DNA of 63,265 bases, filler included, from Intoshia linei (lineage: Eukaryota > Animalia > Orthonectida): the NCBI GenBank assembly GCA_001642005.1. It is 6 parts of 6 records of this genome, joined end to end, with 100 filler letters (N's around TTAATTAATTAA, not from the genome) between each part and the next. Parts side by side here need not be neighbours in the genome. Positions count along the whole stretch, not along the records: positions 1 to 9,216 come from LWCA01001383.1; 5 more parts are not named here. One strand, given 5' to 3'. Both the position numbers and the translations under genes were made by a program. Shown here one piece after another: positions 1 through 63,265 of this stretch; position 1 is the first letter of the stretch, and the number at the start of each line of letters is the position of its first letter. The notes under the pieces were generated by a model. The model was not told the DNA's origin, did not search any database, and was given only the letters and a program-made list of their open reading frames with translations.

Positions 1-990
1 TATAAAGATAAATTGACGAACTCTTCAAAATACTCATATGGCCGAGTCCAACAACGTAAAAACTTAAAATTTTGTATTTTTCCAAAGATGGAAGAAGCCT
101 TATTCTATTGATTTATCGAACGGAGATATCGATCTATATCGACTAATGATTTTATTATGACTGAGAAAGCCAAATTTTGTAATAATATTTTTTATCCATC
201 TATAGAATTTAATAGGAGTACAGGATGGTTATACTAATTTAAGGAAAGACATGGCATTATATTGCGTAAAAGCTCTGGTGACTCTTTGTCTGCTGACACT
301 TGTGGAATTGAAAGTTTTAAAGACAAATTATTGGAATCAATGATATCAATTATTTAATGCCGACGAAACTGCCTTTTACTAGAGGAAATTGGATAGAAAC
401 ACATTAACGGATTCCAATGAATCCGAAATAAAAGGATTGAAATCTGACAAAAGCAGATTAACTGATATGGCATGTTGTAACAGTGATGATACTCATAAAT
501 TGCCGTTGTTGGTACTAGAAAAGTCGAAAAATCCACGATGCATCAAGAACACTGCAATACCTGTACTATACGATTCGTCATCTAAGGGGTGGATGACCCG
601 TGATGTCAAGAATTGGTTTTTTACTGGATTTATTGTTACCGTCCAAAAATAAAAATTTAATACCGACTGCCATATTACTTGTCGACAATGCACCTTCACA
701 TATTTTTTATGATAACCTTCAATCAGGAGATGGATTGATTAAGGTAATGTATTTACTACCTAATACAACATCAAAATACTCATAATACAACCTATGGATC
801 AGCACATTCTTTATTCACTAAAATCAAAATATGGTCAAAAATTATATAATGTTTATAATACTGATACTATCAAGATAAAAAAGTTCACGTTTAAAGAAGC
901 TAGTTTAATATTGAATAGTGCATAGAATGATATAAAAACATCATGTATAATCAAATCATGGGAACTAATATTGGGACCTAGAAAATTGGG
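1..990 (+). mobile_element. Degenerate Tigger/pogo (CENP-B/Jerky-like, DDE_1) transposase relic
   Basis: Motifs across stops and frameshifts: STGWLY*FKERHGI (HTH), NADETA, KLPLLVLEKSKNPRC, KGWMT, LLVDNAPSH, LPNTTS..IQPMDQ. Confidence 0.9.
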
Positions 991-1066
991 TGTAGATTTT
1001 CAAATTGATGAAATTGTATTCGATAAATATATGATTTTGATTTATAAAAATGAATGCCTTAAATAA

Positions 1067-2420
1067 CACTGTACAACACTCAAAAAAAGAGCACAACAAA
1101 ATATATATCATTGAACTCTACGAAAAATTTGGGGAAGAATGGTAAAATTTCTAAAGGTTACTTAGATCTAGTTTTTGAAGGACAAAATGATTAAAAATAA
1201 CCAGTAATAATGGCGTTGTCATTTAAAATCTATGTAACTAAATTAAACTTCGTTTAGATTAATATGAGTTTTTCGTGTTTGTCAGTTTTCATGTTTTAAC
1301 GATTTTTGTTTTATTTGTGGTGTATATTTATTCAAAACCAAACGGAGCTACAATTTAATTGGAACTAAATTAGGTAACAAATGTACATCCTTTTATGAAG
1401 AAATCCAACAAGAACCATGGACTCCAAACAAATGTTATGCATTTTGCTACAGACATGTGATGAATAACAATACATTTTTCGATTCACCCAAGATTTGGTC
1501 TCCACCTAAATTCAGTGATGGTTGCTATTTCTGCTATGTCAGAAAATATCAATTTAAAAAAATTGAACTATTGGCAAATATACCTCAATTTGTCCATAAA
1601 TTAAATTATCTACGGCAGATATCAACCTCTACACGTCAATATCTAATATTACTACGACAAATTCTATGGATTAAACAAAGGATCCTAGTTTCTGTGAAGA
1701 AAAAAAGCCAGTTATGAATGACTTAAATGACCTAATATTTAAAATCATTTTGACTAATTTTAATCTATTGTCACAATACCATAAAATAGGATGCCTTATG
1801 AGCTTCAAAGTCCATTTGTTACAATGTCATTTCAACAAATTACCAGATACACATCTTTATTTCTGATGAACATGGGAAACGTTTCCATTAAACTTTGAAA
1901 AAATTTGAAGAAAGATTCGCCGGAAAAAATATGATATCAAGATTAAAGATTGTGTGTGGTACACAAAAAACACCAAATTGTCATAAATAAATTTTCTTAA
2001 ATATAAATGTACTTATTTTTAACGCTTTATAGATTTTTTTTGAGATCTCACCAGATTTTCATTCCTAATACAGTATAAGGTACACATTTTGGGGTACATG
2101 GTATATATCAAAATTTTCTGCTCTTTTCAAAAAAACCAATTTTTTATCTACAGTAGATATCGTAAATTTTTCATCGGAATATGTTATATACTTATATACA
2201 CTTGACATTAATTATTTATATTTTTAAAGGGTCACAACATTGAATTTTATATCAACTTGAATATAACTTAATTATATACACTTTAAAAATGAAATATCTC
2301 AAGATTACGATCTAATCAGATAGAATGACAAACATTATTCGAATCCTGACAGTGTTATCTAAGCCATACACTAAATTTCGTTCTGCTCTTTTATAATTTT
2401 TCCGAAAATGTTGTACCGTG
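1067..2420 (+). mobile_element. Internally deleted TIR DNA transposon of the widespread metazoan family with a Cys-rich N-terminus and a SDEHGERFHQ-type C-terminus
   Basis: TIRs CACTGTACAACA (1067-1078) and TGTTGTACCGTG (2409-2420); relic peptides NDFCFICG, EPWTPNKC, KIWSPPKFSDGCYFC, then GCLMSFKVHLLQCHFNK..SDEHGKRFH*..FEERFAG..CVW. Superfamily not assigned. Confidence 0.75.
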
Positions 2421-2574
2421 TAATAAAAGGAGAATTCATAATAATATTGAAATCGCTATGTAAACATTGCTATTAATTATTCGTGGTTTTTTAAACAGAT
2501 TTTGTAACTATTTTTGTCAAAAAATCGAGAATAACCTGTTCTAGTAAATTATTAATCCTATTGGTTTGAACAGA

Positions 2575-2985
2575 GCAAGGCCATCATGGGTATGGAAAAA
2601 TTCCGTTGTTGCGTCAAATCAGAAAACTAAATCTTATATCGCAATCAAGGATCCTAGAAACATCTCTACAGTTACCGGTTAACACACTCACCTATTATCA
2701 GCCTTCACTTATAGATTTAAAGATGTTATGAAGAAGCATAAATGGTATGTACCAGGAATGAATCCACAACAATTGTGCAATCGTCTAATGGGTATCTGCA
2801 ACTACAATAATATCAAACAGGAATTAACATGCAAAGATTATAGCACATTCGACGGCACCATTTCATTATAAATGCGTAGAAATATTGAACAACCTTGTTA
2901 TCTAAGGTGGGTTAATATAAAGCATAGAGAAGAGTTACAAAAATTACTTAATGACGAACTTGACGCGCCTGCTGTTACTCGTCAC
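2575..2985 (+). other. Endogenous viral element: nodavirus-like RNA-dependent RNA polymerase (protein A) fragment, pseudogenised
   Basis: One frame reads NQKTKSYIAIKDPRNISTVTG*HTHLLSAFTYRFKDVMKKHKWYVPGMNPQQLCNRL..KDYSTFDGTISL*MRRNIEQPCYLRWVNIKHREELQKLLNDELDAPAVTRH. This matches the noda-like pattern: motif F region KDPRNIS, WYxPG, motif A DYSxFDGT, CYLRW. Stops at 2680 and 2869; ends before motifs B and C. Confidence 0.85.
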
Positions 2986-3122
2986 AGAGAAAGAGGAATG
3001 TTAAAAAATTATGTGGTCCATACACATTTGTGTGACAAGTGGTCCATGGTGGAAAAGGTTTGGGAAACACTGTTCTAAATGGTGACCGAATAGCCTATAT
3101 GGGTTTGGTTTTTCAATGTAAC

Positions 3123-3901
3123 TACACGCTATTCCTTGTTAACGGAATAAATGGTCTTAAAAAAAATCTCATCAAATTAATGACAATGTGTTAAGAAAAA
3201 CATTCTCGTTAACGGAATTTTTTATAAATAAGGTATACTTCGAATCAGTGGTTCCCGGTTGGGACCAAAATTATATTCCTGTTCCGTGAGATTCAATTAA
3301 AATATAGAAATATTTTGATCAATTTTGTTTATTTTTATAGGAGAATTTTTAATATATTACAGAGTTTCTAGCTGTTCATTATCCCAAAGCCTATATAACG
3401 CTACAAAAAATGGTTACAAATATTATCAAACCCCCACATTTATCCCATCATTAATAAAATTAAATAAAAAATACCTTTTCAAGCCCTAGAAAAAATTGAA
3501 TATTACTGATATTTTTTTGAAATGATGAAAAACCCTTAATTTTTTCATCAATGTTTTATATTTCATGTTTCCCTTGGGTCCAAAAAATTAATATTTTTGA
3601 AATGAGATCCGTGCACTATTTAAACCAGAAACCACTGCATTAAAGCAATGAAAAAAAATTTTATTCCACTTAACCTATATTTCCAATTAATTTCATATTA
3701 ATTAATACTCAACCATTATTATCATCATTAATCATGAAGAAAATAAAATGTTTGACGTATCTAAAGCTTTTAATTAGCTTTTAACCGAACAAGATCTAGC
3801 ATAATTATGATGTAAGTCATTTTAAGTTGAAGTACAAAAATTCACAGTCCGTTAATCAGGAATTTTCCGAGGAAGTCCGTTAAATAGGAATTAGCCTATA
3901 C
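3123..3901. mobile_element. pogo/Tc1-like MITE with a nested hAT-type MITE (about 3245-3638)
   Basis: Imperfect inverted ends ..CTATTCCTTGTTAACGGA / TCCGTTAAATAGGAATTAGC; inner element CAGTGGTTCC..AACCACTG shares its body with about 36300-36467 and 57370-57685. Confidence 0.55.
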
Positions 3902-4010
3902 TACATAGTCATGAATTGTTTATTCATGAAAAATTGAAAATCCCGTTTATTAATTAGTAAACACCACATATTACACACGTATATAAAAAAAATCACAAAA
4001 AAAATATTAC

Positions 4011-7000
4011 GAATTGTTGTCAAGTTCAAAAACTTCCAATAAACCGACAATTCGTTTATGGTTCAATTTTTTGTGGATATCTGCTTCTCGTAAAGCATGT
4101 CTAGAAATATATTAAATTAAAACAATAAATTAAATACCTAATGTAATTGCTCTTTTTTTCTTCTTTCCAATCTTTGTTCAGTTGGTGAATCTTACAAGCA
4201 GTATATATATTATCTTTTGTATCAAATGCCTAAATATACATTCATTTAATCTTATAACAGACTCGAAAAGTGCACATTAAGTTGTGATATCAAATGTTAA
4301 AAATATTAAATCAACCCATAATTATAAATCTCATTTTTTCAACGCCTAACCATTAATACGAAAGTTGTTATCAAATACACCAAATAATAATCAAAAATTG
4401 AATAAATAAATTAAATTTGAAATAATAAAACGGCTTATTCTTACCTGTTGTAGGCTCTATCTTGACAAATCTTAAAAATATAAAAATTAAATTATATACC
4501 ATATATACTTCACTAAATCCACCCTTTCCTAATAAATTCAATAACAAATATCTTTCATTCAAAAATGGATAATCATTGAACCTAAATAATATTAAAACCT
4601 GTAAAATATAAAAAAAATACTCAGAATTGGCTTGATTTTTAAGTCTACGAATTTCTCTAATATGAACATTACGATCTCTATCAAGTCGATCCAATTCGAT
4701 TTGAAGGTCTAACTCTTCCTTTCGCAAAGACATTAACCGTAATTTTAAAATGTTTTCATATTCATAATATTCATCCCACGACAATCTATAATGTAAATCA
4801 GTTTTTTTTGATAACTACATTTTTATAATCTACAAATAATGAATAATGATTTGACCAAAATGAATTTGCGAAATAATCAATAAATAAAGAATTCAGCATT
4901 TTTAAAAACATTTCGGGGAATGTTTACAATGAAACATTGAATTAAATTTCAATAATAAATAAATCCGAATAACAAATTTTTGAAAAAGTGAAATTGTATA
5001 GTAATAATGAAAAAGAATAAGGAATCAATTTATAAGATTGAAACCCATATTTCTCTATTTTAAATATGTAGTGTCAATTGTCACTTTTTTTGAAATTGTA
5101 AAATGAATATTTAAAGATGATGAAAATTTATATCAAAAAAGGGATGTTTGGTAATTTTAGGGGTATAACAAGTTAGCAAAGTTAAGTTTGTAAAAATTAA
5201 AACAAATAAATTACTCGTTTTCCATTTTGGGTTCCAAACCAGATTCTTTGCTAGACGATTCTCTACTATTAGTTTTTATTTGAGATATATATTGAGGTTT
5301 TCTCTTTAATATTGACTTTTTCTCCTTTTCGAAATTTTCACGTTCTTTCTTTAAACTTTTTTGATTTCTTATTATACATGTAAATACGTAAGTAAGGTGT
5401 CTAATTTACCCGTATAGCTTTATAAATGAACTCCCTTCAATCCATTTTTCTTGAAATGAAGAACCACACCGTTGCATAGTAAAATGCCCCAATGACAGCA
5501 TTTTCAAATTTGTTTTTGTTTCATCATTATTTCTCTCTACTTTCGACTAAACTCTATATTTTACATGTTGATTATAATCAAATTTAATAAAGTTTGGACC
5601 GTTAAGTCACATATGAAAAAGTTAAACACCGTAGGCCCGTTTGGTTTAAATTGATAAATGTAGTTTTTATAATAATAATCTAAATTCCGTATAAATGACT
5701 ATACCAAAGAAAATATCTAGTAAACCTTATTAATGAGTAAATCAACAATGATTTCATTCATTTGTTTATGTTTCTGAGACAAGCATTCCATATCTTCCTT
5801 TTGTTTAGTATACATTGAGTCACATTCCAAAATTTTCTAAGAAAATTATATAACATGCATTGCAAATTGCAATGGTACCATATTTTAACAACGTCATAAA
5901 AATTTATCTTTTAAATCAAAAAAAAGTTTACCCTAATTATTGGGCCTAATAAATTAAAACTTGTTTATTATTATATTAATAATTTAGAATAAATTTAAAA
6001 AATTAATTTATGTTACCTCTTGCAATACATTAATTCTGTCATTTTTTTCTTCCAATTCAGCAATTTTATTATTTTCGATATGTTGCATTTTTAAACAAGT
6101 GAGAGATGTCTACAATAAAGTGTATAAAATAATATACATGTACTAGGTTGACTGTAATGTACTACGTACAAACAGCACCTAGCTTTGCCGAAGGCAATGC
6201 ACGATTTTTTGAAATTGTAAAATCAATATTTACATTTTCAATTTTTATTTTAATCGAAATATTTGAAAAATATTGGTCGATAATATATTAAAAATTTTTC
6301 ACCAGAAATGCGTAGATTTCTGGGGTTGAACTTTTGTATTTATATTCACTGAAATAAATTCTATCAGAATAATTTTTTTTTTAATTTTCGGACCGTTAAT
6401 TATTTCACATTTTTTATTTCGGAAAAAAAAATATGAATACTAAAATGTTTTTTGACCGTGAAGTCGTCACTTATTCGGATTCAAATTTTTTGTGTGTGTT
6501 AACAGGATACAACTGTACCACCTGTTAATTTTTTAACTTCTAGCGTTGTTTAAAAAAAAGGGGTAATTTGTGGTTTTAGCCCTGAAGATATAATTTTTTT
6601 AAATTTAAATTTATAATACTTATTATTTTAAAATCATAATCAGCGTATATATTTTTTGAAATTCTCCAACTCGTTTGATTTTCAAAAAAAAGGACAATGG
6701 GGGTTTTTGACCCGTAAGATGTGAGTTTGGGAGGTTGAAATTTATCTTATTAAATGTCACGGAAAAAACTGTAATTGAAATGTGAACTTTATAAAATTCT
6801 AAGACTGGTAGTTATTGAAATAAAGTGAAACACACACATACAAACAAATATTACGGAGCATATTATATCAGTTAGGATAATAAATAATACAAATTTAATA
6901 TAAGTACCTGAACGTGCTTATCAAATTCTCCCATAGACCATGAATCTGGAGTTGAAATAGAAAAATCTGAAAGCCCCTAAAAATTAATATTTAAAAACAA

Positions 7001-7479
7001 AACTTTACTGAATTTGTATTTTGCAATTTAGAATCAGTATCTTGAGTTGAATCGGTGTTGGGAGGAGGCATGCCAAACATTTTAAAATTTAATCCTAAAA
7101 TAAACATTTTAAAACAATATAAAACAAACTACCATTCAAATCATTTTTAGATTTTTTTGGAGCAACTTCATGGTTCATATTTTTTCGCCTCAAAAATTGA
7201 GTAGTATTCTAAATTCGCAAATTTTAGCATTTTGAAATTTTGAAACATGCATCATGAAATTATAGTATACGTTAAATAGAGATTGTGGTGCCGGTTGAGA
7301 GTGAGAAGTGTTTGGATATAGACCCATGTCAATTTTGTCTGACAGTTCCGATTGAGTAAATGGACGTATTAAATGAATACTCTAAAATTAAAATTGATTA
7401 ACGTCAATGTAAATATAATAATTCCATTTACTCTGTCGCTAAATCTATTTTCCAACAAGTTTTTTTTTCTGTCGTTCAT
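4011..7479 (-). CDS. TLK: Tousled-like serine/threonine kinase, multi-exon, 5' part (continues beyond the window start)
   Basis: Exon 1 7432-7479 [16 protein letters not shown]; coiled coil [21 protein letters not shown]; [27 protein letters not shown]; [21 protein letters not shown]; exon 4011-4100 [30 protein letters not shown] ending in a GT donor. The next expected exon (FCTVLEY) is not seen in 1-4010. Confidence 0.93.
6143..6877 (-). mobile_element. Non-autonomous Helitron, apparently full length, in a TLK intron
   Basis: On the minus strand: A|TCCTAAC.. start with a GTTT/GT microsatellite; 3' hairpin TGTAC-GTA-GTACA followed by CTAG|T. Confidence 0.7.
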
Positions 7480-7744
7480 CAATTTTTAAATATAAAATTT
7501 CATTTCATTCAAATTTATCAATTGATTTAAAAATTTTTTAAAATTATTTAAACTTTATTTTTTAGGAATTGATGCTACGGCTTTTTTATTTCAAATATTT
7601 CAATATTTATATATATTTCATATCGATTATAGCTGTATTTAATAACGAGATACTACTGTAATTGAAAAATGTACTCAATTAAAATTTAATTATTTCAGTC
7701 TTATTTCAACTACACTTCACAGTACTATTAATGATGAAATACTT

Positions 7745-8104
7745 ATGCTTAAAGTATCAAACGTTGAAGTTAAACGAATGTTAGGTGTAAATTTAATGAT
7801 AGAATCTATCTCATCTAAAAAAGTTTTCGAAAAGATTTTATCATTACATTTAGAAAACATATTTCCAAATATTTTTATATCGTTGCGTATTTTTTTAACA
7901 TTATTCGTATATGTAGCTTCTAATGAGAGAAGTTTCAGTGTGCTGAAGAGGATAAAATCTTACATGCAATCTTCAATTAGCCAGGATCGCCTAAATGGAT
8001 TGGCAAAATTAAATTTTAATTCTGATAAAGCAGAACTAATTGATTTTTCAGATGTAATAAATAAATTTGTTAAAAAAAAGGCACGCAAAGCATTTATTAA
8101 GTGA
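7745..8104 (+). mobile_element. hAT transposase C-terminal dimerisation domain relic
   Basis: FPNIFISLRIFLTL..VASNERSFSVLKRIKSYMQSSISQDRLNGLA..F..KKARK. Confidence 0.9.
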
Positions 8105-8581
8105 AACGGTGATACATTATTTATTTACTAATTAATATATTATTACGGTATTTATAATATTACTAATTAATGATATTTAGAATTTGCTGTTCTATTTTAT
8201 TAAATTGTTGTACATTAAAATACGTATATTGTATGTATAATATATTAATTTATAATAAATTAATTATATGTTTATACCGTATAATAAATAATTACGTAAT
8301 AATGTTTACATAAGATTATATATATTCTCACAAAAAATAGTTAATTAACATTTTACATATTTACTGTTTTTATCTTAATGATCACCAATGCGATTTCCGT
8401 CGGTTATTTTTAATTTTTAGATAATGAACTATCGCTTAAGCCATGTATACTATACATGGTAGTATATTAATGTATTAATATAAATAATTACAATGATACA
8501 GTGTCAATATTTTATTATTATTATAAAAATATTAATACATGTATTTACATTACATTCTTATTTTATGTTAAAATATAAATA

Positions 8582-8950
8582 ATGTCAAAGATTTTCTGTC
8601 TAACCACTAGTATTTTATTTTGTTACTTTAATGCTTTCCAGATGGATCATGCAAATACAATTGAATACGATATAAAAATTTTTGATAATTTTGCTGTGAG
8701 TGCACAAATTGATAGTTGTAATTGTATCATGCCGTTTATATCCTTAGGTTTGTTGGCCTATGTTATCTCGGAATTATATTATAATTTAAATTATGCAGTT
8801 CTCAATGCAATTAATAATGGCTTTTATTCAGGGAACAAACAACAAAAATTTATACAGGAACTTACTAATAATGTATACATGTATAATTTCATATATAATA
8901 CACCACAAATAGCTTTAATAACTTGTGCATTCATGATACACGGGTCATAA
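8582..8950 (+). CDS. Hypothetical hydrophobic/membrane protein, unassigned
   Basis: 122-codon ATG ORF in very AT-rich DNA with hydrophobic segments; no recognised motif. Confidence 0.3.
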   Translation: MSKIFCLTTSILFCYFNAFQMDHANTIEYDIKIFDNFAVSAQIDSCNCIMPFISLGLLAYVISELYYNLNYAVLNAINNGFYSGNKQQKFIQELTNNVYMYNFIYNTPQIALITCAFMIHGS

Positions 8951-9216
8951 TTTCAAAAATTTTTATTATTATGTACTAATAATTGAAATATATAGTGTAA
9001 TACCAATTACGTGTTTTCAGAGTTTAATGCGATTTCAAAGATGGTAATAAATATAGTTTGTCAATATATATTCATTAATTGCATTTATCTATTTTATAAC
9101 ACATTCACTGAACTTTTCAACTGGAATAATAAGTTCAATAATGAAATTAAACATCAAAGTATCGAATTATTGGTTGTTTTAATAAATAAACATTATTAAT
9201 TTTAACTTTCTGGGAC

Positions 9217-9316
9217 NNNNNNNNNNNNNNNNNNNNNNNNNNNNNNNNNNNNNNNNNNNNTTAATTAATTAANNNNNNNNNNNNNNNNNNNNNNNNNNNN
9301 NNNNNNNNNNNNNNNN
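9217..9316. other. Artificial contig spacer N44-TTAATTAATTAA-N44
   Basis: Identical 100-nt spacers at 39832-39931, 51067-51166, 55626-55725 and 61882-61981; the 12-mer gives stop codons in all six frames. Confidence 0.95.
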
Positions 9317-9783
9317 AAAGATGATGTATTCATCATCCTTGCATGTTTTTGGTGTTGGGCAGTGTAATCAAAATCTTGCGTAACCTAGTCATTATGCTCT
9401 ATGAATGGCTCTAGTCATAATTTAATTTATCGTTCACCATTTTCATTTAAAATTTTTTTTTAAAAAAATAAAGTTCCCCAAAACGAAGTTTATTTGACAC
9501 TTATTTATAGGAAATAGTCATAATACTATGAAACTAATAAAATATTTAAAAAGTGCCCCGCTGCTGAGGTTCGCCCCAAACCGGGGTCGGACTGTAGTAC
9601 GTATTTTTGTGGCCACTTTAGTTTAGTGCATAATGAAAATGGTTGGTACATTAGTGCAGAAAATTGACTAAACTATAAAAATATTCAAAACTGTTCATAC
9701 AGAGAGTTTACTGTATCAAGTTAATTTATCCGGATCTTTCATTGATATTTGATAAAGTAATAAATTTTATTCATATTATTTAG

Positions 9784-9900
9784 ACATGTGAACAATGCTG
9801 CGATACTGATAAATGCAATTTTCTATTTTCAAGCTCCCGTCAAAAAAATATCGTCAATTTTATGGAAATTTTTATAATTATTTTAATAATTATTATTTAA
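9784..9900 (+). CDS. Terminal exon of a Ly6/uPAR (three-finger) protein, probably GPI-anchored
   Basis: After a TTAG acceptor: TCEQCCDTDKCNFLFSSSRQKNIVNFMEIFIIILIIII*; CCxxDxCN signature plus hydrophobic tail. Upstream exons not seen. Confidence 0.7.
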   Translation, partial: TCEQCCDTDKCNFLFSSSRQKNIVNFMEIFIIILIIII

Positions 9901-10378
9901 TCATGTAGCTTAATGTATTTAGACATATTCACTGATTAATAAAAATTACGTATATTCTTTAATTTCCATTTTTTCTTAATCCTTTGATGTGGTTTTCATA
10001 TCTACATTCCAAAACGTAAAAATTAAACTTTGAATTTTTTATCATTATTCAAAAATAGGGTGTGCGGTAGGGTGTCACATTTAGTGGAAAATTTGCTAAT
10101 TTTCTCAGTTCTGGCACTGAATGCATTCAGATGTATGATATAACACTAGTCAAACACTCAAAAATCTTTATTTATACTATTTATTTTATCAGGTGTAGTT
10201 TTTTCGCATGATTTTAATGATATTACATACATAAAAAGTTTAAGCAGATAAGAGTTTGCTAGTTTCGGCTTGTGTTACCATTGTCTTACTTCAAGAACTA
10301 CTGGACTGTATTTTTAAAAACAACGATAAAATTTCTATAGTATCCAAGTGGATTTTTAATATAAATAAAACATTTTTT

Positions 10379-10700
10379 ATGAGTGCGTCGAGTGCTAGAT
10401 TTTTATATAAAGCATGGGGAGCTATCAAAAGCCATCCATTAATTTATGAATCAATGTTTACGAAAAAAGAATTATTACACGTTATGAAAGATCCATTCTA
10501 TTCATATGAAGGCCAGTATACATTTTTTATTATACATTTTTATATCCTAAAAAACTTCAAAATAAATTAATCGCATGTACATCAATCAAATCATAATTGA
10601 TGACTTTCTTATTTTAGCAGAAACGAAATCAACAATTATATATAACCAACCATTTAGCTTAAAGACAAGCACCCTGGACCAAGTACATTTCGTTCGTTAA
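10379..10700 (+). CDS. Small hypothetical spliced gene
   Basis: MSASSARFLYKAWGAIKSHPLIYESMFTKKELLHVMKDPFYSYE followed by a candidate acceptor near 10617 and an open exon; no recognised domain. Confidence 0.3.
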
Positions 10701-12633
10701 GTGAGTTATGATTACAATGTTGTATATAACAATGTAATAATATATCTCTTACTAATTCATTATGTACTATTAATTATACTTTCCAATTATTTTTATTTAA
10801 AATGTAAACGTTTTTCGTTGTATGACGTCTATTGAAATCAAGATTTCATAGATTACGCAATAATTATCTTTGATATTGATTGAATCGAGATTGCAAACTT
10901 ACTTACTATACTTACTGTTTTGATAGTTGTTAGTGCACAATAAAAATAAATTTCACATGTTATATTTCAAATAATAAATAATAATATTACCCACCTTTTG
11001 CATTATATAAAATTTAAATTATACTATTTTTTTCAGCAAATAATAATTGAGTGAATTTATAAATTCGTTGATTGTAAAATGCAAATTTAAAATTTTAGAT
11101 ACTATTATCGTACAAGAAAAGTTGTCAACATTAACGAAAAATTTTGGAGTTTGTTTTTGATGACCACAATGTGGTATTGGATTCTTTGGCATACATACTA
11201 TAATTTTGGACACATAATTGTAATATTTAAATTTATTTATTTGAATTTGAAAATTCGAATTAAACCCATTGTTCCTTAGCAATTAAACAAATATTGACCC
11301 TCAAATAATTGCATAAAATTTCGAAAATTGGGCTTTAAAAATGACAAAACATTAAAAGTGAGTAACTGACTTTTGATACGCCACTGTTTAGATCAGGGAT
11401 TCTCAATCTTTTTTGAATTATCGGCCTTTAAATGATATAAATTATCATGGATTCCTTAATATTTAAAAACTAGCAAAAATGTTTAGACTAATACTTTTGT
11501 GTATTATAATAATTTATGATACAGTATATTTAACAGAATTTTTAAAATTAGAACTTTAACAAATCCATTGCTTGTTAGGTTGACTTAGTTTTTCTCATAT
11601 TAACAGTATTTTTGTGTGACTTGGCAGAAATGAAATAGAAACGAATCAAAGCTATAATCTCAAAATTATGTCTAAAATATCAGAAGCAACACAATTTAAT
11701 ATTTTAAAATTTAATACGAATTAAGATACAAATAGATGTAGTATGACTACTTTTTATTTTCGTCGAATCACTGCGGTCCAGTGCGACTAGATTGAGGACC
11801 ACTTATATCATTGAATTATTATAATTACAGTTATTGTGAAGTCAATGCAGTGCTCACAGTTATATCAAACTTTAAATAAAATTATGTACATTATCATTTT
11901 AGCCAAAAGAACCAGACATGCCAGATCGACATGCTATTCCAGATGAAGTGTTAGGAATTCCACCATTGAAATAAAAATACTATGATTAATAACAACCCTT
12001 AAAATTTAATTGTAATTTAATAAACATTCGTCAATCTATAGCAGTGTTTCTCAACGTGGTTCACAGCGAATTTCTGGTGGTTTACAGAAAAATTTTGGTA
12101 GTCCTCATAGAGCAGTGGTTCTTAACCGGGTGCATTTTTCATGCTGAAGTACTCATTTTCGATAAATAAAATTTTACTAAACATCAATCTGTAGTGGAAA
12201 TTGCGTTTTTTTAAATTATAGGGCATTTATTTTTTTAATTAAAAGGTAATAGACTTTTAATCTGTTTTTATAATAAATTATTACCAATTTTTTGCACATC
12301 TACAAATCATCCGTGACACACCTGTTGGAAGCATTAATAATTTAACTTATATTCTTTAAAATGGATTACAAATTACAATTTCTAACACTGACAATAGTAA
12401 TTAAATAAATACAACAGAAATTAATTACTTTTAATTACATATGAATACTTTTTTTCATTGATATCTAAAATTATAATTTAGAATTTAAACTCTGTAATAT
12501 TATTTAAGGTTTCAGGTCGGTATCATGTGAAGGCCTATTTTTGATTTGCCTATTTCTCAAATGTAATATATTCAAACATTTATCTCATATGAATTGTTTT
12601 GAGAGTATCGCCAGATATTACGTTAATATACCT

Positions 12634-12780
12634 CAGGGGTCAGCAACCTTTTGCATCTCAGAGGCCATTTTTTTATATCAAAAAATTATAAAATAAATAA
12701 TTTAAATATTTACTCAAAGGCCCACTCAAATTATTATGTGGGACAGTTTTGGCCCGCGGACCACTGGTTGCCGACTTCTG
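12634..12780. mobile_element. hAT-type MITE
   Basis: Ends CAGGGGTCAGCAACC / GGTTGCCGACTTCTG; 8-bp TSD ATATACCT/ATATACAT. Confidence 0.75.
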
Positions 12781-12834
12781 ATATACATAGTAACGTACCA
12801 ATATGTTGATATGCAATTATATTAATACTACAAT

Positions 12835-13041
12835 CTACATTTTGTTGACAAATTTCCAAAATATATATTTTTTTTTAAAATGGAACCTTGGTCTCGAATG
12901 AATCTTGTAATATTTTTTCATTGAATTTAAGTATTTGAACAATTCCTCGTCACTGTTAAAATGGTTAGGCGGTTCAATTTGACATTGGATAAATTGCATA
13001 CAGACCAATACGAAGAATAATAAGAAATAGTAAGTTTTCAT
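12835..13041 (-). CDS. NPF: Neuropeptide F/Y (NPF) precursor
   Basis: Signal peptide MKTYYFLLFFVLVCMQFIQC, then QIEPPNHFNSDEELFKYLNSMKKYYKIHSRPR(F), a PP-fold pattern with YY and RPRF. A GT donor falls in the last Arg codon (AG|GT), the conserved NPY/NPF intron site, so the ORF tail is probably intron. Confidence 0.85.
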   Translation of the reverse strand: MKTYYFLLFFVLVCMQFIQCQIEPPNHFNSDEELFKYLNSMKKYYKIHSRPRFHFKKKYIFWKFVNKM

Positions 13042-13772
13042 TAAATCAACAAAATGTATCTTGAATAAATGTGAAATAATATGTTGAAATATAAAAACTA
13101 CTATATTTAGCTTTTATATTCTATAATATTGATTTGTACTATTGATTCAAATGGCGCATTCCTTAGGATGAGAATAAACACTAAATCGACATTTTCTCAT
13201 CCCATCTCATGTACTTAAAACGATATATTTAGCATAATTTCGTTTAATTATATACAATGTATAACTCAAACTTTATCAATTGCAACATAAAAATTCATTT
13301 AACATTGTAATGACAAAATAATTATAGTAATATTTCTACTTTTTATTATATAATATTATACATTATGTATATTATTATGTCATCGTATACAAATAATTTC
13401 ATTAAATAATAATTTCATTAATAATTATTGATTTAAACATTAATTTATATTCATTACATGCGTTTTGGACATAATTTATTGCATTAATCGTTTAATATTT
13501 TTTTTAATTTGTTAATATATCCTTATATAACACTAGTCAATAAAAATAGACTTTCAAAAATCTTTCCACATCATATCATGTATATTATATATACATGTAT
13601 GTAGTTTTTTCTGGCATTATTATGTATATTATTTTTTTATTGGTTTACGTCAGGTACCCGAGATACGAGGTAGCAAAAATAAGGTAATATAATTAATAAA
13701 TGGATATATTAGCTTTGTTTTGTTAGTGTATATCTAGCTATGACTGTCATATTATTAAATATATAATTTAAA

Positions 13773-14229
13773 TCCTATCTAAAAATTTAACAAAAAAAAT
13801 TTAAAACAGTTACCTGCTGTATACTACACACCTGAAATAAAATAAATATGTTGAAATCAAAATCTTTCTTCACCAATCTTATCTTGTATGAAAGAGAATT
13901 TAAAAGTACTAATACAATTTATTTCTACGAAATGGTTTACGTCTACAACAAGCGTAATTAATGAATAAGAAAGAACCCCAATTTTGTACAAATAAACGTT
14001 AACAAAAAAAAATTAGGATGGAATAATTCACTTTGAAGTAAAAAGTAATGTGATATGATGGTTCCACCTGAAACAAATTTAAGAAAAACTCCTTTAAAGG
14101 ATTGATAATAGTGAATAGTAGGATATTTAAGTTAGATTTTCAACATGAATTTATTTTTTTAGTATAATAAAAATGTGCCTTCAGCAGAGCTAGGTGCTGT
14201 TTGTACGTAGTACATAATAGTCAACCTAG
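13773..14229 (+). mobile_element. Non-autonomous Helitron copy
   Basis: 3' end GGTGCTGTTTGTACGTAGTACATAATAGTCAACCTAG|T, shared with the 6143 element; body shared in reverse with 47217-47450 and 50105-50240; 5' end A|TCCTA tentative. Confidence 0.6.
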
Positions 14230-14630
14230 TGTTAATATATTTGTAATATACGATTTGTACTATACGATATACCAATTATATATATATCACTACTATTCTA
14301 GTTGTACTTTGGTAATTACATGCTTTTAATCTTTATTTTATTTATTATTTACTAGGTACAATATAATGTATACATAGTACATACATACATATATATAGTG
14401 AATACAATACCAATACTAACAATACCAAGTCTTCTTTAAAGCGAACTCAAATTTTTAAATTACAAAAAAAATATATGTTTTTGAAAAATTAGACTTAAAA
14501 TTGTCAAATTTTTTGAAGTATCATGACTTATGTCATGATTGATCATTATTTAATGTAATATAATTTTAATTTTAATATTATTTAAGGTTATAGCAACTAT
14601 AATATTCACTTTTTGAAAATCAATTTGAAA

Positions 14631-17600
14631 ATGCAGACAATATTAAGTTTACTTATTCTATCCATCCAAATTTATGGCATAGAATTCGATCAGTTTCTTT
14701 TTGCAATGATAACACCAGTAAAATTCTGCCATTTTGATAGTGATTCCAAAAATGATGTAAAATTTAATTACATATTGCTACACTGTAGTTATTTTGTATA
14801 CATATTTATGTACTAATTTATATTTTCAAGGCGCGTAAAATTTGCAATAAAAATGATGTTCCAATCACGATTCACGGTTTGTGGTAATATTCAAAATTGA
14901 TTCATTTTTTATATTTATTAGTACATTACGCATGTTAGCTGTGTCCTCAAATTTTTATATAAAAACTACACCCTACTATAACTACAACGATAAATTGCAA
15001 TACCTTTAATTGTAGTTTTAATTTGGTGGTTAAAATAATTACCGATGGTAGTTCTCGTTATATTTTTTTGTTAACTAGTTCTAGGATTAAAATTTATCCA
15101 ATCCAATGGATATTAAAATCAGGAGTGCACAACCTTTCACCAATTCAACAGCAAAGTTACTTTACTCATTGATACAGCCGCACAAAATTTACTTTGACAT
15201 TGAGAAAGTGGCCAATGTCAAAAATGTTTATTTTTGATAAAAATAATTTAAATTGCCCTTGAATAAAATCTGTTTTAAATTTTTTCAATTTGACGTAAAA
15301 AGGTATATTTACTTTGCAAATTAATTTGAAGTAAAATGTAAAATATTTAGCATTATGATTACATATAGCAATGGTTCTTAACCTTTTTTGACCTATGCAC
15401 CCCAAATATTGATTTTAATGACTGTACAGTGTGCACTTCTTATTACAGAAACTAAAACTTTAAGGTTGTATTTAAGTTTGATTCAAAAAAAATTTCTAAA
15501 ACCTAAAATTAAAATATAAATGAAAATTTTACACATTCTATGCAACATATTTTCACTTTTAAAATCTCACATAAGATATTTCGGTGTCTAAGGGTAATGA
15601 AGGATTAATTACTGAAATTATTCTGTTTTAAATTCATTATAGACAATTAAAAATTTTTATTCTTTGAAGATTTTATTTTTGCATTCATATAACAAACTAC
15701 ATTTTTTAAAATGTTCAAATATATTTTTTATAATTTTAATTTTATATTTTGTATATAGGGGTGTAATATTTAGAGTAAATATTAACCGATTTCATTTTTT
15801 GGGTGATAAATGCTCAAAATCAAAAAAGGCATCCACATGCAAAATAGATTTTTTAATAAAAAAACGTTAAAAGGACACCCTATTGTGTAATTTTAAATTT
15901 AAGAATATTTAAAATTTATCGAGAATTTTCGAGAACAAACACTAGGCATATGACGTGTACATTATTAAACATTTTGAAGTATATGGTGTGCCCATGGAAA
16001 TTTTTTTTATTTTTTTGAACAACCCTAATGTGATGTATTTTTTGAATTTCAAAAAAAGTGCAAAATTTGACATCCCTAATTCCTGTTTCATAAAAAATTA
16101 TTAACGGCTTAAGTAAAATCCCTTGTAAATATAATTAAAATTGTTTTCATTTAAATTCATGTTTATTATTAAATCTAGGCCTGATTACAATAATGGATCA
16201 TATCCTCAATTTTGTGATGATGATTACATTTTCGATCCGACAGAAATTGATGTATTTATTCATTTTATTTACGATTATGATAAAATTATTGATTTGATCA
16301 TTGTATGCAGAGTCGAACCGACCGTATCAAGACCCTCGTCGGATTAAAAAAATTCTGTCAATATGTATTTTGTGTGTTCAATTTTAAATGTTAAGTCAAG
16401 AGCCTTAGAAAGTTGGCTAGGGTTATATGACACTACGCAGCTTTTCCCAAAAAATTGAGCGTTTATTTTTCATTTTCGGGAGCTTTGAGCTTGGTAGGTT
16501 CGCATCTGATTCTGCACATGCTTCACACTGCATATTAATTTCAAATGTATGATACATTTTATCTGATTTTTGAATCAAAAAGTTTTGTAAAATTAGATTA
16601 CTTTAAATTTGCTTTTGTGGTGGTAAAAATTTCTAGATTAATTTTTTTGGTCCTTACGTTCAGTTTTCTTGGATCAGCTGTCTATTATATCCAAATGTTA
16701 TAAATTGGAACAATTATATTTTGATTTATTTACCAACTCTTTTCTATGTAATATAATTTAAGTCACTTTTGAACGATTTGGACGAATATTGGCCGTCGTA
16801 CTACAACGAAGATACGAAATTTTGGTATAATTTTTAGTTAATTTGTAAAATTAACATTAAAATTATAAATAACTAATTAAGGGCTCACGAATGGGACAAG
16901 CACGGGACATGTTCAAAAGATTTGGCATACTTGAAAAATGAAAAATTATATTTCAGTCACATTTTGAATATTTATCACTACATCGACGTTGTGGGGTATT
17001 ATTAACATTTATCTCACTTGAGGATGTGAAATCAGTGATGACAAATTTTTAATATATGAAATCCTGATTGGTTCATTGGAATAAACTAATTGCAAATACA
17101 AATTTTTTTTTAAATTTTTGTGTACTTACAAAATATTCTCCTGAATTATTTTATTTGAGATTTAAAGATTAATTAACTGACAATTTTAAGAATCCATTTA
17201 ATGTGTAGTCTATTCATAGCATATTTAAACTATTAAAATTAGTAAACTCCAAAATGCTTCAATTGTCCCTAGTTGTGATGATAGTTACAAGGTAATATAT
17301 ATTAATATTGAATATTTTTCCCCATATCCCGGTTATCACGTCTAAATATTGCATGAGGCGTGTCAATTTCGAGCCCATAAGTTCAATTTTTAGGTTTACA
17401 AATTGCAATTATTCTATCATTAATGCAATCATTCAATGATAATAATGAATAATAAATGCAATGATAATTTTTATCATTAATTAAATGCTGAACAATATGG
17501 GAAGATATATTATTAACTTTTTTTTGATGAAAACAAAAAGAAATTTTATTAAGTTATCGATAATTTATATTGGTGGTTAGTATTTTAAACTGGCTTGACT

Positions 17601-17898
17601 GTTGTATAGTTCGTACAAACAGCAGCTAGCTTGCCGAGAGTCGACTTTTTAATTTGTTAGTCTAATCATTAGACAATGATTGTATAATCTTAAAAACAAT
17701 CATATTATACACTGTACTAAAATTTTAGTTACACTCTAAAAATCATCACAAAAAAGATGGATCCCAGAAAATTAAAATTTTAAATAACTTTTGTACAGTG
17801 TTTTCAAATTTCTATATTTTATATATATTAATTTTTAATAGACAACAGAAATAATGAAAGCGTTACAACAAAATTTTACATTGGAATGCATTGAATAT
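14631..17898 (+). CDS. RNASET2: Ribonuclease T2 family, secreted, multi-exon (3' end not resolved)
   Basis: Signal peptide MQTILSLLILSIQIYG; CAS I PITIHGLW|PDYNNGSYPQFC; DLDEYWPS; CAS II FW|AHEWDKHGTC; LQNASIVPS; TTEIMKALQQNFTLEC. Splice phases consistent. Confidence 0.93.
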
Positions 17899-18448
17899 GT
17901 AAGTTAGAGAACCATCTTAGACAACAATTAGACATATATAGTATAATAATATATAAGATATATATTATATATAATAGTAATATAATATATATAGACATAT
18001 ATGACATGACAGATATAAAAATGTGGTTCTGAAGAGTCGCATATTTCCATGCCAATTTTTAGGAAATATATGTATTTTTTATTGTATGTAAGTTTACTCA
18101 TTTTATAAATGGAAAATTAAACATTAAAAAAGATGTAAACCCTTTTTCAATACAATACCTTATGTATTTCCCACCATTAAATTGTTGATTAAAAAATATT
18201 AACCATGTTATGCATTTGCTATTTACAGTCGAGTAGTATTAATATACCATGTTGGCATTACCAACTATTTCCTTATTGTGCAATTTCATCAATATTTACA
18301 AATACAATTCAATGTTATAGAAAGGAAAACAATACTGGTCAGCATTATATCTATGCATCGACAAAAACTTAAATTTTGGTTGCGAACATGCAAAAGAGGG
18401 AAATTGCAACAATGAAAATATTTATTACATTGATGAAAAATGTGAAAA

Positions 18449-19072
18449 TTAAAAAAGATCATTGTGTTGGATAAATAAATATTTTTTTCCATAAATATAT
18501 AAATATTTTTTGAATCGGCCTGTATAGTCAACATATCTTGTGCATGCCACATATACCATAATTACAGTATAAAAAGATATCTCCAGCATTTTGCAATCTG
18601 AACAAAAAATTAATTGAAAAACTACTGTACCACTACTGTACATAAAATAATATATATAGTCCTTGAAAAACTGCATATAAGTATCATACATTTCTATTCT
18701 TAGATTATAATATTTCAATAAATAAAATTGCATAAAATAGAATAAGTGAGGTATCATAATAGAGAATAATAGAAATCTAACCATTATCATTAAATATTTG
18801 TATTCATCTATAACATTTTGTATTTTGTCTGTTTCTTCATTTGAAATTTCAAGGAGTAATATATACAGTAATGTAAACAGAATTAAGTGAGATAATTGAG
18901 ACACCAAAGGTAAGAATAACATTATGGAATGGAGTTGGATTATATTTGAATCTTGACAAGTTGTCAATTGATACAGTATGTTCAGATTATATAGTGTTTC
19001 ACCCACATCTCTTCCAAATATCTTATATCCGAGACATGATGTAATTATGTCGCTTCCTTCTATTATCCCCAT
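18449..19072 (-). CDS. Hypothetical multi-pass membrane protein, orphan
   Basis: 207-codon intronless ATG ORF, long for this base composition; several hydrophobic segments. Confidence 0.45.
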   Translation of the reverse strand: MGIIEGSDIITSCLGYKIFGRDVGETLYNLNILYQLTTCQDSNIIQLHSIMLFLPLVSQLSHLILFTLLYILLLEISNEETDKIQNVIDEYKYLMIMVRFLLFSIMIPHLFYFMQFYLLKYYNLRIEMYDTYMQFFKDYIYYFMYSSGTVVFQLIFCSDCKMLEISFYTVIMVYVACTRYVDYTGRFKKYLYIYGKKYLFIQHNDLF

Positions 19073-19750
19073 CGATTGATATATTGTTAAGATTGTTAAA
19101 AGTCTAGAATATATTTGAATAAAATTTAAACATTACAATTACACTAAGAACTTTAGCATTTCAAATTAAATGTCTAATAGTAGTTTAATATTTGTTTAAA
19201 ACACATTTAAATGAGGGATTAATGTTTACTTATTTGACCCTTAAATTAAAGTTTTTGGAAAATTCGGATAAATTAGCAGTCATAGGAAGAGTCAGATTCG
19301 AACCTAGCAAGTTCGAAGCCACCGAAATTGAAAAATAGCGTTTGATCATAGCCCCAGACAGCTCCCAAAACTCTTGACTAACATTTTAAATTTACACAAA
19401 ATAGTCATGATATACATTAATTTGGAAAAATTAAAATTTCGTCGATGCCCCAAAGAGGCGTATAGATTAGGAATTAGAGGTATGTTAGTTTGGGACTGAT
19501 TTGTCTAAACAAATGCTTACACAAAGATAATTATGATATTTATAGATCAGACGAAGTGGTGTTTCAGAAAAGAAAACATCAATAAAAAGTAACAAACAAT
19601 CTATTTGCTCAAAAATCGAAAAAATTAATTATTTAAAAAAAATTGAAAATTTTTAAATTGGGTTGATGTGGATGTGATCTTCAAATCCCAAATAGTTCTT
19701 CAATTATTATATCAATTTACAATTTTATTCAATTCAATGGTAAACTTTTA

Positions 19751-22700
19751 TTATAGGCTTTTTTTAAATAATTTTTCAAGGTTTTTAATGCGTTCTTTCA
19801 AAATACAATTGTTAATTTCCAGTTTTTCTACGTTTTGTAATTTTTCTTTTAGCTTTATATTTTCAATTTCCAATTTTTCAATATATGCCTAAATGAATAT
19901 TATTAAATTTTTATTTTTTAACGAAATAAAAAATTTTTTCATGTAAAGTTATTAATAAATCAATGTGCTCAAAATGCAATTGACTAAATATTGTTTTAAA
20001 TAAAAATTTTGGGAATTTCACATGACTCAATTATAATATATATTATAATTAAAGAAATTAATAAAATCATCAATAAGGTTTTTAATAATTGCAAGATTCT
20101 AAGTAGGGTTGGCAATTTACCAAATAAAATTTTTTATATCGAATCTAATTTAATCTCTATAATGTTTAAGTGCTTTTTAAAATATAACGTTAACAGTCGC
20201 AAGTGGATAAAAATAACCCATATTAATTAATGAAAAAAATATAAAACAGTCCAATCGTAAAATTTAATAGTTTGTATTATAAAATTCGATACAATCATAT
20301 TTAAAAATATTTTGCATCACACAATTCAAAATATTTTTTTTATGCTTTGATTAACTGCATAAATGGCGTCGTTTTCTTTTTTTCATTTGTAAATACATTT
20401 ATAATCTCTTATTCACTGAAATATTCGTAATTCCATTCATTTTCACTTTTTGAATCAAATGTATCTTGTTCTTTATCATAAAAAATATCATTTTTAGAAT
20501 TCTCAATGTACAAATTGATATCAAAATATAAGTATCGTTCTAGATACGAGATAGTGAAAAAATTGACGTGGAAATTCCAAGTTGGATTTTGTGTCTGATA
20601 AAATTCTAAAACTCTGTACTTGAAATAAACAATTACTATATTATAGATTTGCATTTATATAATTTAAATTACCGTTATAAATTTTTATCGATTGCCAACC
20701 CTAATTCTAAGTTTTGATTTCATTTATATTTTAATTTTAAATTACACTAAATATGAGGTAAAAATTCATTATTAGAAATGTTTTTTAAACAAAACGTTGG
20801 AAAAATATACTTTATACATAAATGTTATGTTGTACATATATAATATACTTTACTTCTTGATTAAGGTTTAATATTTTGAAAATGTTTATGTGTGAAATGT
20901 AACACTGTAAATTAAATAATAAATTACAGATAAATTGATATTTTTATTAACGTCATCTAAAAATTTATTTATACAAATTTAATCTACCATTTAATATTAC
21001 CAACAACAGCCAAAGACAATATATGGTGAAATTGGTATGTTATGGAAGATTTTGCTTGCTATAATTTTCAGACATTTAGAGATGTATAGAAGGTTTATTT
21101 TTATCATGTTGATAACAACAGTAAAACGTGGGATTCAGGGTATATAGGAGACGCACATGATACACCGGGAATTATAAAAATTGCTGTTAAAAAACCAACT
21201 CAATGCGTAACACAACTGCAAATCAAAGAACACGACCAACAATGTACCATAAGATCATTTGTTGAAAGATTCTTCGGAAGACTAAAGCAAGCTTTCTCAG
21301 TTTTTTCTGGGATTTATAGATATAATCATCAAAATTTTGACATTGATTTCGATAACACTGTATTGCTCACTAACGAATTGATATGTAAAACTGAATTAAC
21401 CGATGATGATCAAAAATATCAAAAAAAATTATACGCTAAAATTATGGATAAAGAAGACCACATCCACGCCACGTGACGCAAAAAAAAAGAAGACGCAAAT
21501 CAAGTACAGAGAAAATATTAAGAAACGATTAGAAAATTAAATTAAATATTTCTATATTTTTTGTATACAAGTATATTTATGATATATATATATTATATAT
21601 ATACTTATGAACAAATTTTTAAGTTATATAAATTAGTTTATTGTTGCTTCATCATCAAATGTTATTTTTATGACTAAATAAATCAATTAAATTTGCGTAA
21701 TTAATAGACAACCGTATGGCTATGCATATCATTTCGTTTTATCTAGTTGGCGTAATAATACAAAATATATTTAGCCTTGTCATTTATTATCCATTGTTAA
21801 TTAATTAAAATTTAACGATTTAAATGTTATTCTACATTCAAAACTATTAACTGAACCTTATTTGGCTTTCCTATAATTAATTTGATTATATGAGTAAGTA
21901 ATACTCTTAATATGCATATTTAAATAATAATATGATATTTTGTGCCCTTGAGCACCCTTATAAACTTTTTGAATTTTGTTAAGATTTTGGATTTTATGTC
22001 TGCTAATCAAAACGAAAACTTTGGGCTCTTGTCTATCAGAAATTCATAAAAATTGAAATTATGTCCACCCTAGTGTATATATTTTTTATAACGTTATTTC
22101 ATATCTATATTTAATTTAAAATTACCTTCTTTTTTCTACGTGACTTTGCAGCGGCTTGTCTAAATTAATTAGATAAGTTAGATATGTTCTGATTCAGAAC
22201 ATATTAATCGGCGGGATAAATACTAACCGATTTCATTTTTTTGGGGGATAAAAGCTTAAAATCAAAAAAGGTTCCACATGCAAAATGGACACCCTATTAT
22301 ACAGTGTATACTAAAAAAGAGTCTCTAGTTAGTGACACGTTTAGTTTGGAATGTTTGGTTGGTAAGATCTGCCAACTCAAGAGTTCACCATTTTTGGTAA
22401 AATTTGTATTTCTCAATATATTTTCCTAATCGTTGATAAATATTCAATGTTTACCTATTTTTTAACCTTTTTGTTTGAATTCTTCCTTTGTATACATTTT
22501 TTTTATTCCTTTCTACTATTCAATTAATGTATAATTTAATATTATCGTAAAATGTAAATCTACCTCACATTTAACCAAATCGATTTAAGACTTAAAAACG
22601 AAAATATTACTAAAATCTTGATGGAAGTAATAATAAGTCTACTAAAAAGGAAAAGAGCTCATAATATAAACATAACGCACATGTAGAGTGTAAAATATAA

Positions 22701-24000
22701 ATGTACAAAAGATACGGCATGGAACTACATTTTTTTGGAATTTTGGAATGCTATTTATGACAATTTTAAGGGTTGTAACTATAATTGTATTGTTTTTTAT
22801 TTTCTTTTTAAGATTGCGTTATTAAGAATATGATCGATTAAGACTTATAAAGTCAAACTGTTTGTAGTAAAATTTATACGTCGCCTCGACAGAGCTAGCT
22901 GTTTGTACAAAGTACATAGCATTCATGTTAATAATATAAATTAAAAAAAAAAATGCATAATATAGTGATATATAAAATAAAATAATATCTCAAACCTTTC
23001 CAATAAATTTAATAAATGGAATAATTGATGAAAAATATTTCCCATAGAATCTTAATAAAATTTATTTTATGTGAACAATTGTATTTTAATTCCAAGGTTC
23101 TCAACGTGGGCCACAGAAAATTTTCAAAATTAAAAAAAATTTGGCAATAAAATTGCTAACCAAAACAAAATCTATAAATTCATAATGAATTTGAAATATA
23201 AATTTGGAATTATGGTTTACAGATCTTCAAAACTTTGAACCAAATGATGAAACCAGTCCTGAACTAACTGAAAAACTTTTTGACTTAATTTAATTATTTT
23301 AAGTCTTAAAAGATTTGAAATTAGTCAGACGAATAGAAAAAAAAGGTGTATTTGGATTTATGGGAATTCAAGAATCAAATCCAATTGTGTTTGATAATGT
23401 TCAACCAAGCATTATTGCTTTTCTTACAACATGGCTTGTAGAAGCTAGATTTTCAGTAGTGGTCGATATTTTTAGTAAAACAAGGTCAAAATTGGATGTG
23501 AACCGAGGAATAATGCGATTAAGATTGATTAAACTAACAGAAATTGATTACGCTTCATTGTGCAACAAACACCATTGCCAAGGCAGTCACTAACTAGTAC
23601 AAATTTAAATAAATAAAGCATTTTACTGTAAATAAAAGTAGATATTTTAAGGTGGGCCATGGTCTGAAACTAGTTGACAACCGCTGTTTTAGTTGAGTAA
23701 AATGCATTATAAACCGAAAATTAAAGTGACCCAAAAAAATCTAATTGATCCATAATTATATTTTCTTATTTCATAACAAAACTTGAAATTTAGTCCGAGT
23801 AGATTTAAAATAATCAGATAAATTCAAGCATCACTGACCAACTAATTCATATTTATACTATTTACCATGTTCCTTTAGTATGTCTTTAGCATTATTTGAC
23901 AATTCAATCAGTATCTTTCTAAAAATTTATTGATAAATAATAATTTTCAATTACTGAAAAGAAGGACGTCGATCAATTATATCCATACGAATTTGCTCTA
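19751..24000 (-). CDS. CREB: CREB/CREM/ATF1-family bZIP transcription factor, multi-exon (5' end and linker exons tentative)
   Basis: KID domain EQIRMDIIDRRPSFQ|KILIELSNN (exons ending at 23955 and 23866-23918); basic region IQTKRLKNR|QAAAKSRRKKK (exon ending at 22455 and exon 22126-22159); zipper exon 19751-19888 AYIEKLEIENIKLKEKLQNVEKLEINNCILKERIKNLEKLFKKSL*. Phase-2 introns just after RRPSx and inside KNR, as in CREB genes. Confidence 0.85.
20104..20703. mobile_element. hAT MITE in a CREB intron
   Basis: TIR TAGGGTTGGCAAT / ATTGCCAACCCTA; perfect 8-bp TSD ATTCTAAG. Confidence 0.9.
21090..21477 (+). mobile_element. PIF/Harbinger-ISL2EU-like (DDE_Tnp_4) transposase relic
   Basis: WDSGYIG..KKP..RSFVERFFGRLKQAF..YRY..FD..LLTN. 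Confidence 0.7.
23092..23686 (+). mobile_element. Non-autonomous hAT (Buster/Charlie-like) element
   Basis: C-terminal relic FLTTWLVEARFS..RSKLDVNRGIMRLRL..HHCQGSH; TSD TTTTAATT/TTTTAGTT; close inverted copy at 53697-54385. Confidence 0.88.
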
Positions 24001-25125
24001 CTATCAAATTGATGAGAATTTATAATAAAAGTAAAATTCAAATTAAAATCACACCTTAGTTTCATAATTAAAATTCAAATGCAGTTTAATATTTAATTTG
24101 GATTGTTTTAAAATTGAAGAATTCTCGTTCTGTGTCCAAAAATTGAGTTTTTCTGCAATAGATACATCAGTATTCAATACTCAACCAGTATTCTGCTAAG
24201 AACTTCGGTACTGTATTGGTATGTGACCCACCGCTATAATTGTTAATAATAAAATGTATTAATTAATTACACTGGAAATTGTCTAGTGTACACAAAAAAT
24301 CGCTTAATTAATACAATTTTAATTTCAACACTATCTGATATGTAATATAGTTAGAGATAAAATGATTTCTAAGTTTCAAACCATGCAGATTATGGATCCT
24401 TTTGAATCATACCATTTGTATGAATTTTATTTATCTTTTAATTAGAAAAATATTCAAGAATTAAAGAAATTTATATAACTACAAAACATAATAAAAAAGC
24501 AAAAAACCTTTATGAAATTAAGAATTAATTAATAATCTAAATTTCACCATTCGTTCCAAAAATCTATTTCGTTTTGAAAAATAAATAAAATTTTATCGCT
24601 ATCAATCGATGAGTGAGACACACATAAACATTTTTTTACAAGTAATCTAATATGCGGATAATTTAATCTTTACATTGCCTTGTTAATTAATCTGATCAAA
24701 CATACACTTATCGTTGATGGATGAAGAGTTTAATCCTTTTTTATACTATTCAAAAATTTTTACTTTTTTTATAAAATAAAAAGGTTGATACGAGTTGCTA
24801 AAATTAGATTATAATTTACAAATAGTAAATACAAATCACTTTGAAAATTAACCCATACTTACATTTACCGGTCCAAAGAAAAAATAATATCGAACTAAGA
24901 ACAAAAAAAAATGTATATTTACGAATTGAGAACAAAAACGTTCAGTTAAAAAAAATTGATAATTAAAGCACCAAAACCAAGTTAACATGACGGAATCTCG
25001 ATTAGTTTTAAATTTTATTTAATTCATTATACAATAGTATTTAAATAAATAATTTAATAGCAAAAATAAATTTTCATAACTTGAAAAATATACAAGGTTA
25101 ATTTGATAACAGATGATACAGGACA

Positions 25126-28074
<2,949 letters not shown>

Positions 28075-29119
28075 GCTTGAAAAATTTAAAAAGATCTACA
28101 AAATATATATAAATGTAAAATTAAAAAAATCAAATACACTACTGTATACTGTACAAAATTAAATAACAAATATACGAAAAAATTACATTGTTTTAAAGAA
28201 ATATATAACCATCATAGGTAAGAATAATGTAAATTATTAGTCAAAAGTAAATTTTTGATGACTCATTAAATATAAAATGATATCAAATAATAGCAAATAT
28301 TAACAGTTGACATAACATCTAAATAAACAAAAACCGCGTGCAGAATGTAATTTATCGTTCGTTTACAAACCTTTATTGTTAAGTAAACTTTGTTTACATA
28401 TTTTAACGATATCGTTAGGCTAAGTTTTGCACATTTTAGCGATGTGCGTCGTTTCTAAGATATAACAATGCGCGATTCATCGTTGATAACAATTTTATCA
28501 TTGTGAAACAATGATTGTTTTTTCATTCACAGATTTAAAAATTACCAATTTTTTTGTTTGTATTTTCACATTGATATAATCGTCATTCTTTATTCAAAGG
28601 AATCAAGTTAAATGTGCGTTTGTCGAAATTGTTAATGCTATACATGTACTTTTTATTCGTTTGCATTTTAATTTTTAACGAAACAATTGTTACTAATATT
28701 CTTGGTTACAGCTTATTAAATACAAACTAAGCAACCGTTTACTAATTGTAGATACAATTGTATGTATAACACTGGAATGATTTCAATATTTTATCTTCAT
28801 AATCTGATATCAAGATTATTTATTGACGCATTGGTTATAGTCTATATTATAATATAGTATATAAATTATATATAATATATATTATAATTATAGTTTATTG
28901 TATATTGGGATATGTTAAAGTGCGTTCTAGTTAAATGTTGGCCTATATTATTATAAATGTATCAGCTTAGATTTTAAGTTTAAATTTAGTTTGTGTTCTA
29001 ATAACCATATTTAAATGTTCCATTTTTTGTCGAAATTTAATCTATAATATCAATACAGTAAATGTGTCAAAGCTTAAAATACATGTTTTATAGAAATGTT
29101 AATGGGTGTCAACTTAAAT

Positions 29120-29925
29120 CCAACCATTTTTACTAAAAATCAAAATTTACCAACACTAACAGGAAAAATCCAGTTTTACCAACCCTAAAATGAAAGATTC
29201 CAGTTTTACCAACCTTTAAGGAAAAAATCCAGTTTTACAAAATTGCGGAGTATCCCATACAAACTCAATATCACAAACAAATCAAATAGAAAGATTATCG
29301 ATAAACAAGTTATAAACGCTTTAATACATACGTAAACTGATGATGAAACTAAAAAGTTTTTAAAACAAAATAAAATTTTTGTTTTAAAAATGGCTAGTAT
29401 TATCGCGTCAGTATTTTAATCTGTAAAGTGTCAGTATTTTAGATGGTTCGTCAATAGAAATATTGAATTTTCAGTTGATATAATGGATTGTCAGTATTTT
29501 AGGTGCTAGTTGACAAGGTGTCAATATTTAAATTTGAAGAGCAGTAAAAAAAATTATTTTGTCAGTACTTTAAATATACTGTTAGTATTTAAATTAAATA
29601 TTCTGTATAAATTTAAACTGACAAAAAATGCTTTTGTTTTACAATACTCTACTATTGCCATAACTACATTCTATTTGTTCTCATAAAAAAATATTCTCAG
29701 GTGTGAACACTATAGAATATTTCTAATTTTTTTGTAATATGGTTTGTATGTAATATGGCTTAATATTTCAGTTTTAACTTGGGTCTGTAGTGGATGATAT
29801 AAATCAAAAACAACTACTCGATTTTTCCATTAAACGTTGGTAAAAGTGGGTTTTTCCATAAGAGTTGGTAAAATTTGGATTTTTCCTTTAAAAGTTGGTA
29901 AAACTGGAATTTTTTCCTTAAAGGT
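29120..29925. repeat. Foldback-like element with inverted arrays of ~30-bp units
   Basis: AAAATCCAGTTTTACCAAC-type units at 29120-29240, their reverse complement at 29836-29925, and central GTCAGTATTTTA-type repeats at 29408-29590. Confidence 0.65.
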
Positions 29926-30589
29926 TGTTACCATTAGAAAAAATAAAAGGGAATTAGCGCCTCAATTTGTGTCTACAAAAAATCGATCTGTTTTTTCTAC
30001 TATTTCTGGCCATCTAGGAATAATTACAATAGCTTCTTATTGTCCCAAACCTAGAAAATTTGTTAATTTGATCTTAACAAAACATGCTAGCATTAATTTC
30101 AACGAAGAGGATACAAAGAAAAAAACTAACCTACATTATTTTATAATAAAAACAAAGGAGGTGTTGACATTCTTGATTATTTATGTAACGAATACAGTAC
30201 AAATTAGAAAACTAGAAAATGGCCTAATTGTTTGTTTCAGGGTTTATTGAATATTTTGGCTGAACAGTTACATTATTTATAAATCGGGAAATAAATATAT
30301 ACCGAGGAGATTATACTTAAGACAACTTGGAAAATCTTTATGTAACGAAAACAAATTATTCACAAATTTATCTTATCAACATCCATGTAATTTTTATATA
30401 TAAATAGAATAATTATGAATTTTAGCTACATTAAATGCTGTAAAAAGACGAAAATGTTATTTTTGTGTGACCAATGAGTTCAAAAAAACTAATAATTTGT
30501 GGAAAATTTGCGCAGTCTACGTTTGCAAAAATCATTCAAATATTGTATGTTCAAATTGCTGTAAAAACAAAAATTTATAAAACTAAATA

Positions 30590-31664
30590 CAGTGGTTTCT
30601 GTTCAATATGAATACTGTATAATATGAATTCACGCTTATATAAATTTCATGAAAATAAAAGTTGGATTTGTATAGTATTTATTATGAGAAAAAAATTTTT
30701 CTATTAATTTTCTATCACGTGACTTATAAATTTCAGAAAAGTAACCATTCAATATGAATTTGAAGAGAAAAAGATTTTTCGATAAATGATAGAATAAAAT
30801 TGATTAAACTGATTGACGAATATTCAAAGTGATCTCAAAAACATTTAGCCACCAAACACTCAATTTTAGTAAATTAGATAAATAAATTGATAAATAAGTA
30901 ATTAAAAAATCGCGAAGAAATTCTTACTTGTAATAATTTAAATTTGAATCAGAAGAGACAACCTTGTCTAAGAAAATCTATGAAAATTGAATCAGTGGTT
31001 TCAAACGTCAACAAACATTAAATATAAATATAAGTAGGCAATATATTGAAAGAAATGGCACTGGAAATTGTCTTTTGAATTTGAACGATTTTAAAGCTTC
31101 TACTGCAGTGGTTTTCAATTTTTTTGTGTTCGCGACCCCCTTATATACATAAAAAATTTTCGCGACCCAAAAATTTTCTATATACTCCAAACATCTTATC
31201 AATTCACATAAATGAAAATATTAAAAAAGCATATTCAGTTTTATTTATATTTTATACTGTGTTCAAATTCTCACGACCCCCCGGTTGAAAACCACTGCTC
31301 TACTGGTTGTTTAAATTCTTTTTTTTAACCAGAAATTTTATTAAATACAAAAAAAATTGTAGGAGAATCAAAATTAGTAAGCTAAAGAGTCTAAAATAAA
31401 AAAATAGCAAGAATTATGATCTGAAGCTGTAGAAAAATATAAAAATAATGACATATTTAACTGTGATGAAACCAGATCTCACAAAAGAAAAAATTGAAAA
31501 TTGCAATAAAACTAGAAACTATTTTCCATTGCAAAAATAAATACTTATACATTTGTGTTAATATTCACTTGATTTTTAATTCATATTCATAATGTACAAC
31601 CCACTCTATTATGAATATTCTAAATATCCGGTCTTTAAACATTCATATTGTACAGAAACCACTG
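30590..31664 (+). mobile_element. pogo/Tigger-derived non-autonomous element nested in the piggyBac relic
   Basis: TA-flanked TIRs CAGTGGTTTCTGTTCAATATGAAT / ATTCATATTGTACAGAAACCACTG; left arm also present, reversed, at about 59800-60033. Confidence 0.8.
31106..31297. mobile_element. hAT MITE nested in the pogo element
   Basis: CAGTGGTTTTCAA / TTGAAAACCACTG; TSD TTCTACTG/CTCTACTG. Confidence 0.85.
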
Positions 31665-33049
31665 TATATCAATCAACGTCATATTTATTATTATCAGTGT
31701 AATTAAATATTTTATGATATGTAAATTTGTTTATTACATCGTGTCACTTTTTCATTCATTAAAAACGACCCTTTTTGTCCTCTTTACGACTGTTTACATT
31801 TTGAAAAAGCGCGACTAGTAAAGGGTTAATTAGTAAATTAATTTTTTCAAAATTATTTCGTGGACCAGTAAAAATTTTTCACGTAACAACATTTGAGAAA
31901 GCTGAGTAATCATATTCAAGAATATAATCTTGAAATGCGCAATTTGGAAAAATGAGGCCTCCATATTACAAAAATTTCGTCAAAAAAAAGGGTCTGTGAA
32001 CCACTTATAATTAATATATTTAAATTTTTATAAAAATCGATTTAATCCTAAAAATGTTACTATGTAACTTTTATTATTTATTCATTCTTAAATCGAAAAT
32101 TTTAAATATTACTTGTGGGATAGAGAAGATTTCACATTAATTAAGTGTCTTACTCGAGTTTTTTCTTCGAAGTCTAACCTCGACGAAATTTTGGTAAATG
32201 GCGAGCTTTATTTTTCAAAAGTAAATACTAATACAAATATTTTTTTGAATATCATAGCTATTTTATGTATCTTTTTTGGGAATTATTTTCATTTCGATTG
32301 CTTCGATCTTGACAGGTCGGTTCTGATTAGTTTCTACTGTAAATAAAAAATTATTAATTTCACACCTACTTGTTGGGAACTACTATCTTATTAAGTTAAA
32401 TTAAATGTATTATTGTAACGCATCGGAATGAATCAAATGCAAAATTATCCTTTTTTAATTCTAAGAATTCCTCTTGTATCAGTACATCAATTTCAGATAC
32501 GTCACATATAAAAGGATTGTGTCATAGTTTATTAATTTATTTCGTAGCCTGATATTCGTCTCCTCTAATTAATTTATTATTTTACTTCACCGAAGTATTC
32601 ATACGTCGTTTAATATTTATAAAATACATGTTTTTTTTTAAAGTGTAAATTGATTATTTTGTTTTCTAATCTTTATATATTATTTTTAATTAATTTTTAT
32701 AATAATTTTCGAAACTTTCGTTGACTGTAAATGTATACAGATGTTATTCGATTTTTCTAAATTTTCGAATCTAAAAGATTATAAAAAATCATTCAATCAA
32801 AATGTAATTATTAGATTGTATATAAGTAATTTAGTTATGTTATGTTAGTAATTTTATGTCTATTTATTCCAATTTATTTAAAAAATTCAGGATTCAGAGT
32901 TTAACTCCAAAATTTAGCTCTTTTATTGCATGTACATTGTACATTTTCTTTTATTGATAATTTTGGACATTATAACTTTGATATTAGTTTAATTAAGTTT
33001 TTATAATTAGATATTTTTACTAACAATGTTATTAACATTAATATAAGTA

Positions 33050-33320
33050 AGTAAATCATGAAATATTGTATCGCTTTCTACTATGGTTTTTGCATTTTTG
33101 ACTATTATCCCGTCATTTTCGTATTCCAATACAAGTGTACTTTACCAGTGTCCAATTTTTTGCATAATATAATGCGGCCTCCAACCACGTACCCCAACGA
33201 GTGACTATTGGTTGAGGTGGTATCCCGATTTCGTGGAACAACTCTGCTTGTTTTTTACATTTAAAACTGCTAGCTTTAACGTATGAAATAAATTGATCTT
33301 TATGGATATTTTTTTAAAAA
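33050..33320 (-). mobile_element. hAT-like (CGGBP-related) transposase relic
   Basis: IGIPPQPIVTRWGTWLEAALYY motif; related to 39230-39831. Confidence 0.75.
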
Positions 33321-33604
33321 CGTTATTAACAGTTTCATTTATAATATAATTATTAAATAAAAAGTAAAATTTTCAAATATTCCGCTAATAATTATATAAA
33401 AGTTCTTTTTTGACAATTTATATTGTATTTTGACAAAAACTTGCCCTACTAATTACTAATTAATTACTTACTGGTTCATAATCATAACAGTAAATAACGT
33501 AGGATATAATACATGTATCAGATTTGTGATAAATTAATAAAATTTTTAAGTTTTAATGAATATAAAAAAACTAGTTTTATAAAAGAAAATATATATTTTA
33601 AATA

Positions 33605-35362
33605 ATGAAGTCAAAATTTGCAAATTTAGGATTCAAGAAAATTAAAAAGTTACAAAAGGATAATAAATTTGAACTACCAATAACCAACGTAAACAAGACT
33701 GAAAAACGTAACTTACTAATAAAAAAATATCGATTGGAAATAGTGAGATATATAATGGACAATGAAGTAAATAAAGTATTAGCCACATTAAACAAATTAA
33801 TATTATTAAATTTCGATATAAATCAACCTGATGAATTGGGATTTACATTATTGCAAAGATGCTGTTCTCGAGGAAATGAACATGCTGTAAAAATGCTGTT
33901 ACACAATGGGGCAAATACAGATGTAACGGGATCAGCTCACAAAAACACGCCATTACATGAAGCAGCATGGAATGGATTTTCTAAATGTCTAAATTTATTA
34001 ATATTGGCTGGAGCAAAAGTAAACGCGTCAAATAAGTTAGGTTTTACGCCACTTCACCTAACTGCCCAAAATGGTCATAATCAATCTACTAGAATACTTC
34101 TTTTAGCAGGGTCTTATGTAAAAAAGGTGAATAATTTCGGTGACACACCATTACAAACTGCTGCAAGATACGGCCATGCCGGAGTAACCAAATTGTTAAT
34201 AATGGCTAAATCTGATTTAAACCACAAAAATTACAATGGGGACTGTGCTCTCGATATAGTTCAAAGTTTAGGTACATAATTAATTTTCCTTCATATTTTT
34301 TGATTAGGATATCGCAAAATGTATCAAATGATGATAAAACATGGAGGGCATTTTACGAATTTTAATCCGTCAAAATGTATTAGACCTGTAAGCGACGAAA
34401 AAAAAATAGAAAATGAAAATCAGGTTATAAATAAACATAAATTATGTAAGGGTGGGGCAAACCGGTATAAAATTGAAAATGGAGATAAAAGTTTTAGAAT
34501 GTATAATAAAATAAACGACTTGTACAATGATGGTTTAGGATCATTATCGTCGTTGCAATCAGGTAATGAGCATATTCTTTTGCTGAAAAAATTTAGGAAT
34601 CAAAATAAACCTAATTCTGTCCTATTTGATGATGACAATTTTCACAATGTATCCATTAACAGACGTAAAATAAATCCTGGCGGTGTTAATGAAAAACGTA
34701 CTAGATGGTGTTCAGACGAAACTGCGCTAACTAAAAAGTACTCCATTCATCGCACCGAACAATGGGTAAGTGAACGAGCAGAGAGAGTAAATATGCGCAG
34801 TCGTCAATTCCAAAAGAGGGACACGTTTCACTCAAGAGAGCAAAAAAATTATAGTGATTTAGATTCAATCAAATGTAACCAATCTAATACAATGATGTGT
34901 ACCCCAAAAAATAGGAAATCACCGAAATACAATATTGAAATAAATATTGAAAATAAATCTCAAAATGACATGTGTCGCAACTGTACACATTCTAAAACTG
35001 AATCAAGCGTTAAATACGAAAATTTAGATGATAAACTCATTAAAAAAGACATGTATGATTTTGTAAAAAAAAAAATACAATATTGGAATATTGATTCCGA
35101 ATCAGGCCGTTATAGTTGTTCTAACCCTACGAGCGATTATATTTTATCCAGCGACAATGCTAATTTTCCGCAAAATACAAGCCTTGGCTTTTATAAAGAC
35201 AAAATAAATTCAAAATCTAACCAATCTTCCAAATCCATAAAGTCAAACACTTCTTCAATCATATCATCGTATCAATCCCGATTAATCGACAAAATGAAAC
35301 TAAAAAGCAAATACAAATACAAAAATGAAATCCAAGAATCTGGTTTTATAACATATATCTAA
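33605..35362 (+). CDS. ANKRD6: Ankyrin repeat protein, ANKRD6/diversin/diego-like; two exons (intron 34272-34307)
   Basis: TPLHEAAWNGFS, TPLHLTAQNGHNQSTRILLLAGS, GDTPLQTAARYGHAGV; a 36-nt GT-AG intron joins ORFs 33605 and 34319 in frame. Confidence 0.8.
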
Positions 35363-35401
35363 TAATGTGACAATAAAAGTATATTTTTAAAAGTTGGAAT
35401 T

Positions 35402-36762
35402 TCAATGTACATTGCTGCACAAGTAATAAATCCATTCGTATCTCGTATAATTTATTTGCTTTTCTTCTTCATTTTGAATAGCCTGCTTTTTAGAATTATT
35501 AGTTTTTGTTTCAATTTCATTAGCTTTTTTAGGCTCGTCAGTTTGAGTTATCAGAGGAATTGAACAGGAAACTATCAATTTACCAAGTTTTTGAAATTTG
35601 TCTTTAGTCTTATTTTCATTTGATTCTTGCACATTAGGTTCTTCGTAACTTATCGGAATCCGGCAATCTCGTCTAGGTCGAACCGTGTCGCTTTTTCGAG
35701 CCAAATGGAAATGAGGACTATCAATATTGAATTCAAATGTTGTCGGTTGAAAAAATACATTTTTAAATGTTAAATTTATTGTTTGACCGGATTTAAATGT
35801 TAATGGGCCTTGTGCCTTTGGGCTGTCTGCTATAGCATGAAGAGACCATTTGTATACTCCTCCGGCTCCAGAGGATGCTTTTAAGATGGCCGTGGATGGA
35901 CCCAACTTGCTTGGTTCGAATGTTACATCAAAATTTATTTCGGTTCCTCCGGGGCCAGAGCCTGCTGCAGCAGCTATTGAACGCTCTACTATAAAATCAG
36001 TATTGTCCATTTTACAAATGTATTCTGTTTTTTGACGTGCATAATTGAAAAATGTGAAATTTCTAGTGACATGTGATCCCAATACTGTTCGAAAGTTTAC
36101 CTAGAATTATTTATTAATTTCATAAAGAATGAGAATCTACAATGTAGATTGATGACAAGTTTTACAGAGGGATGATTTACCAGGTGATATGTAATAATTA
36201 TAATATGTTTTTAAAAGATGTATAAGTATAGTTTCAGTAAAAATTAATACAAAAATCCATAAAATGCAAAATTAAATCCGATTTTACCAAATCTTATGAG
36301 CGACAACTTTTTAATTTCAAACACAAAATAAAAAATCCCCTTTCCAATATTTTTTAAAAAACACGATTTAATAAATCTTATAAGAAAAAACCTAAAATTT
36401 TTATCATAAATGTTTTATATTTCATTTTCCCCTTGGGGTCCTTACACTATTTGAATCGGGAATCACTAAAGGAAAGGATAGTAGATGTAGTTATATCCAC
36501 ACCAAAGGTTCATATAAACTCGAAAAAAACGAGTCTAGGAAGGTTTCAACTAGAAAACCGAACTCTGCAGAGTTGCCATATAACTTATCATTAAACAATT
36601 ATCATTTAAAGTAAATTAAATTAAAACAGGTGATTCATATTGGGCTTCTGTTGCTGTTAATTCAAGTTCATACGGATATGATCCAAGTTCTGGACAATTA
36701 ATTTCCATTTGAGATGTAAAATTTCCAGCTTTAAGTGGAAAATATTCCATAGCAATTACCCC
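35402..36762 (-). CDS. HYDIN: HYDIN (axonemal central-pair protein), last two exons
   Basis: CPELGSYPYELEL|VNFRTVLGS..NYARQKTEY..GGTE..FEPSKLG..PKAQGP..FKNVF..KLIVSC..WIYYL matches the HYDIN C-terminus. Confidence 0.9.
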
Positions 36763-37328
36763 CTAAATAAATAATTAAATATAAATTAAAATGAATTGGC
36801 TGAATCAATTAAATCTCGTCAAAACTTTGACACGTAGATTAAAACATCTAATTTTTCTGAACTGTCATACATTTTCATTAGAATGGCCCTGCGTTTTGTA
36901 ATTTTCGGCTATTGTAGTTATTAAAGTATTTTCATGATGATATCAAAACAATTTCCAAGTTTGTGTAAAACCTATACTGCCATACTGCACCAGTTACCTT
37001 TTTATTTTTTGAACGAAATACTTATTATGAAAAATAAATTGTAATTTTTTAATTTTGGCGATCTACTACATCCTACATACTACTACTACATGTATAAAAT
37101 CATCCCAAATGGACAGGTTGGGCATCCCTGGTGTATGTTAACTAAATACAAATGTATTATCTGTCATTTGTTTTAATTCAAAACAAATATAGGACTTTAA
37201 TTTTCAAAATAATGAGTCATTTGGTATTTTCACCGTGAAGATGAAAGTTTTTGAGATTTTGCATAAATTGATATTTAAAAACTAGACTGAAATATTTAAT
37301 TTTCCATAAATTCACATTTTAGCAAATA

Positions 37329-38822
37329 CAGTATTCTCTCTATAACTCGTTAACTTAAAGTGGCCAGAAAAAATATTTACTTCAATTTTAGTTTATTTGG
37401 TGTTAAATAATGAAGCCAAAACTACTTATCTATGATGAGTTATCATTGATGACGAATAAAAATTTTCGGCTTAAAATTTATTCCAAAAAACTAAACGTAA
37501 TAGTACGTATTTTTCTGGCCACTTTATCTAAATAAGTACTCATAAATACCATAGATAATTTTAATAAATAGATTACTTTTAATTACAGTCGATTATGTTC
37601 TATATGAACATCCTAGAATATGAACTAAGCTCAATATGAACAGGAAAATTTTGTTTGAACAAACATTGATTGGATATTTCGAAACTTTTAAGTATAACTA
37701 GTTAAATTGCAATAAAACGTAAATTGTAATAAAAATTGTAAAATTTAATACAAAATAACTTAACTTACTTTGAAAAATGGTTTTAAAACTTTTAGTTTAT
37801 GTTTTAAATCAGTGTTTCTCAACCTTTTTTACTGCGAGGTACGTTTATGAAATTTCAAAAAATCGCGGGACCTAAAAGCATGATCAATAATTTTTTTTTA
37901 CATGTCGATAATATAAAACAATTTGATTTTTAATTCTTGGACGTGTTTTTGAGAGACATACACGAAGTTCTTCTACCGACAATAGCTTTGCCCGTTTAGT
38001 ATGCTTAATTACTTTTAATGCATAAAATCCCAATTCACAAAAGTAGGATGTTGAAAATTTCAAACTAATTTTCAACTAATAACCAAAATTCATCAAGATT
38101 TAAGTTACCATGTTTCAATTTTAAAGTTCTGTCACTTGAAATACTAGAAAGTTCTCATTTCAATTTTCTTACAACTTTCTAATTATAAAAATCTATTTTA
38201 TTTATACTTGGAAAGCTTCTTCGCCACCAAAATTCAAATACTCATAATTTCCCGGGAAACCCCTAATCATACCCTCCACGAGGTTTGATTATCAGTGGTG
38301 GATGCTACTCTTATAAGTAACATCCTAAATTTTTTTTAAGTCCTTTTTTTGAATAGTTAATAATGCTTTTTTCCAAGATCCCTATCTTCCCACAAAAAGT
38401 AAGGAACACACGGAATTTAGCCGGTAAAACCAGTTGCCTCCATCACACTACGAAGAAGTACCCAGGCCCGTGAGAAATAACTTTTTAGTAAAATATCATT
38501 ATAAAGAGGTAAGTAACTTATTTAAATTATTTCAAGAGAGTTGGGCCAGTAAAAACCCATCTTTTTTACAATATTTCTCATAAAGATAATCGGAATTATT
38601 ATTACTTTTTAACATTATTTTTCACGTTCCCATACACACAACGTATAATACTTTTATTAAAACTCATTTGATTTAAATTTGAGAAATGATGTTGTTTTAT
38701 TGCATACAACAGTAATTTAGAACAACTTTAAATTAAAAAATATCGCATTTATATTTCACGGAACCCCAATTAAATTAAAAACCACTGTTTTAAATCAATG
38801 GCGAGTTGTGGAGAGAATACTG
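37329..38822. mobile_element. TA-flanked Tc1/pogo-type MITE containing nested elements
   Basis: TIR CAGTATTCTCTCTATAACTCG / CGAGTTGTGGAGAGAATACTG; contains a short AAAGTGGCCAGAAAAA-ended MITE (about 37357-37526) and the hAT element below. Confidence 0.8.
37810..38787 (-). mobile_element. Non-autonomous hAT (Buster-like) element
   Basis: CAGTGTTTCTCAA..AACCACTG ends; perfect TSD TTTTAAAT; relic FSTSYFCELGF..EELRVCLS..PRI. Confidence 0.85.
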
Positions 38823-39229
38823 TAGAATATTCTAATAAATAAAAGACAAAAAACTCGGTTAGTCATTAGTAGGGCGAATTATGTCATAAAAATAATTTTC
38901 CTTTTTAATAATAAAAAATTGTTAGAAATGTATGAGGGAACTCTAATAAACACATTTAATGGGGTATATCGATTTTTCAAAAGTCATAAATGTCATATTT
39001 TTTTCTTAATGTAATGAGTTATTACTAGGGCAAGTTTTTTTTGCACCTATAAATCTGACTTTTTGTACCTAATAGAAAAATATTTTAACTTTTTGGACTT
39101 AAAAATTTTTTATTCAAAGAGCAACAATTGAAAATAATTATACTAACTATCCTATTTAGGACAAATTAATTAAAATTCACTGAAAAAAATATTATTAATT
39201 AGTTTAATTTATTGGTAAATAATAATGAC

Positions 39230-39831
39230 AAACTATATATTTTTTAATATTATCGGTTTTAAAATTTCTATCTTTTGCAATCAGTTTTTTAAGCATAGAG
39301 AAGCTTCGTTCTACGGCAGCTGAAGTTGATTGACAATTTTCCAATAGTTAATATATATACTGAAAAATATTATCATTCTTTAATTCACAAATAACTCTAA
39401 TTTCATTGTTTTCCAAGCGTTTCATAATGCATAATTTGATATTACATGGATCTTCTTCAATATGGACATCTTTCATAGCTTTCCAGGCTTTAATTATAAA
39501 AAAAGAGTAATCTTCACATTTTTAAATTAATTTATGTATCATTTTGTAGCCTGATATAATTTTTAATTTTGATGGTAATGTTTCTCTGGATATTGCACAT
39601 TTGGCTTGTCTAACTATGAGACCGTCACCTTCGAATTTGTTAACTATACGTTTTACAGTTGGTAAATGTTTTTCATAATAATTTGAAGCAGCTAACCAAT
39701 TTCCTCATCGTGTAGCAACTGGCATTGGAAGTATCCAATTTCTGAGAATAGCGAATTTCTTTCACGGTTCTTCAGTATGGCCAATTTCAGTCTACATATC
39801 AATTCATCTACATTCTTGAAATATGCCTTCA
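39230..39831 (-). mobile_element. hAT-like (CGGBP-related) transposase relic
   Basis: PVATR*GNWLAASNYY and STSAAVERSFSMLKKLI. Confidence 0.75.
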
Positions 39832-39931
39832 NNNNNNNNNNNNNNNNNNNNNNNNNNNNNNNNNNNNNNNNNNNNTTAATTAATTAANNNNNNNNNNNNN
39901 NNNNNNNNNNNNNNNNNNNNNNNNNNNNNNN

Positions 39932-40404
39932 TGTTAACAGTTCCTCTTTAATCCATAATTCATCTTTAACGTTAAAATACCTTCGTTTATTATCAGATAA
40001 TTTAAAAGGCCATTTATTCCGAATGTATCTTTTAACATTATTTAACAACATATCACGTTGAGTCGCCTCTAATATTTCATTATTACTAAGGAAAGAATCA
40101 TTTTCTATTAAGTCAACATAACGTATATCAATTTGTTCAACCTCTGAATTCACAGGCATTCGCGACATACAATCGGCTATGATATTATCATTCCCTTTAA
40201 TATATTCTATGTCATATAATTATATTCACGTACAAATATTGACAATCTTTTGATGCGTGCAGCTGCATGTCCATGCTTAACATTTCTTAAACGAAATATG
40301 AGTGATAAGTGGTCAGTTTTTAATGTGAATTTGCGTCCATACAGATAATTATGCCATTTTCGTATTGCTACTACACACGCAAGCGTCTCTTTCTCACCAT
40401 TCAC
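39932..40404 (-). mobile_element. Ty3/Gypsy LTR retrotransposon pol fragment (RNase H and connector)
   Basis: EKETLACVVAIRKWHNYLYGRKFTLKTDH..AAARIKR..YIKGNDNIIADCMSRMP. Confidence 0.88.
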
Positions 40405-42152
40405 TCTTCCATCAAACTAACTATAACCTATTTATATAACAACGAATACACAGTACGGTATGAGAAATAAAATAAAAATAACATGTGTCGTGTTCGTTTT
40501 TAATTTCAATACAAAAACATCGGCCTGCTATGCAATTTAAAAATACCCATAATATTTGAACTGAAATTTATTATTACTATTATTTTTTATGGTTATTATT
40601 AATTAAAGTCGATTAACTGTGTCATTATTTAATTCACCTCTAATCTATATAACTAGTGCATCCAAATGAGCGATTCGATTCATTTTGAAAATGATTGGTT
40701 ATAATTATCGAAACGTTATTTAATGTGATTTTAACTATTTTATTAATAACATTTTTAATTTTAGTTTTTTCAAAAATATTTTTTTACGATGACAACATAT
40801 TGACATACTTATATGGGATGTCAATTTTCAAAAACATATATTGACAAATAAGGAAGCTATGTCACAATATCATGTTGTCTTTAAAATTTATGGACGGAGT
40901 GTATTTATTAATGATGAGATCAAGCCATTTAGAAAAAGAAACAGATGCAGTAGCCTCGTCAGATGAAAATGCTAGTCCTTATACATTTAAAACATTTTTG
41001 GTTATGTTATCCATTGTATAATCCAGTGGTCGGCAAATTTTTTTTCAGCGTTACTCTGCTGGAGTAAAATTTTATTAATACAGAATTTTAAAATAAACTA
41101 ATTGTCTGTATAATGTTACTTGACGTCTTCAACGTAGGTTGTGTTCAGAGAGCACATTATGTTGAACATAAATTACTATTATAATAGTTATTCAAAGTAT
41201 AAGCCAATACAAAAATAAAAATATTAATAATTATTAATATATTATAATACATATAATGAAAGACCAAATTTTGTCCAGCGCTACCAGAAGTTATAAATTT
41301 TTCTACCCCCTCCCCCAAATATTTCCAGCACCCATAGGTGGGCGTTACCGCCTACATTAGGAATCACTGCACTAAGTGAATTAGAGGTCAATAGCTAGCT
41401 CTGAAGAAGGTGTGCGTTTATTTATATATTTCTACTTATTATTACATGTACATCAAATGCATCAAATAAGTATATTAAATCTTTTAATTTTACTATCCAA
41501 AATATTAAATTAAAACAGATGATAAAAATTGAATAAATAGGCTGTCACAAACTTAGTGAAAGTAAAATTTTATTAACTACACTGGCACACAAATGACAAT
41601 TTTTTTCTGTTAGAGTAGTTAGTGACAATATTATAAAACATTCCAATCGAACGATGAAATTCTTAGCTTCCATTGAGAAATATTTCAATGACAATTAGTA
41701 ATTAATTAAAATGTTAAAATTTAAAAATCATCATAAAAATCAAAAAAAATGACGGGGGCGTTAGTTAAAAAAAAAATTGGGAAAGACTGCTTTAGAGTCA
41801 AGAAAATGGACGTCATTGGCAGTAATTAATGTATACGTATAGAAATAATATGTTAATTAAATATTTATTTGTAAATTTAGTTACCTAAATTTAACAAAAA
41901 CACTATTTAAAATAGGCACATATGTTAACTAACATAATAATATTTATAGATTTATTGATTAAAATCTAAATCGATGTACATAAAAACAAGCAATTTCCAT
42001 CTAATATTAATATTACATATTTAAATGTATATTAAAATAAACTCATTCCCAAACCTACACTCACAATTTAGATAATTATTAATGAATTGTTTGATTCTGC
42101 ATGGTTACATTTAACTAGCTTTTGATTTTATTTGATTTAAATAAAAGTAGAA

Positions 42153-45100
42153 ATGAAGAAAAATAGTGTAGAACCCGTAAAAGATAAAAAATCGTCAATT
42201 TTAAAAGAATTAAATAAAAATAATAAATTTGTGTCTTTTCAAGAAAACAGAGAGCATTTGATAATAAATTCAGGTAATTTAATTAATATATGCAAATTCA
42301 ATGACATATTTATAAATTTTTTAGAAGAGGGATGTATATCAAAAATGCAAGGTGGAACATATTTTATCAAACTTAAAGAAAATGGAAATCATTTTAAACG
42401 TAAATATTTTATCGATATAGACAAGAAAATAATACGATGGTACCCAACAAATAAAAAAAACAATAATTCTGCAAGTAAATAATACTCATTTTGTGAATAT
42501 TTGGTGTTAATTTAGTCGCAATCCAAGATATTAAAGAATTAAAAAACGGAATTTGTTCTCCTAGTTTTGTTAATTACGCTAGAAAATGTAATGTCGATGA
42601 AGAAAATTGCATGTCCATTATTTATGGAGACAATTTTAATAGATTAGACTTGTTTAATGATGATCCCATTTATATTGATATATGGCGTATTGGGTTGCAG
42701 TTAATACTAAATAAAGACACTAAACGTAATTTCTTTTTAATAATATGCGAATAGATAGATTTACCTAAGACTTAAGTCTAAGTAAATGAGTTGTAAATTT
42801 TTACTGATTAATTAATGATTAGTCGATTAAGTGATAAATTTATTCATAATAATGTTTATAGGTGCAAACATGGATAACATTACCGTCATGCGAGATAAAT
42901 GGTTAAAAACTGTTTTCGATACAGCCAACATTGATGAATCTGGTATGATTAATCTTCGTCAATTGAGTGAACTAGTTTCGGACGTCGGAGAATTTTTCTC
43001 CATATCGAAAATTGTAAGGAAAATAAAAGTAATTTGTACAATGTATATAATAATAATACATATCATAATAAAAACATTAATTAATTTATAATGGTTAATA
43101 AACTTATAGGTTACAATGATCTTTAATCATTTACATTTATTAATTTAAATATTTTATTTTTATATAATCATTTTTTCTAATAATATATTCATGTATATCA
43201 AAATTTAAGATTTAAATTCACTAAAACATAACTTAATGTTTAATAAAAATTACATATTTAGTGACAGGTGACCTGTCACAGGTCCCTAATTTTATCACGC
43301 AATGAGAAAAATACCTTTTTTATGGTTATTAATATATTTCACAAATTTTAAATTTCTCATTACCCTTAACTCTCAGAATTAGGCTGAAAATGGCTGATGT
43401 ATATAAAAATTTAGGAGATGGTTAAAAATGAAAAACCAAGTGAAACTGATGTATCGGAAAAAATTGAAGAACGAAAGATTGACCTGAATGCTTTTATTGG
43501 ACTTTGTAAAGAACTTTGTGTCAGACCAGAAGTATATTCACTGTTAGTCAAGTAATTATTCAGTATTTAATTGTTTATTACATTTGTATATAGAATAATT
43601 TCCCAAAATCACTAAATTATAGAAATTAGACACACTAATATACCTAATTGTGTTTTACTAACAAAATTAATAACATAATCAAATAATATTAATCGTTGAA
43701 CTAATCGTATTTAACATAATGCAAAATAAAAAAATATTTCCAATTATTATTATAGTCCAACATAAATTGTATAATTTATCATTTATACATAGGATATATC
43801 AATATTATTTCATAATTATCATACAACATATCATTTATCAATATTAAATAAATTGAAAAGTAATCTAATTTTATATTTTTTAACAGTACAATTCAATATT
43901 GATTTTAATTTCTAAAAAAGATTATTCATCACTATAAAATTTTTCAAATTAGATAATTATTAACTATAATTGTATTATAAAATTTTAATGAAGTAATTAT
44001 TATTTATTGATTTGTACGACTTTGTATTATAAATTTTTAAAAGTTGATCAAATTGAGTTAAGTTAATCATTCCAGTTAGTAGGATTGTATATTTTTGTGG
44101 GTCAAATATTTATCTGAAAAAAATGAATGAATCCAGAGAGTAGAGAAATTACTTAGTATGAACAGTTATTAATGATGTATTCATGACAACCCTGAATTTT
44201 TTTTATATAATGAATGGCTACCTGTATCGTGCCAAGGTTTAAATGGACTTAAAATGTAAATATTTTATGTTTGCTTTGATTAATTTAGTTTTTAATAAGA
44301 TAGATAATGTATTTTTTCCCTAATCATTTAAAGGATTTCTGAAAGAGATCAATAGGTATATGATTAGATTAAATCAAGATTTGTAAAAATATGCACATAA
44401 AATAATAAAAAAAATAAATTTAACTAAAGAACATTTCACCTAGTTAACATTTAAATTAAATGTATTACAATGTTTCCAACATTAAAATAAATTTTAATAT
44501 AATAGTAACAAAGTTATATTTAATTTGATTCTAAACTAGGAAATTTTTAAAAATGAGAAATTACATAGCAATGATAAAAAAACAGAGAAAACAGGAATTA
44601 ATTTATCAGATGTAAAGCTATATTTCTGTATTTAAAATGGGTATACAGTCAATTCCCATTTTTTTTTCAAATTATAAGATGAATATTTACTTTTTCATTT
44701 TTAATTTTAATCGAACATTTTAAAAATATTAGTTGATAATACAGTGATATTTCGATATAGTCACGTTCGATTACTTAAATTTTAGTTTATTTAGAAACAA
44801 TTTTAAGCCAAAAATATTTTTTGCAATCATAGATATGTAATTTTGGCTTTAAACAATTAAAATAAGTTGTATCTGAATAATCTTCTTTCTTTTATTTTTA
44901 ATTGTTAGACCGTTAAATATATCTAATTTTTTGTTTCACATATTTGTTAATAAAATAGTTTCCAAATAAAAAATGAATACTAAACTCATTATTTGACTAT
45001 GTAGACGTCACTTTGTGACATTAAAAAATTTTTGTGTGTTAACTGGAGACAACTAGTGATTGTGCCGGGAAAAAACCGGGACAAAATTCCTGGGATTTCC

Positions 45101-48100
45101 CGAATAAAATTGAGACATACATGTTTTTTGATGTTTTATGTTTATTACAATGAAAATATGATTATATTATAATATTTAAAATTTACCATTTCAAAAATCC
45201 GATTTTACGAAATCTTATGAAAAAAATCCACTTCATCAAACTACAAATAAAAATCTAATTTTCCAGCTCTTAATGGAAAAATATTGTTTTTCCAATACTT
45301 TTTTTAAAAACCTAGTATTCCAACCACAAATTACTCACGCTTAAGGGAATTATTCTCTTTTTTCAATAATATTTTGAACAATATTATGAGTTGTTACGAA
45401 CTGGAACGCTATCATCAAGATTTTTAAAATTAAAGGAAGTCTTTATGACCGTTCAACATACGTCAACACAAAATGGAAGAAATTTCTCTACTGCTTCTAA
45501 TTTTGTTACAAAATGTAGAACGCGTTTAAAAGACCAATCTATCAATATTATGTTTGTTTTAAAACAGTTTTTCAACAATTTAAAATGAAAATTTTTTTTT
45601 CTAATTAATTAAGGTCTCTAAAAATTTTAATGCTTCTATACTATATATGAATAAAAATTTTTTATTTTTTCCGGGAAATTTAATTGTTAATCTCTTGGTT
45701 CTCGACTTTTGTCATTTCCCGGGAAATCACAATAACTAGAAACAACTGTATGAGCTGTATTTTTTTAAGAGTCTAGGACTATTTTCATTTTTTTAAAAAA
45801 AGGTAATCTGCTCTTTTGATTGTGAAACTTAAGTTTTTTGGGATTGCGATTTATGATAATGTTTATGATTTTTAAAATTATCATAGAATGTGTGTTTTAT
45901 AAAATTTTAAGACTTGTTTTTTTTATAAAAAGGGTAATTTGGATTTTGACCATAAAGATGTAAGTTTCTGAGGTTAAGATTTACGAAGATGTTAATTCAT
46001 TTCTAAGGCGTCCGATATTGTGAATTTTTTTAAATTTTTGAACTCATTTTATTTTTTTAAAAATAAAATAAATAACTCAATTTCTTAAAATTAAATTTGC
46101 AATATTGCATCGCTCTTCAAAAACTGTATTCAAAATTTGGGTTTGTTCTAATTTTAGTACTGTTAATTTTTTAAATTGTTATATATTGTATAAACGGCAA
46201 CAGACACACTCAGACATTTATGAAATATATAAGTAAAAGGTATACACTGTACATAAATATTAACAGTACAGCGCTATATAAAACTAATAATAGTATATTT
46301 TATTTTAATTTTATAAAAATGATTTAGATATTCCAGCAATGCCGATTATATTTCGACTGATGACTTAATGATCTTCTTTGAAACGGAACAAGGGGTTTTA
46401 TTATTTGATTAATGTTTTACTTAATATTATAACTTTGAGTTTCCAACATTGCATATAAGAAATGCATAATTAATTGACAAAAAAAAATTAATAATTATTA
46501 TTATAAATATTTTCATTACATAAAGTCATGTTTTCAAAACATAAATCACATTTTCATAATTAACGTCATATTTCAAATCGTTAAGTCGTTTTTTCAAATC
46601 TAAAGTCAGTTTTATTTCTTGGTTATTGATCGGACATGTCAAACTCAATTTTATTGGCGGAATAAATGTTTATTTCGTTATTATCAATATATTAATATAT
46701 ATCAATAACCAAGAAAATAAAATTGACTTTAGATTTAAAAAACGACGTTAGTTACAAAAAAACGACTTTATGTACTGAAAATGTCTATAATAATGAAATA
46801 ATAAAATTATAAGTTAATTTATAATTAATGATAAAATGAATTATTTATTATTATTAATAATTTATTATGAACGTTTTAGCAATCCAACATGACAAAAAAT
46901 GATTGTTTAAACATAATAAAGGAATTTGAAACAACTCAAACGGGAATAACTAATGGATACTTTACGATAGATGGTTAGTTATTATTGATTGACAAAATAA
47001 CTTTAAATAAATTATACTTTTTAGGATTTACCCGCTTTTTATCATCATACAAATGTCACATTTTTAATAATGAATCCTCTGTTGTTTATCAAAACATGGA
47101 CCAACCTTTGTCGCATTATTTCATTAATTCTTCTCATAATACGTAATTTATAACTACATTAAATTATATTTTTTTAAATATTATAATAATATGGGTATAA
47201 TTTATATATATTTAATAGGTTGACTGTTATGTACTACGTACAAACAGCACCTAGTTTTGCCGAGGGCACATTTTTATTGTACTAAAAAAATTTATTCACT
47301 ATATGAAAATCTAACTTAAAAATCCTACTATTCACTATTATCAATCCTTTAAAGGAGTGGTTCCCAAACTTGTTTCAGGTGGAACCGTCATATCGCATTA
47401 CTTTTTACTTTAAAATGAATTATTTTATATTAATTTTTTTTGTTAACATCTGCGTAAAGAATTTTAAAAACAATTGTTATCCCATTTTTTTAATTTATTA
47501 GACAGATGTGTGTATAATATTAAAAATAAAGTAAAAAATGTCCAATCCTAAAAATTGTAATAAATAGCATAAATTCCAGAAAAAATAAAATTATAAAAAC
47601 CTATTTTGTCTTTTATGTAAATTGTTTTAGATATTTAACTCAAGACCAACTTAAAGGAGATTCACACATTGATGCATATAAAAAAGCTTTGATAGCAGGT
47701 TGCCGCTGTGTTGAATGTAATTAATATCAATATTTCTACAAAACTATTACTACAAAATAGAATAATCAGGAATTTAAAAGCGGTCAACAACTAATAATTT
47801 TTAACGTTCAATTTTCAAAAATCACTTTTGAAAATTGATTTTATAGATATTAACCTTTAGGGATTGGCAATAATTGATTTATATTAATTTTTTTAAAAAT
47901 GTGAAAAAAATGAAAATTCTAAGTATAATATATTTATGACATACAAATGAATGTTGATACATTTTAAAATTGATGCGATTACAACTTGTTTATTAATTAC
48001 AATACAAATTACACAGCTATTATACAAATTTTACCAAAAAAAATGTTGGGTATATTCTGGATAAATTAAAAAAAAAATGCGATTTAATTGTGGAAACCCA

Positions 48101-50060
48101 TCAACAATGTAATGTAATTAGTATTTGTAATTTACTAAGAATTTAAAAAAAGTAACAATTTAACGAATATACAAGAATAACATGTTTTAAAGAATATAAA
48201 TTGTTTATCCTCAAACATTAGTAATTAGTAATTACTAATTAGTAATGAAATATTACATTATCTCCATTTTATGATTACATACATTACAATAATAAATTTA
48301 GATTTTTTTAAAATACCATTTCTTATATTTATTCAATTAATTGACATTAATTAGTTTAATTAATTAATTCTAATCCCTGCTAACTATACATTTATTACAT
48401 TTATTACCTAGTGGATTGTTGGGATGGAACAAAAAATGAACCCATAATCTACCACGGACACACATTAACATCAAAAATTGAATTTTTAGCCGTAATTGAA
48501 ACTATCAATGAATATGCTTTCCTTAAAAGCGAGTATACATTTATATTTTAAGCATTTTAATTTTTAAAAACATTTTACCACAAACCGGTAAATCAATATT
48601 TATCTTTTTTCATAATAATACAGTTTTATTTCAAGGGTCGGCATTTCGGAACCGTTGCCTTAAATAAACCTACAAAAATTTTGACTAAAAAAAAATAATA
48701 TGATTTATTAAATTTTAATTTAAACAAAATATATAATTATGTCGCTGAACTGAATGTTCACCGTATACAATGTGTGAAAGAAATGTTTGACTAGTAAGCA
48801 TTAAAAAATCACTAAAATCTTACTTGCTTAATTACCTCATTTTTTGTCACAGCTAAATGTATAAAATAGTCAACAACGTATATTTTTTCCACTATTGTCA
48901 TGCCAGGTGTATTATATATCTATTTTAGTTACCCACTAGTACTTTCAATAGAAAATCACTGTTCACCGCCATTCCAATCCAGAATGGTATATCACATGAA
49001 AACGATATTGTCTGATTCATTGTACACTGAAAAAATAAACGATAAAGATGAATGTTTACCAGCACCAAATTATTTAAAAAGAAAAATTTTAATCAAGGTA
49101 AGTCCAGCGCCCTTACTACAGTAATCAAATCTGTTTTTGAATGAAAAATAAATTGAAATTTATTGTATATACACTCGCAGAATAACATATTTAAATTTCT
49201 GATTGTTTTAGCCTAGAGGTGAGAAAAGTGCGGCCTTCTGAACAATTCGAACTATTTTTCATTTAAAATTATTTTATTATTTTTAAAATATTAATTTTTG
49301 GTAAAATAAAATTTTAAGAAAAAGCGGTTGTTTTCCTGGTGCGTTGGAAAAATTTTGGTTTTTTCTTATAAGATTTTATTAATTGAATAAAATATGCTAA
49401 AAATATATCATTAACATAAATCATTTAAAATGTTCGTTTTCACCCCTTGGCGGTAAGAAGCACTTCTTTATTTGACATTTATGAATAGATTTTATTTAGA
49501 ATGGTGCGGTTTTATTAAATTTTTTTGGGACGTTATTGCGACCTTCGAACAGTAAATACTTACCCACATCTGTCTATCCAATAGTATTATTGTTTAAACT
49601 TTAAAGAACGATTTAATCATATATAAAAACATTAAAATAGTGTAAAAAATTAAAAAATGGAGAAAATCAATTAGCCAGCGACGATGAGGAAGAAGAATCA
49701 AATAAATCAAAAAAAATAAAAGTATATTAAATTAATAATAAAAATAAATAAAATAAAAAACACTAAATTCTAATATATGACGGATATAAAAAATAAAAAT
49801 GTCATGCGCAATCTTAGAAATGGTTAATTTCAAGAATTCCTTAAAATAAATGTCCTATTCTACAAATTAGAAACAATGATAGAATCAGATATTGATGTCT
49901 AAGATTGTGCAAACAACAATGTAACGCTTTGATTTCAACATAAAATATCAATAAAATGAGTAATAATTTTAGAGAATTGCTATTATACAGGAATTGTCAG
50001 ATTTAGTCAATTATTTTGCTTCAACTGGGTTCAAAAAATTTGAAAACTCACATTTATTCC
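42153..50060 (+). CDS. PLCL: Phospholipase C-like protein (PLCL/PRIP-type architecture): PH, EF-hand, X box and start of Y box; 3' end not seen before the spacer
   Basis: KFVSF motif, [10 protein letters not shown] domain, [36 protein letters not shown]|YL, GCRCVE|[39 protein letters not shown]. Confidence 0.88.
45054..45738 (+). mobile_element. Non-autonomous hAT element inserted into a Helitron copy in a PLC intron
   Basis: TAGTGATTGTG.. / ..CACAATAACTA ends; TSD GAGACAAC/GAAACAAC; dimerisation relic [23 protein letters not shown]. Confidence 0.75.
46500..46790. repeat. Long intronic inverted repeat (foldback MITE)
   Basis: 46585-46630 is the near reverse complement of 46701-46746, with weaker outer arms. 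Confidence 0.7.
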
Positions 50061-50589
50061 GTAATTTTAAATTTAATCATTAGTTGTCTAGATTATAATT
50101 ATAACTAGCTTGCCAGTTTTGTACTACGTACAAACAGCACCTAGTTCTGCCGAAGGCACTCTTTTATTATACCAAAAAAATAAATTCATGTTGAAAATCT
50201 AACTTAAAAACTATACTATTAACTATTATCAATCCTTTGTTTTGTTAACATTTGCGTAACGAATTTAAAAACAATTTTTATCATATTTTTTTAATTTATT
50301 AGACAGAATGTGTATATAATATTAAAAATAAAGTAAAAACAGTCCAATTCTAAAAATTGTCATGAATAGCATAAATTCTAGAAAAAATAAAATTATAAAA
50401 ACATATTTTGTCATTTTCAATGTGATGACATATATTCAGTATCAATTTAATAAATACTTAAAAATACCAATTGTGTATAAATAATTAATTGAATCTTCAC
50501 TTTATAAATATTTCAGTCGAATTTTACCATTATTGCAAAGAATTGTAATATAAAAATGATTAATGTTACTTTTCTTTTTACCATTTTAA

Positions 50590-51066
50590 AACCGCAAAAA
50601 CCCCGAAATTGAAAATGCTTTAGGTAGGTGGTTTAACATTGTAATTACGAGAGGAGTAAGTATTAACGATCTAATTTTTCAAAGAAAAGCTGAAGAATTT
50701 GCAATAGAATTAGGCTGTCATGACGTTAAATATACACATGGTTGGCTTGCCAGATGAAAACATAGAAACCATATTAAATACAAATCAGCACATGGTGAAA
50801 AGTTTGGTTCAAAAAAAAATTTTCTAAAAACTCCCCTTAAAATTTTGGTTTAAAAAAAATTACTAAAACTTAAAATTATACTAAAATATAAATGGAAGTT
50901 TTACACATTCTACGACTTGGCCATAGAATGTGTACATTTCACATTTTTACACATTCTATGTGACTATATATATTAAATAACATTTTATTTATTTGAAGTA
51001 TTTACTTTTTTGATTTTTCGGATATAAGAGACGTCCGGTTATAAGGGACAAATTGCTTGGTCCCGA
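50590..51066 (+). mobile_element. Tigger/pogo relic (HTH region and subterminal repeats)
   Basis: ENALGRWF..QRKAEEFAIELG..THGWLAR*KHRNHI..HGEK. Confidence 0.75.
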
Positions 51067-51235
51067 NNNNNNNNNNNNNNNNNNNNNNNNNNNNNNNNNN
51101 NNNNNNNNNNTTAATTAATTAANNNNNNNNNNNNNNNNNNNNNNNNNNNNNNNNNNNNNNNNNNNNGTTTCATCTTTATAAATGTATTATCGTTTCTGTA
51201 ATCTGTATTATAATTTATAAAACATTTTTATAGTA

Positions 51236-51405
51236 CAGTAATATCTCGAAATAATCGTTTGATTACTTAAATTTTAGTTTATTTAGAAACAATTTTAAGC
51301 CAAAAATATTTTTTGCAATCATAGATATGTAATTTTGGCTTTACATTTAACTCCAAATAAACTAAAATTGAAGTAATCGAACATGACTAAATCGAGATAT
51401 CACTG
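51236..51405. mobile_element. TA-flanked palindromic MITE
   Basis: About 55-bp imperfect TIRs CAGTAATATCTCGA.. / ..TCGAGATATCACTG; partial copy at about 44741-44855. Confidence 0.75.
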
Positions 51406-52282
51406 TAATAACAAACAAATCAAATACAGGTATGTCTAAATTTTTTTCGGGAAATCCCGGGAATTTTGTCCTGGTTTTTTTTCCCGGCACAATCACTACT
51501 TGGTTAAAAAAATCTTAAAAAATCTTCGCCATTAACGTTTGATAAAAAAATAATCTGAAAATTTCCCTTCAAGGGTTGGTTAAAAAATTATTCTGAAAAT
51601 TACCTTTTGATTGTTTGGTACTGAGACTTATTTACCTAAAATCTAGTATGTACCTATGAAATAAAAATAAAATTTATCTTAGGTATTTAACAAGTATCCA
51701 GTTGTACAGCACACAAAAATTGGAACTATACTAAATCTGAACCAAATTGATCAATTTTAACTACCTGATACTGATAATTCGTGATGTACAATTATAATTA
51801 CTTACTATTCATAATAAATTATCATATTGCGTCATAATTTCAGTAAAAAAAGAAAGACTTGTTCATATATAATTTACTTTGATAATAAAATAATACAATT
51901 TCCCAGTTTTTTTCAAATTGTTGAATTATTTCAATTGCATTAGTTGTACTCTATTTTAAGATATATCTATTACTAGAATAAATTTACTTATATACACTGT
52001 ATAATTATATAATTATATTCATTTAATATGAATGTAACTAATTTATGGTATAAGAAATTGGCACAAGTTTAAATTTAACAAACATAATTAAGCGTTATAT
52101 ACATACTAGGGTCACCAGGATTTCACAATATTACGGCCATTCTGGGGCAAATTTGAACTTTACTATGAATTATTTTTGGGCCGTTTTCTGGTACATTAAT
52201 AAACATCTCTGTAACAACAAGATTTAAAAAGTAAATTGGTTTTACCAATAATTTTTATAAAGTATACATATTATGTATACTA

Positions 52283-52800
52283 TTAGGTCGTTCCGTAAGT
52301 AATGTCGTTTTTTTAACAAAATTAAAAAGTTTATTTGATTACATTAAAAATACATTTATATTATAAAATATTCACCATTGCTTTCCACAGTCTTTTGCTA
52401 ACGTTCCGGTAGTCTATTTATACCATTAACATAAAAACTCGCTTTTTTATTGGACAAAAAGTTTTCTATGTCCAATTTTAACCCTTCATTTGAAGTGTAT
52501 TTTTTACCATATTAATGGTTATTCATAGCTTCTTCATAGCTCAATTTTAACTCCTTTAGAAACTGAGTGTGAGGTCTAGCATTGTCTTGTTGTAAGATAA
52601 TATTGCCTTTACGAAACTTTAGTGGTCTTTTTAGGTAAATATTGTGATTTAATTTTTCTAATTGTTCACAGTATTTATCAGAATTAATGGTTTCTTTGTT
52701 TTCTAGAAATTGATGATATACTACACCCTCCGTATCCACAATATGCATAGCATAATCTTTTTACAGTGTAAATTGGGTTTGGGGTACATAATGGGGATTT
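52283..52800 (-). mobile_element. mariner (Mos1-like) transposase relic
   Basis: KPNLHCKKIMLC, TINSDKYCEQL, LQQDNARPHT, GINRLPER*QK..NGEY; TIR TTAGGTCGTTCCGTAAGTAATGTCG. A second copy starts near 55378 (HIRHILLYE). Confidence 0.9.
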
Positions 52801-53696
52801 ATTTGGTGAAATCCTATTTGAATTGGATTTTTTCTTTAAGGTTTGGTAAAATTGGATTTTTGAATGATAGATATTGACAAAATTTAAAATTAAAGAAAAT
52901 TTTTTATAATGACTAAAATGGCAAAATGACTGATTCAGAAAAATTTTTACTGTGATTCACTAAGATTTACTGTGATTAACTTGGATTCACTGAAATTCAT
53001 AATTTGTAGTGTAAATTACTTTCATTCACATAAAATTTCCAACAAAAGTACTGAAATTCACACCTACATATGATTTATAGTTTGCAATTCTTAGCGAAAA
53101 ATTAATTTTGAAATAAATTAATTCCAGCTGATTAAAGGTTACAGTTTTGTATGTATTCCAAAAAAAATATTGTAAAAAAATTATTTAAGAAAGTTAGATG
53201 ATTTGAGATTTAAAAATTCTATATTTCTATTACAGTTTTTCAAAGATGTTTTATTGCATTTCATTTTCAGAAATTGAGTCCTTCAAGGTAAAAAACCACA
53301 ATTGCCCTTTTTTTAACTTTTGTATAAAAGAAAAAAGTCCTAAAATTTTATAAAGTTGTTGAATAGGTTTTAAAATCATATAAATTATCATAAATCGCAA
53401 ATCCAAAAAAGTTAATTTTCACGATCAAAAGCACAGATTACCTTTTTTAAAAAAATTACAGCTAATGGTTATATCAAGTTAACACGCACAAAAAAAATTC
53501 CAATTTCTTTATTTAAAAATAATTAACGGTCCTACAATTAAAAAAAAGATTATTCTGATACAGCTTATCGATTTATAATATTGTTCTCCGTGTTTAGTTA
53601 TACAGTTTATTTTTTTAAATTTGTTTCTAGCTCAATTTTTTGGGATTTTATTAACGATTTAATTTCTCGAATTCTCGTAATTTACATTATTTAAAC

Positions 53697-54385
53697 TAGC
53701 GGTTCTCAACCTTTTTCAGGCCATGACCCAAAAAAGTTCTGCCTAAAATTCCATGGACCACCTTAAAATATTTTTATTTACAGTAAAATGCTTTATTTAT
53801 TTAAATTTATACTAGTTAGTGACTGCTTTGGCATTGGTGTTTGTTGCACAATGAATCGTTATCAATTTAATCTTAATCGCATTATTCCTCGGTTGTTCAC
53901 ATCCAATTTTGATTTCTTCTTACTAAAAATATCGACAACTGCTGAAAATCCAGCTTTTACAAAAGCAATAAGCAAAAGTAGGAAAAGCAATAATGCTTGG
54001 TTAAACATTATCAAACACAATTGGATTTGATTCTTGAATTCCTATAAATCCAAATACACCTTTCTTTTCTATTCGTCTTACTAATTTCAAATCTACTTTT
54101 AAGACTTAAAATAATTAAATTAAGTTCAAGAGTTTTTCAGTTAGTTCAGGAATGGTTCCATCATCTGGTTCAAAGTTTTGAAGATCTGTAAACCATAATT
54201 CCAAATTTATATTTCAAATTCATTATGCATTTATAGATTTTGTTTTGGTTAACAATTTTATGACTTAATACACCAAATTTTTTTTAATGTTAAAAATTTT
54301 AATTTTAAAATTATTAAATAAAAATTTAAAAATTTAATTCTGTGGCCCACCAAAAATTCATTGTAGCCCACGTTGAGAACCTCTG
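53697..54385 (-). mobile_element. Non-autonomous hAT (Buster-like) element, second copy
   Basis: Inverted copy of 23092-23686; perfect TSD ATTTAAAC. Confidence 0.9.
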
Positions 54386-55932
54386 ATTTAAACTGCATTC
54401 AATTGCATTGTATTTATTACACCACATGATATTTTTACACTAATGTATGATTTATAGGTACTTTAATGTGTTAAGCCTTAACTTAAGATTAAATTACAAA
54501 AGAAATTAGTTTAATTTCTTAAATTAGAAGCTAATAAATTTTAGATTTTTTACTTGTAAAAAATTAACTATCGCTCAGGCTTTTGTAATATTAAAATTCG
54601 TCGATATTATATATCGTACAGGATTTTGCGATTTTATAATTTATTGATACATTATTTATTATCCATCGTGTATCATGTATCCTCTTCAAAGTGTTAAATA
54701 AAACGTTAAAAATGATCACACATTTTTAGCTGTACATCTCCCACGATTAACGCAGTGAAAATGAATTTAAAGTTAAATTTAATTACGAATTTTCAAATTT
54801 TTACCAAATTTTCTTAGTACAATTTACATTTTCAAATCATATTCAACAAAGAATTGATTTACTATACAAATAATTTTAATATAATATCTAACTTTCTAAA
54901 TATGCAAACTAATGAAAAAAAAGACGAAATGTTATTATCTTTTTACATGTATTATAAAGTTTATATATATTTTTTATACAGTAGTCTTGCCTCTAAAATT
55001 GATATCAAATATTCAAAAAGATATAAACTTGGAGAAGGAAAAACATATAGTTATTTTTAAAAATATAGAATAAACTTAAAAAATCAAACTTTCCCCGATT
55101 AACCCAATTTCTGTGGTTGATATTCTGGCATTATAAATCGCGTTAATAGAGGGAGACGTGTATTTGAGTACTTTTTTAAATACTGCGCTGTTATGGTGTT
55201 GTAAAGCCCAAAATGTTCTAAAACTTTAGTTTAGACTTTAGAAAATAAAAAAATTAAACAAGTTATTCTGAAAAGTAAATACTATCTTTATATTTCTTAT
55301 TCTATGTACCACGTAGATACTTACTCTACATACCTGGTATATTTTACCATAAAGTACTTATTTATTTAGCTAAACTATTAGGTCGTTTCATAAGTAATGT
55401 CGTTTTTATTGTAACTTTATTATAAATCATTATATCTTTACGAATATTTACTGTAAGTGCGTTATTTTTTTATTTTTACGAAATATGGACAAAATGTGTA
55501 TTCGATGAAAGAGTAATTTCCGATGACAAACATATTTTAATTTCATTTCATTTTTTAATTAGTATTTAGAAAAACAAGTTGGATGATTATGATGGTCATA
55601 TCAGACATATTTTACTTTATGAGTTNNNNNNNNNNNNNNNNNNNNNNNNNNNNNNNNNNNNNNNNNNNNTTAATTAATTAANNNNNNNNNNNNNNNNNNN
55701 NNNNNNNNNNNNNNNNNNNNNNNNNATGCCAATTTTCATAAATTTTGATCTACAAATATAATTGTTATTAACAAAATGAGTGTTGTTATAATTATTGGAC
55801 GGAGTGTATAAGGGCTTGTATTTCATGGTTACCATTTCTTAATTTTCACTTTTGAATGGTTTATAGGTTTCATGTGACCCGCTTGAGTACTAATTCTGTA
55901 TAAAGTATAAATACAAATAATTATTTTTTTAG

Positions 55933-56211
55933 TATAATGAACCCGGTCAAAAAACTGTTAAAAATAAATTCCACGAACTTGCTCCAAATATCATTAGAAG
56001 GAATGTAAACTTACCAAACCAATTGTATCAAAATATTCAAACTAATGAAAATTCACCAAAAGTATTCATCTGCTCTAAAGTTAATGAACAGTCTTATCAA
56101 ACTAAAATTGCAAATAATGGCAATACAAACACCACTATAAGTTCTGTAATTGAGTCGCATCAAAATAACAATAGTGTCTCCATTATTGTTGAAAGTGATG
56201 ATGAATTTTAA
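55933..56211 (+). CDS. Probable terminal exon of an unidentified gene
   Basis: Open frame after a TTTTTAG acceptor, Asn/Ser-rich, ending ESDDEF*. Confidence 0.35.
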   Translation, partial: YNEPGQKTVKNKFHELAPNIIRRNVNLPNQLYQNIQTNENSPKVFICSKVNEQSYQTKIANNGNTNTTISSVIESHQNNNSVSIIVESDDEF

Positions 56212-56538
56212 ATTCATTTTGTTGAAAAATTGTATTATAATAATATTAAATTTAAATCCAGAAAAGTTTTGAATTTTATATCAAACATTTACTTACAAAT
56301 GTTAATAAAACTGAGTTTATGTTACGGTTTAATTAAACAATTAAAAGATCTTGAATTTTCAACATTTCTACTACAGTTTTTCGATGGTGAGTTTTTATAT
56401 TAAATATTAGTGTAAAAAAAATATATGAATACTAAAGTGCTCTTTTAACCGTGAAGACGCCACTTATTCAGATTGAAATTTTTTGTGTGTGTTAACAGGA
56501 TACAACTACCACCTGTATTTTTGTATATAAAAATTAGT

Positions 56539-57112
56539 TTATTCTGACAATATCTGATCTGGAGAAAAATACCAATAAAAAAGTGAAAAGTAAGTGAGTG
56601 CTGGAGAAATAAAATTAATTTTTTTTTTATTGTAAGTATTGTAAATCATTCTGACCAAGCGATTGTTTGTAATAAAATTGATGTATATACCACTGAAAAG
56701 GAATAAGTTGTAACTTTGTTTAATTCTGCATAAAATTGGAGTAGGTTTTATCATGTGAAGAAAAACGCTAAAATTGCACATTAGACAACCTAAAAGTATT
56801 GTTGTAGTCAGTTCTCGTGCACTTGATTTTACAACTGGATGTTGAATATTTTTCAAAAATAATATTCCTGTTAAAACTACAAATAGAATTCTAATTAATG
56901 GTACAATTATATTTTATATATTCACAATAAAACCAGTAAAATTGGAGCAATTGCATATACAGAGGTTAAATTAAAATAAAAAGGATTTATTTGATCACAT
57001 CCAGTTCTGTTTGCATCCGGCCATCTTCCAACGGGACACATTTTGCATGTTACACTGTTTAATTTGTATTCCCAGTTGTTACATTTTATACATGTCCAAC
57101 ATCAGGATGTGT
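56539..57112 (-). pseudogene. Class C GPCR (metabotropic glutamate receptor-like) fragment, probably degenerate
   Basis: Cys-rich domain S*CWTCIKCNNWEY..TCKMCPVGRWPDANRTGC; HPVVKSSAREL; TM3 end TNNRLVR; FISP. In-frame TGA in the CCW motif and premature end in TM4. Confidence 0.75.
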
Positions 57113-59189
57113 CTAATTTACATGTTAAAATTTAACACGTGGGATTTGAAACTGGAGGATTAAGAGGTCATTTTTCATAATGTTTGGTAAAATCGTATTT
57201 TTAGCAATAAAAATATTGAAAAAACAGGATTTTACACTTAAGGATTGGTATACTTGCATTTTTTATTGTGGGGTTGGATTAAGAGGTTTTTTCTCATCAG
57301 GTTGGTAAAATCAGATTTTTCAAAAAAATATCTGTATGAATGAATAAACGTCTGTATAATATAAATGAGTGGATCCAAAAATATAAAAAAATTGTTATCA
57401 ACTTTGGTTTATTTTTATAGGAAAATTTTTAATATTTATTACAGAGTTGCTAAATTTTAGGAATTTATCCCAAATCTAAGACGCCGCTACATTATCATTT
57501 CAAAAACACCACTTTTATCTCATTTTTAATAATATTTAATAAAAAATACCATTTTATACCCTCAGCGAAAAATCGACTTAGCAAACCCCAAAATAAAGAA
57601 TTTTTTTAATTTTCTTGTTTTCTTTGGATCAAAAAAAAATATATTTTGAAATGAGTCCGTACACTATTTGAATCGGGAACCACTGATCCAAATGAATGAT
57701 CCGTTATATTTGGTACGTTTTTACTCTGGTTGCTTTATGATAAGTGGATTTTTGTCTAAGGGTTTGAAATAATAATATTGACATAAATCATATTTACTCT
57801 TTACCAAAGTTGTTACAGGATGACCTAATTTTATAACAAAAAATTTTTGAAAGAGGTTGCTGAAGGTATGAAAAATTATTTTAAACGTTGTTTAGATTGT
57901 CTACTGCTAGCCTCACAGTTTCCGTCCGTATCAAAATTGATATTTATAATTTTATTTTGCAAAGATTTAAAATAAAATTTGCTCACTATTGTGTGATAAT
58001 AACAAATGTTATGTAAATGTAGAAAGAATTATTCCAGTTACTACTAGAATCACTACTAGTTTAAATTTAAATTTTAAACAAAATTTTTTGAAAATGAGAA
58101 TTTTCACCGGGAATGCATAGACTTCTAGGGTTGAAATTTTGTATTTATATCAAATGGAATAAGTTATATCAGAATAATCCTTTTATTTTAATTGTAGGAC
58201 CATTAATTATTTCAAATTTTTTGTTTAAATAAAATTATTTCGAAATAAAAAAAAATGAATTTTAAAGTTCTTTTTTGACCGTGAAGGCGTCACTTATTCA
58301 GATTGAAAATTTTTTTTTTTCACAGGATACAACTGTACTATCTGTAATTTTTTTTAAAATCTAAAGTTGTTTTCATTTAAAAAAAAATGGTAATGTGGAG
58401 TTTAGATAGTGAAAATTATTTTTTTTGATGTTTCCATTTATGATTATGCTTATGATTTTAAAAACTATCCCAGAATTTATGTTTAAAAAATTTTTAGGAT
58501 ATGTTTCATTTTTAAAACAAAGGGTAATTTGGGGTTTAACATGAAGGTAACCGTTTCTGAGGCTAAGATTAACGACAATATTAATGCTTTTAAAACGTGT
58601 TCCATATTTTTGAAATTCCGTATGAAATTTTTGCATTGATTTTGGGCTGATTTTTTTAAACAAAATGGGAAATTGGGTTTTTAACCTTGAAGGATTCAAA
58701 TTTTGAAACTGAAAAATGGATAAAAACACGTCCTAGGAAAAACGTTATTATAAATTAAGTTTTTTTAAATCCTGCAACTGTCAATTTTTTTAATAAATAA
58801 TTACACACACAGACATTCATTTTTATATACATTTTTTTGTATGTAAAAGATATCAAAATTTAATTAAAATACGAGAAACATTCAGGTAATACTAAAATTT
58901 TCTTTAAAAATTAATTTTATTTATTCAAATTATTATAAAACTATACTACACGTACAATTCATTTTTTATTATTTTGTTAATTTCACCGCTGTGTTCAGCA
59001 GTAATATATTACTAAATATAAAATAGAAAAACAAGTACAGTGGTAATTCAATCATAAGTACTGATAATTGCATAATAAATTTCGACAATATTAATTTTAA
59101 TATAATAATTAATTTTCGCACCGTTAATTATTTCACATTTTTTGTTTTAATAAAATATTTTTTAAGTCTAACGACTGAGCACAGAGATT

Positions 59190-59520
59190 TTCTAAGTAAA
59201 TAATGCAGTGACATATGATTAGATCATCTGAATTATATTCATGTATCTCAGATTATTATTAATTAAATTAATAAGGCCTTTATGAGTACCTACCATGAAT
59301 GGTGCTCCATCTGTGGAAATGCCACAAAATTTACCAAAAGATAGATTATAGTCTTAAATCATAGATTTAACATTACAATACAGATCTTGTCGAGTTGTAG
59401 TTCCATACATGGGATTCAAACTAAGTAACTCCTCTGTAATGTTAAAATTAACATCAATCCCAGTAATAAATACAGCTAATTGTGCCGTGCTGGTAATATC
59501 CACTGTTTCGTCAATAGCCA
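59190..59520 (-). mobile_element. hAT (SPIN/GTF2IRD2-like) transposase relic
   Basis: LAIDETVDITSTAQLAVFI..EELL..GTTT..STDGAPFMVG. Confidence 0.85.
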
Positions 59521-60348
59521 AAACTACTTATCTATGATGACGAATAAAAATTTTCGGCTTAAAATTTATTCCAAATAAATTAAAAGTGATGGTACGTATT
59601 TTTTTGACCACTTTAATTTATACTTATATTTAATGTCCATTGACGTTGAAACCAGATACAACACTGATTCAATTTTCATAGATTTTCTTAGAAAAGGTTG
59701 TCTCTTTGATTCAAATTTAAATTATTACAATTAAGGATTTCTGCACGATTTTTTAACAACTTTTACCAAAACCTTTTACATTTACCAAACCTACTGAAAT
59801 TGAGTGTTTGGTGGCTAAATATTTTTGAGACTGATTTTAATATTCGTCAAACAATTTAATCAATTTTATTTTATCATTTATCTACAAATCATTTCTTTTT
59901 CTTTTCAAATTTAAATTCATATTGAATGGTTACTTTTCTGAAATTTATAAGTAACGTGATTGAAAATTAATACAAATTTATGTTTATTTACACAAATTCA
60001 TATTCACAGTTCATATTGAACAGAAACCACTGTATTTTAAATTTTCTTATGACAGAAAACTGGACGATGGTATCAAATAATATTGATTGTATATAATATA
60101 ATCAATAATAAAATTTTCTAAAATTAGTCCCAAATCAACTGATATACAATTAATATTACAAGAAATAGTTACCTACATGATACATTTAAAATCAGATATG
60201 TAACGCAAATATAAAATAAATATATAATACATAATTGAGACCAAGAAAACTAGTTTATATTTAGGACTATCCAGAATAATACATGGTAATATATTGATCA
60301 AATAATTTATAATTAAATGAAATTGGAATTAAACTAAAATATTAGGAT

Positions 60349-61122
60349 ATGAATAACGAAAAGCTAGCTAGCAAAAGCTACTACACATATGACGGAATAA
60401 AATACCCAAGTACTTTAAAGATTGAATCAATAAAAAATATAAATTACATGAATTTAACAAATAAAGATGTTCTCATTGCGTCATATCCAAAATCTGGAAC
60501 TCTTTTGATAAGTAACATTGTTTTTTTGTTAAAAAAAAATGCTGCCAATGAAAAGGAAAATTTAATAGACAGCAAAAACAACTTTAAAGATTTAACATTT
60601 TTCATTGATATTGAAACGGAGGGAAAATCAAATTTACAAAAAGTTAACGAGTCAAATGAATCAAAAATTTTACGAACTCATTTACTACCTAAATATGTGT
60701 CTAGTCAAATTGAACAAAGTGACACTAAAACAATTTACATTATTCGAAACGCGAAAGATGTGCTAGTTTCATATTATAATTTCATGAAATATACTTATGA
60801 TGGTACATGGGATGAATGGTATCAACTTTTTAAAGATAAAAAATTAGTGTTTGGAGATTATTTTGATCATGTTAATGCATGGAGAGAATATTCTAATCAT
60901 GGAAAAATTTTATTTGTACATTATGAAAATGTTCTTACATGTCCAAAAATTGAAATTGAAAAAATTGCTAGATTTTTAAATATTCACATTTCAGGGAATG
61001 TTGTAACGAAAATTGCACAAGCATGTTCTTTTGATAATATGAAATCAAATTTTGAAGAAAAATTTAAAAGTATTGAACCTAAAATGAATTACTTTAGAAA
61101 AGGTCAAGTTGATTCATGGAAG
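60349..61122 (+). CDS. Cytosolic sulfotransferase (SULT1-like); last exon not seen
   Basis: 5'-PSB SYPKSGT, catalytic RTHL, 3'-PB RNAKDVLVSYY, FRKGQVDSWK followed by a GT donor at 61123. Confidence 0.93.
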
Positions 61123-62336
61123 GTACATTTTTATTGTAAAATTTAAGTCTAAATTAGGGGAGCCTCCCTAATCTTTAACCTAATCACCTGGAGTATAGTT
61201 TAGTAAATTTGATAAGTTTCATAAATTGACTTTTATATTATTGCTATGTAATTTATGATTTTTTAAAACTTTATCATTAACTGAAATATAACATTGTATA
61301 ATTTTGGTAACCTTTTTTCTACTAAATTTTTTTACGTATACATTACAATGTAATGTAATGTATTAAATTAATGATTTTATTTTTTATCGAATTCATTTTA
61401 TTTGCAACCTTTTTTTAGTGTTTTTAAAAACAAAACATTCAAGCTAGTCCATTACTGATATAAAATTGAATGTCTGTTTGTGTTACCGTTTATTTAAAAA
61501 ATTAAGAGTCGACGAATTTAAAAAGCCCAATTTATAATACAGTTTTTCGTGACCCATGTTCATGTTTAATTTTCATTTTCCGAAATTTGTTCTTCGCTGT
61601 GAAAAACCCAAATTTCTTTATTTTTTAAAATATAATCAGCCCAAAAATTTAAATAAATTAAAATCTGGGACGCATTTTAAAATCATTAACATTGTCGTAA
61701 ATCTCAGCGTCGGAAACGTACTTCGTACAACTGGGAGACAAACATGTTTACTTTTATCTTGAATATCTTCAATTATCCCAAAATTTAAATTTATCAAAAT
61801 TGCCAATGCGCCATAGGTTGTTCACTCCTGAATTGTATGATTCTATATTTATATTTTATTGTACTTTTTTTTTTATTTTATNNNNNNNNNNNNNNNNNNN
61901 NNNNNNNNNNNNNNNNNNNNNNNNNTTAATTAATTAANNNNNNNNNNNNNNNNNNNNNNNNNNNNNNNNNNNNNNNNNNNNTAATTTTGTCGTTACAAAT
62001 ATTGAATATAAACTTCTTTAAATAGATGTTGCTATTGACACTTAGTCCTATTGGTTAAATTTTAATTCTGAGTCATAATAAATATCAAGATATATAACTA
62101 AAGTCATTTACCGAATTATCGACATATTTTGGACTTATGTTGTTTTCCGGTTAGCGACCAATGACTACATATGTAGTCATTCCCAGTTCTAGTATCTCAA
62201 AACCTTAGAAATTTTACACATATTTAAATAACATATTTCGAAAATCATAATGTTTGACCAAGTATAAAGGGTGTCGGTCACTAATCGGTTAATAACAGAA
62301 ATTTTTCGCCTAGAACTAGACACAACCAAAGTGTGA

Positions 62337-63265
62337 ATGATAGTATTGAGTCGAACACATTCTCAAAATTTACTGATAAAATTGATAATTGATACACATG
62401 TACCTATAAATATTACAGAATTAAAACGTTTCGTTGATTACATTACATTCATATCTCCAAATACTACACTTCCTTCTCAAAATACTATAATATTTTATTT
62501 TAAAGATCAAACAAATGTGTTATTTTCAAAAATACATAAACATTTATCATTAGTTAATAATGTCTTAATTATTTTCGATATATGGTCAAACAAAAGTATG
62601 CGCTCTCATATTGGAATCATACTCGTTTATCAACTCAATGGTACATGGGTAGAAGTCTTGGTTTCATGTTCACTGTTCAGTCAACGACACACCGGTGTAA
62701 ATATTAGAAGTAAAATTGTTGAGCATATAAAATATTGGAATTTAAACAAGTTTTCAGCTATTGTTGCAGACAATGCTTCTAATAATGTAAAAGCTCTCAA
62801 TGTCGACGAATATGATTTTGATTAAGACATTCCTGAACAAAATAAAAATATGATAGATATTCAAAATACTCATTTTGTCAGATATTTTTCACACACTGTG
62901 CAACTGACTGTAAACGACATATTGAAAGATAAAAAAAAAATTGGAGGCATACTTAATATTGTTTCAAATCTTTGCAACTCCATAAGAAAATCGTGCATCA
63001 AAATGTACCAAATATATGAATGTCATCTCTCTACTCCAGTGATGAGATGTGATACTCGTTGGTCTAGTGATTTAAAAATGCTGGAACGTCTTGTGGAAAA
63101 CAACTAGTTTCTAGATATAATGGATAGTTTCAGTCATAGCTAAAAATATCAAATAGATTCACTCATTCGTATTCTCAAACCCTTTCAAATTGTTACTACA
63201 TTAACTCAAAAATCAGATATAAGCATATCTGACGTTATTCCCTTAGTCACTTACCTAAAAAAATC
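62337..63265 (+). mobile_element. hAT (Ac-like) transposase relic with stops
   Basis: DIWS, HTGVNI, ADNASN, SHTVQL, DTRWSS, LKPFQIVT. Confidence 0.9.

Follow-up and report, generated by a model that had tools for sequence, protein, structure and literature searches.

Introduction

The closest described counterpart of the locus reported here is eBxnv-1 of the nematode Bursaphelenchus xylophilus, which its report presents as the first endogenous nodavirus (PMC5177903). According to the same report, nodaviruses have no DNA stage, and eBxnv-1 retains a 570-aa open frame with its catalytic motifs, is expressed and is single-copy; it lies inside a Bel/Pao LTR retroelement, a possible source of reverse transcriptase, and is placed near lepidopteran alphanodaviruses (PMC5177903). 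Non-retroviral EVEs of arthropods and other eukaryotes are, like the fragment described below, short degraded pieces of RNA-virus genes in repeat-rich regions. Reverse transcription in trans followed by capture through repair is established for non-retroviral EVEs generally.

Positive-strand RNA viruses have left few endogenous copies in animals, and eBxnv-1 is the one nodavirus case that we found described (PMC5177903). In the excerpt of a study on RdRp-like database proteins, Nodamuvirales are mostly viral records, and the eukaryote-labelled proteins belong mainly to mito-, mononega-, articula- and bunyaviruses (PMC12548735). Noda EVEs appear to be rare. The word "noda" does not occur in the excerpt of 10.1101/2023.11.03.565523. 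The literature matches listed contained no second noda EVE (supplements of broad EVE surveys may list some), no RNA-virus EVE carried by a DNA transposon (subscription papers lay mostly outside the scope) and no report of viruses of orthonectids. An EVE links a virus lineage to a host, a tie that most metagenomic noda-like sequences lack.

We analysed a stretch of 63,265 nucleotides of the orthonectid Intoshia linei (the window), which holds a record of an unknown noda-like lineage whose identity to the closest sequences found does not exceed about 50%. This fragment resembles eBxnv-1 in being noda-like RNA1/RdRp sequence nested in a degenerate transposon of an invertebrate genome, and neither is close to a known exogenous virus (PMC5177903). 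Unlike eBxnv-1, it is about 140 codons long, has two stops and is devoid of motifs B and C; its neighbours are DNA transposons, which do not encode a reverse transcriptase, and it apparently exists in about four copies. The best explanation, to which we assign a probability of roughly 0.65, is that virus cDNA was patched into a pogo/Tigger element, decayed, and was duplicated with it to about four copies. Beyond the initial annotation of this DNA, the analysis adds the pogo/Tigger remnant, a 1,354-nt TIR insertion, an apparent intronic site in a Tousled-like kinase (TLK) gene and a probable multi-copy state.

Identity of the viral fragment

The noda-like protein A RdRp fragment is located at 2557-2985 on the plus strand, as delimited by profile HMM, tblastn and protein searches. 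When all six frames of the 63-kb window were searched with a profile HMM built from 108 full-length relatives, a single match was significant, at 2593-2985 (+) with 164.5 bits (E 4e-50); 2557 is the wider start of the fragment. In the controls (one reversed and four block-shuffled windows), the best domain scored below 0 bits or nothing was reported. All 150 tblastn alignments of relatives are in frame +1 within 2488-3021, most of them starting at 2599-2623 and ending at 2979-2994. Depending on the relative, the homology starts at 2557-2608. Likewise, the 355 tblastx alignments between the window and 162 viral contigs all fall inside 2563-3000, and this comparison revealed no further viral piece in the window, including a nodavirus capsid gene. 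The same contigs gave no blastn match to the window at E 1e-3. Because the full-length profile matches only 2593-2985, the N-terminal nodavirus capping domain, which is common in relatives, is absent from the window; it was either lost or never captured.

The stretch at 2575-2985 contains 137 codons, in agreement with the initial annotation, which had described about 135 codons in one frame with two stops and four ordered motifs. The motifs KDPRNIST, KWYVPG, DYSTFDGT and CYLRW..ELQKLLNDELDAPAVT follow one another in frame +1 (2548 to 3075), both in-frame stops are TAA (2680-2682 and 2869-2871), and there are no frameshifts. In terms of the RdRp motifs, we take the fragment to begin upstream of F, to include A and to end about 12 residues short of B. 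The ORF tail at 2872-3078 given in the initial annotation is present, starts with ATG and runs into a repeat end, as shown by contigs with loose ends before 3027 (11 contigs) and behind 3077/3078 (12 contigs).

Among solved structures, the sole significant match was an RNA-directed RNA polymerase (PDB 8fm9, E 1e-6), which we take to be Flock House virus protein A. A search of longer proteins returned nine matches, all of them viral RdRps with 38-44% identity, and seven are annotated with a nodavirus capping domain. When the 62 residues between the stops were used as a query against 1.84 billion representative proteins, 44 matches were obtained; 33 carry Noda_Vmethyltr and nine others a viral RdRP family, and the remaining two are a 97-aa noda-like piece without a family and one repetitive protein. 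No transposase or cellular enzyme was found among these 44 matches, and none in PDB at E <0.3. The best hits of the structure, longer-protein and representative searches are thus noda-like RdRps rather than cellular or transposon proteins. The earlier assignment to a nodavirus-like protein A palm is upheld by the HMM score, the PDB match and the capping and/or viral RdRp domains of 42/44 representatives, and on sequence grounds we regard the fragment as a noda-like RdRp palm. Pfam did not recognise the fragment (best E 0.08, an unrelated DUF), none of eight candidates among proteins of similar length was significant, and an exact-pattern search of viral contigs with the inter-stop stretch gave 14 pattern matches, none of which was related.

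The best identity to relatives is 44-51%, about 50%, and no relative above about 51% was present among the proteins, the best 80 viral loci or the best 80 metagenome loci. The 97-residue noda-like RdRp piece among the representative matches, P0039, also covers motifs F to A and is possibly another EVE or a cut contig.

The fragment has a GC content of 0.356, which is above that of the window (0.256) and below the median of the viral contigs (0.50; n=162; 1/162 at or below 0.36). This value fits either an AT-rich virus or a shift towards the composition of the host. Rfam gave no matches in positions 1-8000. No tandem repeats were found at the fragment junctions, and 11 short weak arrays occur in 1-6000.

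Decay of the coding sequence

In four relatives, motif B lies 12-14 residues and the GDD sequence 52-54 residues past the end of the match. The catalytic motifs B and C (GDD) are absent from the fragment, and the match ends upstream of both. Because it stops about 12 residues short of motif B and lacks GDD, the fragment is a dead fossil that is unable to make a polymerase, and it has no applied value as a protein.

The fragment keeps 14 of the 18 aligned top-conserved columns, compared with a median of 100% for the viral rows, and only 2/147 rows are equally low. The erosion signal is weaker at looser conservation thresholds, where 28/147 and 5/147 rows are equally low. Under a simple model, two stops correspond to a rough 8% of neutral change (range 1-28%). 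The two stops, which are also present in the X1 contig described below, and the eroded conserved residues are compatible with neutral decay.

Phylogenetic placement

Trees were calculated from 147 rows with FastTree and from subsets of 42 and 29 rows with IQ-TREE. P0039 and P0050 (short matches) and P0014 (unmatched) were omitted, the alpha- and gammanodaviruses were also outside, and the fragment occupies just 41% of the tree columns. In neither of the two IQ-TREE runs did it have a supported sister; its branch was long (0.84-0.94 changes per column), and the nearest rows were P0015 in one run and P0002 and P0051 in the other; the bootstrap of the 29-row run was not fully settled. A sister pairing with P0015 had a FastTree support of 0.64 and a p-AU of 0.26, values that neither support nor reject it.

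Unclassified noda-like protein A sequences (P0015, P0051, P0018 and P0002) cover the same palm region in a colinear manner with 39-50% identity. Named noda-like relatives are Beihai shrimp virus 6, Wenling noda-like virus 2, Beihai noda-like virus 13 and Flumine nodavirus 26. The betanodavirus nervous necrosis virus proteins P0113 and P0114 are 41% identical to the fragment, yet a common clade with them was rejected (p-AU 8e-9, 30 rows). The alpha- and gammanodaviruses were compared only through the weak score to PDB 8fm9. Because of the low identity, the lack of a supported sister, the genera absent from the trees and the 41% column coverage, we designate the fragment as noda-like, from an unsampled lineage, without a genus assignment.

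Presence in genomic DNA

Contigs of three runs, X1, X2 and X3, all from one sample, were compared with the window. A 722-nt X1 contig spans 2510-3231 and contains the fragment plus both flanks, which extend beyond the viral homology by at least 47 nt on the left and 230 nt on the right. It differs from the window at four positions (2639, 2640, 2986 and 3184), none of them at the stops. Another X1 contig (3837-4412) reads through the TLK introns unspliced with no differences. The initial annotation had asked for DNA that joins the segment to its flanks, and the 722-nt contig bridges both sides; X1 is possibly the window's own sample, and we treat it as a second assembly and not as an independent sample. 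With the fragment joined to host sequence in a run that is unspliced over the TLK introns, we are highly confident that it is a genuine endogenous noda-like element.

X2 and X3 are listed as DNA. Their contigs skip the 37-nt intron at 4101-4137 and the intron at 4231-4500, and because they are spliced, these look like RNA runs. No X2 or X3 contig covers 2638-3105; as contigs show presence only, this is uninformative on expression.

Surrounding transposons

A decayed pogo/Tigger-type transposase occupies 1-1066 (+) and is identified by HTH_Tnp_Tc5 (E 3e-5) and DDE_1 (E 8e-19) in Pfam, that is, a Tc5-type HTH with a DDE_1 transposase. It is frameshifted, with the Pfam domains in different frames, contains stops and is cut by the window start. 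Pogo/Tigger elements are cut-and-paste DNA transposons without an RNA stage. The remnant is followed by a 1,354-nt TIR insertion at 1067-2420, in which 11/12 terminal letters match, with a CAC start and a 3-nt TAA duplication; it is presumably CACTA/CMC-like. An X1 contig with a depth of 24.2 joins 1063 to 2421, and the insertion is absent from it. The short side of this joint is 24 letters, below the 30 deemed reliable, but the joint falls exactly at the predicted site.

Within the insertion, a 149-codon open frame at 1268-1717 (+) has Cys/His clusters and no Pfam family. The spliced runs yielded contigs that match it with very high depth (1521 in X2), and because of this depth a relative of the 1067-2420 repeat seems to be strongly transcribed.

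An AT-rich spacer of 136 nt (2421-2556, GC 0.24) connects the pogo remnant to the viral piece, and 2504-2537 is a short host repeat with a depth of 347. On the other side, the viral piece is truncated by a hAT-like MITE at 3001-3072, of which the right end alone is present; many contigs match only 3027-3077, and the hAT label is our assumption from a CAGTGTT-type terminal motif. The following segment, 3073-3235 (+), is the putative right end of the amplified unit, with GTTAACGGAAT-type subterminal motifs and TA at 3234-3235; its assignment as a terminus is inferred. A second end that resembles this putative 3231-3235 terminus lies near 3905. Both are candidate right ends for paired termini around the viral piece, and the left end would be outside the window.

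Another hAT-like MITE at 3246-3637 has CAGTGGTT termini and is related to 57378-57685. At 3232-3245, eight to nine X1 contigs deviate identically from the window, giving a palindromic junction and a match with the 8-mer after 3637; because of this shared deviation, the MITE seems to be nested in a larger repeated element. We also considered a Pack-MITE bounded by hAT-like ends (2350 and 3072) but dropped it, as the flanking 8-mers differ and 2350 is inside the 1067-2420 insertion.

No long direct repeats (LTRs) around the viral piece were found in 1-8000, and no LTR, poly(A) or target-site duplication borders it. The neighbours are DNA-transposon pieces, and an LTR-captured EVE of the eBxnv-1 type is not what we observe.

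Copy number

The X1 contig that carries the fragment (2510-3231) has a depth of 28.4, compared with 8.1 for the overlapping contig at 3206-3352, 6.6 for 3549-3865 and 6.3 for 3837-4412. Other repeat-copy contigs among the matches listed mostly have depths of 4-11. The depth-28 contig stops at 3231, where four contigs continue into other sequence. It abuts the depth-24 contig, which reaches to 2510, at the repeat with an overlap of less than a full word. Dispersed copies with different flanks may be reflected in the depths of 24-28 versus 6-8 and in the four contigs that diverge behind 3231, with the reservation that contig depth is not equal to copy number and comes from one DNA run, possibly of the window's own sample.

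On this basis, the fragment is quite probably present in several copies. The depth of 28.4 against 6-8 in the neighbours, together with the empty-site contig at 24.2, suggests about four near-identical copies, all with both stops and with a divergence well below 1%. The contigs also suggest that most copies have the empty site, with the pogo remnant linked to the spacer before the viral piece, and that the window's copy alone has the 1,354-nt insertion. The amplification would postdate the stops and probably occurred together with the transposon.

Tousled-like kinase gene

Exons of a TLK gene are located at 4011-4814 (-), as indicated by matches to TLK2 (PDB 5o0y, E 3e-19 and E 0.004) and by spliced X2 and X3 contigs, which also confirm the 37-nt intron at 4101-4137. 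The exon at 4011-4100 stops at a GT donor in the middle of the kinase domain, and the window does not contain the exon that follows it. The spliced contigs have a loose end before 4011 and continue as what reads as the next kinase exon. Given this exon boundary and the absence of the following exon from the window, 1-4010 reads as an intron of the TLK gene if the assembly holds across 3352-3549, and the viral piece would then be antisense relative to the pre-mRNA. No contig among the matches listed spans this segment, and the link between the fragment and the TLK gene is that of the window's assembly.

The open frame at 4503-4814 (-) contains a 13-residue insertion relative to human TLK2, which points to a second micro-intron in this exon, in frame and about 39 nt long.

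Proposed origin and alternatives

The history that we favour would begin with a past germline infection, which is likely, by an unknown noda-like virus of the host lineage. A host retroelement probably supplied, in trans, the enzyme that reverse-transcribed the viral RNA1, and the cDNA would then have been patched into the 3' part of a pogo/Tigger element during the repair of a germline break. The captured piece presumably decayed and lost its downstream part at the hAT-like MITE end, although the order of these steps is conjectural. The decayed piece, judging from the depth, would then have been copied along with the element to about four near-identical copies, and the 1,354-nt insertion probably entered the window's copy last.

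For the mode of amplification, pogo transposition is given slightly less than even odds against another kind of duplication. Because the pogo transposase here is broken, mobilisation would need an active relative, and none was seen in the window. The most specific version, in which pogo/Tigger captured the noda-like cDNA and then carried it as cargo to about four loci, one of them antisense in the kinase intron (a Pack-element route), is tentative and somewhat doubtful. If true, it would be the first virus record for the host lineage, in which none is described. If the copies are bounded by pogo termini, an RNA-virus fragment would have been multiplied by a DNA transposon and not by a retroelement.

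The alternative that survives best, which we consider unlikely, is that a genuine EVE landed by chance in a dead repeat cluster and that pogo was never its carrier; the extra copies would then be segmental or tandem duplications, or a depth artefact from collapsed haplotypes or uneven amplification. In its favour, four or more DNA-transposon pieces are piled up in the 4-kb region, the window shows no paired pogo termini, depth is not copy number, and the window past 3231 has its own low-depth contigs. However, two overlapping contigs show a fall in depth from 28 to 8 over no more than 100 nt, and a depth of 6.3 is seen in the conserved kinase exons, where collapse would be expected to be most complete. 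The empty-site contig likewise exceeds the single-copy level with its depth of 24, and the four contigs depart alike at 3231, as at an element end.

An antiviral function, in which the fragment would be retained or exploited as a template for small RNAs and antisense viral sequence in the TLK pre-mRNA would feed piRNA or siRNA production, is improbable. The antisense orientation and intronic position would suit such a role, the kinase transcript is present in the spliced X2 and X3 contigs, and EVE-derived piRNAs are established in arthropods. However, one copy alone is placed in the intron, the stops and erosion fit neutral decay, and with a decay of roughly 8% (1-28%) the sequence would pair poorly with that of a living virus.

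Contamination or a chimeric assembly, with an infecting virus or the DNA of a co-sampled organism joined to host repeats, is very improbable. A single sample contains the fragment and 3352-3549 is unbridged among the contigs listed, but an RNA virus is not expected in an unspliced DNA library, nor with two stops in its polymerase, and the second assembly yields the identical 722-nt join to repeats that are abundant in X1. An origin of the motifs from a cellular or transposon protein, or by chance, is negligible, since the failure of Pfam alone to call the fragment (best E 0.08, an unrelated DUF) is outweighed by 164.5 bits versus controls below 0, by 0/44 cellular or transposase matches and by none in PDB at E <0.3.

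Other features of the window

The window contains further DNA-transposon remnants: a hAT dimerisation domain at 7646-8104, a DDE_Tnp_4 (Harbinger-like) piece at 21090-21476, an 87% identical inverted pair at 23117-23662 and 53751-54300, and a putative hAT-like frame at 62337-63107. Gaps are located at 9217, 39832, 51067, 55626 and 61882, each as two 44-N runs around 12 letters, and none is near the viral piece. An open frame at 39884-40219 (-) adjoins a gap and, by a sequence motif, presumably resembles an LTR-retroelement pol. With its dense genes, 26% GC, 37-nt intron and NPY/NPF-type peptide gene, the window has the appearance of a compact genome of a bilaterian invertebrate. An apparently intron-poor sulfotransferase gene is found at 60346-61146 (+) (Atlas score 0.97), and 12838-13113 (-) is an exon of an NPY/NPF-type neuropeptide precursor that ends in RPRF (Pfam Hormone_3, E 8e-8).
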